Part shown: positions 1 to 64,000 of the stretch, in pieces
Position numbering within the stretch: the stretch's first letter is position 1
Layout of the letters: every line of letters starts with the position of its first letter
From: a virus
Direction: 5' to 3' (one strand)
Virus record (IMG/VR): IMGVR_UViG_3300021961_000023
DNA: 64,000 nt
The notes under the pieces: generated by a model
Databases searched by the model: none
Told to the model about the DNA's origin: nothing
Seen by the model: only the letters and a program-made list of their open reading frames with translations
Program-made: the position numbers and the translations under genes

Positions 1-2
1 CA

Positions 3-209
3 CCGACAACAGTTGCTCCAAGTAGTGCTCAACCATTAACTGAGTTTTTTAACGTAGTTCAAACTCCAACAACTACTACAACAACATTATCTTCAACACC
101 AACACAAACTTCTTCAACTAATGTTCCTACTACTTTTGTAGCACTAAGTGATCCATCTCAAACACTGGGAGCATCACAACAGTCAAATGGGTCTGGCAGT
201 GGATACTAA
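3..209 (+). CDS. 3' end of an upstream gene (Ser/Thr-rich C-terminal tail), partial
   Basis: Open frame from position 3 (PTTVAPSS...SNGSGSGY) ending at TAA 207-209. Confidence 0.6.
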   Translation, partial: PTTVAPSSAQPLTEFFNVVQTPTTTTTTLSSTPTQTSSTNVPTTFVALSDPSQTLGASQQSNGSGSGY

Positions 210-253
210 ATAGGTTAGATAGAAAGACACTAACTAGTGATATCTAGACTCCA

Positions 254-2713
254 ATGAAACTAATAGACCCATTAGCACAATCATTTTACGTTGAATCCGA
301 AAGTGGTATTTTTGTAACTTCGATTGATTTATATTTTTCAGCAAAGGACAATAACCTACCAGTTACTGTTCAACTTAGACCCATGAAACTGAATGTACCT
401 TCATCTGAAGTGTATCCATTCAGTGAAGTTGTATTGGAGCCTGGACAAATTAATACTTCTGATGATGCTTCTGTTGCAACAAGAGTTACTTTTAGCTCCC
501 CAGTGTATCTAACTGGTGGAACTTATCACTCGATTTGTATTTTATCAAACTCTAACAACCATAGTGTTTGGGTTTCTAGACTTGGAGAAGTAGATAAATC
601 ATTGAGTTCTGGTGATGAAGCAAGAAACGTATTTGTAACTCAAAATCCTCTTGCAGGAAACTTATTTAAATCTCAAAATGGATCTTCATGGTATCCAAGC
701 ACATATGAAGACTTAAAGTTTATTCTCTATAGAGCAAACTTTGAAAATAACGGAAATATTAACTTCTATAATCCTGAGTTAACGAGTGGCAATGAAGGAG
801 TAGCAACTTTAATCAAAGATCCACTTATCACTAACTCTAGAAAAGCAAGAGTTGGATTAGGTACTACAGTTAGTGGAAGTTATGTAACTAGTTTAGTAGT
901 TGGATCAACTATTACACAAAATAATACGAATGCATCTGCAAATCTTGTTGGTTTTGCAGGATCTGCTACTGGCACGTTAGGTCTAACAAATCCTGGTATT
1001 GGTTATTCACCAATATCTGGACAAACTACACACGCTGGTGTACCACTTGTGTCACTGACAGGTAGTGGAATAAATGCAACCGCAAATATTACAATCAACA
1101 ATGGTGTTGCTGTAGCAGCAACTATCAATAATGGTGGTTCTGGATATACTCTTGGTGACGTTTTAACTATTAATCAGATAGGAAACTCAACAATCGGTAG
1201 AAATCTAAAACTAACAGTAAGCAATATCTTTGGGCAAAATACTCTGATTCTTGATAATATCCAAGGTGATTTTTCAGTTGGAGCAGGTAATAGTGTCATC
1301 TACACAACTACAACTGGCATAAGTACTATTTTAGTTGGAGCAGCAGTAAGCACAGTTGACTTAGTATCTGATGGTCTTCATATTAAAGTGAATCACAAGA
1401 ATCATGGAATGTGTACTTCACATAGTTCTGTTCTTTTATCAAATATTCAACCAGATATTCCCGCAACAAGACTTTTAGATTCTTATCCAAAAACGAGTAC
1501 GTCTTCCATTACTATTAGCGACAGTACTAATTTTGGCACATTTGAAAATGTTGGAGTTGGATCAACAAATCCAGGATATGCATTGATTGGTGAAGAAATC
1601 ATTCAATATACTGGAGTTTCAACTAGTTTACTAACTGGAATCACTAGAAATATTGATGATACAGTTTCATACACGTACTCCTCAGGAACTGAAATCCGAA
1701 AATATGAGTTAGCAGGTGTTTCTTTAAGAAGAATCAATAAAGAACATGATCTAACTGCAGTAACAGTTTCAAATCCGCTTGATTTAGATTATTATAATAT
1801 CAAACTTGATATGTCAACTAGTGGAACTGATAGAAGTGTAGGGATAAGTTTTCCAAAGTTATATCTGAATCAAACAAAGTCAACTGGTGGAAGTAAAGTT
1901 ACTGCCACACAAAATATTGTATATGAGATCGTAAAACCAATAGTTCAAACATTAAATCTTAGAGGTACTAATATCAGTGCTTCGATTAGAACTGTTACAG
2001 CACATACAGTTGCTGGTGGTGAAACTCCTAATATTGATAGAGGATTTGAAAACATTAGTCTTCAGAAGACTAACTACTTAAATTCTCCCAGAATGATTGC
2101 ATCAAGAGTAAATGAAACTAATGATCTTACTACTCTCCCAGGTAGCAAGTCATTTACTATGAATATGAACTTATCTACATCAGATCCTAGGGTATCTCCT
2201 GTTATTGATCTTGATAGAGTCAGTGTTGTTTTAAGTTCTAATAGAGTAAATCATCCAATTACCGATTACGCTACAGATAAAAGAACTGCTACATTAAGAG
2301 AAGATCCGTCTGCATTTGTTTACGCTACAAAACCCATTGCTTTAGAAGTTCCCGCAAACGCTATTAAAGTTTTATTCTCAGGATACTTAAATCAGTATAG
2401 TGACATTCGTGTATTCTATGCGATTCAAGAAGATCCATCGATTGAACCAGTGTATTACCCATTCCCAGGATATCCAAATATTTCTAGTGATGGAACTGTT
2501 AATATTGCAAACAGTAATGGACTTCCTGATGTTAATGTACCAAAAACTGATAAAGTTGGTTTTGAAAGTGAAGAACTCATATTCCGTGATTATGAGTTTA
2601 GTGCAGATGAGTTACCATCTTTTAGATACTTTAGTATCAAAATCATTGGAACCTCAACTAATGAAGTGTATCCACCAAGATTAAGAGACCTTAGAATCAT
2701 TGCTCTTGTTTAA
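254..2713 (+). CDS. Virion structural protein (C-terminal part of the VrlC/DUF4815-like cyanophage family)
   Basis: DPLAQSF, LFKSQN and EDLKF motifs; C-terminal PRLRDLRIIAL; Gly/Thr-rich beta repeats; late promoter at 207-212; lies upstream of g13. Confidence 0.7.
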   Translation: MKLIDPLAQSFYVESESGIFVTSIDLYFSAKDNNLPVTVQLRPMKLNVPSSEVYPFSEVVLEPGQINTSDDASVATRVTFSSPVYLTGGTYHSICILSNSNNHSVWVSRLGEVDKSLSSGDEARNVFVTQNPLAGNLFKSQNGSSWYPSTYEDLKFILYRANFENNGNINFYNPELTSGNEGVATLIKDPLITNSRKARVGLGTTVSGSYVTSLVVGSTITQNNTNASANLVGFAGSATGTLGLTNPGIGYSPISGQTTHAGVPLVSLTGSGINATANITINNGVAVAATINNGGSGYTLGDVLTINQIGNSTIGRNLKLTVSNIFGQNTLILDNIQGDFSVGAGNSVIYTTTTGISTILVGAAVSTVDLVSDGLHIKVNHKNHGMCTSHSSVLLSNIQPDIPATRLLDSYPKTSTSSITISDSTNFGTFENVGVGSTNPGYALIGEEIIQYTGVSTSLLTGITRNIDDTVSYTYSSGTEIRKYELAGVSLRRINKEHDLTAVTVSNPLDLDYYNIKLDMSTSGTDRSVGISFPKLYLNQTKSTGGSKVTATQNIVYEIVKPIVQTLNLRGTNISASIRTVTAHTVAGGETPNIDRGFENISLQKTNYLNSPRMIASRVNETNDLTTLPGSKSFTMNMNLSTSDPRVSPVIDLDRVSVVLSSNRVNHPITDYATDKRTATLREDPSAFVYATKPIALEVPANAIKVLFSGYLNQYSDIRVFYAIQEDPSIEPVYYPFPGYPNISSDGTVNIANSNGLPDVNVPKTDKVGFESEELIFRDYEFSADELPSFRYFSIKIIGTSTNEVYPPRLRDLRIIALV

Positions 2714-2715
2714 TC

Positions 2716-2940
2716 ATGCAATATACAAAAGTTGAAGGCCATATGAACTTAGTTCGAGATGAAGAAACTAAGGCGGTGATTAATGTTAGTATAAATGATT
2801 ATAAAAAATACATTGATCAAAAAGCAGCTAAAGAAAAAGAGATTGAAAAAATTGTATCATTAGAATCTGAAGTTGCTGATATAAAATCTGATATTGATGA
2901 AATAAAAAGTCTTTTACATCAGATTATAACCAGATTATAA
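2716..2940 (+). CDS. Conserved small coiled-coil hypothetical protein
   Basis: KVEGHxNLVRD N-terminus and heptad C-terminus; typical position just before g13. Confidence 0.7.
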   Translation: MQYTKVEGHMNLVRDEETKAVINVSINDYKKYIDQKAAKEKEIEKIVSLESEVADIKSDIDEIKSLLHQIITRL

Positions 2941-2972
2941 AGGATTATAGATAATATAGGGGGACTCCAAAT

Positions 2973-3812
2973 ATGGCACAACCATCTACAAGACAAGGAT
3001 TAATCGATTACTGCAAAAGGCAACTGGGATATCCAGTGCTGGAGATCAACGTTGCTGATGAACAGATTGACGATCTTGTAGATGATGCGATTCAATATTT
3101 TCAAGAAAGACATTTTGATGGGGTTTATCCAACGTTTTTAAAATATCAAATCACTCAAGATGATATTAATAGAGGAAGAGCACCAAATACTAGTGAATCT
3201 GGACTCGTAGGTTTAACAACAAATCATACTGTTGGAGTTACAACTCAGTTTGCTTGGAGAGAAAACTCAAACTATTTGTACGTACCAGAGTCTGTTATTG
3301 GAGTGAATCGAGTTTTTAAATATGATGGTAGTAATAGTATCACTAACAACATGTTTAGTGTTCGCTATCAACTTTTCCTTAATGATATTTACTATTGGGG
3401 ATCCACTGAACTTTTGACTTATGCAATGACAAAAACTTATCTTGAGGATTTGGACTTTTTAATCTCTACACAAAAACAGTTTAGATTTAATAAAAGACAA
3501 GATAAGTTATTTGTTGATGTTGATTGGGGTGCGTTAAATGTTGGTGATTATTTGGTCATTGATTGTTACAGAATCTTGGACCCAGCGAGCAATACACAAG
3601 TTTACAATGATTCATTTTTAAAAAAATATTTAACCTCACTGATTAAAAAACAGTGGGGTCAAAACATGATGAAGTTCCAAGGAGTAAAGTTACCTGGTGG
3701 TGTAGAACTCAATGGTAGACAAATGTATGATGATGCAATAAAAGAGTTGGATGATATTAAAGAAATGATGTCTAGTACATATGAACTTCCCCCATTAGAC
3801 ATGATCGGTTGA
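2973..3812 (+). CDS. gp13: Neck protein gp13
   Basis: LGYPVLEINVADEQIDD and KKQWGQN...LPGGVELNG motifs; synteny. Confidence 0.93.
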   Translation: MAQPSTRQGLIDYCKRQLGYPVLEINVADEQIDDLVDDAIQYFQERHFDGVYPTFLKYQITQDDINRGRAPNTSESGLVGLTTNHTVGVTTQFAWRENSNYLYVPESVIGVNRVFKYDGSNSITNNMFSVRYQLFLNDIYYWGSTELLTYAMTKTYLEDLDFLISTQKQFRFNKRQDKLFVDVDWGALNVGDYLVIDCYRILDPASNTQVYNDSFLKKYLTSLIKKQWGQNMMKFQGVKLPGGVELNGRQMYDDAIKELDDIKEMMSSTYELPPLDMIG

Positions 3813-3816
3813 TATT

Positions 3817-5184
3817 ATGGCACTTAATCCATTTTTTCTCCAGGGATCACCAACTGAACAAGGTCTTGTACAAGACTTGATCAATGAACAACTTCGTATG
3901 TATGGAGTTGAATGTCATTATCTTCCTAGATCGTATGTGAATCAAAAAACGATAATGGAAGAAGTGACTACATCTAAGTTCACAAATGCGATCCCTATTG
4001 AGGCATACGTAGACACATATGATGGGTATCAAGGTCAAGGTGAACTTTTAACTAAGTTTGGTATTCAACCAATGGATGATCTTACCTTGATCATCTCTAA
4101 AGAAAGATTTGAACAAAAAGTTCAACCAGTTATTAAAAATGACCCAAGTGGTATTATTTCAACACGTCCTAAAGAAGGAGATTTAATCCACTTTCCTCTA
4201 GGCGATAGACTTTTTGAAATTAAGTTTGTAGAACATGAGCAACCGTTTTATCAACTTCAAAAAACATATACTTATCAGTTAAAATGTGAGTTATTTCGTT
4301 ACGAGGATGAAGTTATTGATACTGGAATTGATGAGATTGATGATAATGTAGAAGAAGAAGGTTATATTCAAGAACTATATCTCGTTGGAGTTGGTACAAC
4401 TGCAACTGCTATTACTACTCTCGTTAGCGGTGCAGTTCAGCAGGTATTCATTAACAACGATGGTAATGGATATACACTACCACCTCGTGTTGTTTTAGGA
4501 AATCCTGTATCTGGTGGTACAACTGCATCTGCAATCGCTATCGCCGCTACTTCTGGTGGAGTTGATCAAGTCCAGTTTATTAATCCTGGTGCTGGATATA
4601 CCACTGCTCCTGTTATATTATTCTTCCCAACTTCTGCTGGTGGTGGTGCAGGAGCTGCTGCAACTTGTGGAATTACCACTAGTGGAGTTGGTGTGGTAAC
4701 AGTAACTAATCCTGGAGCTTACTACACGACTACACCAACGATTACTTTTAGCAATCCATCTCCAGGTGCTGGTCATACAAGAGCAACTGCTGTTCCAGTG
4801 ATGGCAAATGGACAGATTCAAAGTATTCGTTTAACTAATGCTGGTTATGGATATACTCAACCTCCAACTATTACTATTTCTGCTCCCAGCACTGCAGGTC
4901 TAGGTACTTATATCTTTAATGAAGAGTTAATGGGAATAGCATCTAGTACTCGTGCTCGTGTAAAATCTTGGGATGCTACAACTGGAATAGTTAAAGTTGG
5001 TATTGTAACAGGCAACTTCTCTATAGGAGAAACTATCAGAGGATTGGAATCTGGAGCTGAATATGTCATAAAACTTCAAGAAAAAGATAATTTAGTAGAT
5101 CAATATAATCAAAATAAAATCTTAGAATTTGAAGCAGATTCTATTCTTGATTTTACTGAGAGAAATCCATTTGGTGAAGTTTAA
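3817..5184 (+). CDS. gp14: Neck protein gp14 with inserted Gly/Thr-rich repeat domain
   Basis: RPKEGDLIHFP, FEIKFVEHEQPFYQL and C-terminal DFTERNPFG; internal GxGYTxxPxI repeats. Confidence 0.92.
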   Translation: MALNPFFLQGSPTEQGLVQDLINEQLRMYGVECHYLPRSYVNQKTIMEEVTTSKFTNAIPIEAYVDTYDGYQGQGELLTKFGIQPMDDLTLIISKERFEQKVQPVIKNDPSGIISTRPKEGDLIHFPLGDRLFEIKFVEHEQPFYQLQKTYTYQLKCELFRYEDEVIDTGIDEIDDNVEEEGYIQELYLVGVGTTATAITTLVSGAVQQVFINNDGNGYTLPPRVVLGNPVSGGTTASAIAIAATSGGVDQVQFINPGAGYTTAPVILFFPTSAGGGAGAAATCGITTSGVGVVTVTNPGAYYTTTPTITFSNPSPGAGHTRATAVPVMANGQIQSIRLTNAGYGYTQPPTITISAPSTAGLGTYIFNEELMGIASSTRARVKSWDATTGIVKVGIVTGNFSIGETIRGLESGAEYVIKLQEKDNLVDQYNQNKILEFEADSILDFTERNPFGEV

Positions 5185-5219
5185 ATTTGTTAAATAGTTA
5201 GTAATAAACATATTGCATC

Positions 5220-6269
5220 ATGTTTGAATATTTTTATCACCAGATCCTTAGAAAGACTGTTATTTCTTTTGGAACTCTTTTCAACAACATTTATATTCGT
5301 CACACTAATGGTGCGGGACAAGAAGTTAGTGTGATGAAAGTTCCCTTGGCATATGGACCAACCCAAAAGTTTTTAGCAAGAGTCCAACAATCAGAAAATC
5401 TGAATAAACCAGTTCAGTTATCTCTACCAAGGATGTCATTTGAGTTTACAAGTTTAACTTATGATCCAAGTAGAAAAGTTACTACAACTCAAACATTTCA
5501 ATCGGTTAAAAGTCTAGGAGATAAGACTGCGGTTAAAAAGGTTTATATGCCAGTTCCATATAATATGGAGTTTGAGTTGTCAATTATGGCAAAGCAGAAT
5601 GATGATTGCCTTCAAATCATTGAGCAGATTCTGCCATATTTTCAACCTGCATATACTATGTCAGTAAATCTCATCAGTGATATTGGTGAAAAAAGAGATA
5701 TTCCAGTGATTCTTGATAGGATCACTATGAGAGACGACTACGAAGGAGATTTTTCTACGAGAAGAGTTCTCTATTATACTTTAACATTTACTGCTAAAAC
5801 ATATCTGTTTGGTCCTGTCAATACCGCGACTGGCATTATTAAAACAGCAACTATTGATTATATGTCAGGAGTTGATCCTACACAAGCAAGAAGAGAACAG
5901 CGTTATAGTGTTGCTCCTCGGGCCGTTCGTGATTACAATGTTGATCAAACAACCACAGTTGTTGAAGATGTAAATAAAGTTTCAACTATTATTAGTGTAA
6001 GTAGTGTTGCTGGTTTAAGTGAAAGGTCATATATCAATATCAATGGTGAACAAATGAGGATTAATAAAATTGATGGAACAAATATAGTTGTAGAAAGGGC
6101 AAAAGATGGCACAGAAGCTATTGAACATCCCATTGGTTCATACATTAATGTAGTTAATGCTGCAGATACAGAACTCATTGAGGTTGGAGATGATTTTGGA
6201 TTTAATGAAACACTATCATTCTTCCAAGACTTTAAAGAGTACAGTCCTTCTCGTGGTGAGGATATTTAA
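5220..6269 (+). CDS. gp15: Tail sheath stabilizer / completion protein gp15
   Basis: YFYHQILRKTVISFGTLFN, VPLAYGP, LPRMSFE and EQILPYFQP motifs. Confidence 0.93.
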   Translation: MFEYFYHQILRKTVISFGTLFNNIYIRHTNGAGQEVSVMKVPLAYGPTQKFLARVQQSENLNKPVQLSLPRMSFEFTSLTYDPSRKVTTTQTFQSVKSLGDKTAVKKVYMPVPYNMEFELSIMAKQNDDCLQIIEQILPYFQPAYTMSVNLISDIGEKRDIPVILDRITMRDDYEGDFSTRRVLYYTLTFTAKTYLFGPVNTATGIIKTATIDYMSGVDPTQARREQRYSVAPRAVRDYNVDQTTTVVEDVNKVSTIISVSSVAGLSERSYININGEQMRINKIDGTNIVVERAKDGTEAIEHPIGSYINVVNAADTELIEVGDDFGFNETLSFFQDFKEYSPSRGEDI

Positions 6270-6700
6270 TGAAAACCGATACTTTTGATGATCTAAATGA
6301 AACTTTTAATGTTTCTGCTGAGATTGTACCAAAAGAAATACAATCTGAGATCTCAAATATTATTTCAGAAAAAGATTCTAAAAAAACTGATATTCAAAGA
6401 GACTATGAATATAGCAGAGGAAATCTATATTCATTGATTGAAAAAGGTCAAGAAGCAATTAATGGCATTCTTGAACTTGCTCAAGAAAGTGAAATGCCAA
6501 GAGCATATGAAGTCGCTGGACAACTGATTAAAAATGTTTCTGAAGCAACTGAGAAACTAATGGATCTTCAAAAGAAACTAAAAGATATTGAAGAGGAAAC
6601 GGTTCAAAAAGGACCAACAACTGTTAATAATGCCCTTTTTATAGGGTCAACAGCTGATTTACAAAAGTTATTAAAATCTAAAGACATAAATAATCAATAA
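6269..6700 (+). CDS. gp16: Terminase small subunit gp16
   Basis: DYEYSR, PRAYEVAGQLIK and FIGSTADLQK motifs; follows g15. Confidence 0.9.
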   Translation: MKTDTFDDLNETFNVSAEIVPKEIQSEISNIISEKDSKKTDIQRDYEYSRGNLYSLIEKGQEAINGILELAQESEMPRAYEVAGQLIKNVSEATEKLMDLQKKLKDIEEETVQKGPTTVNNALFIGSTADLQKLLKSKDINNQ

Positions 6701-6711
6701 AACCTTGAGTT

Positions 6712-7047
6712 ATGACAGCCAGATCTGTTAATCTGACAGTAGAACAGGGAACCAATTTCACAACTACGTTTACTGTTAAAAACCCAGATGGAACTGTGCT
6801 TCCACTAACAGGATATACTGCCACTGCAAAGATGGCAAAACACCCATCTGCTACGGTCGGTATTACTACTTTTACTACTAATCTCACAACTGCTTCTGGT
6901 AAAGTTACTCTTACTTTACCTAGTGCTACTACATCAAATCTGGCACCTGGTCGATATTATTATGACTGTATTATTGAATCTAGTGGTGGAACCATTACTA
7001 GAATCATTGAGGGTATGATTTTAGTCACTGCAGGATTAGCGTCCTAA
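6712..7047 (+). CDS. Small beta-sandwich virion protein (hypothetical)
   Basis: NLTVEQGxxF...GRYYYD...RIIEG pattern; late promoter at 6687-6692. Confidence 0.65.
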   Translation: MTARSVNLTVEQGTNFTTTFTVKNPDGTVLPLTGYTATAKMAKHPSATVGITTFTTNLTTASGKVTLTLPSATTSNLAPGRYYYDCIIESSGGTITRIIEGMILVTAGLAS

Positions 7048-7056
7048 TAGTCAACT

Positions 7057-7419
7057 ATGGATATCGAAATCACTCTTGATACCAGTTCACTAGACGTTAC
7101 TCTTGACAGAGATAGTTCTCTTATTCAAGGTGGCAATCAGTTTGATGCAGTTCTTTCGGAGACAGAAGTGGCAAACAGATTTGTAGACTTATCAGATGTT
7201 AGTATTAATGAAAATACTTTGAATTCTACAAAAACAAACTACGTGGTTGTCTATAATCATGCGATTGGTCAGTTTGAACTTGTGGATCCTGATCAAGTTT
7301 TAGTTGCAGCAGCATCATCTGTTGGCAACGTTGGATATGTTGGATTGCCAACATCCTTTGTTGACTCTCTTGATCTTGACCTTGACCAGAAAATCGATTT
7401 GGATGCTGGAACTTTTTGA
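7057..7419 (+). CDS. Hypothetical acidic virion/fibre-associated protein
   Basis: LSDV motif; C-terminal LDAGTF. Confidence 0.6.
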   Translation: MDIEITLDTSSLDVTLDRDSSLIQGGNQFDAVLSETEVANRFVDLSDVSINENTLNSTKTNYVVVYNHAIGQFELVDPDQVLVAAASSVGNVGYVGLPTSFVDSLDLDLDQKIDLDAGTF

Positions 7420-7482
7420 AACTGTATTTATAGTATGCCTACATAATAAAAAGATAAATACTATAAAAGGACACGAATAGAA

Positions 7483-9144
7483 ATGGCGGCACCAGTTCTA
7501 CAGTTTAGAAGAGGTCTTCTCGCAAACCTACCAGCTTTGAGAGCAGGTGAGCCTGGTTTTGCGACTGATAGTTACGATATCTTTGTCGGACTAACCTCTC
7601 AATCTGGAAATAATAAGTTTTTTGGTTCTGCTCGTTACTGGAACAAAGAAACCTCAACTGTTGGAAGTTCAGTTAGAGTTGTTGAGGGAACCAATAACGG
7701 TGCAAACTATATTGCACTTAAATCACCAGATTCCCTCGCAGGAGATGTAACTTACACTCTACCTGGAACCATTACTGCAGGAAACTACTTGACAGTAGAT
7801 GGTACTGGTCAGCTAAGTTGGGTTAACCTGACTGCTGCTGGCGCTGCTTTTACAGGCGCAACTCTTGACAATACTTTAATCACTGGCGTAACCACTATAA
7901 GTGGAAGTATAAACAGCAGTGCAAACTCCACATTTTCTGGTATAACGACGTTTACAAATACAACAGATAATACCTTAGGAGACGAAAATACTGGAGCTGT
8001 TCAACTTGATGGCGGTATGGGTATCGCCAAGAACCTCACAGTTAAACAGAATCTTCATGTTGGTGGATATTCTGAGTTTGTTGGTGTTGTAACGTTTAAA
8101 GGTGGAACAATCAATCTTGGTGATGCAAATACAGACGACATTAATGTTGCGGGTGAGTTTATCTCAAGTTTGAATCCAAATGCTGATGCTACCTATGACA
8201 TTGGTGATGGAGCAAACACTAAGAGATGGAGACATGCAAGTTTTTCTGGAGTAGGAACTTTTGCAACTGGTGCTGTCGTAGATGCTATTCAGATTGGTAT
8301 TACTGCAGCATCAGAGATTGATACTTCAAGTGGGGATCTTACATTAGATTCTGCTACTGGAACTACAAACATCGATGATAACTTAGTTGTAACTGGTGAT
8401 GTTAGAATCAATGGTAACGACATCCAAGCAAGTGACGGAAATACAAATATAACTCTTACATCTAATACATTAACAACTTTTGCTGGTGATATTAGAGTTA
8501 ACGGCAATGACATTCAGGCATCTGATGGTAACACCAACATCACGATGACCTCCAATACCTTAACTTCTGTTGCAGGTGATCTTAAGGTTGGTGGTAATGA
8601 TATTCAAGCATCGGATGGTAATACCAACATCACGATGACTTCAAACACTTTGACAACCCTTGCAGGTGATTTAAAGATTAATGGTAATGATATTCAATCA
8701 AGTGCTGGTAATACAGTTATTACACTTGCAAACGATGATGCCACTTTTGCAAGTGATGTAACAGTTGGTGGAAACCTTTATGTTAATGGATCAACAACTC
8801 AAGTTAATACAACTTCATTAACTGTTGAAGATAGTTTGATTGAACTTGGATTTGTTGATGGTGTTGCACCTACCTCAGATCTAAACAAAGATCTTGGACT
8901 ATTATTTAACTATTATACTACATCAGCTAAAAAGGCGGCAGTATATTGGGATGATTCAACACTAAGAATAGTTGTTGCTTCTGAAGTTTCTGAATCTACT
9001 GGCGTTTTGACTCCTACAACTTATGCAGATTTTGAGATTGGTTCACTTTATGTAAACGATTGTGCAGGAAGTAGTAAAGTTATTACTTGTACTGGAAGCG
9101 AAAGACTATTAGAAAACATCACAATCGACGGTGGTGCATTCTGA
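7483..9144 (+). CDS. Tail-fibre-like structural protein with internal 30-aa repeats
   Basis: N-terminal QFRRG motif; Gly/Thr/Asn-rich beta repeats; C-terminal IDGGAF; late promoter at 7455-7460. Confidence 0.75.
   Translation: MAAPVLQFRRGLLANLPALRAGEPGFATDSYDIFVGLTSQSGNNKFFGSARYWNKETSTVGSSVRVVEGTNNGANYIALKSPDSLAGDVTYTLPGTITAGNYLTVDGTGQLSWVNLTAAGAAFTGATLDNTLITGVTTISGSINSSANSTFSGITTFTNTTDNTLGDENTGAVQLDGGMGIAKNLTVKQNLHVGGYSEFVGVVTFKGGTINLGDANTDDINVAGEFISSLNPNADATYDIGDGANTKRWRHASFSGVGTFATGAVVDAIQIGITAASEIDTSSGDLTLDSATGTTNIDDNLVVTGDVRINGNDIQASDGNTNITLTSNTLTTFAGDIRVNGNDIQASDGNTNITMTSNTLTSVAGDLKVGGNDIQASDGNTNITMTSNTLTTLAGDLKINGNDIQSSAGNTVITLANDDATFASDVTVGGNLYVNGSTTQVNTTSLTVEDSLIELGFVDGVAPTSDLNKDLGLLFNYYTTSAKKAAVYWDDSTLRIVVASEVSESTGVLTPTTYADFEIGSLYVNDCAGSSKVITCTGSERLLENITIDGGAF
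8395..8727 (+). repeat. About 3.7 tandem 90-bp (30-aa) coding repeats GD(V/I/L)(R/K)xxGNDIQASDGNTNITxTSNTLTxxA
   Basis: Units start with GGTGAT at 8395, 8485, 8575 and 8665. Confidence 0.9.
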
Positions 9145-9168
9145 TTAAAATAAAAAATCTAAATAAGA

Positions 9169-9190
9169 GGGTGGGTAACCACCCCTTTTT
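9169..9190 (+). terminator. Rho-independent terminator-like hairpin
   Basis: GGGTGG-GTAA-CCACCC followed by a T-tract. Confidence 0.65.
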
Positions 9191-9204
9191 AGTAGGTAAG
9201 TGAA

Positions 9205-9411
9205 ATGACTGAACAAGATCTTCAATATTTACTTAAAGTATATCAAGATAAATCCTTTGATCTTTTTTCTCAAACTATTGCATTGCAAGCAAAAGTTAAT
9301 AAGATTTTGGAAGTGAATGCAGAACTTGGAAAAAGAGTTCAAGAACAACAAGAAGAAATTCAGAAACTAGAGTCTAGATTATCTCGGAAGAAACCAAATG
9401 AAAACGTTTAG
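9205..9411 (+). CDS. Small coiled-coil hypothetical protein
   Basis: 68-aa ORF with heptad pattern. Confidence 0.65.
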   Translation: MTEQDLQYLLKVYQDKSFDLFSQTIALQAKVNKILEVNAELGKRVQEQQEEIQKLESRLSRKKPNENV

Positions 9412-9553
9412 ACAGTTTCAAGAGGAGTGGTCAAATAAATATAAAAAGAGTATTGATTGCTCTAATCCAAAAGGATTTTCTCAACGTGCTCATTGTGCAG
9501 CGAGAACAAAGAGAGCATCAGGACAACAAACCAAATCAAAACCAGTGGAATGA
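9398..9553 (+). CDS. 51-aa basic Cys-containing protein with capsid-targeting-like N-terminus (not in the ORF track)
   Basis: MKTFRQFQEEWSNKYKKSIDCSNPKGFSQRAHCAAR...KPVE*; its stop overlaps the next ATG (ATGA at 9550-9553). Confidence 0.75.
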   Translation: MKTFRQFQEEWSNKYKKSIDCSNPKGFSQRAHCAARTKRASGQQTKSKPVE

Positions 9554-11334
9554 AATATCAAAAGTTTTCTCATAAAACACCACACCTTAAGGGTAAGCAA
9601 CATCAGTTGGATCCAAATTTGGATCTGAAGCAACTTGTCCATCATGCAACTGTTCAGTATGTTGATCGTGATGCAGACGGTGATGTGGATGTTTATGACA
9701 CCCCCAAGAAAAAAACTCCAGATGAGAATCCTGTTGGAGACTATGTATCGAAGTCTAAAAAACTGATTGCAAAACAAAAGGGTGAAATCAAACATACCAA
9801 AAGAGGTATGGCTTTTGAAGAAAAGGAGAACGGTCGTTGTAAATCAGGTCATTACTATTGCTATACAGATAAAAAATGCAAACCAATTCCTTCTGGATTT
9901 ATGGTAGATCCAGAAGGAATGCTCCGCAAGGAAAATGGACATTCAGTTGATGATGTCAATGAAGAAGGGCTTCGTGACTGGTTTGGCAAATCAAAATCAA
10001 AAGATGGAAAATCTGGATGGGTAAATGTCGTAACTGGTGGTACTTGCGCTAGTGATGAACCTGGAGAAGGAACTCCAAAATGCGTTTCTTCAGCAAAAAG
10101 AGCAAGTATGACTAAAGCAGAAAGGTTATCTGCGGCAAGAAGAAAAAAAGCAGCTGATCCTGGTCAGCAACAAAAAACTGGTGCTGCAAAACCAACATAT
10201 GTTTCAACTGATAAACCAAAGAAAAAAATGAACGAAGCAAAAGAAAAAGATCATGAATATTCAATGGCTCGTTCAGAACTTTCTACGATCATGAACGCTG
10301 CTAAAAGACTTAAATCCAAAATGAAAGGTGAAGGTAATATTGAGGCATGGGTTCAATCAAAAATCACTAAAGCAGCAGATTACTTAGATGCTGCAGCTGA
10401 CTATGTTGACAGTGGAGAAATGAATGAAGAAGCAGATAAATCAGGAAAGTCTAGTGGTAAAAAAGACGCTTGCTACCACAAAGTCAAATCTCGTTATAGA
10501 GTTTGGCCAAGTGCATACGCTTCAGGTGCCCTTGTAAAGTGTCGCAAAGTTGGTGCTGATAGTTGGGGTACAAAATCAGAATCAATCACCATTGAAACCG
10601 CAGACGGTAGGACATACGCTGAGTTTATTGATATCATTGGATCTGAAGAAATGCTAGAGGCAGCAAAAAAATGCTGGCCTGGTTACAAAAAAACAGGGAC
10701 ACAAAAACTCTTCGGCAAAACTTATAATCGTTGCGTAAAAGAAGATGAGCATGAAAAAGAAGAAAAAATAGAATGTTCTCATACAAAGAAAGGCATTCAA
10801 TGTCCTATTCATGGAGAAGATGAGTGTCCATTAGTTAAAGGAATGAAACAAGAAGTTGATGAAGCAGTAAGAATTCCTGCAAAAACTGGCAATATTATTC
10901 TTGTAACTCTTTCCTGGAGAGGAAAAGTTTACATGATTAAGATGTTTTTCCCTCAGGTTTCTAAACCAAGCAGAAGTGATGTTCAACTTCAGATTGATAA
11001 AGTTTATCCTGGGGCAAGAGTTAACTCATATTACATTTCAGAAATAAAACCTGGAGAACAGTTTTTACAAACTGAGGATTGGCAATCAGTTAATCGTAAA
11101 GACAAAACTGATGGTTTAAGTCAAAAAGCAGTTGATGCTTATCGTAGCGAAAATCCAGGTTCAAAACTTCAGACTGCAGTGACAGAAAAGAAACCAGAAG
11201 GTAAAAGAGCGAAACGTCGTGCTTCTTTCTGTCGTCGTATGAAAGGAATGAAATCAAAACTAACTAGTGCAAAAACTGCACGAGATCCAGATTCAAGAAT
11301 CAACAAAGCACTCCGTCGTTGGAACTGTAACTAA
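9550..11334 (+). CDS. Multi-module basic/Cys-rich protein, putative internal head polyprotein
   Basis: Likely start is ATG 9550 (coupled to the upstream stop); Lys/Arg-rich modules separated by xxE(E) linkers. Confidence 0.7.
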   Translation: MKYQKFSHKTPHLKGKQHQLDPNLDLKQLVHHATVQYVDRDADGDVDVYDTPKKKTPDENPVGDYVSKSKKLIAKQKGEIKHTKRGMAFEEKENGRCKSGHYYCYTDKKCKPIPSGFMVDPEGMLRKENGHSVDDVNEEGLRDWFGKSKSKDGKSGWVNVVTGGTCASDEPGEGTPKCVSSAKRASMTKAERLSAARRKKAADPGQQQKTGAAKPTYVSTDKPKKKMNEAKEKDHEYSMARSELSTIMNAAKRLKSKMKGEGNIEAWVQSKITKAADYLDAAADYVDSGEMNEEADKSGKSSGKKDACYHKVKSRYRVWPSAYASGALVKCRKVGADSWGTKSESITIETADGRTYAEFIDIIGSEEMLEAAKKCWPGYKKTGTQKLFGKTYNRCVKEDEHEKEEKIECSHTKKGIQCPIHGEDECPLVKGMKQEVDEAVRIPAKTGNIILVTLSWRGKVYMIKMFFPQVSKPSRSDVQLQIDKVYPGARVNSYYISEIKPGEQFLQTEDWQSVNRKDKTDGLSQKAVDAYRSENPGSKLQTAVTEKKPEGKRAKRRASFCRRMKGMKSKLTSAKTARDPDSRINKALRRWNCN

Positions 11335-11651
11335 TGAAAAGTTTTAAGCAATTCTTATCAGAGTCAGTAAATATCTCTGGTGATTTCAATGGAAACTTGT
11401 ATATAAACTCTCAACCAGAAGAACCACAACAGGTTGGAGAGAGTTATGCTGCTGATGTTATGTGGCAGGGTAGCATCTACAGATTAGAGTTAATAACTAA
11501 ATCTGGACTGCCAACTAAACAAGAACTAGGTGAACAACTTCAAGGAGAATATCCTGGTGCAGTTGTGCAACAAATTTATCCAGCAATGGAAAAAAATCAA
11601 AATATTACAAATATAAAAAGATACCATCCATCAAAGTTAGAGTGGATTTGA
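11334..11651 (+). CDS. Hypothetical protein with capsid-targeting-like N-terminus
   Basis: Starts MKSFKQFLSE; C-terminal half resembles the WRGKVY...YPGA module of the preceding ORF. Confidence 0.7.
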   Translation: MKSFKQFLSESVNISGDFNGNLYINSQPEEPQQVGESYAADVMWQGSIYRLELITKSGLPTKQELGEQLQGEYPGAVVQQIYPAMEKNQNITNIKRYHPSKLEWI

Positions 11652-11655
11652 TTTT

Positions 11656-13095
11656 ATGGCACAGTGGAATATACAGATTCAAGATTATTTAAATCAAGAA
11701 AGATCTTTATTTGAAGTTGTTGGAGTTGCTTCCAGTGATGGGCAAATTATTAGTATTGAAAATCCATTTCCAGTTACGGGTACTATTGGAATACAAACTG
11801 GATCGGGCTTAATTATTAATCCAGATACCACATCATATGATGCTTTTGGTAGACAAAGAATTTCTGAACCATTTACCCTTGGTGATTATAAACATCTATA
11901 TGCTATTGATACTAATTTTATAGACAGTTCATCAGGAGCTGGTTCAACAGTTTCGTTGATACCAAACCAAGCAGCAGCAAGATTACAAACGGGTATTGGA
12001 AGTACAGCATTTTGTATTCATCAAACAAAGTTTTATCATCACTATCAACCAGGAAAATCACAACTAATTTTTAGTTCTTTTAATTTCTATGCACCTCAGC
12101 AAAATGCAACAAAAAGAACTGGATATTTTGATGATAGAGATGGTATTTACTTAGAGCAAGTAGGTCTTAACACATCTAATGGTATTAACGCTGGTATAGG
12201 AACCTATAACTGGGTCATCAGAACTTTTACAAGTGGTATTGCAACTGAAACAAGAATTCCACAATCACAATGGAATAAAGATAAGTGTGATGGAACTGGT
12301 ACTTCTGGTTTCAATGCCGACTTTACAAAAACTCAACTAGCATTTATTGATTTTCAGTGGTTAGGTGTTGGTAGAGTTCGTTGTGGTTTTGCTCATGATG
12401 GAAAATTAATTACAGCACATGAATTTTATCACTCAAACAATAATCCAAATGTTTATATTTCAAATCCAAACCTACCAGTTCGTTGTGAAATAAGAAATAC
12501 TGGTGTAGGTATTGGAGCATCGTTTGATCAAATCTGCTCTACTGTTGCTAGTGAAGGTGGATATGTAGAAAGCGGTGTTGATTTTGCATATACGATGGAA
12601 ACTACACGAACAGTCGTAGCTCCAGGTGGAACAGAACTCCCACTAGTTGCAATTCGTCTCAAAAATAATTTCCAAGGATATCCAAACAGAATATCAGTTA
12701 GATTAAATAATATTTCTCTTTATGCGGAGACTAATAGTATTGTTTATAAAATAGTTAAACTTCCAAGCACTGCTTATATTGGACTAACCACTTTAGGTAG
12801 TGGAACTATTTGGACTTCTGCTTCTGCTAATAGTGGAGTTGAATATTGCACTAACGCTACAGTTTATAGTGATGGTGATGTGTTTGCTTCTGGATATGTA
12901 CCATCAGGCGCATCTCAGAACTCATTGTCTCCAGTTGCATCTGGGGCACTTACATCAGCAAAGAAAAACATTATTGTTCAAAATATTGACTCAACAAATT
13001 CAGAAATTTACGCAATTATTGTAAGAACAGTATCAACTAGTGTTGGTGCCGTTGCCCAAGTAGCAGCTTCACTTCAGTGGAGAGAAATTTATTAA
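11656..13095 (+). CDS. Hypothetical beta-rich virion protein
   Basis: DAFGRxRxSxP, YQPGKS and WLGVGRVR motifs seen in phage structural proteins. Confidence 0.6.
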   Translation: MAQWNIQIQDYLNQERSLFEVVGVASSDGQIISIENPFPVTGTIGIQTGSGLIINPDTTSYDAFGRQRISEPFTLGDYKHLYAIDTNFIDSSSGAGSTVSLIPNQAAARLQTGIGSTAFCIHQTKFYHHYQPGKSQLIFSSFNFYAPQQNATKRTGYFDDRDGIYLEQVGLNTSNGINAGIGTYNWVIRTFTSGIATETRIPQSQWNKDKCDGTGTSGFNADFTKTQLAFIDFQWLGVGRVRCGFAHDGKLITAHEFYHSNNNPNVYISNPNLPVRCEIRNTGVGIGASFDQICSTVASEGGYVESGVDFAYTMETTRTVVAPGGTELPLVAIRLKNNFQGYPNRISVRLNNISLYAETNSIVYKIVKLPSTAYIGLTTLGSGTIWTSASANSGVEYCTNATVYSDGDVFASGYVPSGASQNSLSPVASGALTSAKKNIIVQNIDSTNSEIYAIIVRTVSTSVGAVAQVAASLQWREIY

Positions 13096-13104
13096 GGTGA
13101 AAAT

Positions 13105-14748
13105 ATGAGTGAAGTTTATCTTGGTAATCCAAATCTTAAAAAAGCAAATACTGTAATTGAGTTTAGTGAAGATCAGATTCTTGAATTTATTAAATGTAAA
13201 AATAATCCAGTATACTTTGCAAAAAACTATGTAAAGATTGTAACTCTTGATCATGGTTTACAACCTTTTGAGATGTATCCCTTTCAAGAGAAATTGATTC
13301 GTAACTTCCATGATCACAGATTTAATATCTGTAAGATGCCTAGACAAACAGGTAAGTCAACAACTTGTGTTTCTTATCTATTACATTATGCGGTTTTTAA
13401 TGACAATATCAATATTGCTATTCTTGCAAATAAAGCATCAACTGCAAGAGATCTTTTAAGTAGGTTACAACTTGCGTATGAAAACTTGCCTAAGTGGATG
13501 CAACAAGGTATCTTATCATGGAATAAAGGTTCTTTAGAGTTAGAAAATGGCAGTAAGATATTGGCAGCTTCTACATCTGCGAGTGCTGTCCGAGGCGGTT
13601 CATATAATGTCATCTTCCTCGACGAGTTCGCTTTCATTCCAAACCATATTGCAGACCAATTCTTTGCATCTGTTTATCCTACTATTTCTTCTGGTAAGAG
13701 CACAAAAGTTATCATAGTTTCAACTCCACACGGTATGAATCATTTCTACCGTATGTGGCATGATGCAGAAAAAGGAGCAAATGAATATATTCCAACTGAT
13801 GTTCATTGGACTGAAGTGCCAGGAAGAGACTTGGAGTGGAAAAGGCAGACGATTGCAAACACATCTGAGCAACAGTTTAAAGTTGAGTTTGAATGTGAGT
13901 TTTTAGGTTCAGTTGATACTCTGATTGCACCAAGTAAACTAAGATCGTTGGTATATGAAAATCCTAAAACTGGAAATGCTGGGTTGGATGTCTATGAAGA
14001 TCCTATTGATAACCATGATTATATTATTACTGTTGACGTTGCCCGTGGAGTTGGTATCGACTATTCTGCTTTTGTTGTTATAGATATTACAACATTTCCT
14101 CATAAAGTTGTTGCAAAATATAGAAATAATGAAATCAAACCTATGTTATTTCCAAATGTAATTTGGGAAATAGCAAAATCATATAATCAGGCATTTATCT
14201 TATGTGAAGTAAATGATGTTGGTGATCAAGTAGCATCTATTCTTCAATATGATTTAGAGTATCAAAATCTTCTTATGTGTTCAATGAGAGGAAGAGCAGG
14301 TCAAATTGTTGGACAAGGATTTTCAGGCAAAAAAACTCAACTTGGTGTCAAGATGAGTAAGACTGTCAAAAAAGTTGGAGCACTCAATCTAAAAACAATG
14401 ATTGAGGAAGACAAGTTATTGATTAATGATTATGAAATCATTTCAGAACTTACAACTTTTATTCAAAAAAATAACTCGTTTGAAGCAGAAGATGGATGTA
14501 ATGATGACCTAGCAATGTGTCTTGTAATCTATGCGTGGTTAGTAGCTCAAGATTATTTTAAAGAACTGACCGATCAAGATGTTCGCAAAAGACTTTATGA
14601 GGAGCAAAAAAATCAAATAGAACAAGATATGGCACCATTTGGATTTGTTTCAGATGGTTTAGATAATCCTAGTTTTGTAGACTCTGATGGAGATAGGTGG
14701 TTTGCTGATGAATATGGAGATAGATCATTTATGTGGGAGTATTTGTGA
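13105..14748 (+). CDS. gp17: Terminase large subunit gp17
   Basis: YLGNPNLK; Walker A PRQTGKST; Walker B IFLDEFAF; STPHG; RNase H-like nuclease DDLAM. Confidence 0.97.
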   Translation: MSEVYLGNPNLKKANTVIEFSEDQILEFIKCKNNPVYFAKNYVKIVTLDHGLQPFEMYPFQEKLIRNFHDHRFNICKMPRQTGKSTTCVSYLLHYAVFNDNINIAILANKASTARDLLSRLQLAYENLPKWMQQGILSWNKGSLELENGSKILAASTSASAVRGGSYNVIFLDEFAFIPNHIADQFFASVYPTISSGKSTKVIIVSTPHGMNHFYRMWHDAEKGANEYIPTDVHWTEVPGRDLEWKRQTIANTSEQQFKVEFECEFLGSVDTLIAPSKLRSLVYENPKTGNAGLDVYEDPIDNHDYIITVDVARGVGIDYSAFVVIDITTFPHKVVAKYRNNEIKPMLFPNVIWEIAKSYNQAFILCEVNDVGDQVASILQYDLEYQNLLMCSMRGRAGQIVGQGFSGKKTQLGVKMSKTVKKVGALNLKTMIEEDKLLINDYEIISELTTFIQKNNSFEAEDGCNDDLAMCLVIYAWLVAQDYFKELTDQDVRKRLYEEQKNQIEQDMAPFGFVSDGLDNPSFVDSDGDRWFADEYGDRSFMWEYL

Positions 14749-14978
14749 TGGATTTGGATAAGCAACTAAAACTAGGACATCTACTACTAAACGAAAGAAG
14801 ATGTAGAGTTTGTGGAGAGTTTAAAGATCTTATTGATGGTTTTTATCGAACTCGTAAAGATAAAGGACCAGTAGCATCATCGTATTCATATGAATGTAAA
14901 GACTGCACAAAAAAGAGAGTTGTTGTATCTAGAATGACAACTAGAATACTTGATAGATGGGAATATCCTGACTGGTAG
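14748..14978 (+). CDS. Small Zn-ribbon protein (CxxC...CxxC)
   Basis: CRVC and CKDC; ATG 14748 overlaps the g17 stop. Confidence 0.7.
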   Translation: MDLDKQLKLGHLLLNERRCRVCGEFKDLIDGFYRTRKDKGPVASSYSYECKDCTKKRVVVSRMTTRILDRWEYPDW

Positions 14979-15061
14979 TGTTCACGTCAAGTTTTCTCCC
15001 CTGAAACTTAATATTTTAATAAATATTTTTAGTTAAACTGAAATCTCAGGAGACAACAAAC

Positions 15062-17299
15062 ATGGCAACTCCTCAATTATCTCCAGGCGTACTCGTCAGA
15101 GAGGTTGATTTAACAGTAGGGAGAGCTGATAATGTTTTAGATAATATTGGTGCGATTGCTGGTCCATTCTCTCAAGGTCCTGTTGAGGAAATCGTAAATA
15201 TCACCACTGAGCAGGAACTGATTAACGTTTTTGGCAAACCTCTTTCCACTGATAATCAATTTGAGTACTGGATGACTGCATCTTCCTTCCTTTCTTATGG
15301 AGGAGTTCTTAAGGTCATCAGAAGCAGCGATGCTAACCTCAATAATGCTAATGCGGGTGTGGGTGTAGCGAGTGACACCACACTATTAATCAAAAATAAG
15401 GATGATTACGAAATCAATCATTCTGAAGATGCTGTTCAGTTCTTCTATGCAGCAAGAAATCCAGGTAGCTGGGCAGAATCTTTAAAAGTATGTCAGATTG
15501 ACGATTTTGCAGATCAAAGACTTTATTTCAACAGCACAAACCTTGCTGGTCTTGGTTTAACTGTTGGTTTTGCAATCACCGCAAGCATTCCTGCTGGCAC
15601 TGCTTTAATCGGTGTTGGAACAACTTCTTCAACCAATGCAGTTCTTAAGGGTATCATTACTGGTGTTAGCACAAACAGCAATGATGGTTCTAAGTCATAT
15701 GTTGATGTAAGAGTTGTTGCCAGAACACTCGCAGTTGGTGGTGGAAGTACCTCTACAAATATTGATTATGCAGAGAATGATCCTACTGCATCATTTACTC
15801 TAACTGGCGCTGGTTCCAGTGTAGTTATCAGCACTGTTAACACTTCTGGTGTTGCAGTTACATCTAACACTTGTTTTGCTTTAGAAGATTGGTATGATCA
15901 ACAAATTCTTGACCTAACTAATACAACTCTTTATTGGAAGGCACTAGCTCCAAAACCAACAAGTAACTCATATGTTACTGATCGTGGTGGAAAGAACGAT
16001 GGTATCCATATCGCAGTTGTCGATGATCTTGGTACTATCACTGGTTCTTCTGGAAATCTTTTAGAAGTACACCTGAATCTTTCTAAAGCATATGATGCTG
16101 TAAGAGATCAAAGATCAGTATTCTACAAAGATTACATCCGCGACAACTCAAACTATATTTGGATTGGACGTAACCAGTCAAGTTCATATGTCGCTAATGT
16201 AGGTAACGTTGTTCCAACAATCTACCCAACTTCATCTGGGTTCACAACTGCTGGTACAAATACTGGAGTAAGTCTTGGCGATGGTCTGTGGGGTCTTCCT
16301 GCACAAAATACTACTTATTCAGTTGTTGGTAACAAAGGTTTCAGACTGATTGGCGGTAAAGACTATCAAGATTCTGGTAATAACAACGGATTTGAGGCTA
16401 AACTAGGTGACCTGGTAAATGCCTACGAACTCTTCAACGATGTTGAAGGTGTTGAGGTAGATTACTTACTCATGGGTCCTGGTCTCAGCAAGAAGTCAGA
16501 GTCTCAAGCAAAAGCAAACTACCTAATTTCGATTGCTGGACAAAGAAAAGACTGCATGGCAGTTCTTTCTCCTCATAGATCTGATGTTGTTAACGTATCA
16601 AACTCAAATGATCAAACAGACAACATCCTTGCATTCTATGGTCCATTAGCATCATCTTCGTATGCAGTATTTGATACTGGATACAAATATACTTATGATC
16701 GCTTTAATAATGAGTTCCGCTACATCCCAACCAATGGAGACGTTGCTGGACTAATGGTTAGAACTTCTATCTTTGCATATCCTTGGTTCTCACCTGCTGG
16801 TCAACAGCGTGGCATTCTGAACAATGCTATCAAACTAGCATATAATCCAACCAAGGCACAAAGAGATCGTCTCTATCCTAAGAGAATTAACCCAATCTCC
16901 AATCAACCAGGTATTGGTATTCTTCTCTTTGGTGATAAGACTGCTCTTGGATATGCTTCTGCATTCGATAGAATCAACGTTCGTCGTCTGTTCCTCACCA
17001 TTGAACAAGCACTTCAAAGAGCAGCACAAGCTCAACTCTTTGAACTCAATGATGATATTACAAGATCTAACTTTGTTAACATTGTTGCTCCATACCTCCG
17101 CGACATTCAAGCAAAGAGAGGTCTCTATGACTTCTTAGTTGTTTGTGATGAAACAAACAACACTCCAGATGTCATTGACAATAATGAGTTTAGAGCGGAC
17201 ATTTATCTGAAGCCCGCTAAGTCGATTAACTTCGTCACACTCACCTTTGTTGCCACCAGAACTGGTGTCAGCTTTGATGAGGTTGTAGGTCGAGTTTGA
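15062..17299 (+). CDS. gp18: Tail sheath protein gp18
   Basis: SPGVLVREVDLT, PWFSPAG, FDRINVRRLF and IYLKPAKSINF motifs. Confidence 0.97.
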   Translation: MATPQLSPGVLVREVDLTVGRADNVLDNIGAIAGPFSQGPVEEIVNITTEQELINVFGKPLSTDNQFEYWMTASSFLSYGGVLKVIRSSDANLNNANAGVGVASDTTLLIKNKDDYEINHSEDAVQFFYAARNPGSWAESLKVCQIDDFADQRLYFNSTNLAGLGLTVGFAITASIPAGTALIGVGTTSSTNAVLKGIITGVSTNSNDGSKSYVDVRVVARTLAVGGGSTSTNIDYAENDPTASFTLTGAGSSVVISTVNTSGVAVTSNTCFALEDWYDQQILDLTNTTLYWKALAPKPTSNSYVTDRGGKNDGIHIAVVDDLGTITGSSGNLLEVHLNLSKAYDAVRDQRSVFYKDYIRDNSNYIWIGRNQSSSYVANVGNVVPTIYPTSSGFTTAGTNTGVSLGDGLWGLPAQNTTYSVVGNKGFRLIGGKDYQDSGNNNGFEAKLGDLVNAYELFNDVEGVEVDYLLMGPGLSKKSESQAKANYLISIAGQRKDCMAVLSPHRSDVVNVSNSNDQTDNILAFYGPLASSSYAVFDTGYKYTYDRFNNEFRYIPTNGDVAGLMVRTSIFAYPWFSPAGQQRGILNNAIKLAYNPTKAQRDRLYPKRINPISNQPGIGILLFGDKTALGYASAFDRINVRRLFLTIEQALQRAAQAQLFELNDDITRSNFVNIVAPYLRDIQAKRGLYDFLVVCDETNNTPDVIDNNEFRADIYLKPAKSINFVTLTFVATRTGVSFDEVVGRV

Positions 17300-17335
17300 T
17301 TCTTACCCAAATCTACTTAACGGAGAAAAAGAACA

Positions 17336-17992
17336 ATGGCAAACTTAAGAACCATCTCTCAATTTAAAACTAGACTCGCAGGTGGTGGTGCTCGCCCCAA
17401 TCTCTTTGAGGTCCACATTCCAGCATTCCCTACAGCAGCAAACTCTGCTGGGGCAAACTGGTCTGGAGAAGTACAAGAGGATTTCAGATTCCTCTGTAAG
17501 GCAGCTGCTCTGCCTGCATCTAATAATGGCGTTATTGATGTACCTTTCAGAGGTCGTATCCTGAAAGTTGCTGGTGATCGCACATTCGATACTTGGACTG
17601 TAACAATCATCAATGATGAGGACTTCCTTATCAGAACTCAGTTTGAGTATTGGATGAATGCGATTAACAAACTCACCAACAACTCTGGTGCAACTAATCC
17701 TGCTTCCTACATGGTTGATGCTCATGTATCTCAACTTGGTAGAGCACAGGTAAAAGAAGGCACTTCAAACAATGCCACCACTGCTGCACAAACTGCTCTG
17801 AGAACATATACGTTCAAGGATATTTTCCCAACTAATATTTCTCAGATTGATCTTTCTTATGATACTGGTGATACCATTGAAGAGTTCACTGTTGAGTTCC
17901 AAGTTAACTACTACACCGTTGGTGGTAACATGGAAGCTTCTAGTGGATCTGACACTGTTGCTGGTGATCAGTCTAACGTTGTTGTCTCGTAA
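17336..17992 (+). CDS. gp19: Tail tube protein gp19
   Basis: GGARPNLFEV, FRGRILKVAGDRTF and IEEFTVEF motifs. Confidence 0.95.
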   Translation: MANLRTISQFKTRLAGGGARPNLFEVHIPAFPTAANSAGANWSGEVQEDFRFLCKAAALPASNNGVIDVPFRGRILKVAGDRTFDTWTVTIINDEDFLIRTQFEYWMNAINKLTNNSGATNPASYMVDAHVSQLGRAQVKEGTSNNATTAAQTALRTYTFKDIFPTNISQIDLSYDTGDTIEEFTVEFQVNYYTVGGNMEASSGSDTVAGDQSNVVVS

Positions 17993-18042
17993 TAAAGGAA
18001 TAATAGAGTAACTAAATAGTAAAAAGCTACACTCAACTTATA

Positions 18043-19704
18043 ATGACAAAACTATTTGGTTTCTCTATTGAAGATAACGAACCAAAATCACCTACTACAC
18101 TTTCCCCCGTTCCTCCTAATAATGAGGACGGGGTTGACCATTATCTGAGTAGTGGGTTTTTTGGTTCGTATGTTGATATTGAAGGAGTTTATAGAACTGA
18201 GTTTGATCTCATCAAAAGATATCGTGAAATGGCACTCCATCCAGAAGTTGATAGTGCCATTGAAGATATTGTTAACGAAGCAATCGTTTCAGATTCAAAT
18301 GACTCACCTGTTCAGATTGAGTTATCAAATTTGAATGCAAGTGATGGTATTAAGAAAAGAATAAGACAAGAGTTTAAGCATATTTTAGACTTATTGGATT
18401 TTGATAAAAAATCTCATGAGATTTATCGTAACTGGTATATTGATGGTAGACTCTATTATCACAAAGTTATTGATATAAAGAAACCAGAAGAAGGTATTCA
18501 AGAGTTAAGGTACATTGACGCAATGAAAATGCGCTTTGTTCGTGAAAATAAAAATAAAATGGATGATAATCAGCGTCGTTTATCATCTGTTGCAAATCAA
18601 AATCCTTTGGAATATGCTTTTCCAGAAATTGAAGAGTACTATATTTACACTCCAAAAGCATCTTATCCAATAGGAAATCCAACAGCAGTAAGTGCAGATA
18701 AGGGTATTAGATTCGCAAAAGATTCTATTACATATTGCACTTCTGGATTAGTAGATAGAACAAAAGGCACAACACTTTCATATCTTCATAAGGCAATCAA
18801 AGCAGTTAACCAATTGAGAATGATCGAAGATTCTCTGGTTATCTACAGATTGTCTCGTGCTCCAGAAAGAAGAATCTTCTATATTGATGTTGGTAACTTA
18901 CCTAAGGTAAAAGCAGAACAATATCTTCGTGATGTTATGATGCGTTATCGTAACAAACTTGTATATGATGCAAATACAGGTGAGATTCGTGATGATAAAA
19001 AGTACATGGCAATGCTAGAAGATTTCTGGCTTCCACGTAGAGAAGGTGGTCGTGGTACTGAAATTTCAACTCTTCCTGGTGGACAAAATCTTGGCGAAAT
19101 CACAGATATCGAATATTTTAAGAAAAAACTTTTCCGTGCTTTAAATGTCCCACCATCAAGAATGGATGGAGAGGGTGGATTCAATCTCGGTCGTTCATCA
19201 GAAATTTTAAGAGATGAACTTAAGTTCACTAAGTTTGTTGGACGTTTGAGAAAGAGATTCTCAAATATGTTCAATGATATGCTCAGAACTCAACTTCTTT
19301 TAAAAAATATTGTCACTCCAGAAGATTGGGAAGTAATGAGTGAGCATATTCAATATGATTTCTTATATGACAACCACTTCTCTGAACTTAAAGATGCAGA
19401 ACTATTGACTGAAAGATTGAATCTTGTTTCAACTGCGGAACCATATGTTGGCAAATATTTTTCACAAGATTACTTGCGTCGTAAGATTCTACGTCAAACT
19501 GATGTTGAAATTCTTGAGCAAGATGCACTAATCGAAAAAGAAATCAAAGAAGGAATCATTCCAGATCCAAATGCTCCCGTTGATCCAGAAACAGGTGCTC
19601 CTTTAAATGGTGGTGACTTAGGTGCTCCAATAAATGAACCTGATTTAGAATCTCAAGGAGCAGCAACTGAAGCACCAGAATTACCTAAGGGTGGAGAAAT
19701 ATAA
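18043..19704 (+). CDS. gp20: Portal protein gp20
   Basis: IYRLSRAPERRIFYIDVGN and EDFWLPRREGGRGTEI motifs. Confidence 0.97.
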   Translation: MTKLFGFSIEDNEPKSPTTLSPVPPNNEDGVDHYLSSGFFGSYVDIEGVYRTEFDLIKRYREMALHPEVDSAIEDIVNEAIVSDSNDSPVQIELSNLNASDGIKKRIRQEFKHILDLLDFDKKSHEIYRNWYIDGRLYYHKVIDIKKPEEGIQELRYIDAMKMRFVRENKNKMDDNQRRLSSVANQNPLEYAFPEIEEYYIYTPKASYPIGNPTAVSADKGIRFAKDSITYCTSGLVDRTKGTTLSYLHKAIKAVNQLRMIEDSLVIYRLSRAPERRIFYIDVGNLPKVKAEQYLRDVMMRYRNKLVYDANTGEIRDDKKYMAMLEDFWLPRREGGRGTEISTLPGGQNLGEITDIEYFKKKLFRALNVPPSRMDGEGGFNLGRSSEILRDELKFTKFVGRLRKRFSNMFNDMLRTQLLLKNIVTPEDWEVMSEHIQYDFLYDNHFSELKDAELLTERLNLVSTAEPYVGKYFSQDYLRRKILRQTDVEILEQDALIEKEIKEGIIPDPNAPVDPETGAPLNGGDLGAPINEPDLESQGAATEAPELPKGGEI

Positions 19705-19728
19705 TAAATATAAAAGTGTTATATCTTT

Positions 19729-19914
19729 ATGTCAATGGATGATCTTTTAGATATGGTGGTGAGCGATGAGTCACCATCTCAAATTAGTGACGAAATCAAA
19801 AATTTACTTTTTGCAAAAGCTGCAGAACGAGTAGATGCTTTTCGTCCAGAAGTTGCCAACAGCATGTTTGGAGAACAAGAAGTAGATGATTCTGAGGAAG
19901 AAACTGAAGAATAA
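19729..19914 (+). CDS. Small acidic protein in the prohead-core (gp67-like) position
   Basis: Lies between g20 and g21; acidic tail; late promoter at 19705-19710. Confidence 0.6.
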   Translation: MSMDDLLDMVVSDESPSQISDEIKNLLFAKAAERVDAFRPEVANSMFGEQEVDDSEEETEE

Positions 19915-19955
19915 GCGGTATTTATAAATAACTAGTAAATGAACTTTAAACTATA

Positions 19956-20507
19956 ATGGCACATAGACCAGTTGGTATTTCATCTTCAATAGCAATAAGT
20001 GCAACTTCTGCACAGTCTTCAGCATTTTCTGTTCAATCAGATGTTCTAAGACTTGTTGCTGTTGGAGCAGGAGCTCATGTTGCGATTGGAACGGAACCAA
20101 CTGCAACCACTGCTAGTTATTATATTGCAAGTGGGCAATCAGCAACTCTTGCATTAACCAAAGCATCAAATAGAGTTGTAGGTGTAATCACTGGAACAAC
20201 GACTACTATCATTTTCCCAGAAGGTACTCAGTGTCCATTTGGTGTTGGTGATTATGTTAGTCTGACTGCAAGTGGACAAGATTACTATAACTTTACACAT
20301 CAACCAGTTACAGCAGTTGATACTTCATCTAGTTTTAATGGATATCATCAAACTAGATGCACAATCGGAACTAATACAAGTGGGATTGTAACTGCATTTT
20401 CCTCACCAGATGCAACTTTAAGAAGTTCTCTCAAAGTTGCAGCAAGAACTGATACTGGAACAGGAGTTCTTCATTTACAACAAGTTCAATTATCAGGAAA
20501 CGCATAA
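19956..20507 (+). CDS. Hypothetical virion protein
   Basis: Ser/Thr-rich; TATAAATA at 19923-19930; coupled to g21. Confidence 0.65.
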   Translation: MAHRPVGISSSIAISATSAQSSAFSVQSDVLRLVAVGAGAHVAIGTEPTATTASYYIASGQSATLALTKASNRVVGVITGTTTTIIFPEGTQCPFGVGDYVSLTASGQDYYNFTHQPVTAVDTSSSFNGYHQTRCTIGTNTSGIVTAFSSPDATLRSSLKVAARTDTGTGVLHLQQVQLSGNA

Positions 20508-21157
20508 TGAAACTAATCAGAGAAGAAATCGAATCAGTAGAGTTTATCGTTGAGAATAAAAACGGTAAAAAATCACTGTATATTGAAGGTGTATTCCTTC
20601 AAGGCGATATTAAAAATCGCAATGGAAGAATGTATCCAATGGAGACTCTTCGCCGTGAAGTTGCTCGTTATAATGAGAATCATGTTGTTGCTGGAAGAGC
20701 ACTTGGAGAACTGGGTCATCCAGATGGACCAACAGTTAATCTTGATAGAGTTTCACACAAGATCGTTTCTCTAAAAGAAAGTGGATCTAACTTCATCGGT
20801 AAAGCAAAAATCCTCAGCACTCCTATGGGAAAAATTGCTGAGTCTTTAATCAGTGAAGGTGTAAAACTCGGTGTTTCTTCTCGTGGTATTGGTTCACTTG
20901 CTTTAAATAGGGAAGGGATCAATGTTGTTGGCGATGATTTCATGTTAGCAACTGCTGCTGATATTGTTGCCGATCCATCTGCTCCCGATGCTTTTGTTGA
21001 GGGAATCATGGAAGGAAAGGAGTGGATATGGGATGGCGGTATTCTTCGTGAAAGATATGCAATGAATACTCGCAAAAAGATCAATACACTCGTAGATCAA
21101 AGAATGCTTGATGAACAGAAACTAAATCTTTTCCAAGATTTTTTAGCAAATCTGTAA
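20507..21157 (+). CDS. gp21: Prohead core protease gp21
   Basis: NRNGRMYP, GELGHP, GVSSRGIGS and DIVADPSAPDA motifs. Confidence 0.96.
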   Translation: MKLIREEIESVEFIVENKNGKKSLYIEGVFLQGDIKNRNGRMYPMETLRREVARYNENHVVAGRALGELGHPDGPTVNLDRVSHKIVSLKESGSNFIGKAKILSTPMGKIAESLISEGVKLGVSSRGIGSLALNREGINVVGDDFMLATAADIVADPSAPDAFVEGIMEGKEWIWDGGILRERYAMNTRKKINTLVDQRMLDEQKLNLFQDFLANL

Positions 21158-21207
21158 TTTTATAAATAAATATAGATTAAAGTTATACAGTTAATCGGAG
21201 AGTTCAA

Positions 21208-22314
21208 ATGTCTCGTGGAGATTTACAAGAAATGGAGAATGGCACAAAGCAATCCAAAACTGCTGTCAATGCTGGTGCAAAAGCAGCGGAAGCAATGCCT
21301 AAGATGACTGATCCTGGAACCCAACTCGGTTCTATTGAGGATCTCGGTGGTCCTACCCCCGAAAACTACAAGTCTGATGATGACTCAGCAAAACTAAAAA
21401 CACCTGGAGCAACTCTGAAGCAAGTAAGAGATGTTGTTAACAAGGGTGCTAAAGCTGCTGATGCCATGAAGGGCATGAAAGAAGATGAAGATCTCGACGA
21501 CGAAGAACTCATTGAAGAAGAAACTGACGAGGAAACCATCGAGGAAGATTCTTCTTTCGATGAAGTTTCTGAGGAAGAAGTTGTAGAAGAGTATGACATC
21601 GAAGAAGATGTACAAGCACTTCTCAGTGGTGAAGAACTTTCCGAAGAGTTCAAAGAGAAAGCAAAAACAATCTTTGAAGCTGCACTTAATTCAAAAGTTG
21701 CCGAAATCAAAGAGGCAATGGAAGCTCAGTATGAGCAACAACTTCTTGAAGAAGTTGAAGAGATTAGAGTTGCGCTCTCTGAGCGTGTAGATTCTTATCT
21801 AGAGTACGTTGCTGATGAGTGGTTCCAAGAGAACGCTCTAGCAATCGAATACGGTCTTAAGACCGAAATGACTGAATCCTTCATCACAGGTATGAAGGAA
21901 CTTTTTGAAGCACATTATGTATCAATCCCTGAAGATAAATATGATGTTCTTGAGAGCATGGTAGAAAAACTTGATGATATGGAGACAAAACTCAACGAGC
22001 AGATCGAGAAAAATATTTCCCTCAACAAGCGTCTCTCAGAGTCGGTTGCTGATGGTATCTTTGAACAAGTTTCTGAAGGGCTTGCTGCCACTCAGAAAGA
22101 GAAGCTCGCTTCACTTGCCGAAAGTGTAGAGTTTGAAAGTGAGGAAAAATATCGTGAGAAGCTGGAGATGCTGAAGGAGTCATACTTCTTCAATAAGCAA
22201 ACTGCTCCAAAAGTTAAAGCAGAATCTCTTTCTGAAGGTGTAGACAATGCTCCTGAATCAGTTTCAGGTACAATGGCTGCATATCTGAAGACTTTATCTG
22301 CATTTAGCAAATAA
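21208..22314 (+). CDS. gp22: Prohead scaffolding protein gp22
   Basis: Acidic coiled coil; KAKTIFEAA and VDSYLEYV motifs; between g21 and g23. Confidence 0.92.
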   Translation: MSRGDLQEMENGTKQSKTAVNAGAKAAEAMPKMTDPGTQLGSIEDLGGPTPENYKSDDDSAKLKTPGATLKQVRDVVNKGAKAADAMKGMKEDEDLDDEELIEEETDEETIEEDSSFDEVSEEEVVEEYDIEEDVQALLSGEELSEEFKEKAKTIFEAALNSKVAEIKEAMEAQYEQQLLEEVEEIRVALSERVDSYLEYVADEWFQENALAIEYGLKTEMTESFITGMKELFEAHYVSIPEDKYDVLESMVEKLDDMETKLNEQIEKNISLNKRLSESVADGIFEQVSEGLAATQKEKLASLAESVEFESEEKYREKLEMLKESYFFNKQTAPKVKAESLSEGVDNAPESVSGTMAAYLKTLSAFSK

Positions 22315-22364
22315 TTGAATTTTATATAATATTCAAACCCAAACATTCACAAAGGTAACCCGCA

Positions 22365-23786
22365 ATGTTTCATTCCGAACAATTGCAGGAAAAGTGGGCA
22401 CCTCTCCTCAACTATGAGGGTCTTGACACAATCAAAGATCCCCATCGTAGAGCGGTAACCGCCGTCCTGCTAGAGAACCAAGAAAAATTCCTCCGTGAGC
22501 AATCTGCATTCGAGCAGGCTGGATCATTCCTCTCCGAGGCACCAACCAACGCTGTTGGTAATGGTGGTTTCACAGGTAGCGCAGCTGCTGCTGGCCCTAC
22601 CGCTGGTTTCGATCCCGTTCTGATCTCGCTGATCAGACGTTCAATGCCAAACCTGGTCGCTTATGACCTGGCTGGTGTTCAACCAATGAGTGGTCCTACT
22701 GGACTCATCTTTGCAATGCGTTCACGCTACATCAATCAGACTGGCTCTGAAGCCTTCTTCGATGAAGTAGATACCGCATTCTCTGGTCAACCACAAGGTC
22801 GTGACGACGCAAACGGTTTCGTTGACGTTGCTGCTGGTCTTGGTACCACTGCTCAGAGCGGCACTAACCCTGCAGTTCTGAACCCAGTTGGCACTGCTGC
22901 TTCAACCGACTATAGAGTTGGTGAAGGTATGCGTACCGACTCTGCTGAGAATCTGGATGGTACAGGCAATGATGCCTTCAACCAGATGGCATTCAGCATC
23001 GAGAAGGTAACTGTTACTGCTAAGAGCCATGCTCTGAAAGCAGAATACAGCCTCGAGCTGGCACAAGACCTTAAGGCAATCCATGGTCTGAACGCTGAAG
23101 CGGAACTCGCCAACATTCTCTCCACTGAGATTCTGGCTGAGATCAACCGTGAAGTTATCAGAACCATCTACAAGGTTGCTGAGCAAGGTGCTGTACAAAA
23201 CACTGCTACCGCTGGTGTATTTGACCTCGATGTTGACTCCAACGGTCGTTGGTCGGTTGAGAAGTTCAAGGGTCTTCTGTTCCAAATCGAGCGTGATGCG
23301 AATGCTATCGCACAGCGTACTCGTAGAGGAAAGGGCAACATCATCATGTGTTCTGCAGACGTTGCTTCTGCACTGACCATGGCTGGTGTTCTCGACTACA
23401 CCCCTGCACTCAACGCTAACCTGAACGTTGATGATACTGGCAACACCTTTGCTGGTACTCTGATGGGCAAGTTCCGCGTATATATTGACCCATATGCTGC
23501 TAACTTGACTTCGAATAATGCTGGTCCAACAGGTGGTAACCAGTACTACGTTGTTGGTTATAAGGGCACTTCTCCTTATGACGCTGGACTCTTCTATTGT
23601 CCTTATGTTCCTCTCCAAATGGTTCGTGCCGTTGGTGAGAACAGCTTCCAGCCTAAGATCGGCTTCAAGACCCGTTATGGTCTTGTTTCCAATCCTTTCG
23701 CAGAAGGCACAAATCAAGGTCTGGGTCGTCTCCAAGTTAACAGCAACCGCTACTACAGAAGAGTTGCTGTTAAGAACCTCATGTGA
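22365..23786 (+). CDS. gp23: Major capsid protein gp23
   Basis: GVQPMSGPTGLIFAMR, ELAQDLKAIHG, YCPYVPLQ and FQPKIGFKTRYG motifs. Confidence 0.98.
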   Translation: MFHSEQLQEKWAPLLNYEGLDTIKDPHRRAVTAVLLENQEKFLREQSAFEQAGSFLSEAPTNAVGNGGFTGSAAAAGPTAGFDPVLISLIRRSMPNLVAYDLAGVQPMSGPTGLIFAMRSRYINQTGSEAFFDEVDTAFSGQPQGRDDANGFVDVAAGLGTTAQSGTNPAVLNPVGTAASTDYRVGEGMRTDSAENLDGTGNDAFNQMAFSIEKVTVTAKSHALKAEYSLELAQDLKAIHGLNAEAELANILSTEILAEINREVIRTIYKVAEQGAVQNTATAGVFDLDVDSNGRWSVEKFKGLLFQIERDANAIAQRTRRGKGNIIMCSADVASALTMAGVLDYTPALNANLNVDDTGNTFAGTLMGKFRVYIDPYAANLTSNNAGPTGGNQYYVVGYKGTSPYDAGLFYCPYVPLQMVRAVGENSFQPKIGFKTRYGLVSNPFAEGTNQGLGRLQVNSNRYYRRVAVKNLM

Positions 23787-23805
23787 TCTAAGTTCACATA
23801 TTTCG

Positions 23806-23831
23806 AGAGGGTCTTCGGACCCTCTTTTTTT
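23806..23831 (+). terminator. g23 terminator with cUUCGg tetraloop
   Basis: AGAGGGTC-TTCG-GACCCTCT followed by a T-tract. Confidence 0.92.
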
Positions 23832-23862
23832 ATCTAAATACAAATAAAGTAAAAGTAGTATT

Positions 23863-24021
23863 ATGAAACCTACTCCAAGAGAAACTCAAGAGGCGTATAA
23901 AAACTACGAAAAGGTTGTCAATCACCTTATTTCAGAAGGTTATGCCAATGATAAAGAATCTGCGGACAATATTATTAATGGCATGAGTGAAGAGTGGTTC
24001 AATATGATTATTTCTGAATAA
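23863..24021 (+). CDS. 52-aa late protein with LxxEGYA module (not in the ORF track)
   Basis: MKPTPRETQEAYKNYEKVVNHLISEGYANDKESADNIINGMSEEWFNMIISE*; late promoter at 23835-23840; stop overlaps the g3 ATG. Confidence 0.75.
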   Translation: MKPTPRETQEAYKNYEKVVNHLISEGYANDKESADNIINGMSEEWFNMIISE

Positions 24022-24617
24022 TGGCAAGATCTAAAACAAGATCAGTTTACGATAAGCAAATCCAGAATAGGAACTTTCTACAACCTACTGGATTTAAGTT
24101 TAGTCTGGAAAGATCTCCAAAAGTTGCATTTTTTTGTAACTCAGCAAACATTCCAGGAATGACTCTTGGTATTGCAAATCAACCGACATACTTAAGAGAT
24201 ATTCCAACACCAGGTGATAAAATTGAGTTTGAAGATTTAAATCTACGTTTTCTAGTTGACGAAGACTTTGAAAACTACATGGAGTTATATACATGGATTC
24301 GTGGTCTTGGATTCCCAGAATCAAGACAAGAAATATTTGATCTACAAAAAGAGTACAGAGAAAGAAAAGATTTTAAGTTAATAGCAGGCGGAGGAATGGA
24401 TATTTACTCCGATGGGACTTTGTTTATTTTAAATAGTAGTCAAAATCTAGAGTTCAAAGTAGTATTTGAAGACTTGTTTCCATACAGCTTGTCAACAATA
24501 CAGTTTGATGCTACAGACACTGGAATCGAATACTTTACAGCAGAGGTAAGTTTCAAGTATACTTTATTCCATGTAGTTACCCCAACTAACAAAAGGTTAC
24601 ATCCAAGAGAAACTTGA
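24021..24617 (+). CDS. gp3: Tail completion / tube terminator gp3
   Basis: NFLQPTGFKF, PGDKIEFEDLNLRFLVDEDFENY and FPYSLS motifs. Confidence 0.88.
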   Translation: MARSKTRSVYDKQIQNRNFLQPTGFKFSLERSPKVAFFCNSANIPGMTLGIANQPTYLRDIPTPGDKIEFEDLNLRFLVDEDFENYMELYTWIRGLGFPESRQEIFDLQKEYRERKDFKLIAGGGMDIYSDGTLFILNSSQNLEFKVVFEDLFPYSLSTIQFDATDTGIEYFTAEVSFKYTLFHVVTPTNKRLHPRET

Positions 24618-24629
24618 TTTTTTATTTTT

Positions 24630-25070
24630 ATGGTTATTGATCTTGAAGTGATTCAAAATATGTGGGTGAAAGATGCTGTGATTGATATGGATAATCTCCA
24701 TGAAGAATCCGCAGTTAAAACAAACTCTCTTCACGCAAAGTATTTTGAAATCTATAATAACATTTTGCTTTTAAAAAAGAAAGCAGAGCAACAAAGAAAA
24801 AACATTCGACATAACCGTTATGAATACTATTCAGGAAAAGCAGATCCTGATGTTTATATCGAAGACCCATTTCCCAAAAAAATCAGAGATAAAGATACAA
24901 TGCAAAAGTATCTTGATGCTGATGAAAAGTTATCTTCAATCAGTCTAAAGGTAGAATATTATGATGTTATGTTAAACTACGTAGAGAGTATTTTAAAACA
25001 AATTTCTAATAGAACATATCAGATTAAAAATGCTGTTGATTTCATGAAGTTTCAGGCAGGACTTGGATAA
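24630..25070 (+). CDS. uvsY: Recombination mediator UvsY
   Basis: LHAKY, YYSGKA and RTYQIKNAVDFMKF motifs; synteny. Confidence 0.88.
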   Translation: MVIDLEVIQNMWVKDAVIDMDNLHEESAVKTNSLHAKYFEIYNNILLLKKKAEQQRKNIRHNRYEYYSGKADPDVYIEDPFPKKIRDKDTMQKYLDADEKLSSISLKVEYYDVMLNYVESILKQISNRTYQIKNAVDFMKFQAGLG

Positions 25071-25693
25071 TGAAAGGAAAAGAAGTCGATTACTCAAATC
25101 ATGGTTGGATTGAAACTACTTTAGAACCAGAACATATTGTGTTCTTATGGCAAAAAATCGAAGAGAAAAAAGAATCTCTGAAGAATAATCTTGCAGGAAA
25201 TATTTCGGGAAGTTATGCCATTGAAGATACTGAGAACTATTTTTTCAACGAAGTTTTATCTCAACATGTAGAAGCATATACCCAACTTTACGGTGGACAT
25301 CCAATCAGAGATTATGCTTATGGAGACTTTAAACTTGAACTAGGAAAGTTTTGGGTTAACTATCAAAATAAACATGAGTTTAATCCATACCATCATCATG
25401 GAGGTGTTTATTCTTTTGTTGTTTGGATGAAAATTCCTACAGATTGGAGAGAACAAAATAATCTACCATTTTTAGATGGTGTAAAAGATGAAGACAGAAA
25501 GGTATCGATATTTGAGTTTGAATATCATGATATTCTTGGAAATATTCGTAACTATGGATATCGTTTAGATCCTACGTTCGAAGGAACCATGTTATTTTTT
25601 CCATCAGCACTAAGACATTGTGTTTATCCTTTCTTTAATAGTGACGAAGAAAGAATCTCAGTTTCTGGAAATCTTATTTTCAATCAGTGTTAA
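25070..25693 (+). CDS. 2OG-Fe(II) oxygenase-like protein
   Basis: WVNYQxxHEFNPYHHH, FFPSALRHCVYP and RISVSGN motifs. Confidence 0.8.
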   Translation: MKGKEVDYSNHGWIETTLEPEHIVFLWQKIEEKKESLKNNLAGNISGSYAIEDTENYFFNEVLSQHVEAYTQLYGGHPIRDYAYGDFKLELGKFWVNYQNKHEFNPYHHHGGVYSFVVWMKIPTDWREQNNLPFLDGVKDEDRKVSIFEFEYHDILGNIRNYGYRLDPTFEGTMLFFPSALRHCVYPFFNSDEERISVSGNLIFNQC

Positions 25694-25717
25694 ATAGTAT
25701 TGTGACGCACTGAACAT

Positions 25718-27187
25718 GTGAATAAGTCTGATATTATCATTACCAAATCAAACGAAGTTTACTTAAAGATCTCTACAGAACCTCATATTGAATATGAGCT
25801 TAGAGATCATTTTAAGTTTGAAGTTCCAAATGCAAAGTTCATGCCACAATATCGTGGTAGAAACTGGAATGGAGAAATACACTTATATGATATGAGATCC
25901 AAACAGATTTATGTTGGTCTGTTAGATAAACTTGTTAGTTTTTGTAAGCAATACGAATACACATATAGTTTTCAGGATAATAAGTTTTACGGTCTTCCAT
26001 TTGAAATCAACGAACTGATTTCCTATGAAGGTGTCAAAGATTATATGCAATCTATTTGTACTCATTCTCCACGGCAGTACCAAATAGAGGCAGTATATGA
26101 TGCATTAAGGCATAATAGAAAACTATTGATAAGTCCAACTGCATCAGGTAAATCGTTGATGATTTATTCTCTTGTAAGATATTACGTAAACAAAGGGCAA
26201 AGAATTCTTTTAGTTGTTCCGACGACATCTCTTGTAGAGCAGATGTATAAAGACTTCCAAGACTATGGTTGGGATGCTGAGTCATATTGTCATCGTGTAT
26301 ATTCTGGTCGAGAAAAATATTCTGAGTTACCAGTCACGGTAACAACTTGGCAGTCTATCTATAAGCTAGATCGATCTTTCTTTGAAGAGTATAACGTTGT
26401 TATAGGTGATGAAGCTCACCTTTTTAAAAGTAAGTCATTAATATCCATCATGACCAAACTTCATCATGCAAAATATAGATTTGGTTTTACTGGAACTTTA
26501 GACGGATCTCAAACTCACAAGTGGGTTCTGGAAGGATTATTTGGTCCATCGTATAAGGTTACTAGAACTTCTGAGTTAATGCAACAAGGGCATCTTTCAA
26601 AGTTAGATATTAACTGTCTTGTTTTAAAGCATGGTCCTAAAAAGTTTGAAACTTATAATGATGAGATTGAATATTTGATTGGACATCCTCAAAGAAATAA
26701 GTTTATCACCAATCTAGCATTAGATTTGAAAGGTAACACTCTGATTCTTTTTAGCAGAGTTGCTGCCCATGGTGAACCACTTTTTGAAATGATAAATAAG
26801 TTTAAAGGCGGCAATCGTAAAACCTTTTTCGTTCACGGTGGCGTTGATGCAGAAGATCGAGAACTAGTTCGTGAGATTACTGAGAGAGAAAACAACGCTA
26901 TCATTGTCGCTTCTTACGGAACCTTTTCTACTGGCATCAATATTAAAAACTTACACAACGTAATATTTGCTTCACCTAGTAAGTCCCGTGTCAGAAATCT
27001 TCAGTCAATAGGAAGAGTACTCAGAAAAGGTAAAGATAAAACAAAAGCAGTATTGTATGATATTGGTGATGACTGTAGTTATAACTCTAGAAAAAATTAT
27101 ACTCTGAATCACTTGATTGAAAGAATCAAAATCTACAACGAAGAAAATTTTAACTATGACATTGTAACAATAAACCTAAAAACATAG
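25718..27187 (+). CDS. uvsW: UvsW SF2 DNA helicase
   Basis: SPTASGKS, DEAH, GFTGT and QSIGRVLR motifs. Confidence 0.95.
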   Translation: MNKSDIIITKSNEVYLKISTEPHIEYELRDHFKFEVPNAKFMPQYRGRNWNGEIHLYDMRSKQIYVGLLDKLVSFCKQYEYTYSFQDNKFYGLPFEINELISYEGVKDYMQSICTHSPRQYQIEAVYDALRHNRKLLISPTASGKSLMIYSLVRYYVNKGQRILLVVPTTSLVEQMYKDFQDYGWDAESYCHRVYSGREKYSELPVTVTTWQSIYKLDRSFFEEYNVVIGDEAHLFKSKSLISIMTKLHHAKYRFGFTGTLDGSQTHKWVLEGLFGPSYKVTRTSELMQQGHLSKLDINCLVLKHGPKKFETYNDEIEYLIGHPQRNKFITNLALDLKGNTLILFSRVAAHGEPLFEMINKFKGGNRKTFFVHGGVDAEDRELVREITERENNAIIVASYGTFSTGINIKNLHNVIFASPSKSRVRNLQSIGRVLRKGKDKTKAVLYDIGDDCSYNSRKNYTLNHLIERIKIYNEENFNYDIVTINLKT

Positions 27188-27197
27188 GAGAACTCGT

Positions 27198-27599
27198 ATG
27201 GGTATAGAAGACGATTTTTATGCAACTATTAAGTTAGTTTCTGGTGAAGAGATATTTGCAAAAGTTGCAGCATCAGAAGAAGAAGATAAAACTCTTTTGA
27301 TTATCTCAAATCCTATTACTATTGGAGAGATTAAAACCAGAGTTGGCGTAGTGGGATATAAAATAGAACCTTGGTTAAAAACAACTAAAGAAGATTTGTT
27401 TATTATTAATCTAGATAAAGTTTTAACTATCTCTGAATCAAATGACATTGAGATGATTCAAATGTATAGAAAGTTTTTAAGAGATAGTAATGACGATGAC
27501 ACTCCATCACCATCATCAAGACTCTCTAGGAAAATGGGGTTATTAGGTAATATTGATGAGACTAAGAAAAGACTTGAAAAGATATTTAAAAGTAGCTAA
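27198..27599 (+). CDS. Conserved hypothetical protein (Sm-like N-terminus)
   Basis: IKLVSGEEIFA motif; SD AGGAG; conserved slot between uvsW and g55. Confidence 0.7.
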   Translation: MGIEDDFYATIKLVSGEEIFAKVAASEEEDKTLLIISNPITIGEIKTRVGVVGYKIEPWLKTTKEDLFIINLDKVLTISESNDIEMIQMYRKFLRDSNDDDTPSPSSRLSRKMGLLGNIDETKKRLEKIFKSS

Positions 27600-27625
27600 G
27601 CCTTATCTTCAAACCCAACAAAGGT

Positions 27626-27655
27626 ATTATAGTGACATTTGAGTACCCTTGTCAA
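27626..27655 (-). promoter_or_regulatory. Antisense sigma70-type promoter
   Basis: Minus strand reads TTGACA-N18-TATAAT, both hexamers perfect consensus. Confidence 0.55.
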
Positions 27656-27677
27656 GTATTGGAAAAAGTGTTACAAT
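27649..27677 (+). promoter_or_regulatory. Sigma70-type promoter for g55
   Basis: TTGTCA-N17-TACAAT with extended TG. Confidence 0.65.
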
Positions 27678-27703
27678 GATCATATTATAAATCAGTTATA
27701 CTT

Positions 27704-28204
27704 ATGATCACAAATACGTCAATCATGACCAGAAGGAAAAGATCTGAGCACTACGTTAATAACAAAGAGTTTCTTGCTGCTATAATCGAGTACAAGAAAA
27801 AGGTTGCCATTGCTGCTGAAAGGGGTGAACCGAAACCACGTATCACCAACTATCTTGGTGAGTGCTTTTTGAAGATTGCAACGCATTTATCCTTTAAGCC
27901 AAACTTTGTCAACTATATGTTTAAAGATGACATGGTTTGTGATGGTATTGAAAACTGTGTTCAATACATGCATAATTTTGATCCAGAGAAATCTTCTAAT
28001 CCATTTGCGTATTTTACTCAGATCATTCACTACGCTTTTCTTCGTCGTATTCAAAAAGAGAAAAAACAACTAGAGATTAAAAATAAAATCTTAGAAAAGA
28101 CTGGTTATGAGGAAGTATTTGTGGATAATAACACGGTTGACGGCAGCAACTATTCCGACTATAATTCTATTAAGGATGCCGTTCACTCAAAACTTCGCTA
28201 TTGA
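27704..28204 (+). CDS. gp55: Late-transcription sigma factor gp55
   Basis: HYVNNKEF and NPFAYFTQIIHYAFLRRIQKEK motifs. Confidence 0.95.
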   Translation: MITNTSIMTRRKRSEHYVNNKEFLAAIIEYKKKVAIAAERGEPKPRITNYLGECFLKIATHLSFKPNFVNYMFKDDMVCDGIENCVQYMHNFDPEKSSNPFAYFTQIIHYAFLRRIQKEKKQLEIKNKILEKTGYEEVFVDNNTVDGSNYSDYNSIKDAVHSKLRY

Positions 28205-29253
28205 TGAAAGTCGCTATTATTACAGACCAGCACTTTGGGTGTCGTAAAAACTCAAAAGTATTTCATGACTATTTCCTAAAGTTCTACAATGAAGTATTTT
28301 TCCCGACGCTAAAAGCGGAGGGAATCACCACAGTTATAGATATGGGTGATACTTTTGATAGTCGTAAAGGTATTGATTTTTCTGCTTTATCTTGGGCAAA
28401 AAACTATTATTATGATATCTTAGAAAAGATGGGAGTTACTGTCCATACAATCGTTGGGAATCACACTGCTTATTATAAAAACTCCAATGAAGTAAATGCT
28501 GTAGATTTACTTTTGCGTGAATATGAAAATGTGATCGTATACTCTGAACCAACGGAAGTAGTTCTTGGAAAACTTCCTACTCTTTTTATACCATGGATTA
28601 ATCAAGAGAATGAGAAAAAAACTTATAGCATTATTGAAAAGACAACTTGCATGTGTGCGATGGGGCACCTTGAACTCCGAGGATTTAATGCTAATCGATT
28701 CGTCGTCATGGAGCATGGTTATGAAAGCGAACTATTTAAGAAGTTCGATAATGTCTTCTCGGGACACTATCACACTAGAAGCTCAAAAGAAAACGTCAAA
28801 TATCTAGGTAATCCATATGAAATCTACTGGACTGATGTTGATGATACTCGTGGATTTCATATTTTTGATACAGATACTTTAGAACTGACTGCAGTAAACA
28901 ATCCATTTAAAATGTTTTACAAGATTGTTTATGAAGACACCCCGTATCAAACGTTTGATACAACAAAGTATGAAAATAAAATTGTAAAACTTGTCATTAG
29001 AAAAAGTACCAATGCAAAAAAGTTAGATAAGTTTGTTGAAAAACTTTATTCTGCAAACGTCGCTGAACTTAAGATAGTTCAGAACACTGATTTTGAGGGT
29101 TATTATCAAAGTCCTAACAATGAAGATTTTGAATCAGAAGATACAATGTCTATCTTGAATAGATATATTCAGGATGCAGAAGTTGACCTTGATAAATCTT
29201 TTATTCAAGGCATAATGCAAGAAATCTATCAAGAAGCTTGCGAGATGGTGTAA
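28204..29253 (+). CDS. gp47: Recombination endonuclease subunit gp47 (Mre11/SbcD-like)
   Basis: Phosphoesterase motifs TDQHFG, GDTFD, GNH and SGHYH. Confidence 0.94.
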   Translation: MKVAIITDQHFGCRKNSKVFHDYFLKFYNEVFFPTLKAEGITTVIDMGDTFDSRKGIDFSALSWAKNYYYDILEKMGVTVHTIVGNHTAYYKNSNEVNAVDLLLREYENVIVYSEPTEVVLGKLPTLFIPWINQENEKKTYSIIEKTTCMCAMGHLELRGFNANRFVVMEHGYESELFKKFDNVFSGHYHTRSSKENVKYLGNPYEIYWTDVDDTRGFHIFDTDTLELTAVNNPFKMFYKIVYEDTPYQTFDTTKYENKIVKLVIRKSTNAKKLDKFVEKLYSANVAELKIVQNTDFEGYYQSPNNEDFESEDTMSILNRYIQDAEVDLDKSFIQGIMQEIYQEACEMV

Positions 29254-29254
29254 G

Positions 29255-29530
29255 ATGCACATTCTAACTATCGAAGGTAAAGAAGAGGACGGAGCATACT
29301 CAGTAACAGATGAAATGGGGGAAAAGATCCTTTACATCTGGGAAGAAGAGGATGATGCTGTCCGTTTTGCTATGATGTTAGAAGATAATGGTTATCCAGA
29401 AATGAGTGTTGTAGAAGTTGAAGATGATTTACTTCTAAGGACTTGCGAAATGCACGACTATTCATATACAATAATAACCAAGAATGACTTTGTAATCCCC
29501 CCTGACGAAAAAGATAATGATCTTATTTAA
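29255..29530 (+). CDS. Conserved acidic hypothetical protein
   Basis: EEEDDAVRFAMML motif; between g47 and g46. Confidence 0.7.
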   Translation: MHILTIEGKEEDGAYSVTDEMGEKILYIWEEEDDAVRFAMMLEDNGYPEMSVVEVEDDLLLRTCEMHDYSYTIITKNDFVIPPDEKDNDLI

Positions 29531-31226
29531 GACTATTCGATATAAGAACTTCCTTTCAACTGGAAATCATTTTACGGAGTTCAATCTCACAAGTAACTCT
29601 ACTACTCTTATTATTGGCAGTAATGGTGCTGGTAAATCAACCGTGTTAGATGCACTTACTTTCACCTTATTTGGCAAACCCTTTCGTAAGATCAATAAAC
29701 CACAACTTCCAAATACTGTCAATGATAAAGATTGTCTTGCAGAAGTTGAGTTTTCTATTGGAAGTACAGAGTGGAAAGTAAGGAGGGGGATCAAACCAAA
29801 TATTTTTGAGATCTATCAAAATGGTAGATTACTAGATCAAAGTGCCTCTTCTATTGATCAGCAAAAGTGGTTTGAGCAAACTGTTCTGAAAATGAACTAT
29901 AAATCATTTACTCAGATTGTGATTCTGGGTAGCAGTACTTTTGTTCCATTTATGCAACTCACTGCTGCAAATCGTCGTGAGGTCATTGAAGATCTTCTTG
30001 ATATTAAGATTTTTTCTTCAATGAATAGTATCGTTAAGGATAAACTAAAGCAGGCAAAAGATGAAGTTCATACTTTGGAACTAACAAAAGAGTCTGTTAA
30101 AGATAAAGTTGATATGCAATCTAACTTTATTGAAGAGTTAGAAAATCGTGGTAAGTCTAATATTAAATCTAACAAAGAAAAGATTTCAAAGTTAGATAGT
30201 GAAGTTGATACTTATATGAAGGAGGTAGAGTCTTTAGAAGAACCTCTTCGTGAACGTATTAGTGAGCAAGATAAGATTATTGGATATGCTGAAAAACTAC
30301 GTAAACTTGGAAACCTAAAAGGTAAAATCTCAGAAAAAGTATCTGCTATTACAAAAGAGCACAAGTTTTTTACTGAGAATACGGTATGCCCAACCTGTAC
30401 ACAATCTATTGATGAAACCTTTAGAATAAATAGAATTAATGACGCTCAAAATAAAGCAAAAGAGTTGCAGTCTGGTTATAAAGAACTAGAAGAAGCAATT
30501 AAAGAGGAAGAAGAGCGAGAGCGTCAATTTAACGCTCTATCTAAGGAGATTTCAAATCTAACGAATGGCATTTCTCAAAACAACATTAAGATTTCTGGGT
30601 GTCGCAAACAGATCAGAGATCTTGAACATGAAATTCAAGTTCTTACCGAGAACCTTGCAAACAGAAATTCTGAGCATGAAAAGTTAGAAACTTTTAAACA
30701 AAAACTGAAGAGTACGCAAAAAGATTTAGAGTCTAAAAGAGATCTCATTAGATACTATGATTTCTCTTACAATCTACTCAAAGACGGTGGAGTTAAAACT
30801 CAAATCATCAAGAAGTATTTGCCTCTCATCAATCAACAGGTAAATCGTTATCTGCAGATGATGGACTTCTATATTAACTTTACTTTAGATGAAGAGTTTA
30901 ATGAAACCGTCCAATCTCCCATTCATGAAGATTTTACATACGCATCATTCAGCGAAGGAGAAAAGATGCGTATCGATCTTGCTCTTCTATTCACTTGGAG
31001 AGAAGTAGCAAAACATAAGAACTCAGTAAATACTAATCTGTTGATTATGGATGAAGTATTTGATAGTTCTCTTGATGGATTTGGAACTGATGATTTCCTA
31101 AAGATTATACGTTTCGTAATCAAAGATGCAAACATTTTTGTAATCTCCCATAAGGATGGATTGCAAGATAAGTTTGATAATGTGATTCGATTTGAAAAAG
31201 TTAAAGGATTTAGTAGGATGATTTGA
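29517..31226 (+). CDS. gp46: Recombination ATPase gp46 (Rad50/SbcC-like)
   Basis: GSNGAGKST, CPTC hook, FSEGEKMR and IMDEVFD motifs. Confidence 0.96.
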   Translation: MILFKTIRYKNFLSTGNHFTEFNLTSNSTTLIIGSNGAGKSTVLDALTFTLFGKPFRKINKPQLPNTVNDKDCLAEVEFSIGSTEWKVRRGIKPNIFEIYQNGRLLDQSASSIDQQKWFEQTVLKMNYKSFTQIVILGSSTFVPFMQLTAANRREVIEDLLDIKIFSSMNSIVKDKLKQAKDEVHTLELTKESVKDKVDMQSNFIEELENRGKSNIKSNKEKISKLDSEVDTYMKEVESLEEPLRERISEQDKIIGYAEKLRKLGNLKGKISEKVSAITKEHKFFTENTVCPTCTQSIDETFRINRINDAQNKAKELQSGYKELEEAIKEEEERERQFNALSKEISNLTNGISQNNIKISGCRKQIRDLEHEIQVLTENLANRNSEHEKLETFKQKLKSTQKDLESKRDLIRYYDFSYNLLKDGGVKTQIIKKYLPLINQQVNRYLQMMDFYINFTLDEEFNETVQSPIHEDFTYASFSEGEKMRIDLALLFTWREVAKHKNSVNTNLLIMDEVFDSSLDGFGTDDFLKIIRFVIKDANIFVISHKDGLQDKFDNVIRFEKVKGFSRMI

Positions 31227-31227
31227 A

Positions 31228-31944
31228 ATGGAAAAGATTTTAATCACAGGACACAAAGGGTTTATTGGTCAGCATGTTTTTGCTGATTGGCAACAGACTC
31301 ACAATCACTTGTTAGTAGGGATTGATTTTCCTTACGATATTGGTAACTTTGATGGTGGAGATTACGATCTTGTGATTCATCTTGCTGCATATGCGGATAT
31401 TCGTGACAGTCAGGAAAACCCAGAAAAATATTATGACAATAACGTAATCAAAACTAAAAAGATTTTTGATTGGTGTAGAGAAACGAATACTCGTTTGTTA
31501 TATGCATCGTCTAGTGCTGTTGAAGAGAGATATTGGACAAATCCATATGCAATGACTAAATGGATTAATGAAATCATGGCACCACCCAACTCAGTTGGTA
31601 TGAGATTTACAACCGTTTATGGTCCTGGTGGTCGTGGAAATATGATGTATGATCTTCTCAAAAATAAGAAAGCAAAGTATGTGACTAATCACAAACGTGA
31701 TTGGATTCATATAAAAGATGTTTGTCGTGCTATTCGATATCTTGCAAGTAGTGATGTTACTGGTCCTGTAACAATCGGAACTGGAAAATCTGTTGCAGTA
31801 AAAGATCTTGCAAAAGCATTTGGACAAGGACATCTTCCAGTTTTGGAAGATACTCCTGGTGAACGGGAAGATAATGTTGCAGACATTTCTATTATGAAGA
31901 GTATTGGATGGTTCCCAACGATTGATGTCCTTGGTACAGTATAA
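31228..31944 (+). CDS. NAD-dependent epimerase/dehydratase (extended SDR)
   Basis: TGHKGFIG, HLAA, YASSS, YxxxK (YAMTK) and RDWIHIKD motifs. Confidence 0.88.
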   Translation: MEKILITGHKGFIGQHVFADWQQTHNHLLVGIDFPYDIGNFDGGDYDLVIHLAAYADIRDSQENPEKYYDNNVIKTKKIFDWCRETNTRLLYASSSAVEERYWTNPYAMTKWINEIMAPPNSVGMRFTTVYGPGGRGNMMYDLLKNKKAKYVTNHKRDWIHIKDVCRAIRYLASSDVTGPVTIGTGKSVAVKDLAKAFGQGHLPVLEDTPGEREDNVADISIMKSIGWFPTIDVLGTV

Positions 31945-32027
31945 ATAGTGGCACACGCCACTACCTATGGATCTTGACGAGAACACCATATGGTATGATA
32001 AGATTATCAACCAGTTTATTCAAGGAA

Positions 32028-32192
32028 ATGAACACTCCAAATTGGCAGCACCACAGCAAGAAGGAGCAGAAACGAAAACTGAAACCTCAAGCACTCCGAC
32101 AAGCAAAGGCACGACTGAGCCACTTTAAAAAGCGGCACATGACCTCCCCCAAAAAGGGAGGTTCTTTTGTATTGTATACCTATACGAACTGA
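32028..32192 (+). CDS. Small basic hypothetical protein
   Basis: MNTPNWQHHSKKEQKRKLKPQALRQAK; AAGGA immediately upstream. Confidence 0.6.
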   Translation: MNTPNWQHHSKKEQKRKLKPQALRQAKARLSHFKKRHMTSPKKGGSFVLYTYTN

Positions 32193-32197
32193 ACCCC

Positions 32198-34345
32198 ATG
32201 CCTGTTTTCACTCACGAAATCAAATCCCAACTTGCCAGACTGCTTGCCACTGAGGATTTGGTGGTGGAGCACAAGAAAGTTCAGACTGCCTCTTTCAATG
32301 TTCATACTCGTGTTCTGACACTTCCTACCTGGGACAAGGCAAGTGGAACTGTGTATGATCTTCTGGTTGCACATGAAGTGGGTCATGCTCTGTTCACTCC
32401 TGATCGTGATTGGCTTGCTGAGCGTAAGATTCCTCTTCAGTTTGTGAATGTGGTTGAAGATGCTCGTATTGAAAAACTGATGAAGCGTAAGTATCCTGGT
32501 CTTCCTAAAACTTTTTTCAATGGATATCAGGAACTGAATGATAAAGATTTCTTTTCTCTAGAAGATGAAGATGTTTCATCCTTCAATCTTGCTGATCGTG
32601 CCAATCTTCATTTCAAAATCGGCAACTTTTATCCTCTTTCGTTCAAAGAGGATGAACAGTCGATCATTGACATGATTGCAGCAACAGAAACTTTTGATGA
32701 AGTTCTGGATGCTGCAGAAATCCTGTATAACTACTGCAAAGAAGAGAACGAAAAGATTCAAACTCCTAGTCTGGATGAACTAGAAACTAATAATCAAATG
32801 AGTGGTAGTGGCAACACTCCCATGGACAGTGATTCTATTGAGGAAGATGGTGATGATGGGCAGAGGAAAGAAACTGAAGGATCTTCTTCTGATGGTGTGA
32901 GTAACTCTATTCCCTCTGATCCTCTTAAATCTTCTGATGAAGACATTGAGATTCAGACTGATAAATCTCTATCCGATAATCTTCAGGAACTGAATGATAA
33001 TCGTATTGAAGAAACTGTTTATCTGGAAGTTCCTTCTGTTAATCTCAATACTATTGTGATCTCCAACAAAGATCTTCATGATTCTTGTGACAGATATTAT
33101 GCAAACATGATTGAGATTCATGATACACCCTCACTGTATTTTGAACCAGACAAGTTGTTTACTTCTTTCAAGGTTTCTGCTCAAAAAGAAGTCAACTATC
33201 TTGTAAAGGAGTTTGAATGTAAGAAGTCTGCATCTCAGTATGCCCGTACTTCAGTATCTCGCACTGGTGTTCTTGATACAACTAAACTTCATACTTATAA
33301 GTTTAATGACGATCTTTTTAAAAAAGTAAATGTCATCCCTGACGGTAAAAATCATGGATTGATTTTTGTTTGTGATTGGTCTGGATCTATGGGAAATGTT
33401 TTGCTTGACACAATCAAGCAAATGTTCCAACTGGTATGGTTCTGTAAAAAAGTACAGATTCCTTTTGAAGTCTATGCTTTTACTACAGAGTGGTGGTCTA
33501 CTCAACATGATTCTGCAGATGGTACTCCTCTGTTTCCTATTGATCACTATAAAAAACGTGAGAACCTTCTTTCAGTTCATCCCAACTTTAGTATGATGAA
33601 CATTCTCACTAGTGGTGTGAGTAACAGAGAACTTGACCGTCAGATGAAGAGTATTTGGCGAGTTGGGGTTCATTACTCTATGCACACTCATTGTCCTATT
33701 CCTCATGTCCTTGAACTTTGTGGAACTCCTCTCAATGAAGCAATTATTTCTCTTTTTGAGATTATTCCAGACTTCAAGAAGCGTACCAATGCAGAAAAAG
33801 TAAACGTTGTTGTTCTCAGTGATGGGGAATCTAACAATATTGCTCGCCACCGTGAAGTAAAGCGTTCTTGGGAAACAGAATCCTTTATTGGGATTGGACA
33901 TGTTCCTTTTGGTGCTTATATTCGGGATCGTAAGATTGGAACTACTTATAGTATTTCTAAGGCAAATGAGAATGAGAATATTGGAATGACTGTTACCCTC
34001 TTGCGTAATCTCGCTGATCGATTCCCTCAAGAAAACTTGATTGGTATTCGTGTTTGTGAGTCTCGTGATTTTTATCATCATCTTCGCCGTTATATTGGAT
34101 GGACAAACCAATCACTTGAGAATACTCTTACAAAACAATGGAAAAAAGAGAAAGCAGTTGCTCTCCCCAACTCTGGATATAAAAAATACTTTACCTTGTC
34201 AGCATCTTCTTTGTCTCAGGAATCTGAGTTCAAAGTAGAGGAAGATGCAAGTAAAGCACAGATTAGGAATGCTTTTAAAAAGTCTCTTACTGCAAAGAAG
34301 ACTAACAAAAAGATTCTTAGTCAGTTCATTGAACTTGTTGCCTAA
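32198..34345 (+). CDS. HExxH peptidase-like domain plus vWA (CobT-like) protein
   Basis: HEVGH and NVVEDARIE; acidic linker; MIDAS DWSGS; GTPL and LSDGE. Confidence 0.85.
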   Translation: MPVFTHEIKSQLARLLATEDLVVEHKKVQTASFNVHTRVLTLPTWDKASGTVYDLLVAHEVGHALFTPDRDWLAERKIPLQFVNVVEDARIEKLMKRKYPGLPKTFFNGYQELNDKDFFSLEDEDVSSFNLADRANLHFKIGNFYPLSFKEDEQSIIDMIAATETFDEVLDAAEILYNYCKEENEKIQTPSLDELETNNQMSGSGNTPMDSDSIEEDGDDGQRKETEGSSSDGVSNSIPSDPLKSSDEDIEIQTDKSLSDNLQELNDNRIEETVYLEVPSVNLNTIVISNKDLHDSCDRYYANMIEIHDTPSLYFEPDKLFTSFKVSAQKEVNYLVKEFECKKSASQYARTSVSRTGVLDTTKLHTYKFNDDLFKKVNVIPDGKNHGLIFVCDWSGSMGNVLLDTIKQMFQLVWFCKKVQIPFEVYAFTTEWWSTQHDSADGTPLFPIDHYKKRENLLSVHPNFSMMNILTSGVSNRELDRQMKSIWRVGVHYSMHTHCPIPHVLELCGTPLNEAIISLFEIIPDFKKRTNAEKVNVVVLSDGESNNIARHREVKRSWETESFIGIGHVPFGAYIRDRKIGTTYSISKANENENIGMTVTLLRNLADRFPQENLIGIRVCESRDFYHHLRRYIGWTNQSLENTLTKQWKKEKAVALPNSGYKKYFTLSASSLSQESEFKVEEDASKAQIRNAFKKSLTAKKTNKKILSQFIELVA

Positions 34346-34361
34346 ATATCTAAAAATTTTT

Positions 34362-34541
34362 ATGGATAAGTTTCCTTTTGATCATGTAGTAAAACTCTTA
34401 GAAAAAGAAGTTTGGATTAAATGTGATAGTGCTATTACCGCTATGGGCATTAGTGCAGTTGTTAAAAAGTATTATCCTGGGTTTACTGCAAAAATTTGTA
34501 ATGAAGAACATCTGAGCAAGTTAAAGCAGACAGTTTTGTAA
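34362..34541 (+). CDS. Small hypothetical protein
   Basis: ATG 34362 downstream of TAAATA at 34343-34348. Confidence 0.55.
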   Translation: MDKFPFDHVVKLLEKEVWIKCDSAITAMGISAVVKKYYPGFTAKICNEEHLSKLKQTVL

Positions 34542-34612
34542 CTGGCACATCGGGGGTTGAGACGCCCCCTTTTTCATGTATACTAAAGTATACCAAACAA
34601 ATCCCTCAAACA

Positions 34613-35719
34613 ATGACTCGCGTGAACAACAACCAACTGATTGAAGATCTGATCAGCGTCTATGGAACTGAGTTGACTGCTGCAGACGTAAAAGGTTATT
34701 GTGCTTCTAAGGGTATTTCTTACCCCACTGTTACTCGTCGTCTTGAGCAATATAAAACCTCTCGTGGTCGTTGGAATCTGGAGGTCACTCAAGATAAAGT
34801 TGAACAGATTGAACGTTCTTTTAGTGCCCCCTCTGTGCTTCCTGTTGTGCAACAAAACCTTATTCCTGAAAAAGACAACACCTTTGTCGCATTTGGTAAC
34901 TTCACTGATGTGAAGAAAATCATCAAGTCTGGTATTTTTTATCCGACGTTTATTACTGGTCTTTCTGGTAACGGTAAAACGTTCAGTGTGGAGCAGGCAT
35001 GTGCTCAACTGGGTCGGGAACTGATCCGTGTAAATATCACCATCGAAACTGATGAAGATGATTTGATCGGTGGTTTTCGTCTTGTTGATGGTAACACTGC
35101 ATGGCATAACGGTCCTGTGATTGAGGCACTTGAACGCGGTGCTATTCTGTTGCTGGATGAGATTGACCTTGCATCTAACAAGATTCTTTGTCTCCAGTCC
35201 ATTCTGGAAGGTAAAGGTGTGTTTCTTAAAAAGATTGGCAAGTGGGTTAAACCCGCTCCTGGTTTCAACGTGATCGCCACCGCAAACACCAAGGGTAAGG
35301 GTTCTGATGATGGTCGTTTCATCGGCACCAACGTTCTCAACGAAGCATTCCTTGAGCGTTTTCCTGTGACCTTTGAGCAAGAGTATCCCTCTGCTACAAA
35401 TGAATATAAGATCCTCTACAAAGTTGCTGCACCTCTTGGAGTTACTGATCTTGACTTCTGCAAGCGTCTTGTGGACTGGGCAGACATTATCCGTAAAACC
35501 TTCTATGATGGTGGTATCGATGAAATCATTAGCACTCGCCGCCTTGTTCATGTGATTCGTGCTTATAGCATCTTCCAGGATAAAGCAAAAGCAATTCAAA
35601 TCTGTCTCAATCGTTTTGATGATGAAACTAAACAGTCCTTCTTGGAACTGTATGACAAAGTTGATGCTGATTTCCAACTTCCTACTACTGAACAAGTTGA
35701 CCAGGAAGCACCTTTCTGA
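34613..35719 (+). CDS. cobS: MoxR/CobS-like AAA+ ATPase
   Basis: GLSGNGKT, LLLDEID, ATANTKG and NEAFLERF motifs. Confidence 0.9.
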   Translation: MTRVNNNQLIEDLISVYGTELTAADVKGYCASKGISYPTVTRRLEQYKTSRGRWNLEVTQDKVEQIERSFSAPSVLPVVQQNLIPEKDNTFVAFGNFTDVKKIIKSGIFYPTFITGLSGNGKTFSVEQACAQLGRELIRVNITIETDEDDLIGGFRLVDGNTAWHNGPVIEALERGAILLLDEIDLASNKILCLQSILEGKGVFLKKIGKWVKPAPGFNVIATANTKGKGSDDGRFIGTNVLNEAFLERFPVTFEQEYPSATNEYKILYKVAAPLGVTDLDFCKRLVDWADIIRKTFYDGGIDEIISTRRLVHVIRAYSIFQDKAKAIQICLNRFDDETKQSFLELYDKVDADFQLPTTEQVDQEAPF

Positions 35720-35725
35720 TATGAT
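35697..35725 (+). promoter_or_regulatory. Sigma70-type promoter
   Basis: TTGACC-N17-TATGAT with extended TG. Confidence 0.65.
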
Positions 35726-35756
35726 TGGGGGAGGTTAATATGACTTCTTCCTTATC

Positions 35757-36158
35757 ATGTTTGGTCCAGAAGATGAACAAAATTTAGTTCAAAATCATTC
35801 AACAACTTTTACTATTTCTTCTTTGAGTACTATGTCTGAATCCAAAAATCATCTTTGGAAATACAATGAAGATAAAATCCTGAAAGATATTGAGGATTAT
35901 GTGACTTCTACTTATGGTAGTCACTATTGCGGTCACAATCAGCAATACAAAGACACGCAAACGATTGATCTGATGGCAGCAAAAGACCTTGCAGCACATT
36001 TCTGTCAGGCAAATATCCTGAAGTATGGGAGTCGCTATGGTGACAAGGATGGGCGTAACAAGCGTGATCTACTGAAAGTTATTCACTACGCTATGCTGCT
36101 TCTTCATTTTGATGGTCATTATTCTCGTAAGGATAATGGTCTGACAGAATTCCGTTGA
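35757..36158 (+). CDS. DUF3310-like protein (possible nucleotide kinase family)
   Basis: SHY...ANILKYGSRYGDKDG...DLLKVIHY; true start may be downstream. Confidence 0.65.
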   Translation: MFGPEDEQNLVQNHSTTFTISSLSTMSESKNHLWKYNEDKILKDIEDYVTSTYGSHYCGHNQQYKDTQTIDLMAAKDLAAHFCQANILKYGSRYGDKDGRNKRDLLKVIHYAMLLLHFDGHYSRKDNGLTEFR

Positions 36159-36160
36159 TT

Positions 36161-36847
36161 ATGAAACTTAAACCAAAAACTATGAAACTTTCTGAAAAAA
36201 CTGTCTCCCTTCTTAAGAACTTTTCCTCGATTAATCAATCGTTGCTCTTTAAGAAGGGTAACTCTCTTCGTACCATTTCTCTTGCAAAGAATATTCTTGC
36301 TGAAGCAGAACTGGAAGATGAGATCCCTCAAGACTTTGCCATTTATGATCTCAACCAATTTCTAAATGGTTTGTCTCTGCATCAAAGCCCAGAACTTGAT
36401 TTTCAAAATGAAGGTCATGTTGTAATCCGTGAAGGTAAGATGCGTTCCAAATACTTCTTTGCGGATCCTAGCGTAATCACCACTCCTCCTGATAAGGAAA
36501 TCAATCTACCAAGTGAAGATGCTTGTTTCGTTCTGAAGACTCAAGAACTGGATAAACTTATTAAAGCAGCAGCAATCTATCAACTTCCTGATCTTTCTGT
36601 GATTGGAGAAAACGGAGTTGTGAAACTTGTTGTTCGTGATAAGAAAAACGAAACTTCTAATGATTTTTCTATTATTGTTGGAGAAACTGAATCAAACTTC
36701 ATTTTCAATTTCAAGGTAGAAAATATTAAGATTCTTCCTGGAACATATGAGGTTGTTGTCTCTAGTAAACTCCTTTCTCGTTTTGAAAGTTCTGATAGGA
36801 AGCTGGTTTACTTTATTGCTCTTGAACCTGATTCTACCTTCGGATGA
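36161..36847 (+). CDS. gp45: Sliding clamp gp45
   Basis: MKLSEKTVSLLKNFSSINQS, FAIYDLNQFL and YFIALE motifs. Confidence 0.94.
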   Translation: MKLKPKTMKLSEKTVSLLKNFSSINQSLLFKKGNSLRTISLAKNILAEAELEDEIPQDFAIYDLNQFLNGLSLHQSPELDFQNEGHVVIREGKMRSKYFFADPSVITTPPDKEINLPSEDACFVLKTQELDKLIKAAAIYQLPDLSVIGENGVVKLVVRDKKNETSNDFSIIVGETESNFIFNFKVENIKILPGTYEVVVSSKLLSRFESSDRKLVYFIALEPDSTFG

Positions 36848-37008
36848 TGCCTAAGTGGGAAATTACATACCGTGTTCCCACCATGGGTACACGGTATCTT
36901 ACTAGAGTTGTAGACGCTCAATATCAATGGGAAGCAAAAAAACTTTTTGAAGCAGAAGTTCCGTCTGCTACAGTGTGTGGTAATCCAAGACGAGTTCCTT
37001 TCACTTAA
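36847..37008 (+). CDS. Small hypothetical protein (not in the ORF track)
   Basis: 53-aa ORF MPKWEITYRV...RVPFT filling the gap; start overlaps the g45 stop. Confidence 0.55.
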   Translation: MPKWEITYRVPTMGTRYLTRVVDAQYQWEAKKLFEAEVPSATVCGNPRRVPFT

Positions 37009-37010
37009 AA

Positions 37011-37220
37011 ATGAACAAGTTTAGATCGGGTGACTGTGTAAAGTTTGTCTCTTATTCTACAGAGCAAGTTAACTGGGGTGGAAATGATGACCCCATAAAA
37101 GTTCTTACTATGGAAGGAACGTATACAATTGAAACGGTTGATGTACATTCTCAGCATACTAAAGTAACATTAGAAGGTATCACTGGTAGATTTAACTCAG
37201 TTCACTTTAAAAAAGTCTAA
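37011..37220 (+). CDS. Small hypothetical protein
   Basis: 69-aa ORF coupled to the next gene. Confidence 0.6.
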   Translation: MNKFRSGDCVKFVSYSTEQVNWGGNDDPIKVLTMEGTYTIETVDVHSQHTKVTLEGITGRFNSVHFKKV

Positions 37221-37732
37221 TGAACATCTTTGTAACTTCTCCTTGGCCTGCTGAAAGTGCTGTATGTCTTCCTGATAAACACATTGTCAAGATGCCATTA
37301 GAGTGTTGTCAAATGCTTTCTATTGTAGCATCTGAAAAATGGGGTCATGGTTATGGTACTTTGCCTAAGACTGATGGAACTCCATATAAAACTGAAAAAG
37401 GTGCGTTTCGTAATCATCCCTGCACTAAATGGGCAATGGATAGTATCCACAATGCATATTGGTTGATTAAGTGGGGTCTTAACTTGTCTGATGAGTACGC
37501 CCTACGCTATAATAAAACGCACTCCTGTTACAAGACTCTTGTAGATGCTTATTATCTTTTCCCCAAAGGAAAGATAACTGAAGTGACTCCATTTGCTAGG
37601 GCGATGCCTGAAGAATGGAAATTTGATGATAGCATTGATACCTTTACTGCTTATAAAAGGTACATTGCTTCAAAACCTTGGGTGAAGGATAACTACCTTC
37701 GTATGCCTGAGCGTAAACCTAACTGGATTTGA
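37220..37732 (+). CDS. Pyrimidine-dimer DNA glycosylase-like protein (DenV-related family)
   Basis: MNIF...DKHIVKMPLECCQML, NHPCTKW and AMP motifs. Confidence 0.8.
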   Translation: MNIFVTSPWPAESAVCLPDKHIVKMPLECCQMLSIVASEKWGHGYGTLPKTDGTPYKTEKGAFRNHPCTKWAMDSIHNAYWLIKWGLNLSDEYALRYNKTHSCYKTLVDAYYLFPKGKITEVTPFARAMPEEWKFDDSIDTFTAYKRYIASKPWVKDNYLRMPERKPNWI

Positions 37733-37734
37733 TT

Positions 37735-38679
37735 ATGAACAGTGATTTTATTTGGGTTGAAAAGTATCGCCCTAAGACGATTGATGATTGCATTCTTCCC
37801 GAAAGTATTAAGAAAACCTTTACTGACTTTCTAAATAAGGGAGAAATTCCAAATATGCTTCTTGCTGGACCTCCTGGTATTGGCAAGACAACTGTAGCAA
37901 AAGCACTTTGTAACGAGTTGGGAGTAGATGTTTATGTCATCAATGGATCCGACGAAGGTAGATTCCTCGATACTGTCCGAAACAATGCGAAAAACTTCGC
38001 TTCGACCGTTTCGCTTTCGTCAGATGCTAAACACAAAGTCATCATCATTGATGAGGCAGATAACACAACCAACGATGTACAACTCTTACTACGGGCGTCT
38101 ATTGAGGAGTTTGCTGGTAACTGTCGATTCATCTTCACCTGCAACTATAAAAACAAAATCATCGAACCTCTCCACTCTCGATGTGCAGTCGTTGACTTCA
38201 ATGTTCAAGGAAAAGAAAAGGCAAACATTGCTGCAAGTTTTTATGGACGCCTTCAAGATATCCTACAGAAAGAAGGTGTAGAGTATGAACAAAAAGTACT
38301 GGCAGAACTTATTAACAAACATTTTCCAGATTGGAGAAGGGTTCTTAACGAGTGTCAACGGTATTCAGTGGGAGGAAAAATTGACTCGGCAATTCTTGCA
38401 TCTTTCTCAGACATCTCTGTAAATGAACTAATCAAAAAACTGAAGGAAAAAGATTTTCCTGCTGTTCGTAAATGGGTTGTTAATAATCTAGATAACGACC
38501 CCAGTGTTCTCCTACGTCGAGTTTATGATGCTCTGCAAACGTCTGTTGATGGTCCTTCTCTTGCTGCTGCTGTCCTTGTAATCGCAAAGTATCAGTATCA
38601 GATCGCTTTTGTTGCTGATCAAGAGATCAATCTTCTGGCAGCACTTACTGAAATCATGGTGGAGTGTAACTTTAAATGA
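37735..38679 (+). CDS. gp44: Clamp loader large subunit gp44
   Basis: WVEKYRP, GPPGIGKTT, IIDEAD and PLHSRC motifs. Confidence 0.96.
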   Translation: MNSDFIWVEKYRPKTIDDCILPESIKKTFTDFLNKGEIPNMLLAGPPGIGKTTVAKALCNELGVDVYVINGSDEGRFLDTVRNNAKNFASTVSLSSDAKHKVIIIDEADNTTNDVQLLLRASIEEFAGNCRFIFTCNYKNKIIEPLHSRCAVVDFNVQGKEKANIAASFYGRLQDILQKEGVEYEQKVLAELINKHFPDWRRVLNECQRYSVGGKIDSAILASFSDISVNELIKKLKEKDFPAVRKWVVNNLDNDPSVLLRRVYDALQTSVDGPSLAAAVLVIAKYQYQIAFVADQEINLLAALTEIMVECNFK

Positions 38680-39356
38680 TGCAACTTGATTTTGAAGAAG
38701 TTTGGAAACCAGTTATTATCGCTGGTAAAGAAACTTCATGGTATTCCATTTCTAACTATGGGAGACTTGTATCTCACTTGAAAAAACAATCAACTGTTTG
38801 TTCTCGTGATAGTCTTGGTAGGATTGTAAAGGGTGGATCAATCAGTAACTATTTTGTTGATCCATCTTACAGAAAAGATATTAAGTTTAGTCTTGCGAAG
38901 CATAAAGATGGAACTGTAAAATCAATCTACAAGAAGTTACACTTACCTGTTGATTTTTTTCAAGGCACATATCTTGAGAATGAGGAGTTTTATAAACCAA
39001 GTGAAACTACAATCAAGTATCATGCAAATGCTCATCAACTAGTAATGTGGGCATTCCGCCCTATTGATAAGTATCCACCTGAACGTTTAGCACATTGTTG
39101 GAATGCTTTGCCAGAGGATGCAAAGCAATGGATAAGTGAATGTGTTATAATCAATCATATTAAGCATGATCCAACTCAAAACTGGATGTGTGCTGATGGT
39201 CCTCATCCACAAGATTCTCTAGAGTATTGCACTCCTGGTGAAAATACTAGAAAAGCAAAAGAGTTCTATGGCGGTAATCATGCTAATAAAGGAAAACTAG
39301 TTCAGTTAAACTCTGAAGAAAAACTGAATCCACTTAAACTATTATTGTATTCTTGA
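38676..39356 (+). CDS. NUMOD4-HNH homing-endonuclease-like protein
   Basis: EVWKPV...YSISNYGRL (NUMOD4-like); HQLVMWAF...INHIKHDPTQN...LEYCTPGEN (HNH-like). Confidence 0.7.
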   Translation: MMQLDFEEVWKPVIIAGKETSWYSISNYGRLVSHLKKQSTVCSRDSLGRIVKGGSISNYFVDPSYRKDIKFSLAKHKDGTVKSIYKKLHLPVDFFQGTYLENEEFYKPSETTIKYHANAHQLVMWAFRPIDKYPPERLAHCWNALPEDAKQWISECVIINHIKHDPTQNWMCADGPHPQDSLEYCTPGENTRKAKEFYGGNHANKGKLVQLNSEEKLNPLKLLLYS

Positions 39357-39358
39357 TC

Positions 39359-40204
39359 ATGAAATCTTTGAAAACACCATTGCGTTACCCTGGAGGTAAG
39401 TCTCGTGCTTGTGAAAAGATGGGACCTTACTTTCCAGACCTTCGTAACTATGATGAGTTCCGAGAACCATTTCTTGGTGGTGGAAGTGTTGCGATTTATA
39501 TCACAAAGAAGTATCCTTTCCTAGATATTTGGGTGAATGATCTTTATGAACCACTGGTAAACTTCTGGCAACAACTCCAGATGTTTGGCACAGATCTTAA
39601 AGATAAACTTGTAGATCTTAAGACAGATAATAATACTCCAGTCCTGGCAAAAGAACTTTTTCTTAAAGCAAAGGAGCAAGTTAATGACAAAGATTTGCCA
39701 AGCATTGATCGTGCTGTGGCTTTCTATGTTGTCAATAAGTGCAGTTTCTCTGGTCTTACAGAGAGTTCATCATTTTCACCACAAGCATCTAACTCCAACT
39801 TTAGTTTGCGAGGGATCGAAAAACTGCCTTCGTATTCTACGCTGATTAAAAAATGGCGTATAACTAACTATTCCTACGATTATCTCATGGATGGAAACAA
39901 GGGTGCTTTTATGTATCTCGATCCTCCTTATGACATTAAGGATAATCTCTATGGGAACAAGGGATCAATGCACAAAAGATTTGATCACGATAAGTTTGCT
40001 GCTGACTGCGATGCTAACGATATGGACCAGTTGGTAAGTTATAACTCTGATCAACTTGTAAAAAATCGTTTTCTTGGTGGGAAATGGAACGCTGTCGAGT
40101 TTGATTTAACTTATACGATGCGTTCAGTTGGTGAATATATGCGTGAGCAAAAACAACGTAAAGAACTTCTACTTTTTAATTATGGACTTGAAGGATTGGC
40201 TTAA
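39359..40204 (+). CDS. dam: DNA adenine methyltransferase (Dam/D12 class)
   Basis: LRYPGGKS, EPFLGGGSV and YLDPPY motifs. Confidence 0.9.
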   Translation: MKSLKTPLRYPGGKSRACEKMGPYFPDLRNYDEFREPFLGGGSVAIYITKKYPFLDIWVNDLYEPLVNFWQQLQMFGTDLKDKLVDLKTDNNTPVLAKELFLKAKEQVNDKDLPSIDRAVAFYVVNKCSFSGLTESSSFSPQASNSNFSLRGIEKLPSYSTLIKKWRITNYSYDYLMDGNKGAFMYLDPPYDIKDNLYGNKGSMHKRFDHDKFAADCDANDMDQLVSYNSDQLVKNRFLGGKWNAVEFDLTYTMRSVGEYMREQKQRKELLLFNYGLEGLA

Positions 40205-40562
40205 CTCTATCAATCACACAAAGCAAAATCTGATTGAAGAAGATCCCACATTAATCAAACAATATCCACCCTTTATTGTTAATAAATGCCTATCTGGATT
40301 TGTTGATACAGTTCTTTATGCGAATGAAATGAATAAGTATCATTTCTTAGATAAAGATATGCAATATTCTTTTTTGCTAAATAGTCTGAGGAAGCGTAAG
40401 AGATTTTCTCCTTGGCTCCGAAAAGATAAAATTGAAGATCTTGAAAGTATCAAAACTTACTATGGATATAGTAATGAAAAGGCACTACAAGTTCTAGAAA
40501 TCTTATCTCGTCAACAAATCGATTTTATTAAGAAAAAACTTGACATTGGTGGAAAAAAATGA
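40182..40562 (+). CDS. gp62: Clamp loader small subunit gp62
   Basis: MDLKDWLNSIN, YPPFIVNKCLS, RKRKRFSPW and YYGYSNEKA motifs. Confidence 0.9.
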   Translation: MDLKDWLNSINHTKQNLIEEDPTLIKQYPPFIVNKCLSGFVDTVLYANEMNKYHFLDKDMQYSFLLNSLRKRKRFSPWLRKDKIEDLESIKTYYGYSNEKALQVLEILSRQQIDFIKKKLDIGGKK

Positions 40563-40993
40563 CTAGCTCTATTGAACCTCAGGTCGATTGGTCTCCTGAA
40601 CTTATGGTTGAGGTGAATCTGAACGAACCTGATGATTTCCTTAAAATTCGTGAGACTCTTACTAGAATCGGAGTCGCATCAAGAAAGGAGAAAAAACTCT
40701 ATCAATCCTGCCACATTCTACACAAGCAGGGTAGATATTATATTGTTCACTTTAAAGAACTGTTTGCCTTGGATGGTAAACATGCAAATCTGACTGTGAA
40801 TGACGTTCAAAGACGTAATCGTATCACTCGTCTCCTTGTTGATTGGGGACTGATTAGTGTTACTTCTGAAGAATCTATTATGGATATCGCACCACTTAAT
40901 CAGATTAAAGTTCTTTCCTATAAAGATAAGGGTGATTGGATTCTGGAACCGAAATACAATATTGGTAAGAAGACTAAAAAGGTTGACGAGTAA
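40559..40993 (+). CDS. regA: Translational repressor RegA
   Basis: DDFLKIRETLTRIG and LYQSCHILHKQGRYYIVHFKELF motifs. Confidence 0.96.
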   Translation: MTSSIEPQVDWSPELMVEVNLNEPDDFLKIRETLTRIGVASRKEKKLYQSCHILHKQGRYYIVHFKELFALDGKHANLTVNDVQRRNRITRLLVDWGLISVTSEESIMDIAPLNQIKVLSYKDKGDWILEPKYNIGKKTKKVDE

Positions 40994-41008
40994 ACCGAAT
41001 AATAAAGT

Positions 41009-41033
41009 AGGGAGTTCAACACTCCCTTTTTTT
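41009..41033 (+). terminator. Terminator after regA
   Basis: AGGGAGT-TCAAC-ACTCCCT followed by a T-tract. Confidence 0.8.
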
Positions 41034-41109
41034 ATGTTTGTTGTATAATTAGTAGTGGATGCCGTAAGGGTCCACACAACACAAACTCGCTTTTAAAGGA
41101 GCTACTATA

Positions 41110-41544
41110 ATGACTAACCTCACAAGGTATACTGCTGCGGATCTTCCTACTCTAATGGAAAAGATCACACGCAACTCTATTGGAATGGATGAATATTTTG
41201 ACCGTCTGTTTCATCTACATGAAACAACTTCCAATTATCCCCCATACAACCTTGTTCAAGTAAGTAACGTAGAATCGAGACTTGAACTAGCACTTGCTGG
41301 ATTTAAAAAGAAGGAGGTCTATGTCTATACACAAGATGGGAAACTATTTGTCGAAGGACAAAAAGAGGATAAGGAATCCGACACCAACTACCTCCATAAG
41401 GGATTGGCTCAACGATCTTTCAAGAGAGCATGGACAATGGCAGACGATACAGAAGTCACAGATGTATCCTTTGAAGATGGACTCCTCTCTATCATCATAA
41501 GGAAGATTGTTCCAGAACATCACAAACGCAAAGATTACCTATAA
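41110..41544 (+). CDS. hsp20: Small heat-shock protein Hsp20
   Basis: NYPPYN, LALAGF, YLHKGLAQRSF and DGLL motifs. Confidence 0.93.
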   Translation: MTNLTRYTAADLPTLMEKITRNSIGMDEYFDRLFHLHETTSNYPPYNLVQVSNVESRLELALAGFKKKEVYVYTQDGKLFVEGQKEDKESDTNYLHKGLAQRSFKRAWTMADDTEVTDVSFEDGLLSIIIRKIVPEHHKRKDYL

Positions 41545-41575
41545 ATATATTTGAATATCGTCGGCGCAATGCCAC

Positions 41576-41628
41576 AGAGGGGTAACTGGCAAAATCCAGT
41601 TGACACCCCTCTTTTTTCTTGCTATGAT
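41576..41628 (+). promoter_or_regulatory. Terminator hairpin overlapping a sigma70 promoter for the g43 operon
   Basis: AGAGGGGT/ACCCCTCT stem plus T-tract; TTGACA(41600)-N17-TATGAT(41623). Confidence 0.75.
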
Positions 41629-41648
41629 ATCTGAAGGAGGATTATGCT

Positions 41649-41900
41649 ATGGACCCAAACTTGTTGATTTTTGAGAACGGACTTGTTCTCTTGGCTAGGT
41701 TAGAAGAGACTGGTGCAGATCTCGGAGAACCAGATTGTAAGATTGTAGAACCTTTTGTAGTTAATCCAAACGGAACTTTAAGTCCGTGGTTGATTGAATA
41801 CACAGTACAGAACACTTTTAAAGTACACTCGGATAAGATTTTAACGATCTCTTCTCCGAATGAAAAACTTCTGCAAACTTATAGGGATTTGACTAAGTGA
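41649..41900 (+). CDS. Conserved hypothetical protein upstream of DNA polymerase
   Basis: LGEPDCK motif; strong SD GGAGG. Confidence 0.7.
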   Translation: MDPNLLIFENGLVLLARLEETGADLGEPDCKIVEPFVVNPNGTLSPWLIEYTVQNTFKVHSDKILTISSPNEKLLQTYRDLTK

Positions 41901-44398
41901 GATTTTATACAAATGTTCAAATGATCGGGAACCAGTTTTTGGTTCGCGGATATGATAATGGTGAACATGTAATGTTTCGGGAAGAATATTCCCCAACATT
42001 GTTTGTACCTTCAAAGAAGAAAACAAAGTATAAAACACTAGAAGGTGATTATGTGGAACCTATTCAACCAGGTTCTGTAAATGATTGTAGAGAGTTCTAT
42101 AAAAAGTATGACGGAGTAGAAGGATTCAAGATATACGGAAACGATAGATACGTTTGTCAGTACATCTCAGACAAATATCCAGATGATGAAATTAAGTTTG
42201 ATATCAACAAAATCAAACTAGTTACTCTGGACATTGAAACTACTTCCGAACAAGGATTTCCCGACATTTCAAATCCAATCGAAGAACTTCTTTTGATTAC
42301 GATTCAGGACTATACTACCAAGCAGATCACTACTTGGGGAGTTGGTCCTTTTCGTGCTAGTCAGAGCAATGTTCGATACATTGAATGTGAGAATGAGAGA
42401 GACTTACTCACTCAGTTTATCAACTGGTGGATGGACACTAACAATACACCAGAAGTATTGACTGGATGGAATATTCAACTATTTGATATTCCTTATATTG
42501 TTCGTCGTCTAGATCGTGTTCTTGGTGAAAAACTGATGAAAAGGTTTTCGCCATGGGGACTTGTATCTGAGAAGGAGATTTATATTTCTGGTCGTAAATA
42601 TATCTCTTATGATGTAGGTGGAATCACTCAACTAGATTATCTTGATCTCTATAAGAAGTTTACTTATACAAACCAAGAATCCTATCGTCTGGATCACATC
42701 GCTAATGTAGAACTTGGTGCTCAAAAACTAGATCACTCTGAGTTTGATACTTTTAAAGAGTTCTATACAAAAGGATGGAAGAAGTTTGTTGAATACAACA
42801 TTGTTGACGTAGAACTCGTTGACAAACTAGAAGATAAGATGAAACTTATTGAGTTGGCGCTCACCATGGCGTATGACGCAAAGGTTAACTATGTTGATGT
42901 GTTTTATCAAGTTCGGATGTGGGATACAATCATTTACAACTATTTGAAGAAAAGGAATATTGTAATCCCACAGAAAAGCAGTTCTCAGAAAGACGCAAAA
43001 TATGCTGGTGCTTATGTTAAGGAACCTATTCCAGGAGTGTATGACTGGGTTGTGTCTTTTGACCTCAACTCGCTATACCCTCACCTCATTATGCAGTACA
43101 ACATCTCACCAGAAACTCTTCTGGAGGAGAGGCATCCAACTGTAACCGTTGATCGTATCTTAAATCAAGAAATCAACTTTGAGTTGTATAAAGATCAAGC
43201 AGTCTGTGCTAACGGAGCAATGTTCCGTAAGGATGTGCGTGGATTCCTACCTGAACTGATGGAGAAAATCTATAAAGATCGCACCATCTATAAAAAGAAG
43301 ATGCTTGCAGCAAAACAGGAATATGAAAAGAAAAAAACGAAAGAACTGGAAAAAGAGATTGCTCGATACAACAACATCCAGATGGCAAGGAAGATTCAAC
43401 TTAACTCTGCTTATGGTGCTATCGGCAATCAGTATTTCCGTTATTACAAACTAGAAAATGCTGAGGCAATCACCTTGTCTGGTCAGGTATCTATCCGTTG
43501 GATTGAGAACAAGATGAATGCCTATTTAAACAAGATTCTCAAAACTGATGGAGTTGATTATGTTATTGCTTCAGATACTGATTCTATCTATCTCAATATG
43601 GGTCCTTTGGTTGAACGTGTATTCTCCGAAAGAGAGAAAACTACTGAAGGCGTTGTTTCGTTCCTTGATAAGGTCTGTCAAGTGGAACTTGAGAAGTATA
43701 TTGAAGGTTGCTACCAAGAACTGGCTGAGTATGTGAATGCTTATGACCAGAAGATGCAGATGAAGCGTGAGAACATTGCTGAACGTGGAATCTGGACCGC
43801 CAAGAAGCGTTACATCTTGAATGTTTGGGATAGTGAAGGCGTTCGCTATGAAGAACCTAAACTCAAGATCATGGGTATTGAGGCAGTCAAATCATCAACT
43901 CCTGCTCCTTGTCGGAAAATGATTAAGGATGCTCTTAAATTGATGATGAATGGGTCTGAAGATGATGTGATTGATTTTATTGATCAAAGTCGTAAAAAGT
44001 TTAAGTCGATGACCCCAGAAGAGATTTCGTTTCCAAGAACATGTTCAAATGTTGGTAAGTATGTTTCTACTTCTAACATTTACCAGAAGGGAACTCCTAT
44101 TCATGTTCGTGGAGCACTTCTTTATAACCACTATCTTAAGCAAAAGAATCTTACCCATAAGTATTCCTTGATTCAAGATGGAGAAAAAGTAAAGTTTTGC
44201 TATCTTAAAAAACCAAACATTATTCATGAAAACATTATCTCTTTCATTCAAGAGTTTCCTAAAGAACTTGGTCTTGACAAATACGTTGACTATGAACTAC
44301 AATTTGACAAAGCATTTTTAGAGCCTCTGAAAATCATTCTTGACGCAATCGGATGGAACGTTGAGAAAACTGTAAACCTTGAACTATTTTTTGTGTAA
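41897..44398 (+). CDS. gp43: Family B DNA polymerase gp43
   Basis: Exo motif LDIET; SFDLNSLYP, KIQLNSAYG, DTDS and KKRY motifs. Confidence 0.98.
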   Translation: MRFYTNVQMIGNQFLVRGYDNGEHVMFREEYSPTLFVPSKKKTKYKTLEGDYVEPIQPGSVNDCREFYKKYDGVEGFKIYGNDRYVCQYISDKYPDDEIKFDINKIKLVTLDIETTSEQGFPDISNPIEELLLITIQDYTTKQITTWGVGPFRASQSNVRYIECENERDLLTQFINWWMDTNNTPEVLTGWNIQLFDIPYIVRRLDRVLGEKLMKRFSPWGLVSEKEIYISGRKYISYDVGGITQLDYLDLYKKFTYTNQESYRLDHIANVELGAQKLDHSEFDTFKEFYTKGWKKFVEYNIVDVELVDKLEDKMKLIELALTMAYDAKVNYVDVFYQVRMWDTIIYNYLKKRNIVIPQKSSSQKDAKYAGAYVKEPIPGVYDWVVSFDLNSLYPHLIMQYNISPETLLEERHPTVTVDRILNQEINFELYKDQAVCANGAMFRKDVRGFLPELMEKIYKDRTIYKKKMLAAKQEYEKKKTKELEKEIARYNNIQMARKIQLNSAYGAIGNQYFRYYKLENAEAITLSGQVSIRWIENKMNAYLNKILKTDGVDYVIASDTDSIYLNMGPLVERVFSEREKTTEGVVSFLDKVCQVELEKYIEGCYQELAEYVNAYDQKMQMKRENIAERGIWTAKKRYILNVWDSEGVRYEEPKLKIMGIEAVKSSTPAPCRKMIKDALKLMMNGSEDDVIDFIDQSRKKFKSMTPEEISFPRTCSNVGKYVSTSNIYQKGTPIHVRGALLYNHYLKQKNLTHKYSLIQDGEKVKFCYLKKPNIIHENIISFIQEFPKELGLDKYVDYELQFDKAFLEPLKIILDAIGWNVEKTVNLELFFV

Positions 44399-45405
44399 TG
44401 GACTTTCTTAAAGATATTGTAAAGGAAATCGGTGATGAGTATGCAGAACTGGCTTCAAACATAGACGAGACTGAAACTTATGTTGATACGGGTTCATACA
44501 TTTTTAATGCACTGGTCTCAGGTAGTGTATTTGGTGGTGTATCTGGGAATAAGATTACTGCTATTGCTGGAGAGTCTTCTACTGGAAAGACTTTTTTCTC
44601 TCTCGCCGTTGTTAAGAACTTTCTTGATTCTAATCCCGATGGTTACTGTCTCTACTTTGACACTGAGGCTGCTGTTACTCGATCCCTTTTAGAATCAAGA
44701 GGCATCGATACAAGCAGATTAGTTATTGTTAAAGTTGTAACAATTGAAGAGTTTAGAGGCAAAGCCCTTAAAGCAGTTGATATATACCTTAAGGCACCTG
44801 TAGATGAACGCAAACCTTGCATGTTTGTGCTAGATTCCTTGGGTATGCTTTCGACTGATAAAGAGATCACTGACACATTGAATGATAAACAAGTTCGTGA
44901 TATGACCAAATCACAACTTGTCAAAGGTGCATTCCGAATGCTAACTTTGAAACTAGGTCAAGCAAATATTCCAATGATTGTTACCAATCACACTTATGAC
45001 GTTATCGGATCTTACGTACCAACTAAAGAAATGGGTGGAGGCAGCGGACTTAAGTACGCAGCGTCTACAATCATATATCTCAGCAAAAAGAAAGAAAAGG
45101 ATGGAACGGAAGTGGTCGGCAATATTATCAAAGCTAAGACTGCTAAATCGCGTTTGAGTAAGGAGAACAAAAATGTTGAGGTCCGTTTGTATTATGATGA
45201 GCGCGGTCTTGATCGTTACTATGGTCTTTTGGAACTTGGTGAGATTGGTGGACTCTGGAAAAATGTAGCAGGTCGTTACGAAATTGATGGTAAAAAAGTA
45301 TATGCTAAACAGATTCTAAAAGAACCTGACGTATACTTCACTGAAGAAGTAATGAAACAACTCGACGACATTGCACGAAAGGAATTTAGTTATGGAGAAA
45401 ATTGA
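44398..45405 (+). CDS. uvsX: RecA-like recombinase UvsX
   Basis: GESSTGKT, YFDTE, LDSLGML and MGGGSG motifs. Confidence 0.94.
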   Translation: MDFLKDIVKEIGDEYAELASNIDETETYVDTGSYIFNALVSGSVFGGVSGNKITAIAGESSTGKTFFSLAVVKNFLDSNPDGYCLYFDTEAAVTRSLLESRGIDTSRLVIVKVVTIEEFRGKALKAVDIYLKAPVDERKPCMFVLDSLGMLSTDKEITDTLNDKQVRDMTKSQLVKGAFRMLTLKLGQANIPMIVTNHTYDVIGSYVPTKEMGGGSGLKYAASTIIYLSKKKEKDGTEVVGNIIKAKTAKSRLSKENKNVEVRLYYDERGLDRYYGLLELGEIGGLWKNVAGRYEIDGKKVYAKQILKEPDVYFTEEVMKQLDDIARKEFSYGEN

Positions 45406-46771
45406 GTTTCTAGTTCTCAGAAACCTTTTATATAATGAAGAATACTTAAGAAAAGTTATCCCTTTTATTAAAAAAGAATACTTTGAAAATACTAATCAAA
45501 GAATTGTATTTGAGGAAATTAGTTCGTTTGTTGAAGAATACAATGAACTTCCAACAAAAGAAGTTCTAAGCATTGAAGTGGAAAAGCGTAAAGATATTAA
45601 CGAACAATCATATAAAGACATTCTGTATTTGATATCATCTCTAGATGATGTAGTAGCAGAGTTTGATTGGGTGGTTAACACCACAGAAAAGTGGTGTAGG
45701 GATCGTGCTATCTACTTGGCATTGATGGATTCTATCCAGATTGCCGATGGACAAGATGCAAAACGAAACCGTGATGCTATTCCAAACATTCTTTCTGATG
45801 CTCTTGCTGTAAGTTTTGACAATCATGTAGGACACGATTATCTTCAGGACTATGAGCAACGTTTCGCGTTATATCACAGAAAAGAGGAAAAAATCCCATT
45901 CGATCTTGACTTCTTTAACAAGATTACAAAGGGTGGTTTGTCTAATAAGACTCTCAACATCGCTCTTGCTGGTACGGGTGTCGGAAAATCTTTATTCATG
46001 TGCCATTTTGCTAGTTCCATCTTACTGCAAGGAAAAAACGTTCTCTATATCACACTTGAAATGGCAGAGGAACGAATTGCAGAAAGAATTGATGCCAACC
46101 TTCTCAATACCAATATTCAGGAGATTACGGAACTACCAAAAGTAATGTTTGAGAATAAGATTATTGGACTCTCAAAGAAAACTCAAGGCACACTTATAAT
46201 TAAGGAATATCCAACGGCATCTGCACATGCTGGACATTTTAAGTCACTTCTTAATGAACTTGCACTTAAGAAGTCATTTAAGCCTGATATTATCTTCATT
46301 GATTATCTCAATATTTGTGCTTCCTCTCGGTATCGCGGAAATAGCAATATCAACTCTTATACTTTCGTCAAAGCAATCGCAGAAGAACTTAGAGGATTGG
46401 CAGTCGAATTCAATGTTCCCATCGTTTCTGCTACCCAAACCACTCGTTCAGGTTATGGTAGCTCTGATGTTGAACTTACTGATACTTCTGAATCCTTCGG
46501 TCTCCCTGCTACTGCCGATCTTATGTTTGCTCTTATTAGTACGGAAGATCTGGAACAGTTGGGACAGATTATGGTAAAACAGTTGAAGAATCGATATAAT
46601 GATCCAACCATTAACAAACGATTTGTGATTGGTATTGATCGTGCAAAGATGAGACTTTATGACTGTGAACAATCTGCTCAAAGTGACATACTTGACTCTG
46701 GATCTGAGGACGATTATAATGACGAAGAATCGTCCTCAATGAAAAATAAGTTTGGAGGATTTAAGTTTTAA
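45392..46771 (+). CDS. gp41: Replicative DnaB-like helicase gp41
   Basis: AGTGVGKS, IDYLNI, SATQTTR, SESFGLP and QLKNRY motifs. Confidence 0.96.
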   Translation: MEKIEFLVLRNLLYNEEYLRKVIPFIKKEYFENTNQRIVFEEISSFVEEYNELPTKEVLSIEVEKRKDINEQSYKDILYLISSLDDVVAEFDWVVNTTEKWCRDRAIYLALMDSIQIADGQDAKRNRDAIPNILSDALAVSFDNHVGHDYLQDYEQRFALYHRKEEKIPFDLDFFNKITKGGLSNKTLNIALAGTGVGKSLFMCHFASSILLQGKNVLYITLEMAEERIAERIDANLLNTNIQEITELPKVMFENKIIGLSKKTQGTLIIKEYPTASAHAGHFKSLLNELALKKSFKPDIIFIDYLNICASSRYRGNSNINSYTFVKAIAEELRGLAVEFNVPIVSATQTTRSGYGSSDVELTDTSESFGLPATADLMFALISTEDLEQLGQIMVKQLKNRYNDPTINKRFVIGIDRAKMRLYDCEQSAQSDILDSGSEDDYNDEESSSMKNKFGGFKF

Positions 46772-47244
46772 TGACCATTTCGATTACCAAAAAAACACTA
46801 GAAAACGGATACACTGAATATACTATGACTGAAACTCCAAAGCATGTTAATTTTACTAAGTATGCAGAGTTTGTAGATGAAGTCACTTCTGACGCATCGA
46901 AAGACTTTCTTGCTCTCTCTGATCGTCTAGTTGAGTTGGATGAGAAAGGTGCAAATATTGAACGTCTCTTGACTGCTGCTGTTGGTATTAATGCCGAAGG
47001 CGGTGAGTTTATGGAGATTGTAAAAAAGATGGTCTTCCAAGGCAAACCCTATAATGAAGACAATCGTGAGCACCTGATTATTGAACTTGGTGATATCATG
47101 TGGTATGTTGCACAAGCATGTATTGCACTTAATGTTTCTATTGACGATGTTGTTGCTCGTAACGTAACCAAACTTCTTAAGCGTTACCCTGAGGGCGCAT
47201 TTGATGTTTATTTTTCTGAAAATCGTGCGGAGGATGACCGATGA
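46771..47244 (+). CDS. mazG: MazG-like nucleoside triphosphate pyrophosphohydrolase
   Basis: EGGEFMEIVKK, ELGDIMWY and NVTKLLKRYP motifs. Confidence 0.9.
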   Translation: MTISITKKTLENGYTEYTMTETPKHVNFTKYAEFVDEVTSDASKDFLALSDRLVELDEKGANIERLLTAAVGINAEGGEFMEIVKKMVFQGKPYNEDNREHLIIELGDIMWYVAQACIALNVSIDDVVARNVTKLLKRYPEGAFDVYFSENRAEDDR

Positions 47245-47417
47245 GTAAAGTTACATTAAAAATGGATGTTCGGGCCGCCGCTGCCGTTCGTCAAGTTCTT
47301 TTTGATAGTCAAAAGGGATACACCACAGATTCTGTATCTGTTCCTGAAAGAATCGTAGAAATTCGTGAAGTTATTTCTCAACTTGATAAAGGTATTGAAG
47401 GGATTGTAAATGGATAA
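47241..47417 (+). CDS. Small hypothetical protein (not in the ORF track)
   Basis: 58-aa ORF MSKVTLKMDVRAAAAVRQVLF...; GGAGG upstream; ATGA overlap with mazG. Confidence 0.6.
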   Translation: MSKVTLKMDVRAAAAVRQVLFDSQKGYTTDSVSVPERIVEIREVISQLDKGIEGIVNG

Positions 47418-47622
47418 ACCTATTACTCTTGATGAGTACAAAGAAGTAGCAGAAGAGTTCTTTCCTAAGTATGATTTTGTTGCATCTCGTCTACCTAATG
47501 AAACTAAGACCGAAGACATTCTAAAAGTTATGGAATCTCTTGCTGGTCTTGTTATGAAAAAACGAGCAGAAAAGAAGAAAGTATCTTTGGGATTTAATAA
47601 GGAGAAAGATGGAGGAGACTGA
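47410..47622 (+). CDS. Conserved small hypothetical protein
   Basis: 70-aa ORF overlapping its neighbours. Confidence 0.6.
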   Translation: MDKPITLDEYKEVAEEFFPKYDFVASRLPNETKTEDILKVMESLAGLVMKKRAEKKKVSLGFNKEKDGGD

Positions 47623-47827
47623 GTACGAGTGGATTGATGATTGCTTTCGTGTTTATGAAACTCAATATAAACTGTGGCATAGTGTGACAAAAGAAGGACA
47701 AGAACTTATCACTGCTTTGCATAAAGAATCTTGTATCACTGCGACTCGATTTTATTTGAAAGGGATACAAGAAGGGTGGACAGAAAAATCTTCTAGGTAT
47801 GAAGGAACAGTGGGAGGAAAACTTTAA
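47609..47827 (+). CDS. Conserved small hypothetical protein
   Basis: SD AAGGAG; C-terminal YEGTVGGKL. Confidence 0.6.
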   Translation: MEETEYEWIDDCFRVYETQYKLWHSVTKEGQELITALHKESCITATRFYLKGIQEGWTEKSSRYEGTVGGKL

Positions 47828-47867
47828 TATTCTAAATATACATAGAAGATATTAAAGTTTTAATCTA

Positions 47868-48683
47868 ATGGACTCTAGAGATTTGCGTGCCCTATCAGAA
47901 GCATACGCGAGTGTGTATTCTTCACAAGTTCAAGAAGATGTAGATCAACTTGATGAGATTTCATATGATCTAGCTCTTCGTGCTTCTAAAGCAGCAGATA
48001 TTAAGCGTGGGAAACTTGCTCATGCTGGTGATAATGAAGGTGCTTCACAAAAAGCAGCACAAGCAAAACGTCTTTATCAAGCTCAGGCCAAGAAGAGATT
48101 GAATAGAGAAGAAGTTGATGTATTTGACGCTGTTCTTGAGTTCCTTTGTGTAGAAGGATACGCAGAAACTCTGGAAGAAGCAGAGTGGATGATGGCGAAT
48201 GTGATTGATGAGGAAGCGATTGATATTATTCTTGGTGAAGCAATCACTAGCGAAAAAGGTAAAGCAAAAGCAGCAGAAATGATTGCTAAGCGCACTACTG
48301 CTTCTGGTAAAGCAAAATCAGGAGAGGGTGATACTGTTGCTCAGATCAAACATATTAGTCGTTCTAGTAGAGAAGGTCTTAGTGGAACTCCTGCTACTCG
48401 TTCTACTTCTGGTTCAAACCGTCCAAAATCATATTCTGGAATGAGTGGGACTGGGAACAAGGCAGCAAGAAGAGCGGGTTTAACACCAACCAGAGAAAAA
48501 CCAAATGCTTGGAAAGAAGAATATGTAGATGAAGCACAAGCAGCAAGAGAAAATCCAGAGAAGTATGAAAGAGAGCAGGCAAAGAAATCTGCTCCTGTTC
48601 GTGGAGAAAGAACTCCTATGCCACCAAGAGGTGATAAGCGTAGAGAGGACTTTGAAAAGTGGTATCGTGCTAATGTTCGCTGA
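47868..48683 (+). CDS. Late modular protein, putative internal head protein
   Basis: Late promoter at 47833-47838; LSEAYxxVY N-terminus; EGYA module; basic segments between xxE linkers. Confidence 0.65.
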   Translation: MDSRDLRALSEAYASVYSSQVQEDVDQLDEISYDLALRASKAADIKRGKLAHAGDNEGASQKAAQAKRLYQAQAKKRLNREEVDVFDAVLEFLCVEGYAETLEEAEWMMANVIDEEAIDIILGEAITSEKGKAKAAEMIAKRTTASGKAKSGEGDTVAQIKHISRSSREGLSGTPATRSTSGSNRPKSYSGMSGTGNKAARRAGLTPTREKPNAWKEEYVDEAQAARENPEKYEREQAKKSAPVRGERTPMPPRGDKRREDFEKWYRANVR

Positions 48684-48706
48684 TAAATAAATCGGAAGGT
48701 TGCTCT

Positions 48707-48742
48707 GACCCTCTTGACTTCTAGTTGAGAGGGTCTTATAAT
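48707..48742 (+). promoter_or_regulatory. Hairpin overlapping a sigma70 promoter for the tRNA
   Basis: GACCCTCT...AGAGGGTC stem; TTGACT(48714)-N17-TATAAT(48737). Confidence 0.75.
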
Positions 48743-48751
48743 ATCTTTATT

Positions 48752-48825
48752 GGGGGATTAGCTCAGTTGGTAGTAGCGCATCCTTTGCAAGGATGAAGTC
48801 ATCGGTTCGAGTCCGATATCTTCCA
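48752..48825 (+). tRNA. tRNA-Ala(UGC)
   Basis: Acceptor GGGGGAT/ATCTTCC with G3-U70; anticodon arm CATCC-TTTGCAA-GGATG; T arm ATCGG-TTCGAGT-CCGAT; CCA not encoded. Confidence 0.93.
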
Positions 48826-48858
48826 CTTCTAAATACTTGAAAGAGTATTAGTATATAA

Positions 48859-49956
48859 ATGGCAGACAATTTACCATACTTATCTGGTGGAGAGCAAACG
48901 ACGATTAACTCCACTATAACGGAACTGTTTCCAGCTCTTGCATTTAATTCTGGTGCTCATCCAAGAACTGCAAGTGAATTGGAAGAGTTTGTCAAAGGAT
49001 TGGATTTAAACCAAAATGGTGCAAAAAAATCTTTTGTGAATGATAGTAATATAGAATCTGCTAAAGAGTATATCACTAAGATGGCGAGGATTAGACCATC
49101 TATGAAAAATACTAAACTTGAAAATGCTGTTGGTATTCTTAATTGGATATATGATTATCATCATCAACGAGAGATAGAGAAAGTTGTTTGGGGATATAGA
49201 GAAAAACCTCAAGGAGTTCCTACTAATCATGCTGGGGATATATTTTTAATTTTCAAAGATAAAACAGTTCACCCAAAAATTTTGGGTATTAGTTTAAAAG
49301 CAGGAACGGCATCTTCTAAAGAACCTAAATTAAACTCTTATGTTGCAACTACATTAAGAAAACCCGCTTGGAAAAGTGCATATCCAAGAGCTGTAGAAGA
49401 ACTAAAGGAAGAACTATGGGATAAAGTTTATTCCAAAATTCCGAACCTACCAAAAACTGTTAATAAAACAAATTATTTGGTATTAAGTACTTCAAGGCAA
49501 ACACCTAATAAAATACTTCAAGAAAAAATGTTGGATTTGTTTAAATATGATAATGTTATTTTTGAGGCATTATATGTGAGAATGAATACTATTTGTAGAA
49601 ATAAATTAATCTCTATGATTAACGGTAATGTTAATGCGACAAAAGGATGGATAGAAGAAGAGTTTAGACTTGAAAAGAAAGATGTAGAAGTTCCTATGGT
49701 TCTTGTTAAAGCCATTGGAAGCACTGCAGAATCTCATGCAACAGATCCTTTAAAAGAATTTTTGCCAGCAGTAACTTCTGTTAATGCGTATTTAAAACCT
49801 GGATCTGTTCAAGAGTGGTTTATTGATTTAAAGGGCGATAATAGTAAAAAAATGACTTTAACTATGACAATTAGAAGTGATTCTGAATATAGAGAGGCAA
49901 AACAAAAAGGAAAACTTGGGGCATTTATGATGCTTAAGTTACTCTATCGTGGTTAA
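48859..49956 (+). CDS. Hypothetical protein, possible PD-(D/E)XK nuclease fold
   Basis: GDIFL...GISLK motif; late promoter at 48830-48835; very AT-rich. Confidence 0.5.
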   Translation: MADNLPYLSGGEQTTINSTITELFPALAFNSGAHPRTASELEEFVKGLDLNQNGAKKSFVNDSNIESAKEYITKMARIRPSMKNTKLENAVGILNWIYDYHHQREIEKVVWGYREKPQGVPTNHAGDIFLIFKDKTVHPKILGISLKAGTASSKEPKLNSYVATTLRKPAWKSAYPRAVEELKEELWDKVYSKIPNLPKTVNKTNYLVLSTSRQTPNKILQEKMLDLFKYDNVIFEALYVRMNTICRNKLISMINGNVNATKGWIEEEFRLEKKDVEVPMVLVKAIGSTAESHATDPLKEFLPAVTSVNAYLKPGSVQEWFIDLKGDNSKKMTLTMTIRSDSEYREAKQKGKLGAFMMLKLLYRG

Positions 49957-49982
49957 TAAATATAAGTATATCAACACATAAC

Positions 49983-51224
49983 ATGAAGAGTTTTACACGA
50001 TTCTTATCTGAAGCATCTACTGCTGTTGTTCAAGCAACTCGCCTTGGATTAAAAGGTGACGGTCATGGTGGATGGTACGATAAAAAAGGTGAGTTTGTCG
50101 CAAAGACAGAAAAGGGTAGATTGAAGTTTTATAATAAGAATGAGCGTCCTGGAAAGGATGGTCCTCAGGGAGCATCTGCTCCTGCTCCTGCTCCAGAACC
50201 AGCACCACAAGCGTCCTCTCAAGCACAGCAGGAACCTCAGGAAGGGGAGTTTGGAACGTTCCCAGATGGCACTCCTCGTCGAATGCCACCACCAGTAAAC
50301 GCAGACGGATCTCCAAAGGAGGATCGTGGTGAAGTTACTTTAACTTTTGGTAGATTTAACTTCCCAACAACTGGACATGAGAAACTCTTCAATCAAGCAA
50401 AGAAAGTTGCTGGCAAGGGAGATCTTCGTATCTATCCATCCCGTTCTGTAGATCCGAAAAAGAATCCTCTTGATCCTGATGAAAAGGTTGAAATCATGCA
50501 TCAGATGTTCCCTGATTATTCAAGGAACATTGTGAATGATCCTAATGTAAAAACTATTTTTGATGCACTTAAGCAAGCACATGAAGATGGATATACAAAG
50601 GTAAAGATTGTTGTTGGTGGAGACAGAGTAAACGAGTTTGAAAAAATGTCTTCTTCATATAATGGAAAGTTATACGATTTCTCTAACTTAGAAACTGCGT
50701 CAGCAGGGGAAAGAGATCCTGATGCTGAAGGATTAGAGGGAATGTCTGCTTCTAAAATGAGGAAAGCAGCTGCTGAAAACGATTTTGAAACTTTCCGTTC
50801 AGGAGTTCCTCAACATATTGATGATAAAACCGCGAAGATGTTTATGAATACTCTTCGTAAAAAAATGAAAGTTACTAAAGAAAGTTGGAATCTATGGGAG
50901 ATTGCTCCTAAACTTGATTGGAAAAATCTTCGTGAAAACTATGTAACTGAAAGTATTTTTCGTGTTGGAGATATTGTTGAGAATCTAAACACAGGGTTGG
51001 TTGGAAGAATCATTCGTCGTGGAGCAAACTATTTGATTTGTGTTACTGAGGATAATATTCTTTTTAAACCTTGGATTAAGGATGTTAAGGAATGGACTGA
51101 AGTTTCTGGGGTTCCTGCGAAGAAAAGAGAAGTTGGAACTGATGCATTCAGAAAGTATGTTATGAGCATGACGGGTACAACAGATATTAAGAATTTCATA
51201 AATAAGTATAAGCAAAAGAACTAA
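49983..51224 (+). CDS. Cytidyltransferase-like (HIGH-superfamily) nucleotidyltransferase with capsid-targeting-like N-terminus
   Basis: TFGRFNxPTTGHEKL, VVGGDR and MSASKMR motifs; starts MKSFTRFLSEA; late promoter at 49957-49962. Confidence 0.8.
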   Translation: MKSFTRFLSEASTAVVQATRLGLKGDGHGGWYDKKGEFVAKTEKGRLKFYNKNERPGKDGPQGASAPAPAPEPAPQASSQAQQEPQEGEFGTFPDGTPRRMPPPVNADGSPKEDRGEVTLTFGRFNFPTTGHEKLFNQAKKVAGKGDLRIYPSRSVDPKKNPLDPDEKVEIMHQMFPDYSRNIVNDPNVKTIFDALKQAHEDGYTKVKIVVGGDRVNEFEKMSSSYNGKLYDFSNLETASAGERDPDAEGLEGMSASKMRKAAAENDFETFRSGVPQHIDDKTAKMFMNTLRKKMKVTKESWNLWEIAPKLDWKNLRENYVTESIFRVGDIVENLNTGLVGRIIRRGANYLICVTEDNILFKPWIKDVKEWTEVSGVPAKKREVGTDAFRKYVMSMTGTTDIKNFINKYKQKN

Positions 51225-51238
51225 TAGCGATTAAAAAA

Positions 51239-53539
51239 ATGTCCGAAATGAATCCTCTGCTGGACCTGAACTCGGTCTACATGCAAGAAGTTTTAAAGCC
51301 ACAACTTGGCAAGAAAACGATTGCAAAATCACCTGAAGCAAAAGAAGGTGGCGAAAAGGGTAAAGATGCAAAACCTGGCGCTCCTGCTGAGAAGAGAGTT
51401 CGCCAAGCAGTATATGATATTCGTTATCGCGCAAGAAGAGAAGATATTCCTGTGTCTCAAGCATATACTCAGTATATGCAAAACACCACAATGAGTGGTC
51501 CAGAAAAGTCTGCGATCAAATCAAAACTTGGTGAAGAAGCGCAAGTTTCTGAAGAAGTTACTCAAACTAAGTATCAAGTCCGTGTAAAGGATAAGAATAG
51601 TGGTAAGTCATACACCCGTATGGCAACTCGTGAAAAAATCAATCAACTTCGTGCAAATCCCAACATTTCATCTGTTGAGATGACCAAGTATGGTACTCCT
51701 TATGAGGGAGAGAAAAAGAAAGGTGAGCAAACTGCAGCAACCAAATCAGGAAAAGGTCTGGATCCTGTAGGTAGAGAAGATAAGGATATTGACAACGATG
51801 GCGATCATGATAAGTCAGATAAGTATCTTCTAAATCGTAGAAAGGTTCGTAGTGCTGCGATTGATAAAAAAGATGTGAAAGAGGGATTCTCAAACTGGAG
51901 AATGGAACTCTTTGAGGTTGAGGGTGAAACTGAAGATAAAACGATGCCTCAGATCAAAGAAAAAAATATTAAAAATAAAGTTGTCATCAATCCAGAAATC
52001 AAAGAAGCGATTGAAGAGATTGGTGGAACTTTATTAGAAGCAGTTGAGATTGACGAAATTGACTATCTGATTAATGAAGTTTATGATGAACTTTCTGAAG
52101 AAGGATATGAAGATGATGATATTGAAGATGCTCTTGAATATGCTCTGACTGAAGCAAAGGTAACTCTTGGGCATGATACTGATGATGAACCAAAAACAAG
52201 TTTAAAGGGGAAGGCAAAAGAGTTTCTTGCAAAGGCAATGGTTAAGGGGTATAACAAAGCAAGAAATCTAAAAAAATCTGCTGAACCAAAAGTACAAAGA
52301 GCAAAAACTTCTTTGAAGCGTAAAATTGGGAAAGTCGCTCAAAAGGTTCTTGATCGTGTGAAAGAAGAAGTTGAGCAGATTGATGAGGATGAGTATCGCA
52401 GAATGCTTGCTAAAGAACGTCAATCTGAAAAAGAAAAGGAAGATAAAAGACCTGGATTTAAAAGTAAGAATCCTGGAAGACTAGCAAAGTCAACAGGAAG
52501 AGACTATGCTGACAGTCAAATGGGCAGCATTAAGATCCACGACAAAGCAACCAAAGGAAAGCATACAGTCGGCAATCCCTTCCCAGAACAAGTTGAGTAT
52601 GATCTTGAAGAGGGTATGGATATGAAGGACTTTAAGGCAAATCGTAAGAAACTTCGCCGTAAAGAATCTTCTGCTGATGCTGAGAAGAGAGGGCATGTTG
52701 GTAAGGAATGGTATAATAGTGGTAGAAGGTATTCTCCAGATGAAGCAAAGAGAAGTCGTGCAAAGATGGATGATGAAGAAAGACGCACGAGACATCGTAG
52801 TGCTGTAGATCCTGATGATGAGGATGATAATAACTATTCTGCAGACAAAACGAAGAATCCTAAGAAACTTCGTAAGCAAAAGGCAATGGGCGAACTTGGT
52901 GAAGCAGTTCTTGGTGAAAAGACTTTGACTTCTGCTGAAACCAAAAAGAAGGAAGAGATTGTAAAGTCAATGAAGAAGAGTGCGGGTGACTTTGAAAAGA
53001 GATATCCTGGACGCGGTAAAGAAGTGATGTATGCTACTGCCACCAAAATGGCAAAGAAAGTAGCAGAGCAAATGGAAGATGAAAAAACTCAAACAACTCC
53101 AACTCCATCTCCACTTGATAAAAAGAAAGAGATGCTTGATAAGCAAAAACTTGCTAACTTGAGAATGATTCAGCAGAAAAAACAGCAACTGGATAGACAG
53201 AAACTAAATCTGCAAAAACAAAACAAACTTCCTTTAAACTCAGAAGAAGTTGAGCATCTTGATGAACTAAATCGTGCCGAAAAAGAGACTGGCATTAATA
53301 CCAAGACTGGTAAACCAACTCAAAAGGGCGGCGCTAAGGATGATGTAGCTTATACGATGGTTAAGAAATCCATTCGTAAGATGGAGGGTACTCCTGCTGG
53401 ACAACGTAAAAAAGTTCCTGGCAAGAAACCACCTGCTGCTGGTGAGTACGGTGCTCCAAGATCTCCTGCTCAAAAAGTAGCAATGCGTCGTGCAGCTGCA
53501 CAAAGATCACAAGATTCAATGCATTCAAGGTTTGACTAA
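51239..53539 (+). CDS. Large charged multi-module protein, putative internal head polyprotein
   Basis: Alternating Lys/Arg-rich modules and acidic xxE linkers; late promoter at 51199-51204. Confidence 0.65.
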   Translation: MSEMNPLLDLNSVYMQEVLKPQLGKKTIAKSPEAKEGGEKGKDAKPGAPAEKRVRQAVYDIRYRARREDIPVSQAYTQYMQNTTMSGPEKSAIKSKLGEEAQVSEEVTQTKYQVRVKDKNSGKSYTRMATREKINQLRANPNISSVEMTKYGTPYEGEKKKGEQTAATKSGKGLDPVGREDKDIDNDGDHDKSDKYLLNRRKVRSAAIDKKDVKEGFSNWRMELFEVEGETEDKTMPQIKEKNIKNKVVINPEIKEAIEEIGGTLLEAVEIDEIDYLINEVYDELSEEGYEDDDIEDALEYALTEAKVTLGHDTDDEPKTSLKGKAKEFLAKAMVKGYNKARNLKKSAEPKVQRAKTSLKRKIGKVAQKVLDRVKEEVEQIDEDEYRRMLAKERQSEKEKEDKRPGFKSKNPGRLAKSTGRDYADSQMGSIKIHDKATKGKHTVGNPFPEQVEYDLEEGMDMKDFKANRKKLRRKESSADAEKRGHVGKEWYNSGRRYSPDEAKRSRAKMDDEERRTRHRSAVDPDDEDDNNYSADKTKNPKKLRKQKAMGELGEAVLGEKTLTSAETKKKEEIVKSMKKSAGDFEKRYPGRGKEVMYATATKMAKKVAEQMEDEKTQTTPTPSPLDKKKEMLDKQKLANLRMIQQKKQQLDRQKLNLQKQNKLPLNSEEVEHLDELNRAEKETGINTKTGKPTQKGGAKDDVAYTMVKKSIRKMEGTPAGQRKKVPGKKPPAAGEYGAPRSPAQKVAMRRAAAQRSQDSMHSRFD

Positions 53540-53577
53540 TCCTAAATAGCCCAGGATACTCTTACATGGAGGACATC

Positions 53578-53751
53578 ATGGGCGCAGTAGTAGCAGTGGT
53601 AAAACCACTTCTGATTCAAATCGCAACACATCCAGCAGTTAAGAATCTTGTTCTTGACTTACTCAAGAAGTATGTTGATAGCACAGATAACAGTATTGAT
53701 AATGTAGTTTATGAGTTGGTAAAAGAAAAACTCTTTACGCCTGAAGCATGA
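53578..53751 (+). CDS. Small hypothetical protein
   Basis: SD GGAGGA at 53568-53573; STDNSIDN motif. Confidence 0.6.
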   Translation: MGAVVAVVKPLLIQIATHPAVKNLVLDLLKKYVDSTDNSIDNVVYELVKEKLFTPEA

Positions 53752-53912
53752 TTACTTGCTTTGTAACTAACTGGGGAGTAACCATTTTTCTAGGTCTGTT
53801 GCTAACTGCTTCTGAATGGTTAGCAAAAACAAAAAGATTTGAAGAAAATGGACTTCTTGATTTAACAACCAACTTCTTAAGGTTGATTCTACGTAAGGGA
53901 GATAAAAAGTAA
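53748..53912 (+). CDS. Small membrane protein (not in the ORF track)
   Basis: 54 aa MITCFVTNWGVTIFLGLLLTASEWL...; hydrophobic N-terminal helix; ATGA overlap. Confidence 0.6.
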   Translation: MITCFVTNWGVTIFLGLLLTASEWLAKTKRFEENGLLDLTTNFLRLILRKGDKK

Positions 53913-53926
53913 CATCTCCCTTTTTT
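53895..53926 (+). terminator. Terminator followed directly by a late promoter
   Basis: AAGGGAGAT...ATCTCCCTT plus T-tract; TATAAATA at 53926-53933. Confidence 0.65.
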
Positions 53927-53965
53927 ATAAATATTCTTAGGACAAATTATTAATAGGAAAAAGAC

Positions 53966-54493
53966 ATGGCACTCTGGGGAAACAATGCTGCAGTGGAGTC
54001 AGGTGGTACAATATCTTTAGATTATACCACTTTAACCGTAACAGGTAGTGGCACAACTTTTGGTTCACCTGGTTTTGCAAAGACTGGTCAAGTCATTGAA
54101 TTTGGCAGTCGAGCAGGTGTTTATTATGGTGATGCAGTGATCGTTGGTATCGCAAGTACAACTCAACTGACGATTGGTTCTACTGCAAATCTTTCTGGTG
54201 CTGCTATTGCCGCTACTAGTTTCACTGTTAGCGAGAAACCAAAATATATTATTGGTGATTCCCATTATAATCAAACTAACACCGACTATGACCCATTTGT
54301 ATATGGTGTTGCTAATGCCGATGGTGTTATTTCTTCCTATCATGTAACTCATGAAGGATGGGTTGGTGTTGTAACTTATACCGATAGTTCTGGTAACCTC
54401 AGAGTTAAGAAAGAAACTTTAGTTGCTATGTCTGGTATCAATACGACAACTGCAGGAACTGACTCCGTTGCATATCCTACAAAGGAGGGGTGA
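53966..54493 (+). CDS. Hypothetical virion protein
   Basis: MALWGN, HEGWVG and RVKKETLVAM motifs typical of T4-like structural proteins. Confidence 0.65.
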   Translation: MALWGNNAAVESGGTISLDYTTLTVTGSGTTFGSPGFAKTGQVIEFGSRAGVYYGDAVIVGIASTTQLTIGSTANLSGAAIAATSFTVSEKPKYIIGDSHYNQTNTDYDPFVYGVANADGVISSYHVTHEGWVGVVTYTDSSGNLRVKKETLVAMSGINTTTAGTDSVAYPTKEG

Positions 54494-54502
54494 TAATTTT
54501 AA

Positions 54503-54895
54503 ATGATCTTTAATGAACTGACTGAGGATAACTTCCTCTTATTTGCTATTAAACATTATCAAAATCCTCAGGCAGTTACTAAGGATGACTTTGACCGTGA
54601 CTTAAATCATTTTAAGTACATTAAAAGACTGTTGAAAAAATACAAAAGCACAGGTGAGTTAAAAACTCACCTTTTGCTTAATCATTTTATCATTTTATAC
54701 AATATCTTTGGTGACGCTACAACCCCAATGTTATTCTATAAAATTGAAAAAGAACTTTGGTCTGTAATGAAAACTTTTGTGTTGTTTCTGAATAGATTGC
54801 CTGAAACTCCACGATGTTACATTCATGATATACAAGTGGACATTGAATGTATGTCTCAACTCAATAAAGTTTATAAAAATGAACAGCAAGATTGA
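54503..54895 (+). CDS. Conserved T4-like hypothetical protein
   Basis: FAIKHYxNP, FKYIKRL and LLNHxIILYNIFG motifs. Confidence 0.75.
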   Translation: MIFNELTEDNFLLFAIKHYQNPQAVTKDDFDRDLNHFKYIKRLLKKYKSTGELKTHLLLNHFIILYNIFGDATTPMLFYKIEKELWSVMKTFVLFLNRLPETPRCYIHDIQVDIECMSQLNKVYKNEQQD

Positions 54896-55088
54896 TTGGA
54901 TTATTGATATTATTCGCACTTTGAAAGAGGAAGCACCTACCATGAATCTTGGTGCGGGACAGATTGCTGGTACTGTAGAAGCAGGAGATGTACCTCCTAT
55001 CAGAAAGAAAAAGAAATATATTTATGGTGGTCATGGAAGTAGGAAAACCTGGATCGCTAATTTAAAAAATGGAACCAATAGAATCTGA
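54879..55088 (+). CDS. Small hypothetical protein with gp23-like LxEE-APT junction
   Basis: MNSKIDWIIDIIRTLKEEAPTMN...; basic C-terminus. Confidence 0.6.
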   Translation: MNSKIDWIIDIIRTLKEEAPTMNLGAGQIAGTVEAGDVPPIRKKKKYIYGGHGSRKTWIANLKNGTNRI

Positions 55089-55473
55089 TGTCGCAGTTCT
55101 AAAATCAAAAATAGATATGGCAGAACAAGTTTTTGATAAACTTGATCGAGCTATTGAAAAGATAACTGAGGTAAATAATAATGTGTCGCGGATGCTCGCC
55201 GTCCATGAAGAAAGAATATCAAAACAAGAAGAGATCGACAGCGTATTGTTTGATAAAATCGACAAACTACGTGATAAAATGGACAGCGATCATGACATCG
55301 TTAGTGAACGATTACGAACGCTTGAACGGAAACTTTGGTCTGCTATCGGAATATTGGGAGCAGTTATAGTCACTATAAACCCAGCAACTTTACAAAGGGT
55401 TCTGCCCTTGTTCAAAACCTCATCCTCTGCTATAGTTGCTCCAGCACATGCTGTAGATAATGGATCACGTTGA
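55069..55473 (+). CDS. Coiled-coil protein with C-terminal hydrophobic helix
   Basis: LAVHEERI coiled coil followed by WSAIGILGAVIVTI. Confidence 0.65.
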   Translation: MEPIESDVAVLKSKIDMAEQVFDKLDRAIEKITEVNNNVSRMLAVHEERISKQEEIDSVLFDKIDKLRDKMDSDHDIVSERLRTLERKLWSAIGILGAVIVTINPATLQRVLPLFKTSSSAIVAPAHAVDNGSR

Positions 55474-56443
55474 TGTAAAGTATATCGGTCTTCTCTCTAC
55501 ACGACTGGAAAAGTTCAAGAAAGTAAAACCATCTCTGTTTAACTTCCGTTGTCCAATATGTGGAGACTCGCAGAGAAACAAAACTAAGACTCGCGGATAT
55601 CTGTATTCTATCAAAAATAATACTAACTTTAAGTGCCATAACTGTGGTGCTTCAATGTCGTTCAACAACTTTTTGAAGCAACAAGATTCTGCTCTTCATA
55701 AGCAATACACTCTTGAAAAGTTTAAGCAGGATAATGTCGGTAGAGGAGATTTTATTTCTGCTCCAGAAAACATTTTAGAACAAGTATCTAAGAAACCAGT
55801 TTTTTTAACAAAGCAAAAGATTGATCTACCAAGAACTGATGAAGTTAAAAAGGCAGATCAGTTTCTCAATGCAAGAAAAATCAGAGGCACTTTCTATTAT
55901 GCTGAAAAATTTAAATCATTTGTCAATACATTAAAACATACTTTTGATGATTTTCGTTACGATGAAGACAGAATTATCATTCCATTGTATCAAGATGGAC
56001 AACTTATCGGATTGCAAGGAAGATGTATAGATCCTAATCCGATTAAATATATTACCGTAATGCTTTCTGATGATGCCCCAAAAATTTATGGACTTGACCA
56101 AGTGGATTCTTCGCAATCCATTTACATTGTTGAAGGACCCTTCGACTCCACGTTTATCAAAAATGCTGTTGCTATGTGTGGGTCCGACGTTGATATTAGG
56201 TCGTTTGGTTGGAGCGATTATATTTGGGTATTTGATAACGAACCTCGCAATAGAGAAATCGTCAACAGAATCGAAAAACTCATCGATAGAGGTGATAAAA
56301 TAGTGATTTGGCCATCAAACATTATTCAAAAAGATATTAATGATATGGTTCTCGCTGGACATGATGTTCAAACAGTGATAGAATCAAATGTGTATAACGG
56401 ATTAGAAGCAAAACTTAAGTTCAACACCTGGAAGAAAATATGA
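55460..56443 (+). CDS. gp61: DNA primase gp61
   Basis: FRCPICGDS...KCHNCG Zn finger; TOPRIM VEGPFDS; DNEPRN and KDINDM motifs. Confidence 0.95.
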   Translation: MDHVDVKYIGLLSTRLEKFKKVKPSLFNFRCPICGDSQRNKTKTRGYLYSIKNNTNFKCHNCGASMSFNNFLKQQDSALHKQYTLEKFKQDNVGRGDFISAPENILEQVSKKPVFLTKQKIDLPRTDEVKKADQFLNARKIRGTFYYAEKFKSFVNTLKHTFDDFRYDEDRIIIPLYQDGQLIGLQGRCIDPNPIKYITVMLSDDAPKIYGLDQVDSSQSIYIVEGPFDSTFIKNAVAMCGSDVDIRSFGWSDYIWVFDNEPRNREIVNRIEKLIDRGDKIVIWPSNIIQKDINDMVLAGHDVQTVIESNVYNGLEAKLKFNTWKKI

Positions 56444-58740
56444 CCAACGGCACCAAAGTTAAAAAGAGAGACGGAAGAATTGAACCTCTTAACCTAGAGA
56501 AAATGCATCTCATGGTTGAAGAGGCATGTAAGGGACTGAGTGGAGTCTCTGCAAGTCAGGTTGAAATGCAGTCTGGCATTCAGTTCTATGATGGTATTAC
56601 CACTTCTGAGATTCAGGAGATTCTGATTCGTTCTGCTTCTGATCTGATTGACCTAGACCACCCTAACTATCAGTTCGTTGCTGCTAGATTGCTTTTGTTT
56701 TCTCTGAGGAAACAACTATATGGTCGTTTGAGAGAACTTCCTACTCTTGAGGATCATATTACAAAACTAGCATATCAAGATCTGTATGATAAAGATGTTT
56801 TTGTTAAATATTCTAAGGAAGAGATTACTAGGGCTGATTCCTTTATTGATCATTCTCGTGACTATCTGTTCACTTATGCGGGTTTACGTCAGGTCGTTGA
56901 TAAGTACCTCGTGCAGGATAGAAGCACTGGTGGTGTATATGAAACCCCACAGTTTATGTACATAATGATTGCTCTGACCATCTTTGCAGAGTATCCTAAA
57001 GAAATCAGAATGTCATATGTAAAGAGGTATTATGACGCAATCAGCAAACACAAAATCAACATCCCAACACCAATCATGGCAGGAGTGCGAACTCCGCTTA
57101 GACAATTTGCTAGTTGTGTGCTTGTTGACGTTGATGACACCCTCGATAGTATCTTTAGTAGCGATATGGCTATTGGCAGATATGTTGCACAAAGGGCGGG
57201 TATTGGTATCAACGCAGGTCGAATCCGTGGTATCAACAGTAGGATTAGAGGTGGCGAAGTCCAGCACACTGGCGTTATACCGTTTCTCAAAAAGTTTGAA
57301 GCAACTGTCCGTTGCTGCACGCAAAATGGTATACGAGGAGGAAGCGCGACGGTCCACTTCCCAATCTGGCACCAAGAAATAGAAGATATTCTTGTTTTAA
57401 AGAACAATAAAGGAACAGAAGATAATCGTGTCCGCAAACTTGATTACTCCATTCAAATCAGCAAGTTGTTCTATGAAAGATTTATTCAAGATGGTGAGAT
57501 CACGCTTTTCTCCCCACATGATGTACCTGGACTTTATGATTGCTTTGGACTCGCTGGTTTTGATGAGCTCTACTGTGCATATGAAAAGGATTCGTCCATT
57601 CCGAAAAAAACTGTTAAAGCACAAGAACTCATTCTCAATCTCCTTAAAGAAAGAGCTGAGACGGGTAGGATCTATATTATGAATATTGATCATTGCAACT
57701 CTCATTCTTCATTTAAAGATAAGGTGAATATGTCCAATCTCTGCCAAGAGATTACTCTTCCCACTGATCCAATCCATCATATTGATGATAAGATGGGTGA
57801 GATTGCTCTTTGTATTCTTTCCGCTATCAATGTTGGAAAGGTAAAGTCTGACGAAGAACTTGAAGAACTTTGTGATCTTTCTGTTCGTGGTTTGGATGAG
57901 TTGATTGACTATCAAAAGTACCCTGTAGAGGCGGCAGAAATCGCCACCAAGGCACGTCGTTCTCTTGGTATAGGGTTTATTGGGTTAGCACACTATTTGG
58001 CAAAACTTGGGTTCAAATATGAAGACCAAGAAGCATGGGATGCAGTTCATGGACTCTCTGAGTCTTTCCAATATTATTTGTTAAAATCGTCTAATCAACT
58101 TGCAAAGGAAAAGGGTCATTGTGAAAACTTTGGAAGAACCAAGTATGCCGATGGTATTCTTCCCATTGATACCTACAAAAAAGATGTAGATGAAATTTCA
58201 TCCATTACATATCAACATGATTGGGAAAGTCTACGTGCCGATATTCAGGCACATGGTTTACGACATTCAACATTGTCCGCACAGATGCCATCGGAGAGCA
58301 GTTCCGTTGTGTCAAACGCAACTAATGGAATCGAACCTCCTCGTGGATACCTGTCCATTAAGAAGTCAAAGAAGGGTCCTCTTAAGCAGATTGTTCCCCA
58401 GTATCAATCTCTTAAGAATAACTATACGCTTCTTTGGGACATGCCTAGTAACAATGGTTATATCAATATTGTTGCTGTTATGCAAAAGTTCTTTGATCAG
58501 GCAATCTCGGGTAACTGGTCGTATAATCCAGAAAATTATCCAGACAATGAAGTGCCTGTGAGTGTAATGGCAAATGATCTATTGACTACATACAAGTATG
58601 GATGGAAAACATCCTACTATCAAAATACCTACGACATCAAAACTGATGAAGTAGAAACAGATAAAAAACAAGAACTAAGTTCTTTGTTAGATGAGTTAAC
58701 CAAAGTAGAGGAGGGAGAGTGTGAATCCTGTGCAGTTTAA
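56440..58740 (+). CDS. nrdA: Ribonucleotide reductase class Ia alpha subunit
   Basis: ATP cone VKKRDG; FASCVL, SNLCQEI and MPSESSS motifs; C-terminal CESC. Confidence 0.97.
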   Translation: MTNGTKVKKRDGRIEPLNLEKMHLMVEEACKGLSGVSASQVEMQSGIQFYDGITTSEIQEILIRSASDLIDLDHPNYQFVAARLLLFSLRKQLYGRLRELPTLEDHITKLAYQDLYDKDVFVKYSKEEITRADSFIDHSRDYLFTYAGLRQVVDKYLVQDRSTGGVYETPQFMYIMIALTIFAEYPKEIRMSYVKRYYDAISKHKINIPTPIMAGVRTPLRQFASCVLVDVDDTLDSIFSSDMAIGRYVAQRAGIGINAGRIRGINSRIRGGEVQHTGVIPFLKKFEATVRCCTQNGIRGGSATVHFPIWHQEIEDILVLKNNKGTEDNRVRKLDYSIQISKLFYERFIQDGEITLFSPHDVPGLYDCFGLAGFDELYCAYEKDSSIPKKTVKAQELILNLLKERAETGRIYIMNIDHCNSHSSFKDKVNMSNLCQEITLPTDPIHHIDDKMGEIALCILSAINVGKVKSDEELEELCDLSVRGLDELIDYQKYPVEAAEIATKARRSLGIGFIGLAHYLAKLGFKYEDQEAWDAVHGLSESFQYYLLKSSNQLAKEKGHCENFGRTKYADGILPIDTYKKDVDEISSITYQHDWESLRADIQAHGLRHSTLSAQMPSESSSVVSNATNGIEPPRGYLSIKKSKKGPLKQIVPQYQSLKNNYTLLWDMPSNNGYINIVAVMQKFFDQAISGNWSYNPENYPDNEVPVSVMANDLLTTYKYGWKTSYYQNTYDIKTDEVETDKKQELSSLLDELTKVEEGECESCAV

Positions 58741-59917
58741 GGTTTCTAAAATAGAAGATACTGTTGATGCCCAACACATTGAGGGAATGACAGTCTTTAA
58801 TACTAAAGTTGTAAATACCAAAAAACAACCAATGTTTTTTGGTGCTCCTCTTGGGATTCAAAGATATGATTCATATAAGTATCCTATCTTTGAAAAACTT
58901 ACAACCCAACAACTTGGATATTTTTGGAGACCTGAAGAAGTCTCCCTTCAAAAAGATCGTGGAGATTATCATACTCTTCGCCCTGAACAGAAGCACATCT
59001 ATACTTCTAACTTGAAGTATCAGATTATGCTTGACTCTGTTCAGGGTAGAGCACCAGCTATGGCATTTCTTCCTTATTGTTCATTGCCAGAACTTGAGGC
59101 ATGTATGGAAGTGTGGGGATTCATGGAAATGATTCATAGTCGTTCATACACATATATCATTAAGAATGTGTATTCAGATCCATCTGAGATCTTTGATACA
59201 ATTATTTCTGATGAACGCATTCTAGAACGTGCTGAAACTGTCACACAATCGTATAACGATTTCATTAGATCTGCACAGGATTATGGGTCTTCCAATCAAT
59301 GGAAACATTATTTGGAGCAAGTTCCTGCGGCTCAGGATACTCTTAAAGAAGTTAAAAGGAAACTTTATAGAGCAGTTGCAAACGTTAATATTCTTGAAGG
59401 TATTCGCTTTTACGTCAGCTTTGCTTGCAGTTTTGCTTTTGGCGAACTCAAGCTTATGGAAGGAAGTGCAAAAATCATCTCACTGATTGCCCGTGATGAG
59501 AATCAGCATCTTGCCATTACTCAAAACATTTTGAATAAATGGAAGGATGGTGATGATCCTGAAATGAAGCAGATTGCTAAAGAAGAGGAAGAGTGGACCT
59601 ACAAAATGTTTGATATCGCTGTAAATGAAGAGAAGAGGTGGGCAGACTATCTCTTTAAAAATGGTAGTATGATTGGACTCAATGACAAACTGTTACAACA
59701 GTATGTTGAATGGATTGCAAACCGTAGACTGAAGGCAATCGGTCTTAAACCTGTTTATGACATTGCTGCAAACAACAATCCTCTTCCCTGGACTCAACAT
59801 TGGATCTCCTCCAAAGGTTTACAAGTGGCACCACAAGAGACAGAAGTAGAGTCCTACGTAGTTGGAGGTATTAAGCAAGATGTTACCAAAAATACTTTCG
59901 CAGGATTCCAACTATGA
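58721..59917 (+). CDS. nrdB: Ribonucleotide reductase class Ia beta subunit
   Basis: FWRPEEV, EMIHSRSY, EGIRFY, RDENQH and APQETE motifs. Confidence 0.97.
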   Translation: MNPVQFKVSKIEDTVDAQHIEGMTVFNTKVVNTKKQPMFFGAPLGIQRYDSYKYPIFEKLTTQQLGYFWRPEEVSLQKDRGDYHTLRPEQKHIYTSNLKYQIMLDSVQGRAPAMAFLPYCSLPELEACMEVWGFMEMIHSRSYTYIIKNVYSDPSEIFDTIISDERILERAETVTQSYNDFIRSAQDYGSSNQWKHYLEQVPAAQDTLKEVKRKLYRAVANVNILEGIRFYVSFACSFAFGELKLMEGSAKIISLIARDENQHLAITQNILNKWKDGDDPEMKQIAKEEEEWTYKMFDIAVNEEKRWADYLFKNGSMIGLNDKLLQQYVEWIANRRLKAIGLKPVYDIAANNNPLPWTQHWISSKGLQVAPQETEVESYVVGGIKQDVTKNTFAGFQL

Positions 59918-60029
59918 TGAATGGTGCGAACAAGAGATCATGAATGCATATAGAGATGCAGCTGAATATGATGATTACTTGTTTGGCGATTATAATCTTC
60001 AAATTGAATGGATGATTGAGGGAGAGTGA
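59880..60029 (+). CDS. Small acidic hypothetical protein overlapping the nrdB 3' end (not in the ORF track)
   Basis: 49-aa ORF MLPKILSQDSNYDEWCEQEIMNAY...; GGAGG about 10 nt upstream. Confidence 0.5.
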   Translation: MLPKILSQDSNYDEWCEQEIMNAYRDAAEYDDYLFGDYNLQIEWMIEGE

Positions 60030-60044
60030 TCTCCCTCTTTTTTT
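60018..60044 (+). terminator. Terminator after the nrd genes
   Basis: GAGGGAGA-GTGA-TCTCCCTC followed by a T-tract. Confidence 0.85.
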
Positions 60045-60076
60045 ATAAATACCTCTATGAGGGAGGTTTTTTTATT

Positions 60077-60430
60077 ATGCGTCCACAGTCAGCAAAAGCA
60101 AAAGGTCGTCGCTTACAGCAGTGGGTAAGAGACAAGTTGACCGAATGCTTGAACATTCATCCAGAGGATATTGAAAGTCGCAGCATGGGTGCTGGTGGAG
60201 AGGATCTCATCATGGCTCGTGCTGCTAGATCAAAGTTTCCTCATAGTATTGAATGTAAAAACGTTGAGAAACTAAATATCTGGGATGCATATGAACAAGC
60301 ATGTGCTAACTCTGGTGACTATGAACCTCTCGTCGTTATTAAAAAGAATGGTAAAAAACCACTAGCAGTGGTAGACGCAGAGTATTTCATCAGTTTATTC
60401 GGAGGAGAAAATGACTCTAGATCTTCATAA
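60077..60430 (+). CDS. Holliday-junction-resolvase-like PD-(D/E)XK nuclease
   Basis: KAKGRRLQ, GEDL and SIECKN motifs; SD GGAGG at 60062-60066. Confidence 0.7.
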   Translation: MRPQSAKAKGRRLQQWVRDKLTECLNIHPEDIESRSMGAGGEDLIMARAARSKFPHSIECKNVEKLNIWDAYEQACANSGDYEPLVVIKKNGKKPLAVVDAEYFISLFGGENDSRSS

Positions 60431-61082
60431 CTTTTTCAAGTTTTATGATGATAGTAATGCGAATCACGTAGCAGCAGTTCAATGGTTAGAGGATAACCTA
60501 CCTGCTGAGTTTCTGGATGATGCAGAGACTGATTGGATTGGAATGTTTAGAACCAAACCACCTACACCAGAGGTTCTTGCAGTTCCTTATTTTAACCAAG
60601 TAGATAACTACAGAGATGCACATAGAACTTGTAACAGTTCATCGTGTGCTATGTGTCTTGCTTTCCTCAAGCCAGGCAGCATCAAAGGCGATGATGAATA
60701 CGTTAAGAAAGTATTTGCGATTGGCGATACTACTGACCATGCGGTACAAACGAAGGTACTTGCAGGTTATGGAGTTAAGTCACACTTTAGTTACAATCTT
60801 TCTTTTGCTGACATTGATAAGAGTCTCGATGCTGGGAAACCTGTTGTTATTGGTATCCTTCACAGGGGTTCTTTATCTGCACCTACTGGTGGGCACATGT
60901 GTGTTGTAATCGGAAAGACACCAGATGGTAAAGGATACTATGTCAATGATCCATATGGATCTTTAAATGATAACTATACAGGTCCAGTAACAAATGGTAA
61001 GAAGACCATTTACACTAAAGCAGTTCTTAAGCATCGTTGGTGCCCAGGTGGCAACGATGGTTGGGGCAGAATTTTCGACTGA
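60411..61082 (+). CDS. Peptidase C39-like (papain-fold) protein, probable cell-wall hydrolase
   Basis: VPYFNQ, catalytic-type CNSSSCAM, GGHM and VNDPYG motifs. Confidence 0.75.
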   Translation: MTLDLHNFFKFYDDSNANHVAAVQWLEDNLPAEFLDDAETDWIGMFRTKPPTPEVLAVPYFNQVDNYRDAHRTCNSSSCAMCLAFLKPGSIKGDDEYVKKVFAIGDTTDHAVQTKVLAGYGVKSHFSYNLSFADIDKSLDAGKPVVIGILHRGSLSAPTGGHMCVVIGKTPDGKGYYVNDPYGSLNDNYTGPVTNGKKTIYTKAVLKHRWCPGGNDGWGRIFD

Positions 61083-61096
61083 TAGGAGAACAAACA

Positions 61097-61771
61097 ATGG
61101 CAAGAATCGATTTACACAACTTCTTCAAGTTTTATGACGAGAAGAATCCTAATCACGTTAAAGCAGTTCAGTGGTTGGAAGATAATCTACCAATCAAATA
61201 TCTTGAAGATAACGTAGATTGGGCAGAGATTTATCGCGGAAAAAAGTCTAGTGCTGCACCAGCATCCGCTGCTGCAGCTGCACCAGCACCTGTAACTGGT
61301 GGTGATGATGTTCCTCAAATGGGCATCAAGTTGATTAAGGAGTTTGAGGGATGTCACTTAAAGGCATATCCTGATCCTCTGACTGGTGGACTTCCAATCA
61401 CAATCGGTTGGGGTTCTACCCGTAAGAAAGATGGATCAGCATTCAAACTTGGTGATACATTAACACAGGCAGAAGCAGATTCACTTCTCATTGAGCAGTG
61501 TAAGAAAGAGTTTCTACCTGCACTTCGTAAAATCCCACACTGGAATGAAATGTCAGATGGAAAAAGAGGGGCTCTTCTCAGCTTTGCTTATAATCTCGGT
61601 GCTGGTTTCTACGGTGGCGATAACTTTAATACTATTACTAAACGCTTGAAGAATAAAGAGTGGGACTTAGTGCCTGATGCTCTTTATCTCTATCGCAATC
61701 CTGGTTCAAATGTTGAGGCAGGATTAGCACGTAGAAGAAAGGCAGAAGGTGAATCCTGGAAGAAGGGATAA
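61097..61771 (+). CDS. GH24 phage lysozyme (endolysin)
   Basis: IKEFEGCHLKAYPD...TIGWG, ALLSFAYNLG and GLARRRKAE motifs; SD AGGAG. Confidence 0.9.
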   Translation: MARIDLHNFFKFYDEKNPNHVKAVQWLEDNLPIKYLEDNVDWAEIYRGKKSSAAPASAAAAAPAPVTGGDDVPQMGIKLIKEFEGCHLKAYPDPLTGGLPITIGWGSTRKKDGSAFKLGDTLTQAEADSLLIEQCKKEFLPALRKIPHWNEMSDGKRGALLSFAYNLGAGFYGGDNFNTITKRLKNKEWDLVPDALYLYRNPGSNVEAGLARRRKAEGESWKKG

Positions 61772-61774
61772 ATA

Positions 61775-61914
61775 GTAACAATCATAACTGATTCTTGATC
61801 TTAACTGATCTGAATCTACATAGTCCGAGTCCTCTAGGACTTGGTGAATACTTTACTTTTTAAACAAACTTCGGTCTGTTTTGTTTAGTACACACTAAGT
61901 CATAGAGGATTCTT
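61775..61914 (+). promoter_or_regulatory. Highly structured 5' leader of the beta-barrel gene
   Basis: Late promoter at 61769-61774; 19/20-bp pairing of 61827-61846 with 61893-61912 covering the SD; cUUCGg hairpin inside. Confidence 0.6.
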
Positions 61915-63870
61915 ATGTCTTACGCTACAAGGGCGCTTGCTGTAGCGTCTGCTCTTTTAATGGGGGCACCAGCAGCAGTTTTAGCACACACCAACTCAAT
62001 CGGATACGTTGGTGATGGAGCAGGTTCAGTTACATTCTGGTATGGTTCTTGGCACCAAGGAACCACATTTACTGAAGGTTCTATGACTCTTCAAGGTGTC
62101 AACGGTAATGCATTTGCACCTACAACTGTCAACTGGACTCTTCTTCAAAATACAACACCAACAGGATTAATACCAGGAACAAACTATTTCCAATCTGACG
62201 GAACTAATCTTGTTCCTTATGGCGATCCAACAGCATTATATGGGATGGCAAGTTATACTTGGCAAGGTGTCACATTTAATAACTTAGGTGCAGGAGATTA
62301 TCAGTTCCAATATAATCCTATTGCACAACCAACGATGGACTGGGATCCATCATCGCAAGTTATTCGCACAGGAACCGTAACTCTTTCTGCTGGTCTTCTT
62401 TCTGGAGATGCTGATGGCGATGGCGTCAACGATTCTACTGGAGCTCCTGTAACACCACCTACTCCACCAACACCAACCGTAGTATCAACTGCCGCTGGTG
62501 CTGATATTGTTACAACCACAACAACCTCTGGAACCAGAACAGTAACCAATAATCCTCATCGTCATGTAATGGGAACTGATGCAAATGGTAATCAAACTGA
62601 ATCTCACTATACTGATACTCAAGTTATTACCATTCCTACAACCACAACAGTTACAACTACAACTCCAACAACTGTTGATACTTACAGTGATGGAAGCACA
62701 GTTACAACAAATGGAACTCCAACATCAACTTCTGTAACCACAGATGATAATGCTGGAACTTCTGTTGTTACACAGGCAACAACACCTGATTGGATAAAGA
62801 CAAGAACCTATGATGTTCAAAGATCTGCTTATGTTCCTGCTGCTGCTCCAACGATTGTCAATACTCCTGCATGGTCAAAATCTGAAGGTAATGGAAAGCA
62901 AAGAGTTGATCTTCATGTAACCACTGAAGTTACAACCCCAACAGTTAGAGCAGTATCAACCACTGCAGTTTATACAAAGGTTTATAGTAATGGTGCTCCT
63001 ACAGTTGTTACAACCGATGCACCAGTAGTTACTTATGAAACCAGTTCAGTATATAATGAATATCATACTTACAGAGATTGGTCTGGACGTATTGATCAAC
63101 TTGAAGTTCTTGATGGTATTAGTAATGCGATGAATGGTTTATTGAACCATGAACCAATCACTAATCATAAGAAGAGATTTAGAGTCTTTGAAAACAATCG
63201 TTTTGCACATTCTTATAATGCTGACGGTTATGAAGCAAAATCTACAGTATTCGGTGGTGGATTTGAATATGACATTACAAAGGGATGGACTGCTGGCGCA
63301 CAATACAATGATCTCTACACAGAACTCTTAGGTGTTGATAGTATTTCACATCTTAAGAGAAAGCACGTTGGAATCTTTAATAGTTTCCATGGTAAAGATG
63401 TAGCACTTGTTACAAATGCAGGTGGTTCTAAGGACAAGTATGATTATGCGAGAACAGTTGAATGGACATTTGGAAACTGGGCAAAGGTAGATGGGCAACA
63501 ATGGTGGATTAATAATAGACTCTATCTCAATAACTCGGGATGGATCAAACCCTTCTTAGGTCACACTGTTCATAATGTTCAAAGAGATGCTTACACCGAA
63601 ACTGGTTCGCCACAATCAGCAAGAAGTGTAGCAGCATTCAATCAAACAACTCATGTTGGTGAAGCAGGTCTCAAGTTAGAGACTCGTTTTGGTGGTAAGA
63701 AAAAAGACCTAATCGGTGTGAGCGTAGAAGGTGCTTATGCAACCGACAACTCTTATGGCGTAGTTGCTGCTGTAGATTATAATCAAGTTGTGTTTGTTGA
63801 GGGTTCTCATGGGGTAAATAACGGAGTTACTAACAACTCTGTTGCAGCAAAGGTAAAATTCAGATTCTGA
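61915..63870 (+). CDS. Secreted autotransporter-like outer-membrane beta-barrel protein
   Basis: Signal peptide ending AVLA; Thr/Pro-rich stalk; amphipathic strands; YTETG motif; terminal KVKFRF. Confidence 0.75.
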   Translation: MSYATRALAVASALLMGAPAAVLAHTNSIGYVGDGAGSVTFWYGSWHQGTTFTEGSMTLQGVNGNAFAPTTVNWTLLQNTTPTGLIPGTNYFQSDGTNLVPYGDPTALYGMASYTWQGVTFNNLGAGDYQFQYNPIAQPTMDWDPSSQVIRTGTVTLSAGLLSGDADGDGVNDSTGAPVTPPTPPTPTVVSTAAGADIVTTTTTSGTRTVTNNPHRHVMGTDANGNQTESHYTDTQVITIPTTTTVTTTTPTTVDTYSDGSTVTTNGTPTSTSVTTDDNAGTSVVTQATTPDWIKTRTYDVQRSAYVPAAAPTIVNTPAWSKSEGNGKQRVDLHVTTEVTTPTVRAVSTTAVYTKVYSNGAPTVVTTDAPVVTYETSSVYNEYHTYRDWSGRIDQLEVLDGISNAMNGLLNHEPITNHKKRFRVFENNRFAHSYNADGYEAKSTVFGGGFEYDITKGWTAGAQYNDLYTELLGVDSISHLKRKHVGIFNSFHGKDVALVTNAGGSKDKYDYARTVEWTFGNWAKVDGQQWWINNRLYLNNSGWIKPFLGHTVHNVQRDAYTETGSPQSARSVAAFNQTTHVGEAGLKLETRFGGKKKDLIGVSVEGAYATDNSYGVVAAVDYNQVVFVEGSHGVNNGVTNNSVAAKVKFRF

Positions 63871-63875
63871 AGTCC

Positions 63876-63904
63876 TTGACAAAACCTAAATATTAACTTA
63901 TTAT
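63876..63904 (+). promoter_or_regulatory. Sigma70-type promoter with a nested late promoter
   Basis: TTGACA-N17-TATTAT; TAAATA at 63887-63892 lies inside the spacer. Confidence 0.6.
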
Positions 63905-63910
63905 GGATAG

Positions 63911-63934
63911 ACCCACCTAGATGGTGGGTTTTTC
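63911..63934 (+). terminator. Terminator-like hairpin after the beta-barrel gene
   Basis: ACCCACC-TAGAT-GGTGGGT followed by a T-tract. Confidence 0.65.
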
Positions 63935-64000
63935 GTTATTAGTCCTTGATGTGACATTTAGAGCCGTGGAAAGTGCCCTTTGAGAAAAGGGTGTACCCCC

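Follow-up and report, generated by a model that had tools for sequence, protein, structure and literature searches.

A conserved RNA leader that buries the translation start of an autotransporter-like gene in T4-like cyanophages, a candidate delayed-folding limiter of translation

Results and discussion

A structured leader precedes a late gene next to the lysozyme gene

In a T4-like freshwater cyanophage (Kyanoviridae), the mRNA of an autotransporter-like gene carries a long leader whose closed fold is confirmed here as a conserved, covarying RNA structure that buries both the SD and the start codon. The structure is genuine and represents a new family, and the phage probably uses it to limit how often each late mRNA is translated. 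We give a probability of roughly 0.5 to the reading that the leader is a delayed-folding or gated translational limiter, which would resemble the leader of the MS2 maturation gene but be unrelated to it.

The analysis covered a stretch of 64,000 nt from the viral record IMGVR_UViG_3300021961_000023 (hereafter the window), and all positions below refer to its plus strand. The regulated gene (61915-63870) encodes a protein of 651 aa that has a signal peptide and, at its C terminus, an autotransporter beta-barrel (Pfam PF03797, E 3.2e-10), and among isolate phages it is carried by DSL-LC02 and DSL-LC03 only. Directly upstream of the leader lies the lysozyme gene, whose stop codon is overlapped by a late-promoter-like motif, GATAAATA (NATAAATA; 61767-61774). 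NATAAATA is the late promoter of cyanomyoviruses (PMC2984593), and the transcript is predicted from this motif to start near 61780. TAAATA is found at a fixed distance in nearly all homologous leaders. Its distance to the ATG is 147 nt here, whereas about 17 other genes of the window have 26-48 nt, which makes this leader exceptional. The leader itself contains no ATG, and its sole TTG frame is broken by 1-2-nt indels in homologues; a leader peptide encoded by a conserved upstream ORF was therefore rejected. No description of this leader was found in the literature on cyanophage autotransporters and cyanophage RNA motifs.

The SD and the start codon are buried in a long rod-like helix

The left arm of the helix, an anti-RBS strand with CCUCU (GAGUCCUCUAGGACUUGGUG, 61827-61846), pairs with a right arm (CACUAAGUCAUAGAGGAUUC, 61893-61912) that holds the SD AGAGGA (61904-61909), and both arms are seen in the minimum free energy (MFE) fold and in the covariation. 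An initial annotation of the window had proposed this pairing, and it holds at every coordinate: 19 of 20 positions pair, two of them as G-U, with a single G.A mismatch (61837/61902), the SD is buried, and the right arm stops 2 nt short of the ATG at 61915. The helix is, in addition, longer than first noted. In the MFE fold, ACAUAG (61818-61823) pairs with UUAUGU (61913-61918), by which the AUG is buried too; the first five of these pairs are kept in 73-76 of 76 leaders and the sixth in 29/71. The stack thus comprises 6 + 10 + 9 bp, broken by a 3-nt bulge and one mismatch. It encloses an apical domain (61847-61892) with a UACU/AGUA stem, U-rich internal loops and the cUUCGg hairpin (61862-61881) that had been expected there. 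The upstream hairpin described in the same annotation (P1, GAUUC..GAUC-loop-GAUC..GAAUC, 61790-61816) is likewise part of the MFE fold; its sequence is almost invariant, and the repeated AACUGAU occurs at 61786 and 61803. The MFE is -50.2 kcal/mol for 161 nt (z -6.85) and -35.6 kcal/mol for 101 nt (z -6.27), and none of 200 dinucleotide shuffles was equally stable.

In most variants the helix is followed directly by a U-rich run of 4-6 nt, and the two folds have a topology of the 1:2 / 2:3 kind, as they would if the long helix with this run terminated late transcripts, yielding an attenuator with the local hairpin described below as antiterminator, or a separate small RNA of about 140 nt. We consider this highly improbable. 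The long helix of leader L200 continues into AGAAAUG with no U run, and a canonical terminator stands upstream of its TAAATA instead; in the window the U's are themselves paired with ACAUAG, the stem encloses a 46-nt domain, and a terminator scan did not call the leader helix. Nor is there the conserved upstream ORF of an attenuator, the only candidate frame being the one disrupted by indels.

The long helix is conserved and covaries

The homologue set comprised 125 distinct leaders from viral and metagenome contigs of this gene family, and the long-range helix over -30..+3 closes in all 125. Covariation was analysed in the 76 leaders of the main sequence type (type 1). In these, 96.9% of cells are paired, and changes on both sides of a pair occur at 8 pairs in 50 cells, a level reached in 0/500 shuffles; 7 of the 8 doubly changed pairs of the whole fold lie in the long helix and its apical extension. 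These measures collapse once the partners are slid, and RNAalifold recovers the same long helix. P1 is 99-100% paired in the 76 leaders and hardly varies, hence it is uninformative for covariation. A second, short leader type (type 2; 28 sequences) is unrelated in sequence and lacks an SD, and it forms an equivalent helix with three covarying pairs.

Whereas the passenger domain differs greatly in length and sequence, conservation extends over leader, signal peptide and barrel, as might be expected if the leader and signal-peptide region were a DNA-level element, that is, a recombination flank for passenger swapping or protein-binding inverted repeats, with incidental RNA folds. Template switching can also homogenise quasi-palindromes. 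A DNA-level element is nevertheless very improbable, given that both folds contain many G-U pairs, which would count as mismatches at the DNA level or on the opposite strand, that the covariation preserves pairing as the sequence changes, and that the same architecture recurs in the unrelated short leader type.

The sequence of the apical domain is strongly conserved within type 1. DSL-LC03 has almost none of this domain and the short leader type has a different one, and small-molecule ligand control is unlikely because the domain is thus dispensable. A long structured leader with two alternative folds would suit a ligand riboswitch or an RNA thermometer, yet both are exceedingly improbable here: the leader has no junction or pocket, its apical domain is dispensable or replaced in variants, and the closed fold (-35 to -47 kcal/mol) is far too stable for physiological melting. 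There is also no match among the riboswitches and cis-regulatory motifs of Rfam, which include motifs from cyanophages and freshwater, in keeping with the view of the initial annotation that the leader belongs to no known family. With the window leader and E values up to 10, the top match was to a generic miRNA-hairpin model with E 0.57 and 19 bits, where the threshold is 211, and at gathering thresholds nothing was returned in the leader loci of L149, L187 and L200.

A competing local hairpin is kept, with weak covariation

The left arm can also fold on itself, as had been claimed, into a local hairpin CCGAGUCC-UCUA-GGACUUGG (61825-61844; strands 61825-61832 and 61837-61844 around the loop UCUA) of -12.1 kcal/mol that excludes the long helix. 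Its eighth pair and tetraloop are particular to the window, the norm in the family being a 7-bp stem with a 5-6-nt loop. All 40 distinct left arms of type 1 form the hairpin, with energies from -5.4 to -14 kcal/mol; across the 76 leaders, pairing of the 7-bp core is 98.1%, and L200 and DSL-LC03 retain the hairpin. Both mutually exclusive folds are therefore kept in homologous leaders, the conservation on which the two-fold proposal had been staked. The accompanying expectation that both helices should covary was borne out strongly for the long helix and not for the local hairpin. The covariation of the latter is weak and mostly wobble-compatible: changes run from G.U to G-C or A-U with no A.C combination, double changes occur in 3-4 cells only, and change counts are not above those of shuffles. 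By our reading, pair-breaking substitution events are about as many as pair-keeping ones. Compared with shuffles, the hairpin is only moderately unusual (median percentile 0.04 per sequence).

Two kinds of variants bear on the role of the hairpin in opposite ways. In L207 and L229 the long helix changed compensatorily, and the local hairpin lost its outer pairs, so that 5 bp remain or no hairpin dominates. Leaders of the L024 lineage leave the 5' half of the hairpin unpaired in the final fold, and this 10-nt segment is kept although it pairs only in a 10-bp version of the hairpin. The former tolerance, together with the disparity in covariation, would fit a leader in which the long helix is the sole functional structure, locking the RBS and/or protecting the 5' end from RNase E, or offering RNase III a double-stranded processing site. 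A trans factor (helicase, nuclease, protein or small RNA) would open or cut this helix, and the local hairpin would be a transient folding aid or a by-product of the quasi-palindromic arms. Further points agree with such a static lock. About 25 stacked pairs and the apical rod have a length sufficient for RNase III, with the predicted fold providing the roughly two turns of coaxial double-stranded RNA expected of an RNase III site; strong sequence conservation of P1 and of the apical nucleotides left unpaired suggests a binding partner; and, as we read the alignment, a mid-helix mismatch or bulge is always kept. On the other side, besides the retained segment of the L024 lineage, a search for a second leader copy or complementary RNA elsewhere in the window returned only the two arms. 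A cut within the helix would by reasoning not free the SD, as the lower 16 bp would still be annealed, and the candidate trans factor is hypothetical. We regard the static lock as a serious alternative that is somewhat unlikely.

The alternative fold releases the left arm from the SD, as had been stated, and the SD does not become fully free. The right arm and start region form a weak self-hairpin (CAUA:UAUG, 61896-61922, -5.2 kcal/mol) in the alternative state only, which was also seen in the simulations below, and only about 6 of 15 nt around the start are unpaired in this state.

Energetics and nascent-chain folding

Across 123 leaders, the median MFE is -44.2 kcal/mol, compared with -28.2 kcal/mol for the best alternative state; in the folding model, the leader is thus OFF at equilibrium by about 16 kcal/mol. 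Therefore, expression would need a non-equilibrium or assisted route. During computed elongation in the window, the local hairpin is the MFE structure of the nascent chain for 3' ends from 61844 to 61901, and in most leaders it stays so up to a 3' end at -17..-7. For escape from the alternative state, findpath gives a median barrier of 8.7 kcal/mol.

When an idealised nascent state is taken as the start, strand displacement meets almost no barrier (0-3 kcal/mol for type 1), a result that at first pointed to a hairpin unable to trap the chain. In the constrained-state barriers and the simulations, the right arm folds on itself and a trap is plausible. Base-pair-move simulations, which were crude and few, with an arbitrary time scale and with the polymerase footprint and the 5' part of the leader omitted, left chains still open at about +14 to +21 in 9/15 runs with fast elongation and in 1/2 with slower elongation; for two other variants, simulated under the same restrictions, 7/9 nascent chains were open at +12. 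The energetics and these crude co-transcriptional simulations agree with the kinetic scheme of the initial annotation, a metastable ON state that is then locked OFF, with nascent chains split between the two folds.

Comparison with known translational leaders

In the MS2 maturation gene, the SD is paired over a long distance to an upstream strand, and the equilibrated RNA is untranslatable (PMC4615214). A small metastable hairpin first sequesters that upstream strand and permits brief translation of the nascent chain, as was established experimentally, and the protein is one needed in few copies (PMC4615214). The cyanophage leader is similar in that its SD/RBS pairs with an upstream complementary strand in the equilibrium fold. 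It shares no sequence or structural homology with the levivirus leader, however, being a rod-like helix rather than a four-arm cloverleaf, and the likeness is a functional analogy only. Moreover, the cyanophage RNA would be an mRNA made from dsDNA by a DNA-dependent RNA polymerase, whereas that of MS2 is a replicating RNA genome, and the 3' half of the cyanophage hairpin abuts the apical helix, which makes strand displacement easy. The MS2 mechanism was shown by experiment, while the one considered here is proposed from sequence and computed folds.

In T4 genes e, soc, 49 and I-TevI, a helix at the SD and/or AUG blocks 30S binding, and late transcripts escape it, as their promoter is located within the hairpin's 5' strand (PMC3014915). 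By this documented paradigm, read-through transcripts would carry the inhibitory structure, and the translated transcript would start inside or after the left arm. The setting is much alike: the SD and AUG are sequestered in a helix in a T4-like phage, in a lysis-gene neighbourhood directly downstream of the lysozyme gene, and the late start predicted for the short leader type is inside the 5' arm of the first hairpin. Here, in contrast, the promoter motif stands upstream of the whole structure, and the helix is far longer than in T4 and faces a competing hairpin. The single NATAAATA is found at a conserved position 52 nt before the left arm, no TAAATA occurs between the arms in the leader sequences inspected by eye, and a promoter scan found no sigma-70-like site in 61000-62500. 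A promoter-dependent bypass is very improbable.

Leaders of the rpoS type are opened by anti-antisense small RNAs, and the lambda N and adhE leaders are activated by RNase III processing. As in these, an upstream strand of a long leader occludes the RBS, and the helix must be opened; different from the rpoS type, no sequence complementary to the leader occurs elsewhere in the window. The 5' UTR of E. coli ompA, about 130 nt long with hairpins, stabilises its mRNA and leaves the RBS open. The cyanophage leader is likewise a hairpin leader of similar length before an outer-membrane protein gene, but its RBS is buried.

A model for rationed translation

Together with the roughly even odds given above to a delayed-folding or gated limiter, we propose how such a leader may work. 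The leader of about 135 nt on the late mRNA would act in cis as a translational limiter with two mutually exclusive folds. The stable rod-like helix (61827-61846/61893-61912 plus 61818-61823/61913-61918) would leave the equilibrated mRNA untranslatable because it buries the SD and the AUG. During synthesis, the anti-RBS strand would first be captured by the local hairpin (61825-61844), and a fraction of nascent transcripts, with a weakly self-paired right arm, may stay open long enough for ribosome loading. Open chains would later collapse into the closed helix, spontaneously or via some factor, and a strong late promoter would thereby give a small, rationed amount of protein. From the sequences and computed folds we infer where the transcript starts, how translation is affected, how long the open form lasts, the switching itself and its biological purpose.

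In a more far-reaching form, which we put forward tentatively, this would be the first delayed-folding, self-timing translational limiter in a dsDNA phage, in which each late mRNA could load ribosomes for a short time during its synthesis, until an RNA lock closes irreversibly. How many chains stay open and how many lock would depend on how fast the phage-modified RNA polymerase moves, and hence on the energy or light state of the host. In a stronger version still, a phage or host factor would hold the small hairpin, timing the production of the surface protein beside the lysis genes.

The late promoters of T4-like phages are simple and leave little room for tuning; therefore, protein dosage must be set by post-transcriptional devices. 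The new leader family is well populated, with more than 120 distinct sequences of two unrelated sequence types and no Rfam entry, and it would mark the autotransporter-like gene as tightly dosage-controlled, a lead to the role of this gene beside the lysis genes. If the kinetic reading holds, a mechanism established by experiment in RNA coliphages would extend to dsDNA cyanophages, and the leader would be a small, naturally occurring element for expressing membrane proteins in limited pulses.

Three smaller observations concern the surroundings of the leader and its variants. By BLAST against three large phage records, the leader occurs just once in each of the two records that carry type 1, and a repeated cassette like the T4 PeSL elements was rejected on this count. 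The pairing that competes in the short leader type amounts to no more than a 7-bp complement, which could have arisen from a duplicated hairpin. Finally, a further hairpin is predicted in codons 3-11 (61921-61948), within the signal-peptide region, and in the modelled fold it may be part of the same unit as the leader.

A long leader precedes a phage autotransporter gene

The window derives from a T4-like freshwater cyanophage and has Synechococcus phage DSL-LC02 (Kyanoviridae) as its closest isolate record, at 82% nucleotide identity over the region. The regulated ORF (61915-63870, + strand), downstream of a C39-like peptidase and a phage lysozyme gene (61037-61771), encodes 651 aa with a signal peptide and a Pfam autotransporter beta-domain (E 3.2e-10), so the initial annotation's term "outer-membrane protein" is a fair description. 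The gene family (61915-63870 and loci L002-L267) keeps the leader, the signal peptide MSYA.[RK]ALA.ASALL and a C-terminal beta-barrel that ends in KVKFRF and has a mean column identity of 69%. The passenger part is highly variable, with complete ORFs of ~530 to ~880 aa among the listings read and distinct mature N-termini (..AFADT, ..AVLAH, ..SSAIAAPL and ..AFAGN); judged from sequence, the pattern resembles a surface-exposed domain diversifying in cassette-like fashion.

A late-promoter-like motif, GATAAATA (61767-61774, + strand), fits the late promoter NATAAATA described for cyanomyoviruses (PMC2984593). In ~17 other window genes, 26-48 nt separate an upstream TAAATA from the ATG, but at 61915 the distance is 147 nt, indicating an unusually long leader; besides a possible mis-call, much longer distances occur in just three ORFs, at 9550 (115 nt), 41649 (108 nt) and 61915. 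Across the whole window, ATAAATA is not more frequent than expected by chance (22 observed, 18.3 expected), and 19 of the 22 copies are on the + strand.

The leader defines a new family

Relatives were collected by a protein search of viral contigs (30 loci), a search with the pattern of window-like (type-1) leaders (at least 119 further stretches), a second pattern recovering a different, shorter leader type (38 stretches) and a barrel-domain search (80 metagenome loci). Type-1 matches precede this gene family with three exceptions, one chance match and two decayed copies: in L148 the leader is complete but the ORF ends after two codons (ATG TCT TAG), and in L060 the leader is kept only to the apical domain, followed by unrelated sequence. 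Two near-complete phage records each contain one copy of the leader. No Rfam family matched the window leader or three variant loci, in line with the initial annotation, which recognized no known family, and no published account was found in the literature on cyanophage autotransporters or cyanophage RNA motifs. The leader is thus a new family, although a ribosome-binding-site-sequestering leader with a competing transient hairpin is a kind of regulator already known.

Selection maintains the closed RNA fold

All the previously annotated coordinates held on re-check, confirming the observation. RNAfold yielded one dominant structure: a 5' hairpin, P1 (61790-61816, + strand), a continuous rod and an apical domain (61847-61892). 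At the rod base, 61818-23 pairs with 61913-18 (+ strand), covering the AUG; above it follow a 3-nt bulge, 10 bp, a G.A mismatch and 9 bp, and the apical domain on top ends in a cUUCGg hairpin. Over 161 nt the folding energy is -50.2 kcal/mol (z-score -6.85) and over 101 nt it is -35.6 kcal/mol (z-score -6.27); no sequence among 200 dinucleotide shuffles folded as well.

The long helix, which joins the left arm (61827-61846) to the SD-containing right arm (61893-61912), is widely retained. The MFE fold has a long-range helix over -30..+3 in all 125 distinct leaders, and when 76 type-1 leaders are aligned with MAFFT, 96.9% of the cells in the window's fold are paired. Covariation in these 76 leaders is strong, with eight pairs and 50 cells changed on both sides, a level reached in 0 of 500 shuffles; sliding the 3' partners by 1-3 columns collapsed every measure, and RNAalifold returned the same helix. 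By our reading of the variants, changes are concerted (CUUGG/CUAAG to UUCGG/CUGAA or CUAGG/CUUAG). The short type, which has 106 nt from TAAATA to ATG, no SD and no alignable similarity to type 1, forms an equivalent helix of 21 bp, which stops 7 nt short of the AUG and contains three covarying pairs. G-U pairs are frequent in the long helices of both types, which places the constraint on RNA of this strand. The sequence comparison thus indicates selection on the closed fold as RNA.

Other readings of this structure were considered. A bypass like that of T4 gene e (PMC3014915) fails on its defining feature, as both arms lie downstream of the late-promoter motif and no such motif was seen between them in the leader sequences read. 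A terminator or attenuator is weakened by the divergent locus L200, where a canonical terminator precedes the promoter and the helix lacks a following U run; nor is a leader peptide conserved. In that locus (L200:2250-2430; protein start MNNIQRTL.., among nine tRNA genes), the terminator (GAGAGGGGGUGACCCCUCUUUUUU) is directly upstream of CATAAATAG. The ligand control envisaged in the initial annotation is unlikely, because a riboswitch does not fit a dispensable apical domain; an RNA thermometer does not fit the stability of the closed fold.

P1 is nearly invariant in sequence across 76 leaders and contains two GATC sites and a repeated CUGAUY motif. Its conservation exceeds the needs of base pairing, which suggests protein or RNA recognition, or a DNA-level role.

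A competing hairpin is kept in the left arm

Alone, the left arm forms an 8-bp hairpin (61825-61844, -12.1 kcal/mol) that excludes the long helix. All 40 distinct type-1 left arms form it in the same register (-5.4 to -14 kcal/mol), and pairing in the 7-bp core reaches 98.1%. Most of the changes replace G.U by G-C or A-U, and three cells go from G-C to A-U; the incompatible A.C combination is absent from the type-1 alignment. In the L024 lineage an insertion extends the hairpin to 10 bp; since the final fold leaves the 5' half of the hairpin unpaired, this segment pairs only in the hairpin. A perfect 9-bp hairpin persists together with the long helix in the otherwise divergent L200 leader, which is without SD and U run, and at least six hairpin pairs persist in DSL-LC03, whose leader has almost no apical domain. 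In the short type, an upstream CAACUCA has two possible partners, the UGAGUUG of the left arm and a second, identical UGAGUUG close to the 5' end, giving a chain of mutually exclusive pairings. In this type (e.g. L149:2875-2993) each 7-mer occurs twice, and the hairpins share a stem base; the first hairpin has the predicted late transcript start within its 5' arm (GUUUCAAC), so the 5' ends of read-through and late transcripts would adopt different folds.

Against the hairpin, it is per sequence only moderately unusual (median percentile 0.04 against shuffles), its change counts do not exceed shuffles, pair-keeping substitutions are by our reading not clearly more numerous than pair-breaking ones, and in L207 and L229 the long helix covaried while outer hairpin pairs were lost. 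The expectation that both helices covary was therefore borne out strongly for the long helix but weakly at best for the hairpin. The hairpin is conserved and probably selected.

The leader may act as a translational limiter

Across 123 leaders the median MFE is -44.2 kcal/mol, versus -28.2 for the best hairpin-keeping state (window, -46.9 versus -31.2), so in the folding model the leader is closed at equilibrium. Since a conserved gene must be expressed, non-equilibrium or assisted opening is needed, and the competing hairpin is the sole opening route that modelling finds encoded in cis. In the growing window chain it becomes the MFE structure at 61844 and is superseded when the 3' end arrives at 61902; in most leaders this happens at -17..-7. 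Barrier estimates vary with the chosen start state: from an idealized nascent state they are 0-3 kcal/mol for type 1 and 7.8 for the short type, and from a relaxed alternative state with a self-folded right arm (-5.2 kcal/mol) the median is 8.7 (range 2.6-17.5).

In a simple Gillespie simulation with base-pair moves (arbitrary time units, 61818-61935 segment only, polymerase footprint ignored), window chains at 400 time units/nt were open at the chain end in 9 of 15 runs (+16 to +21) and locked in 6, and at 2000 time units/nt one of two was open (+14) and one locked; at 400 time units/nt, all three L228-type runs were open (+12; none locked), as were four of six L024-type runs (+12; two locked). 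A kinetic split of nascent chains between folds is thus plausible. In the open state, pairing leaves just ~6 of the 15 nt around the start single-stranded; "ON" is thus a weakly structured state rather than a free one.

We propose that the leader is a translational limiter, in which the closed helix would be the default dead end and the competing hairpin would delay or gate closure, letting some nascent late transcripts load ribosomes. In the MS2 maturation-gene leader, a metastable hairpin holds the SD-complementary strand, and a delay of ~1 s is enough for ribosome binding (PMC4615214). The cyanophage leader would work similarly, a hairpin holding the anti-SD strand delaying closure, whereas architecture, genome type and sequence all differ; it is not a member of the MS2 family. 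A serious, though less probable, alternative is a static lock, in which the leader would stay closed until a trans factor or nuclease acts; the strong sequence conservation of P1 and unpaired apical nucleotides and the weak covariation of the hairpin speak for it. The two-state switch first annotated is partly supported: the conserved, covarying closed fold and the retained hairpin stand, while hairpin covariation stays within shuffles and the kinetic split is a simulated one.

A further hairpin lies in the signal-peptide coding region (61921-61948; window form ACGCUACA/UGUAGCGU; codons 3-12 in homologs). Its wider form, GGCGCU..AGCGUC at ~+16..+36 (-6 to -15 kcal/mol), is present in most of the 76 distinct 5' coding sequences, those of L200 and the short-leader type among them. 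It may strengthen the initiation block, or it may be a side effect of Ala/Leu-rich codons. In L252, an Ala-to-Val change (GCG to GUG) is matched by a synonymous GCG-to-GCA change, keeping the pair.
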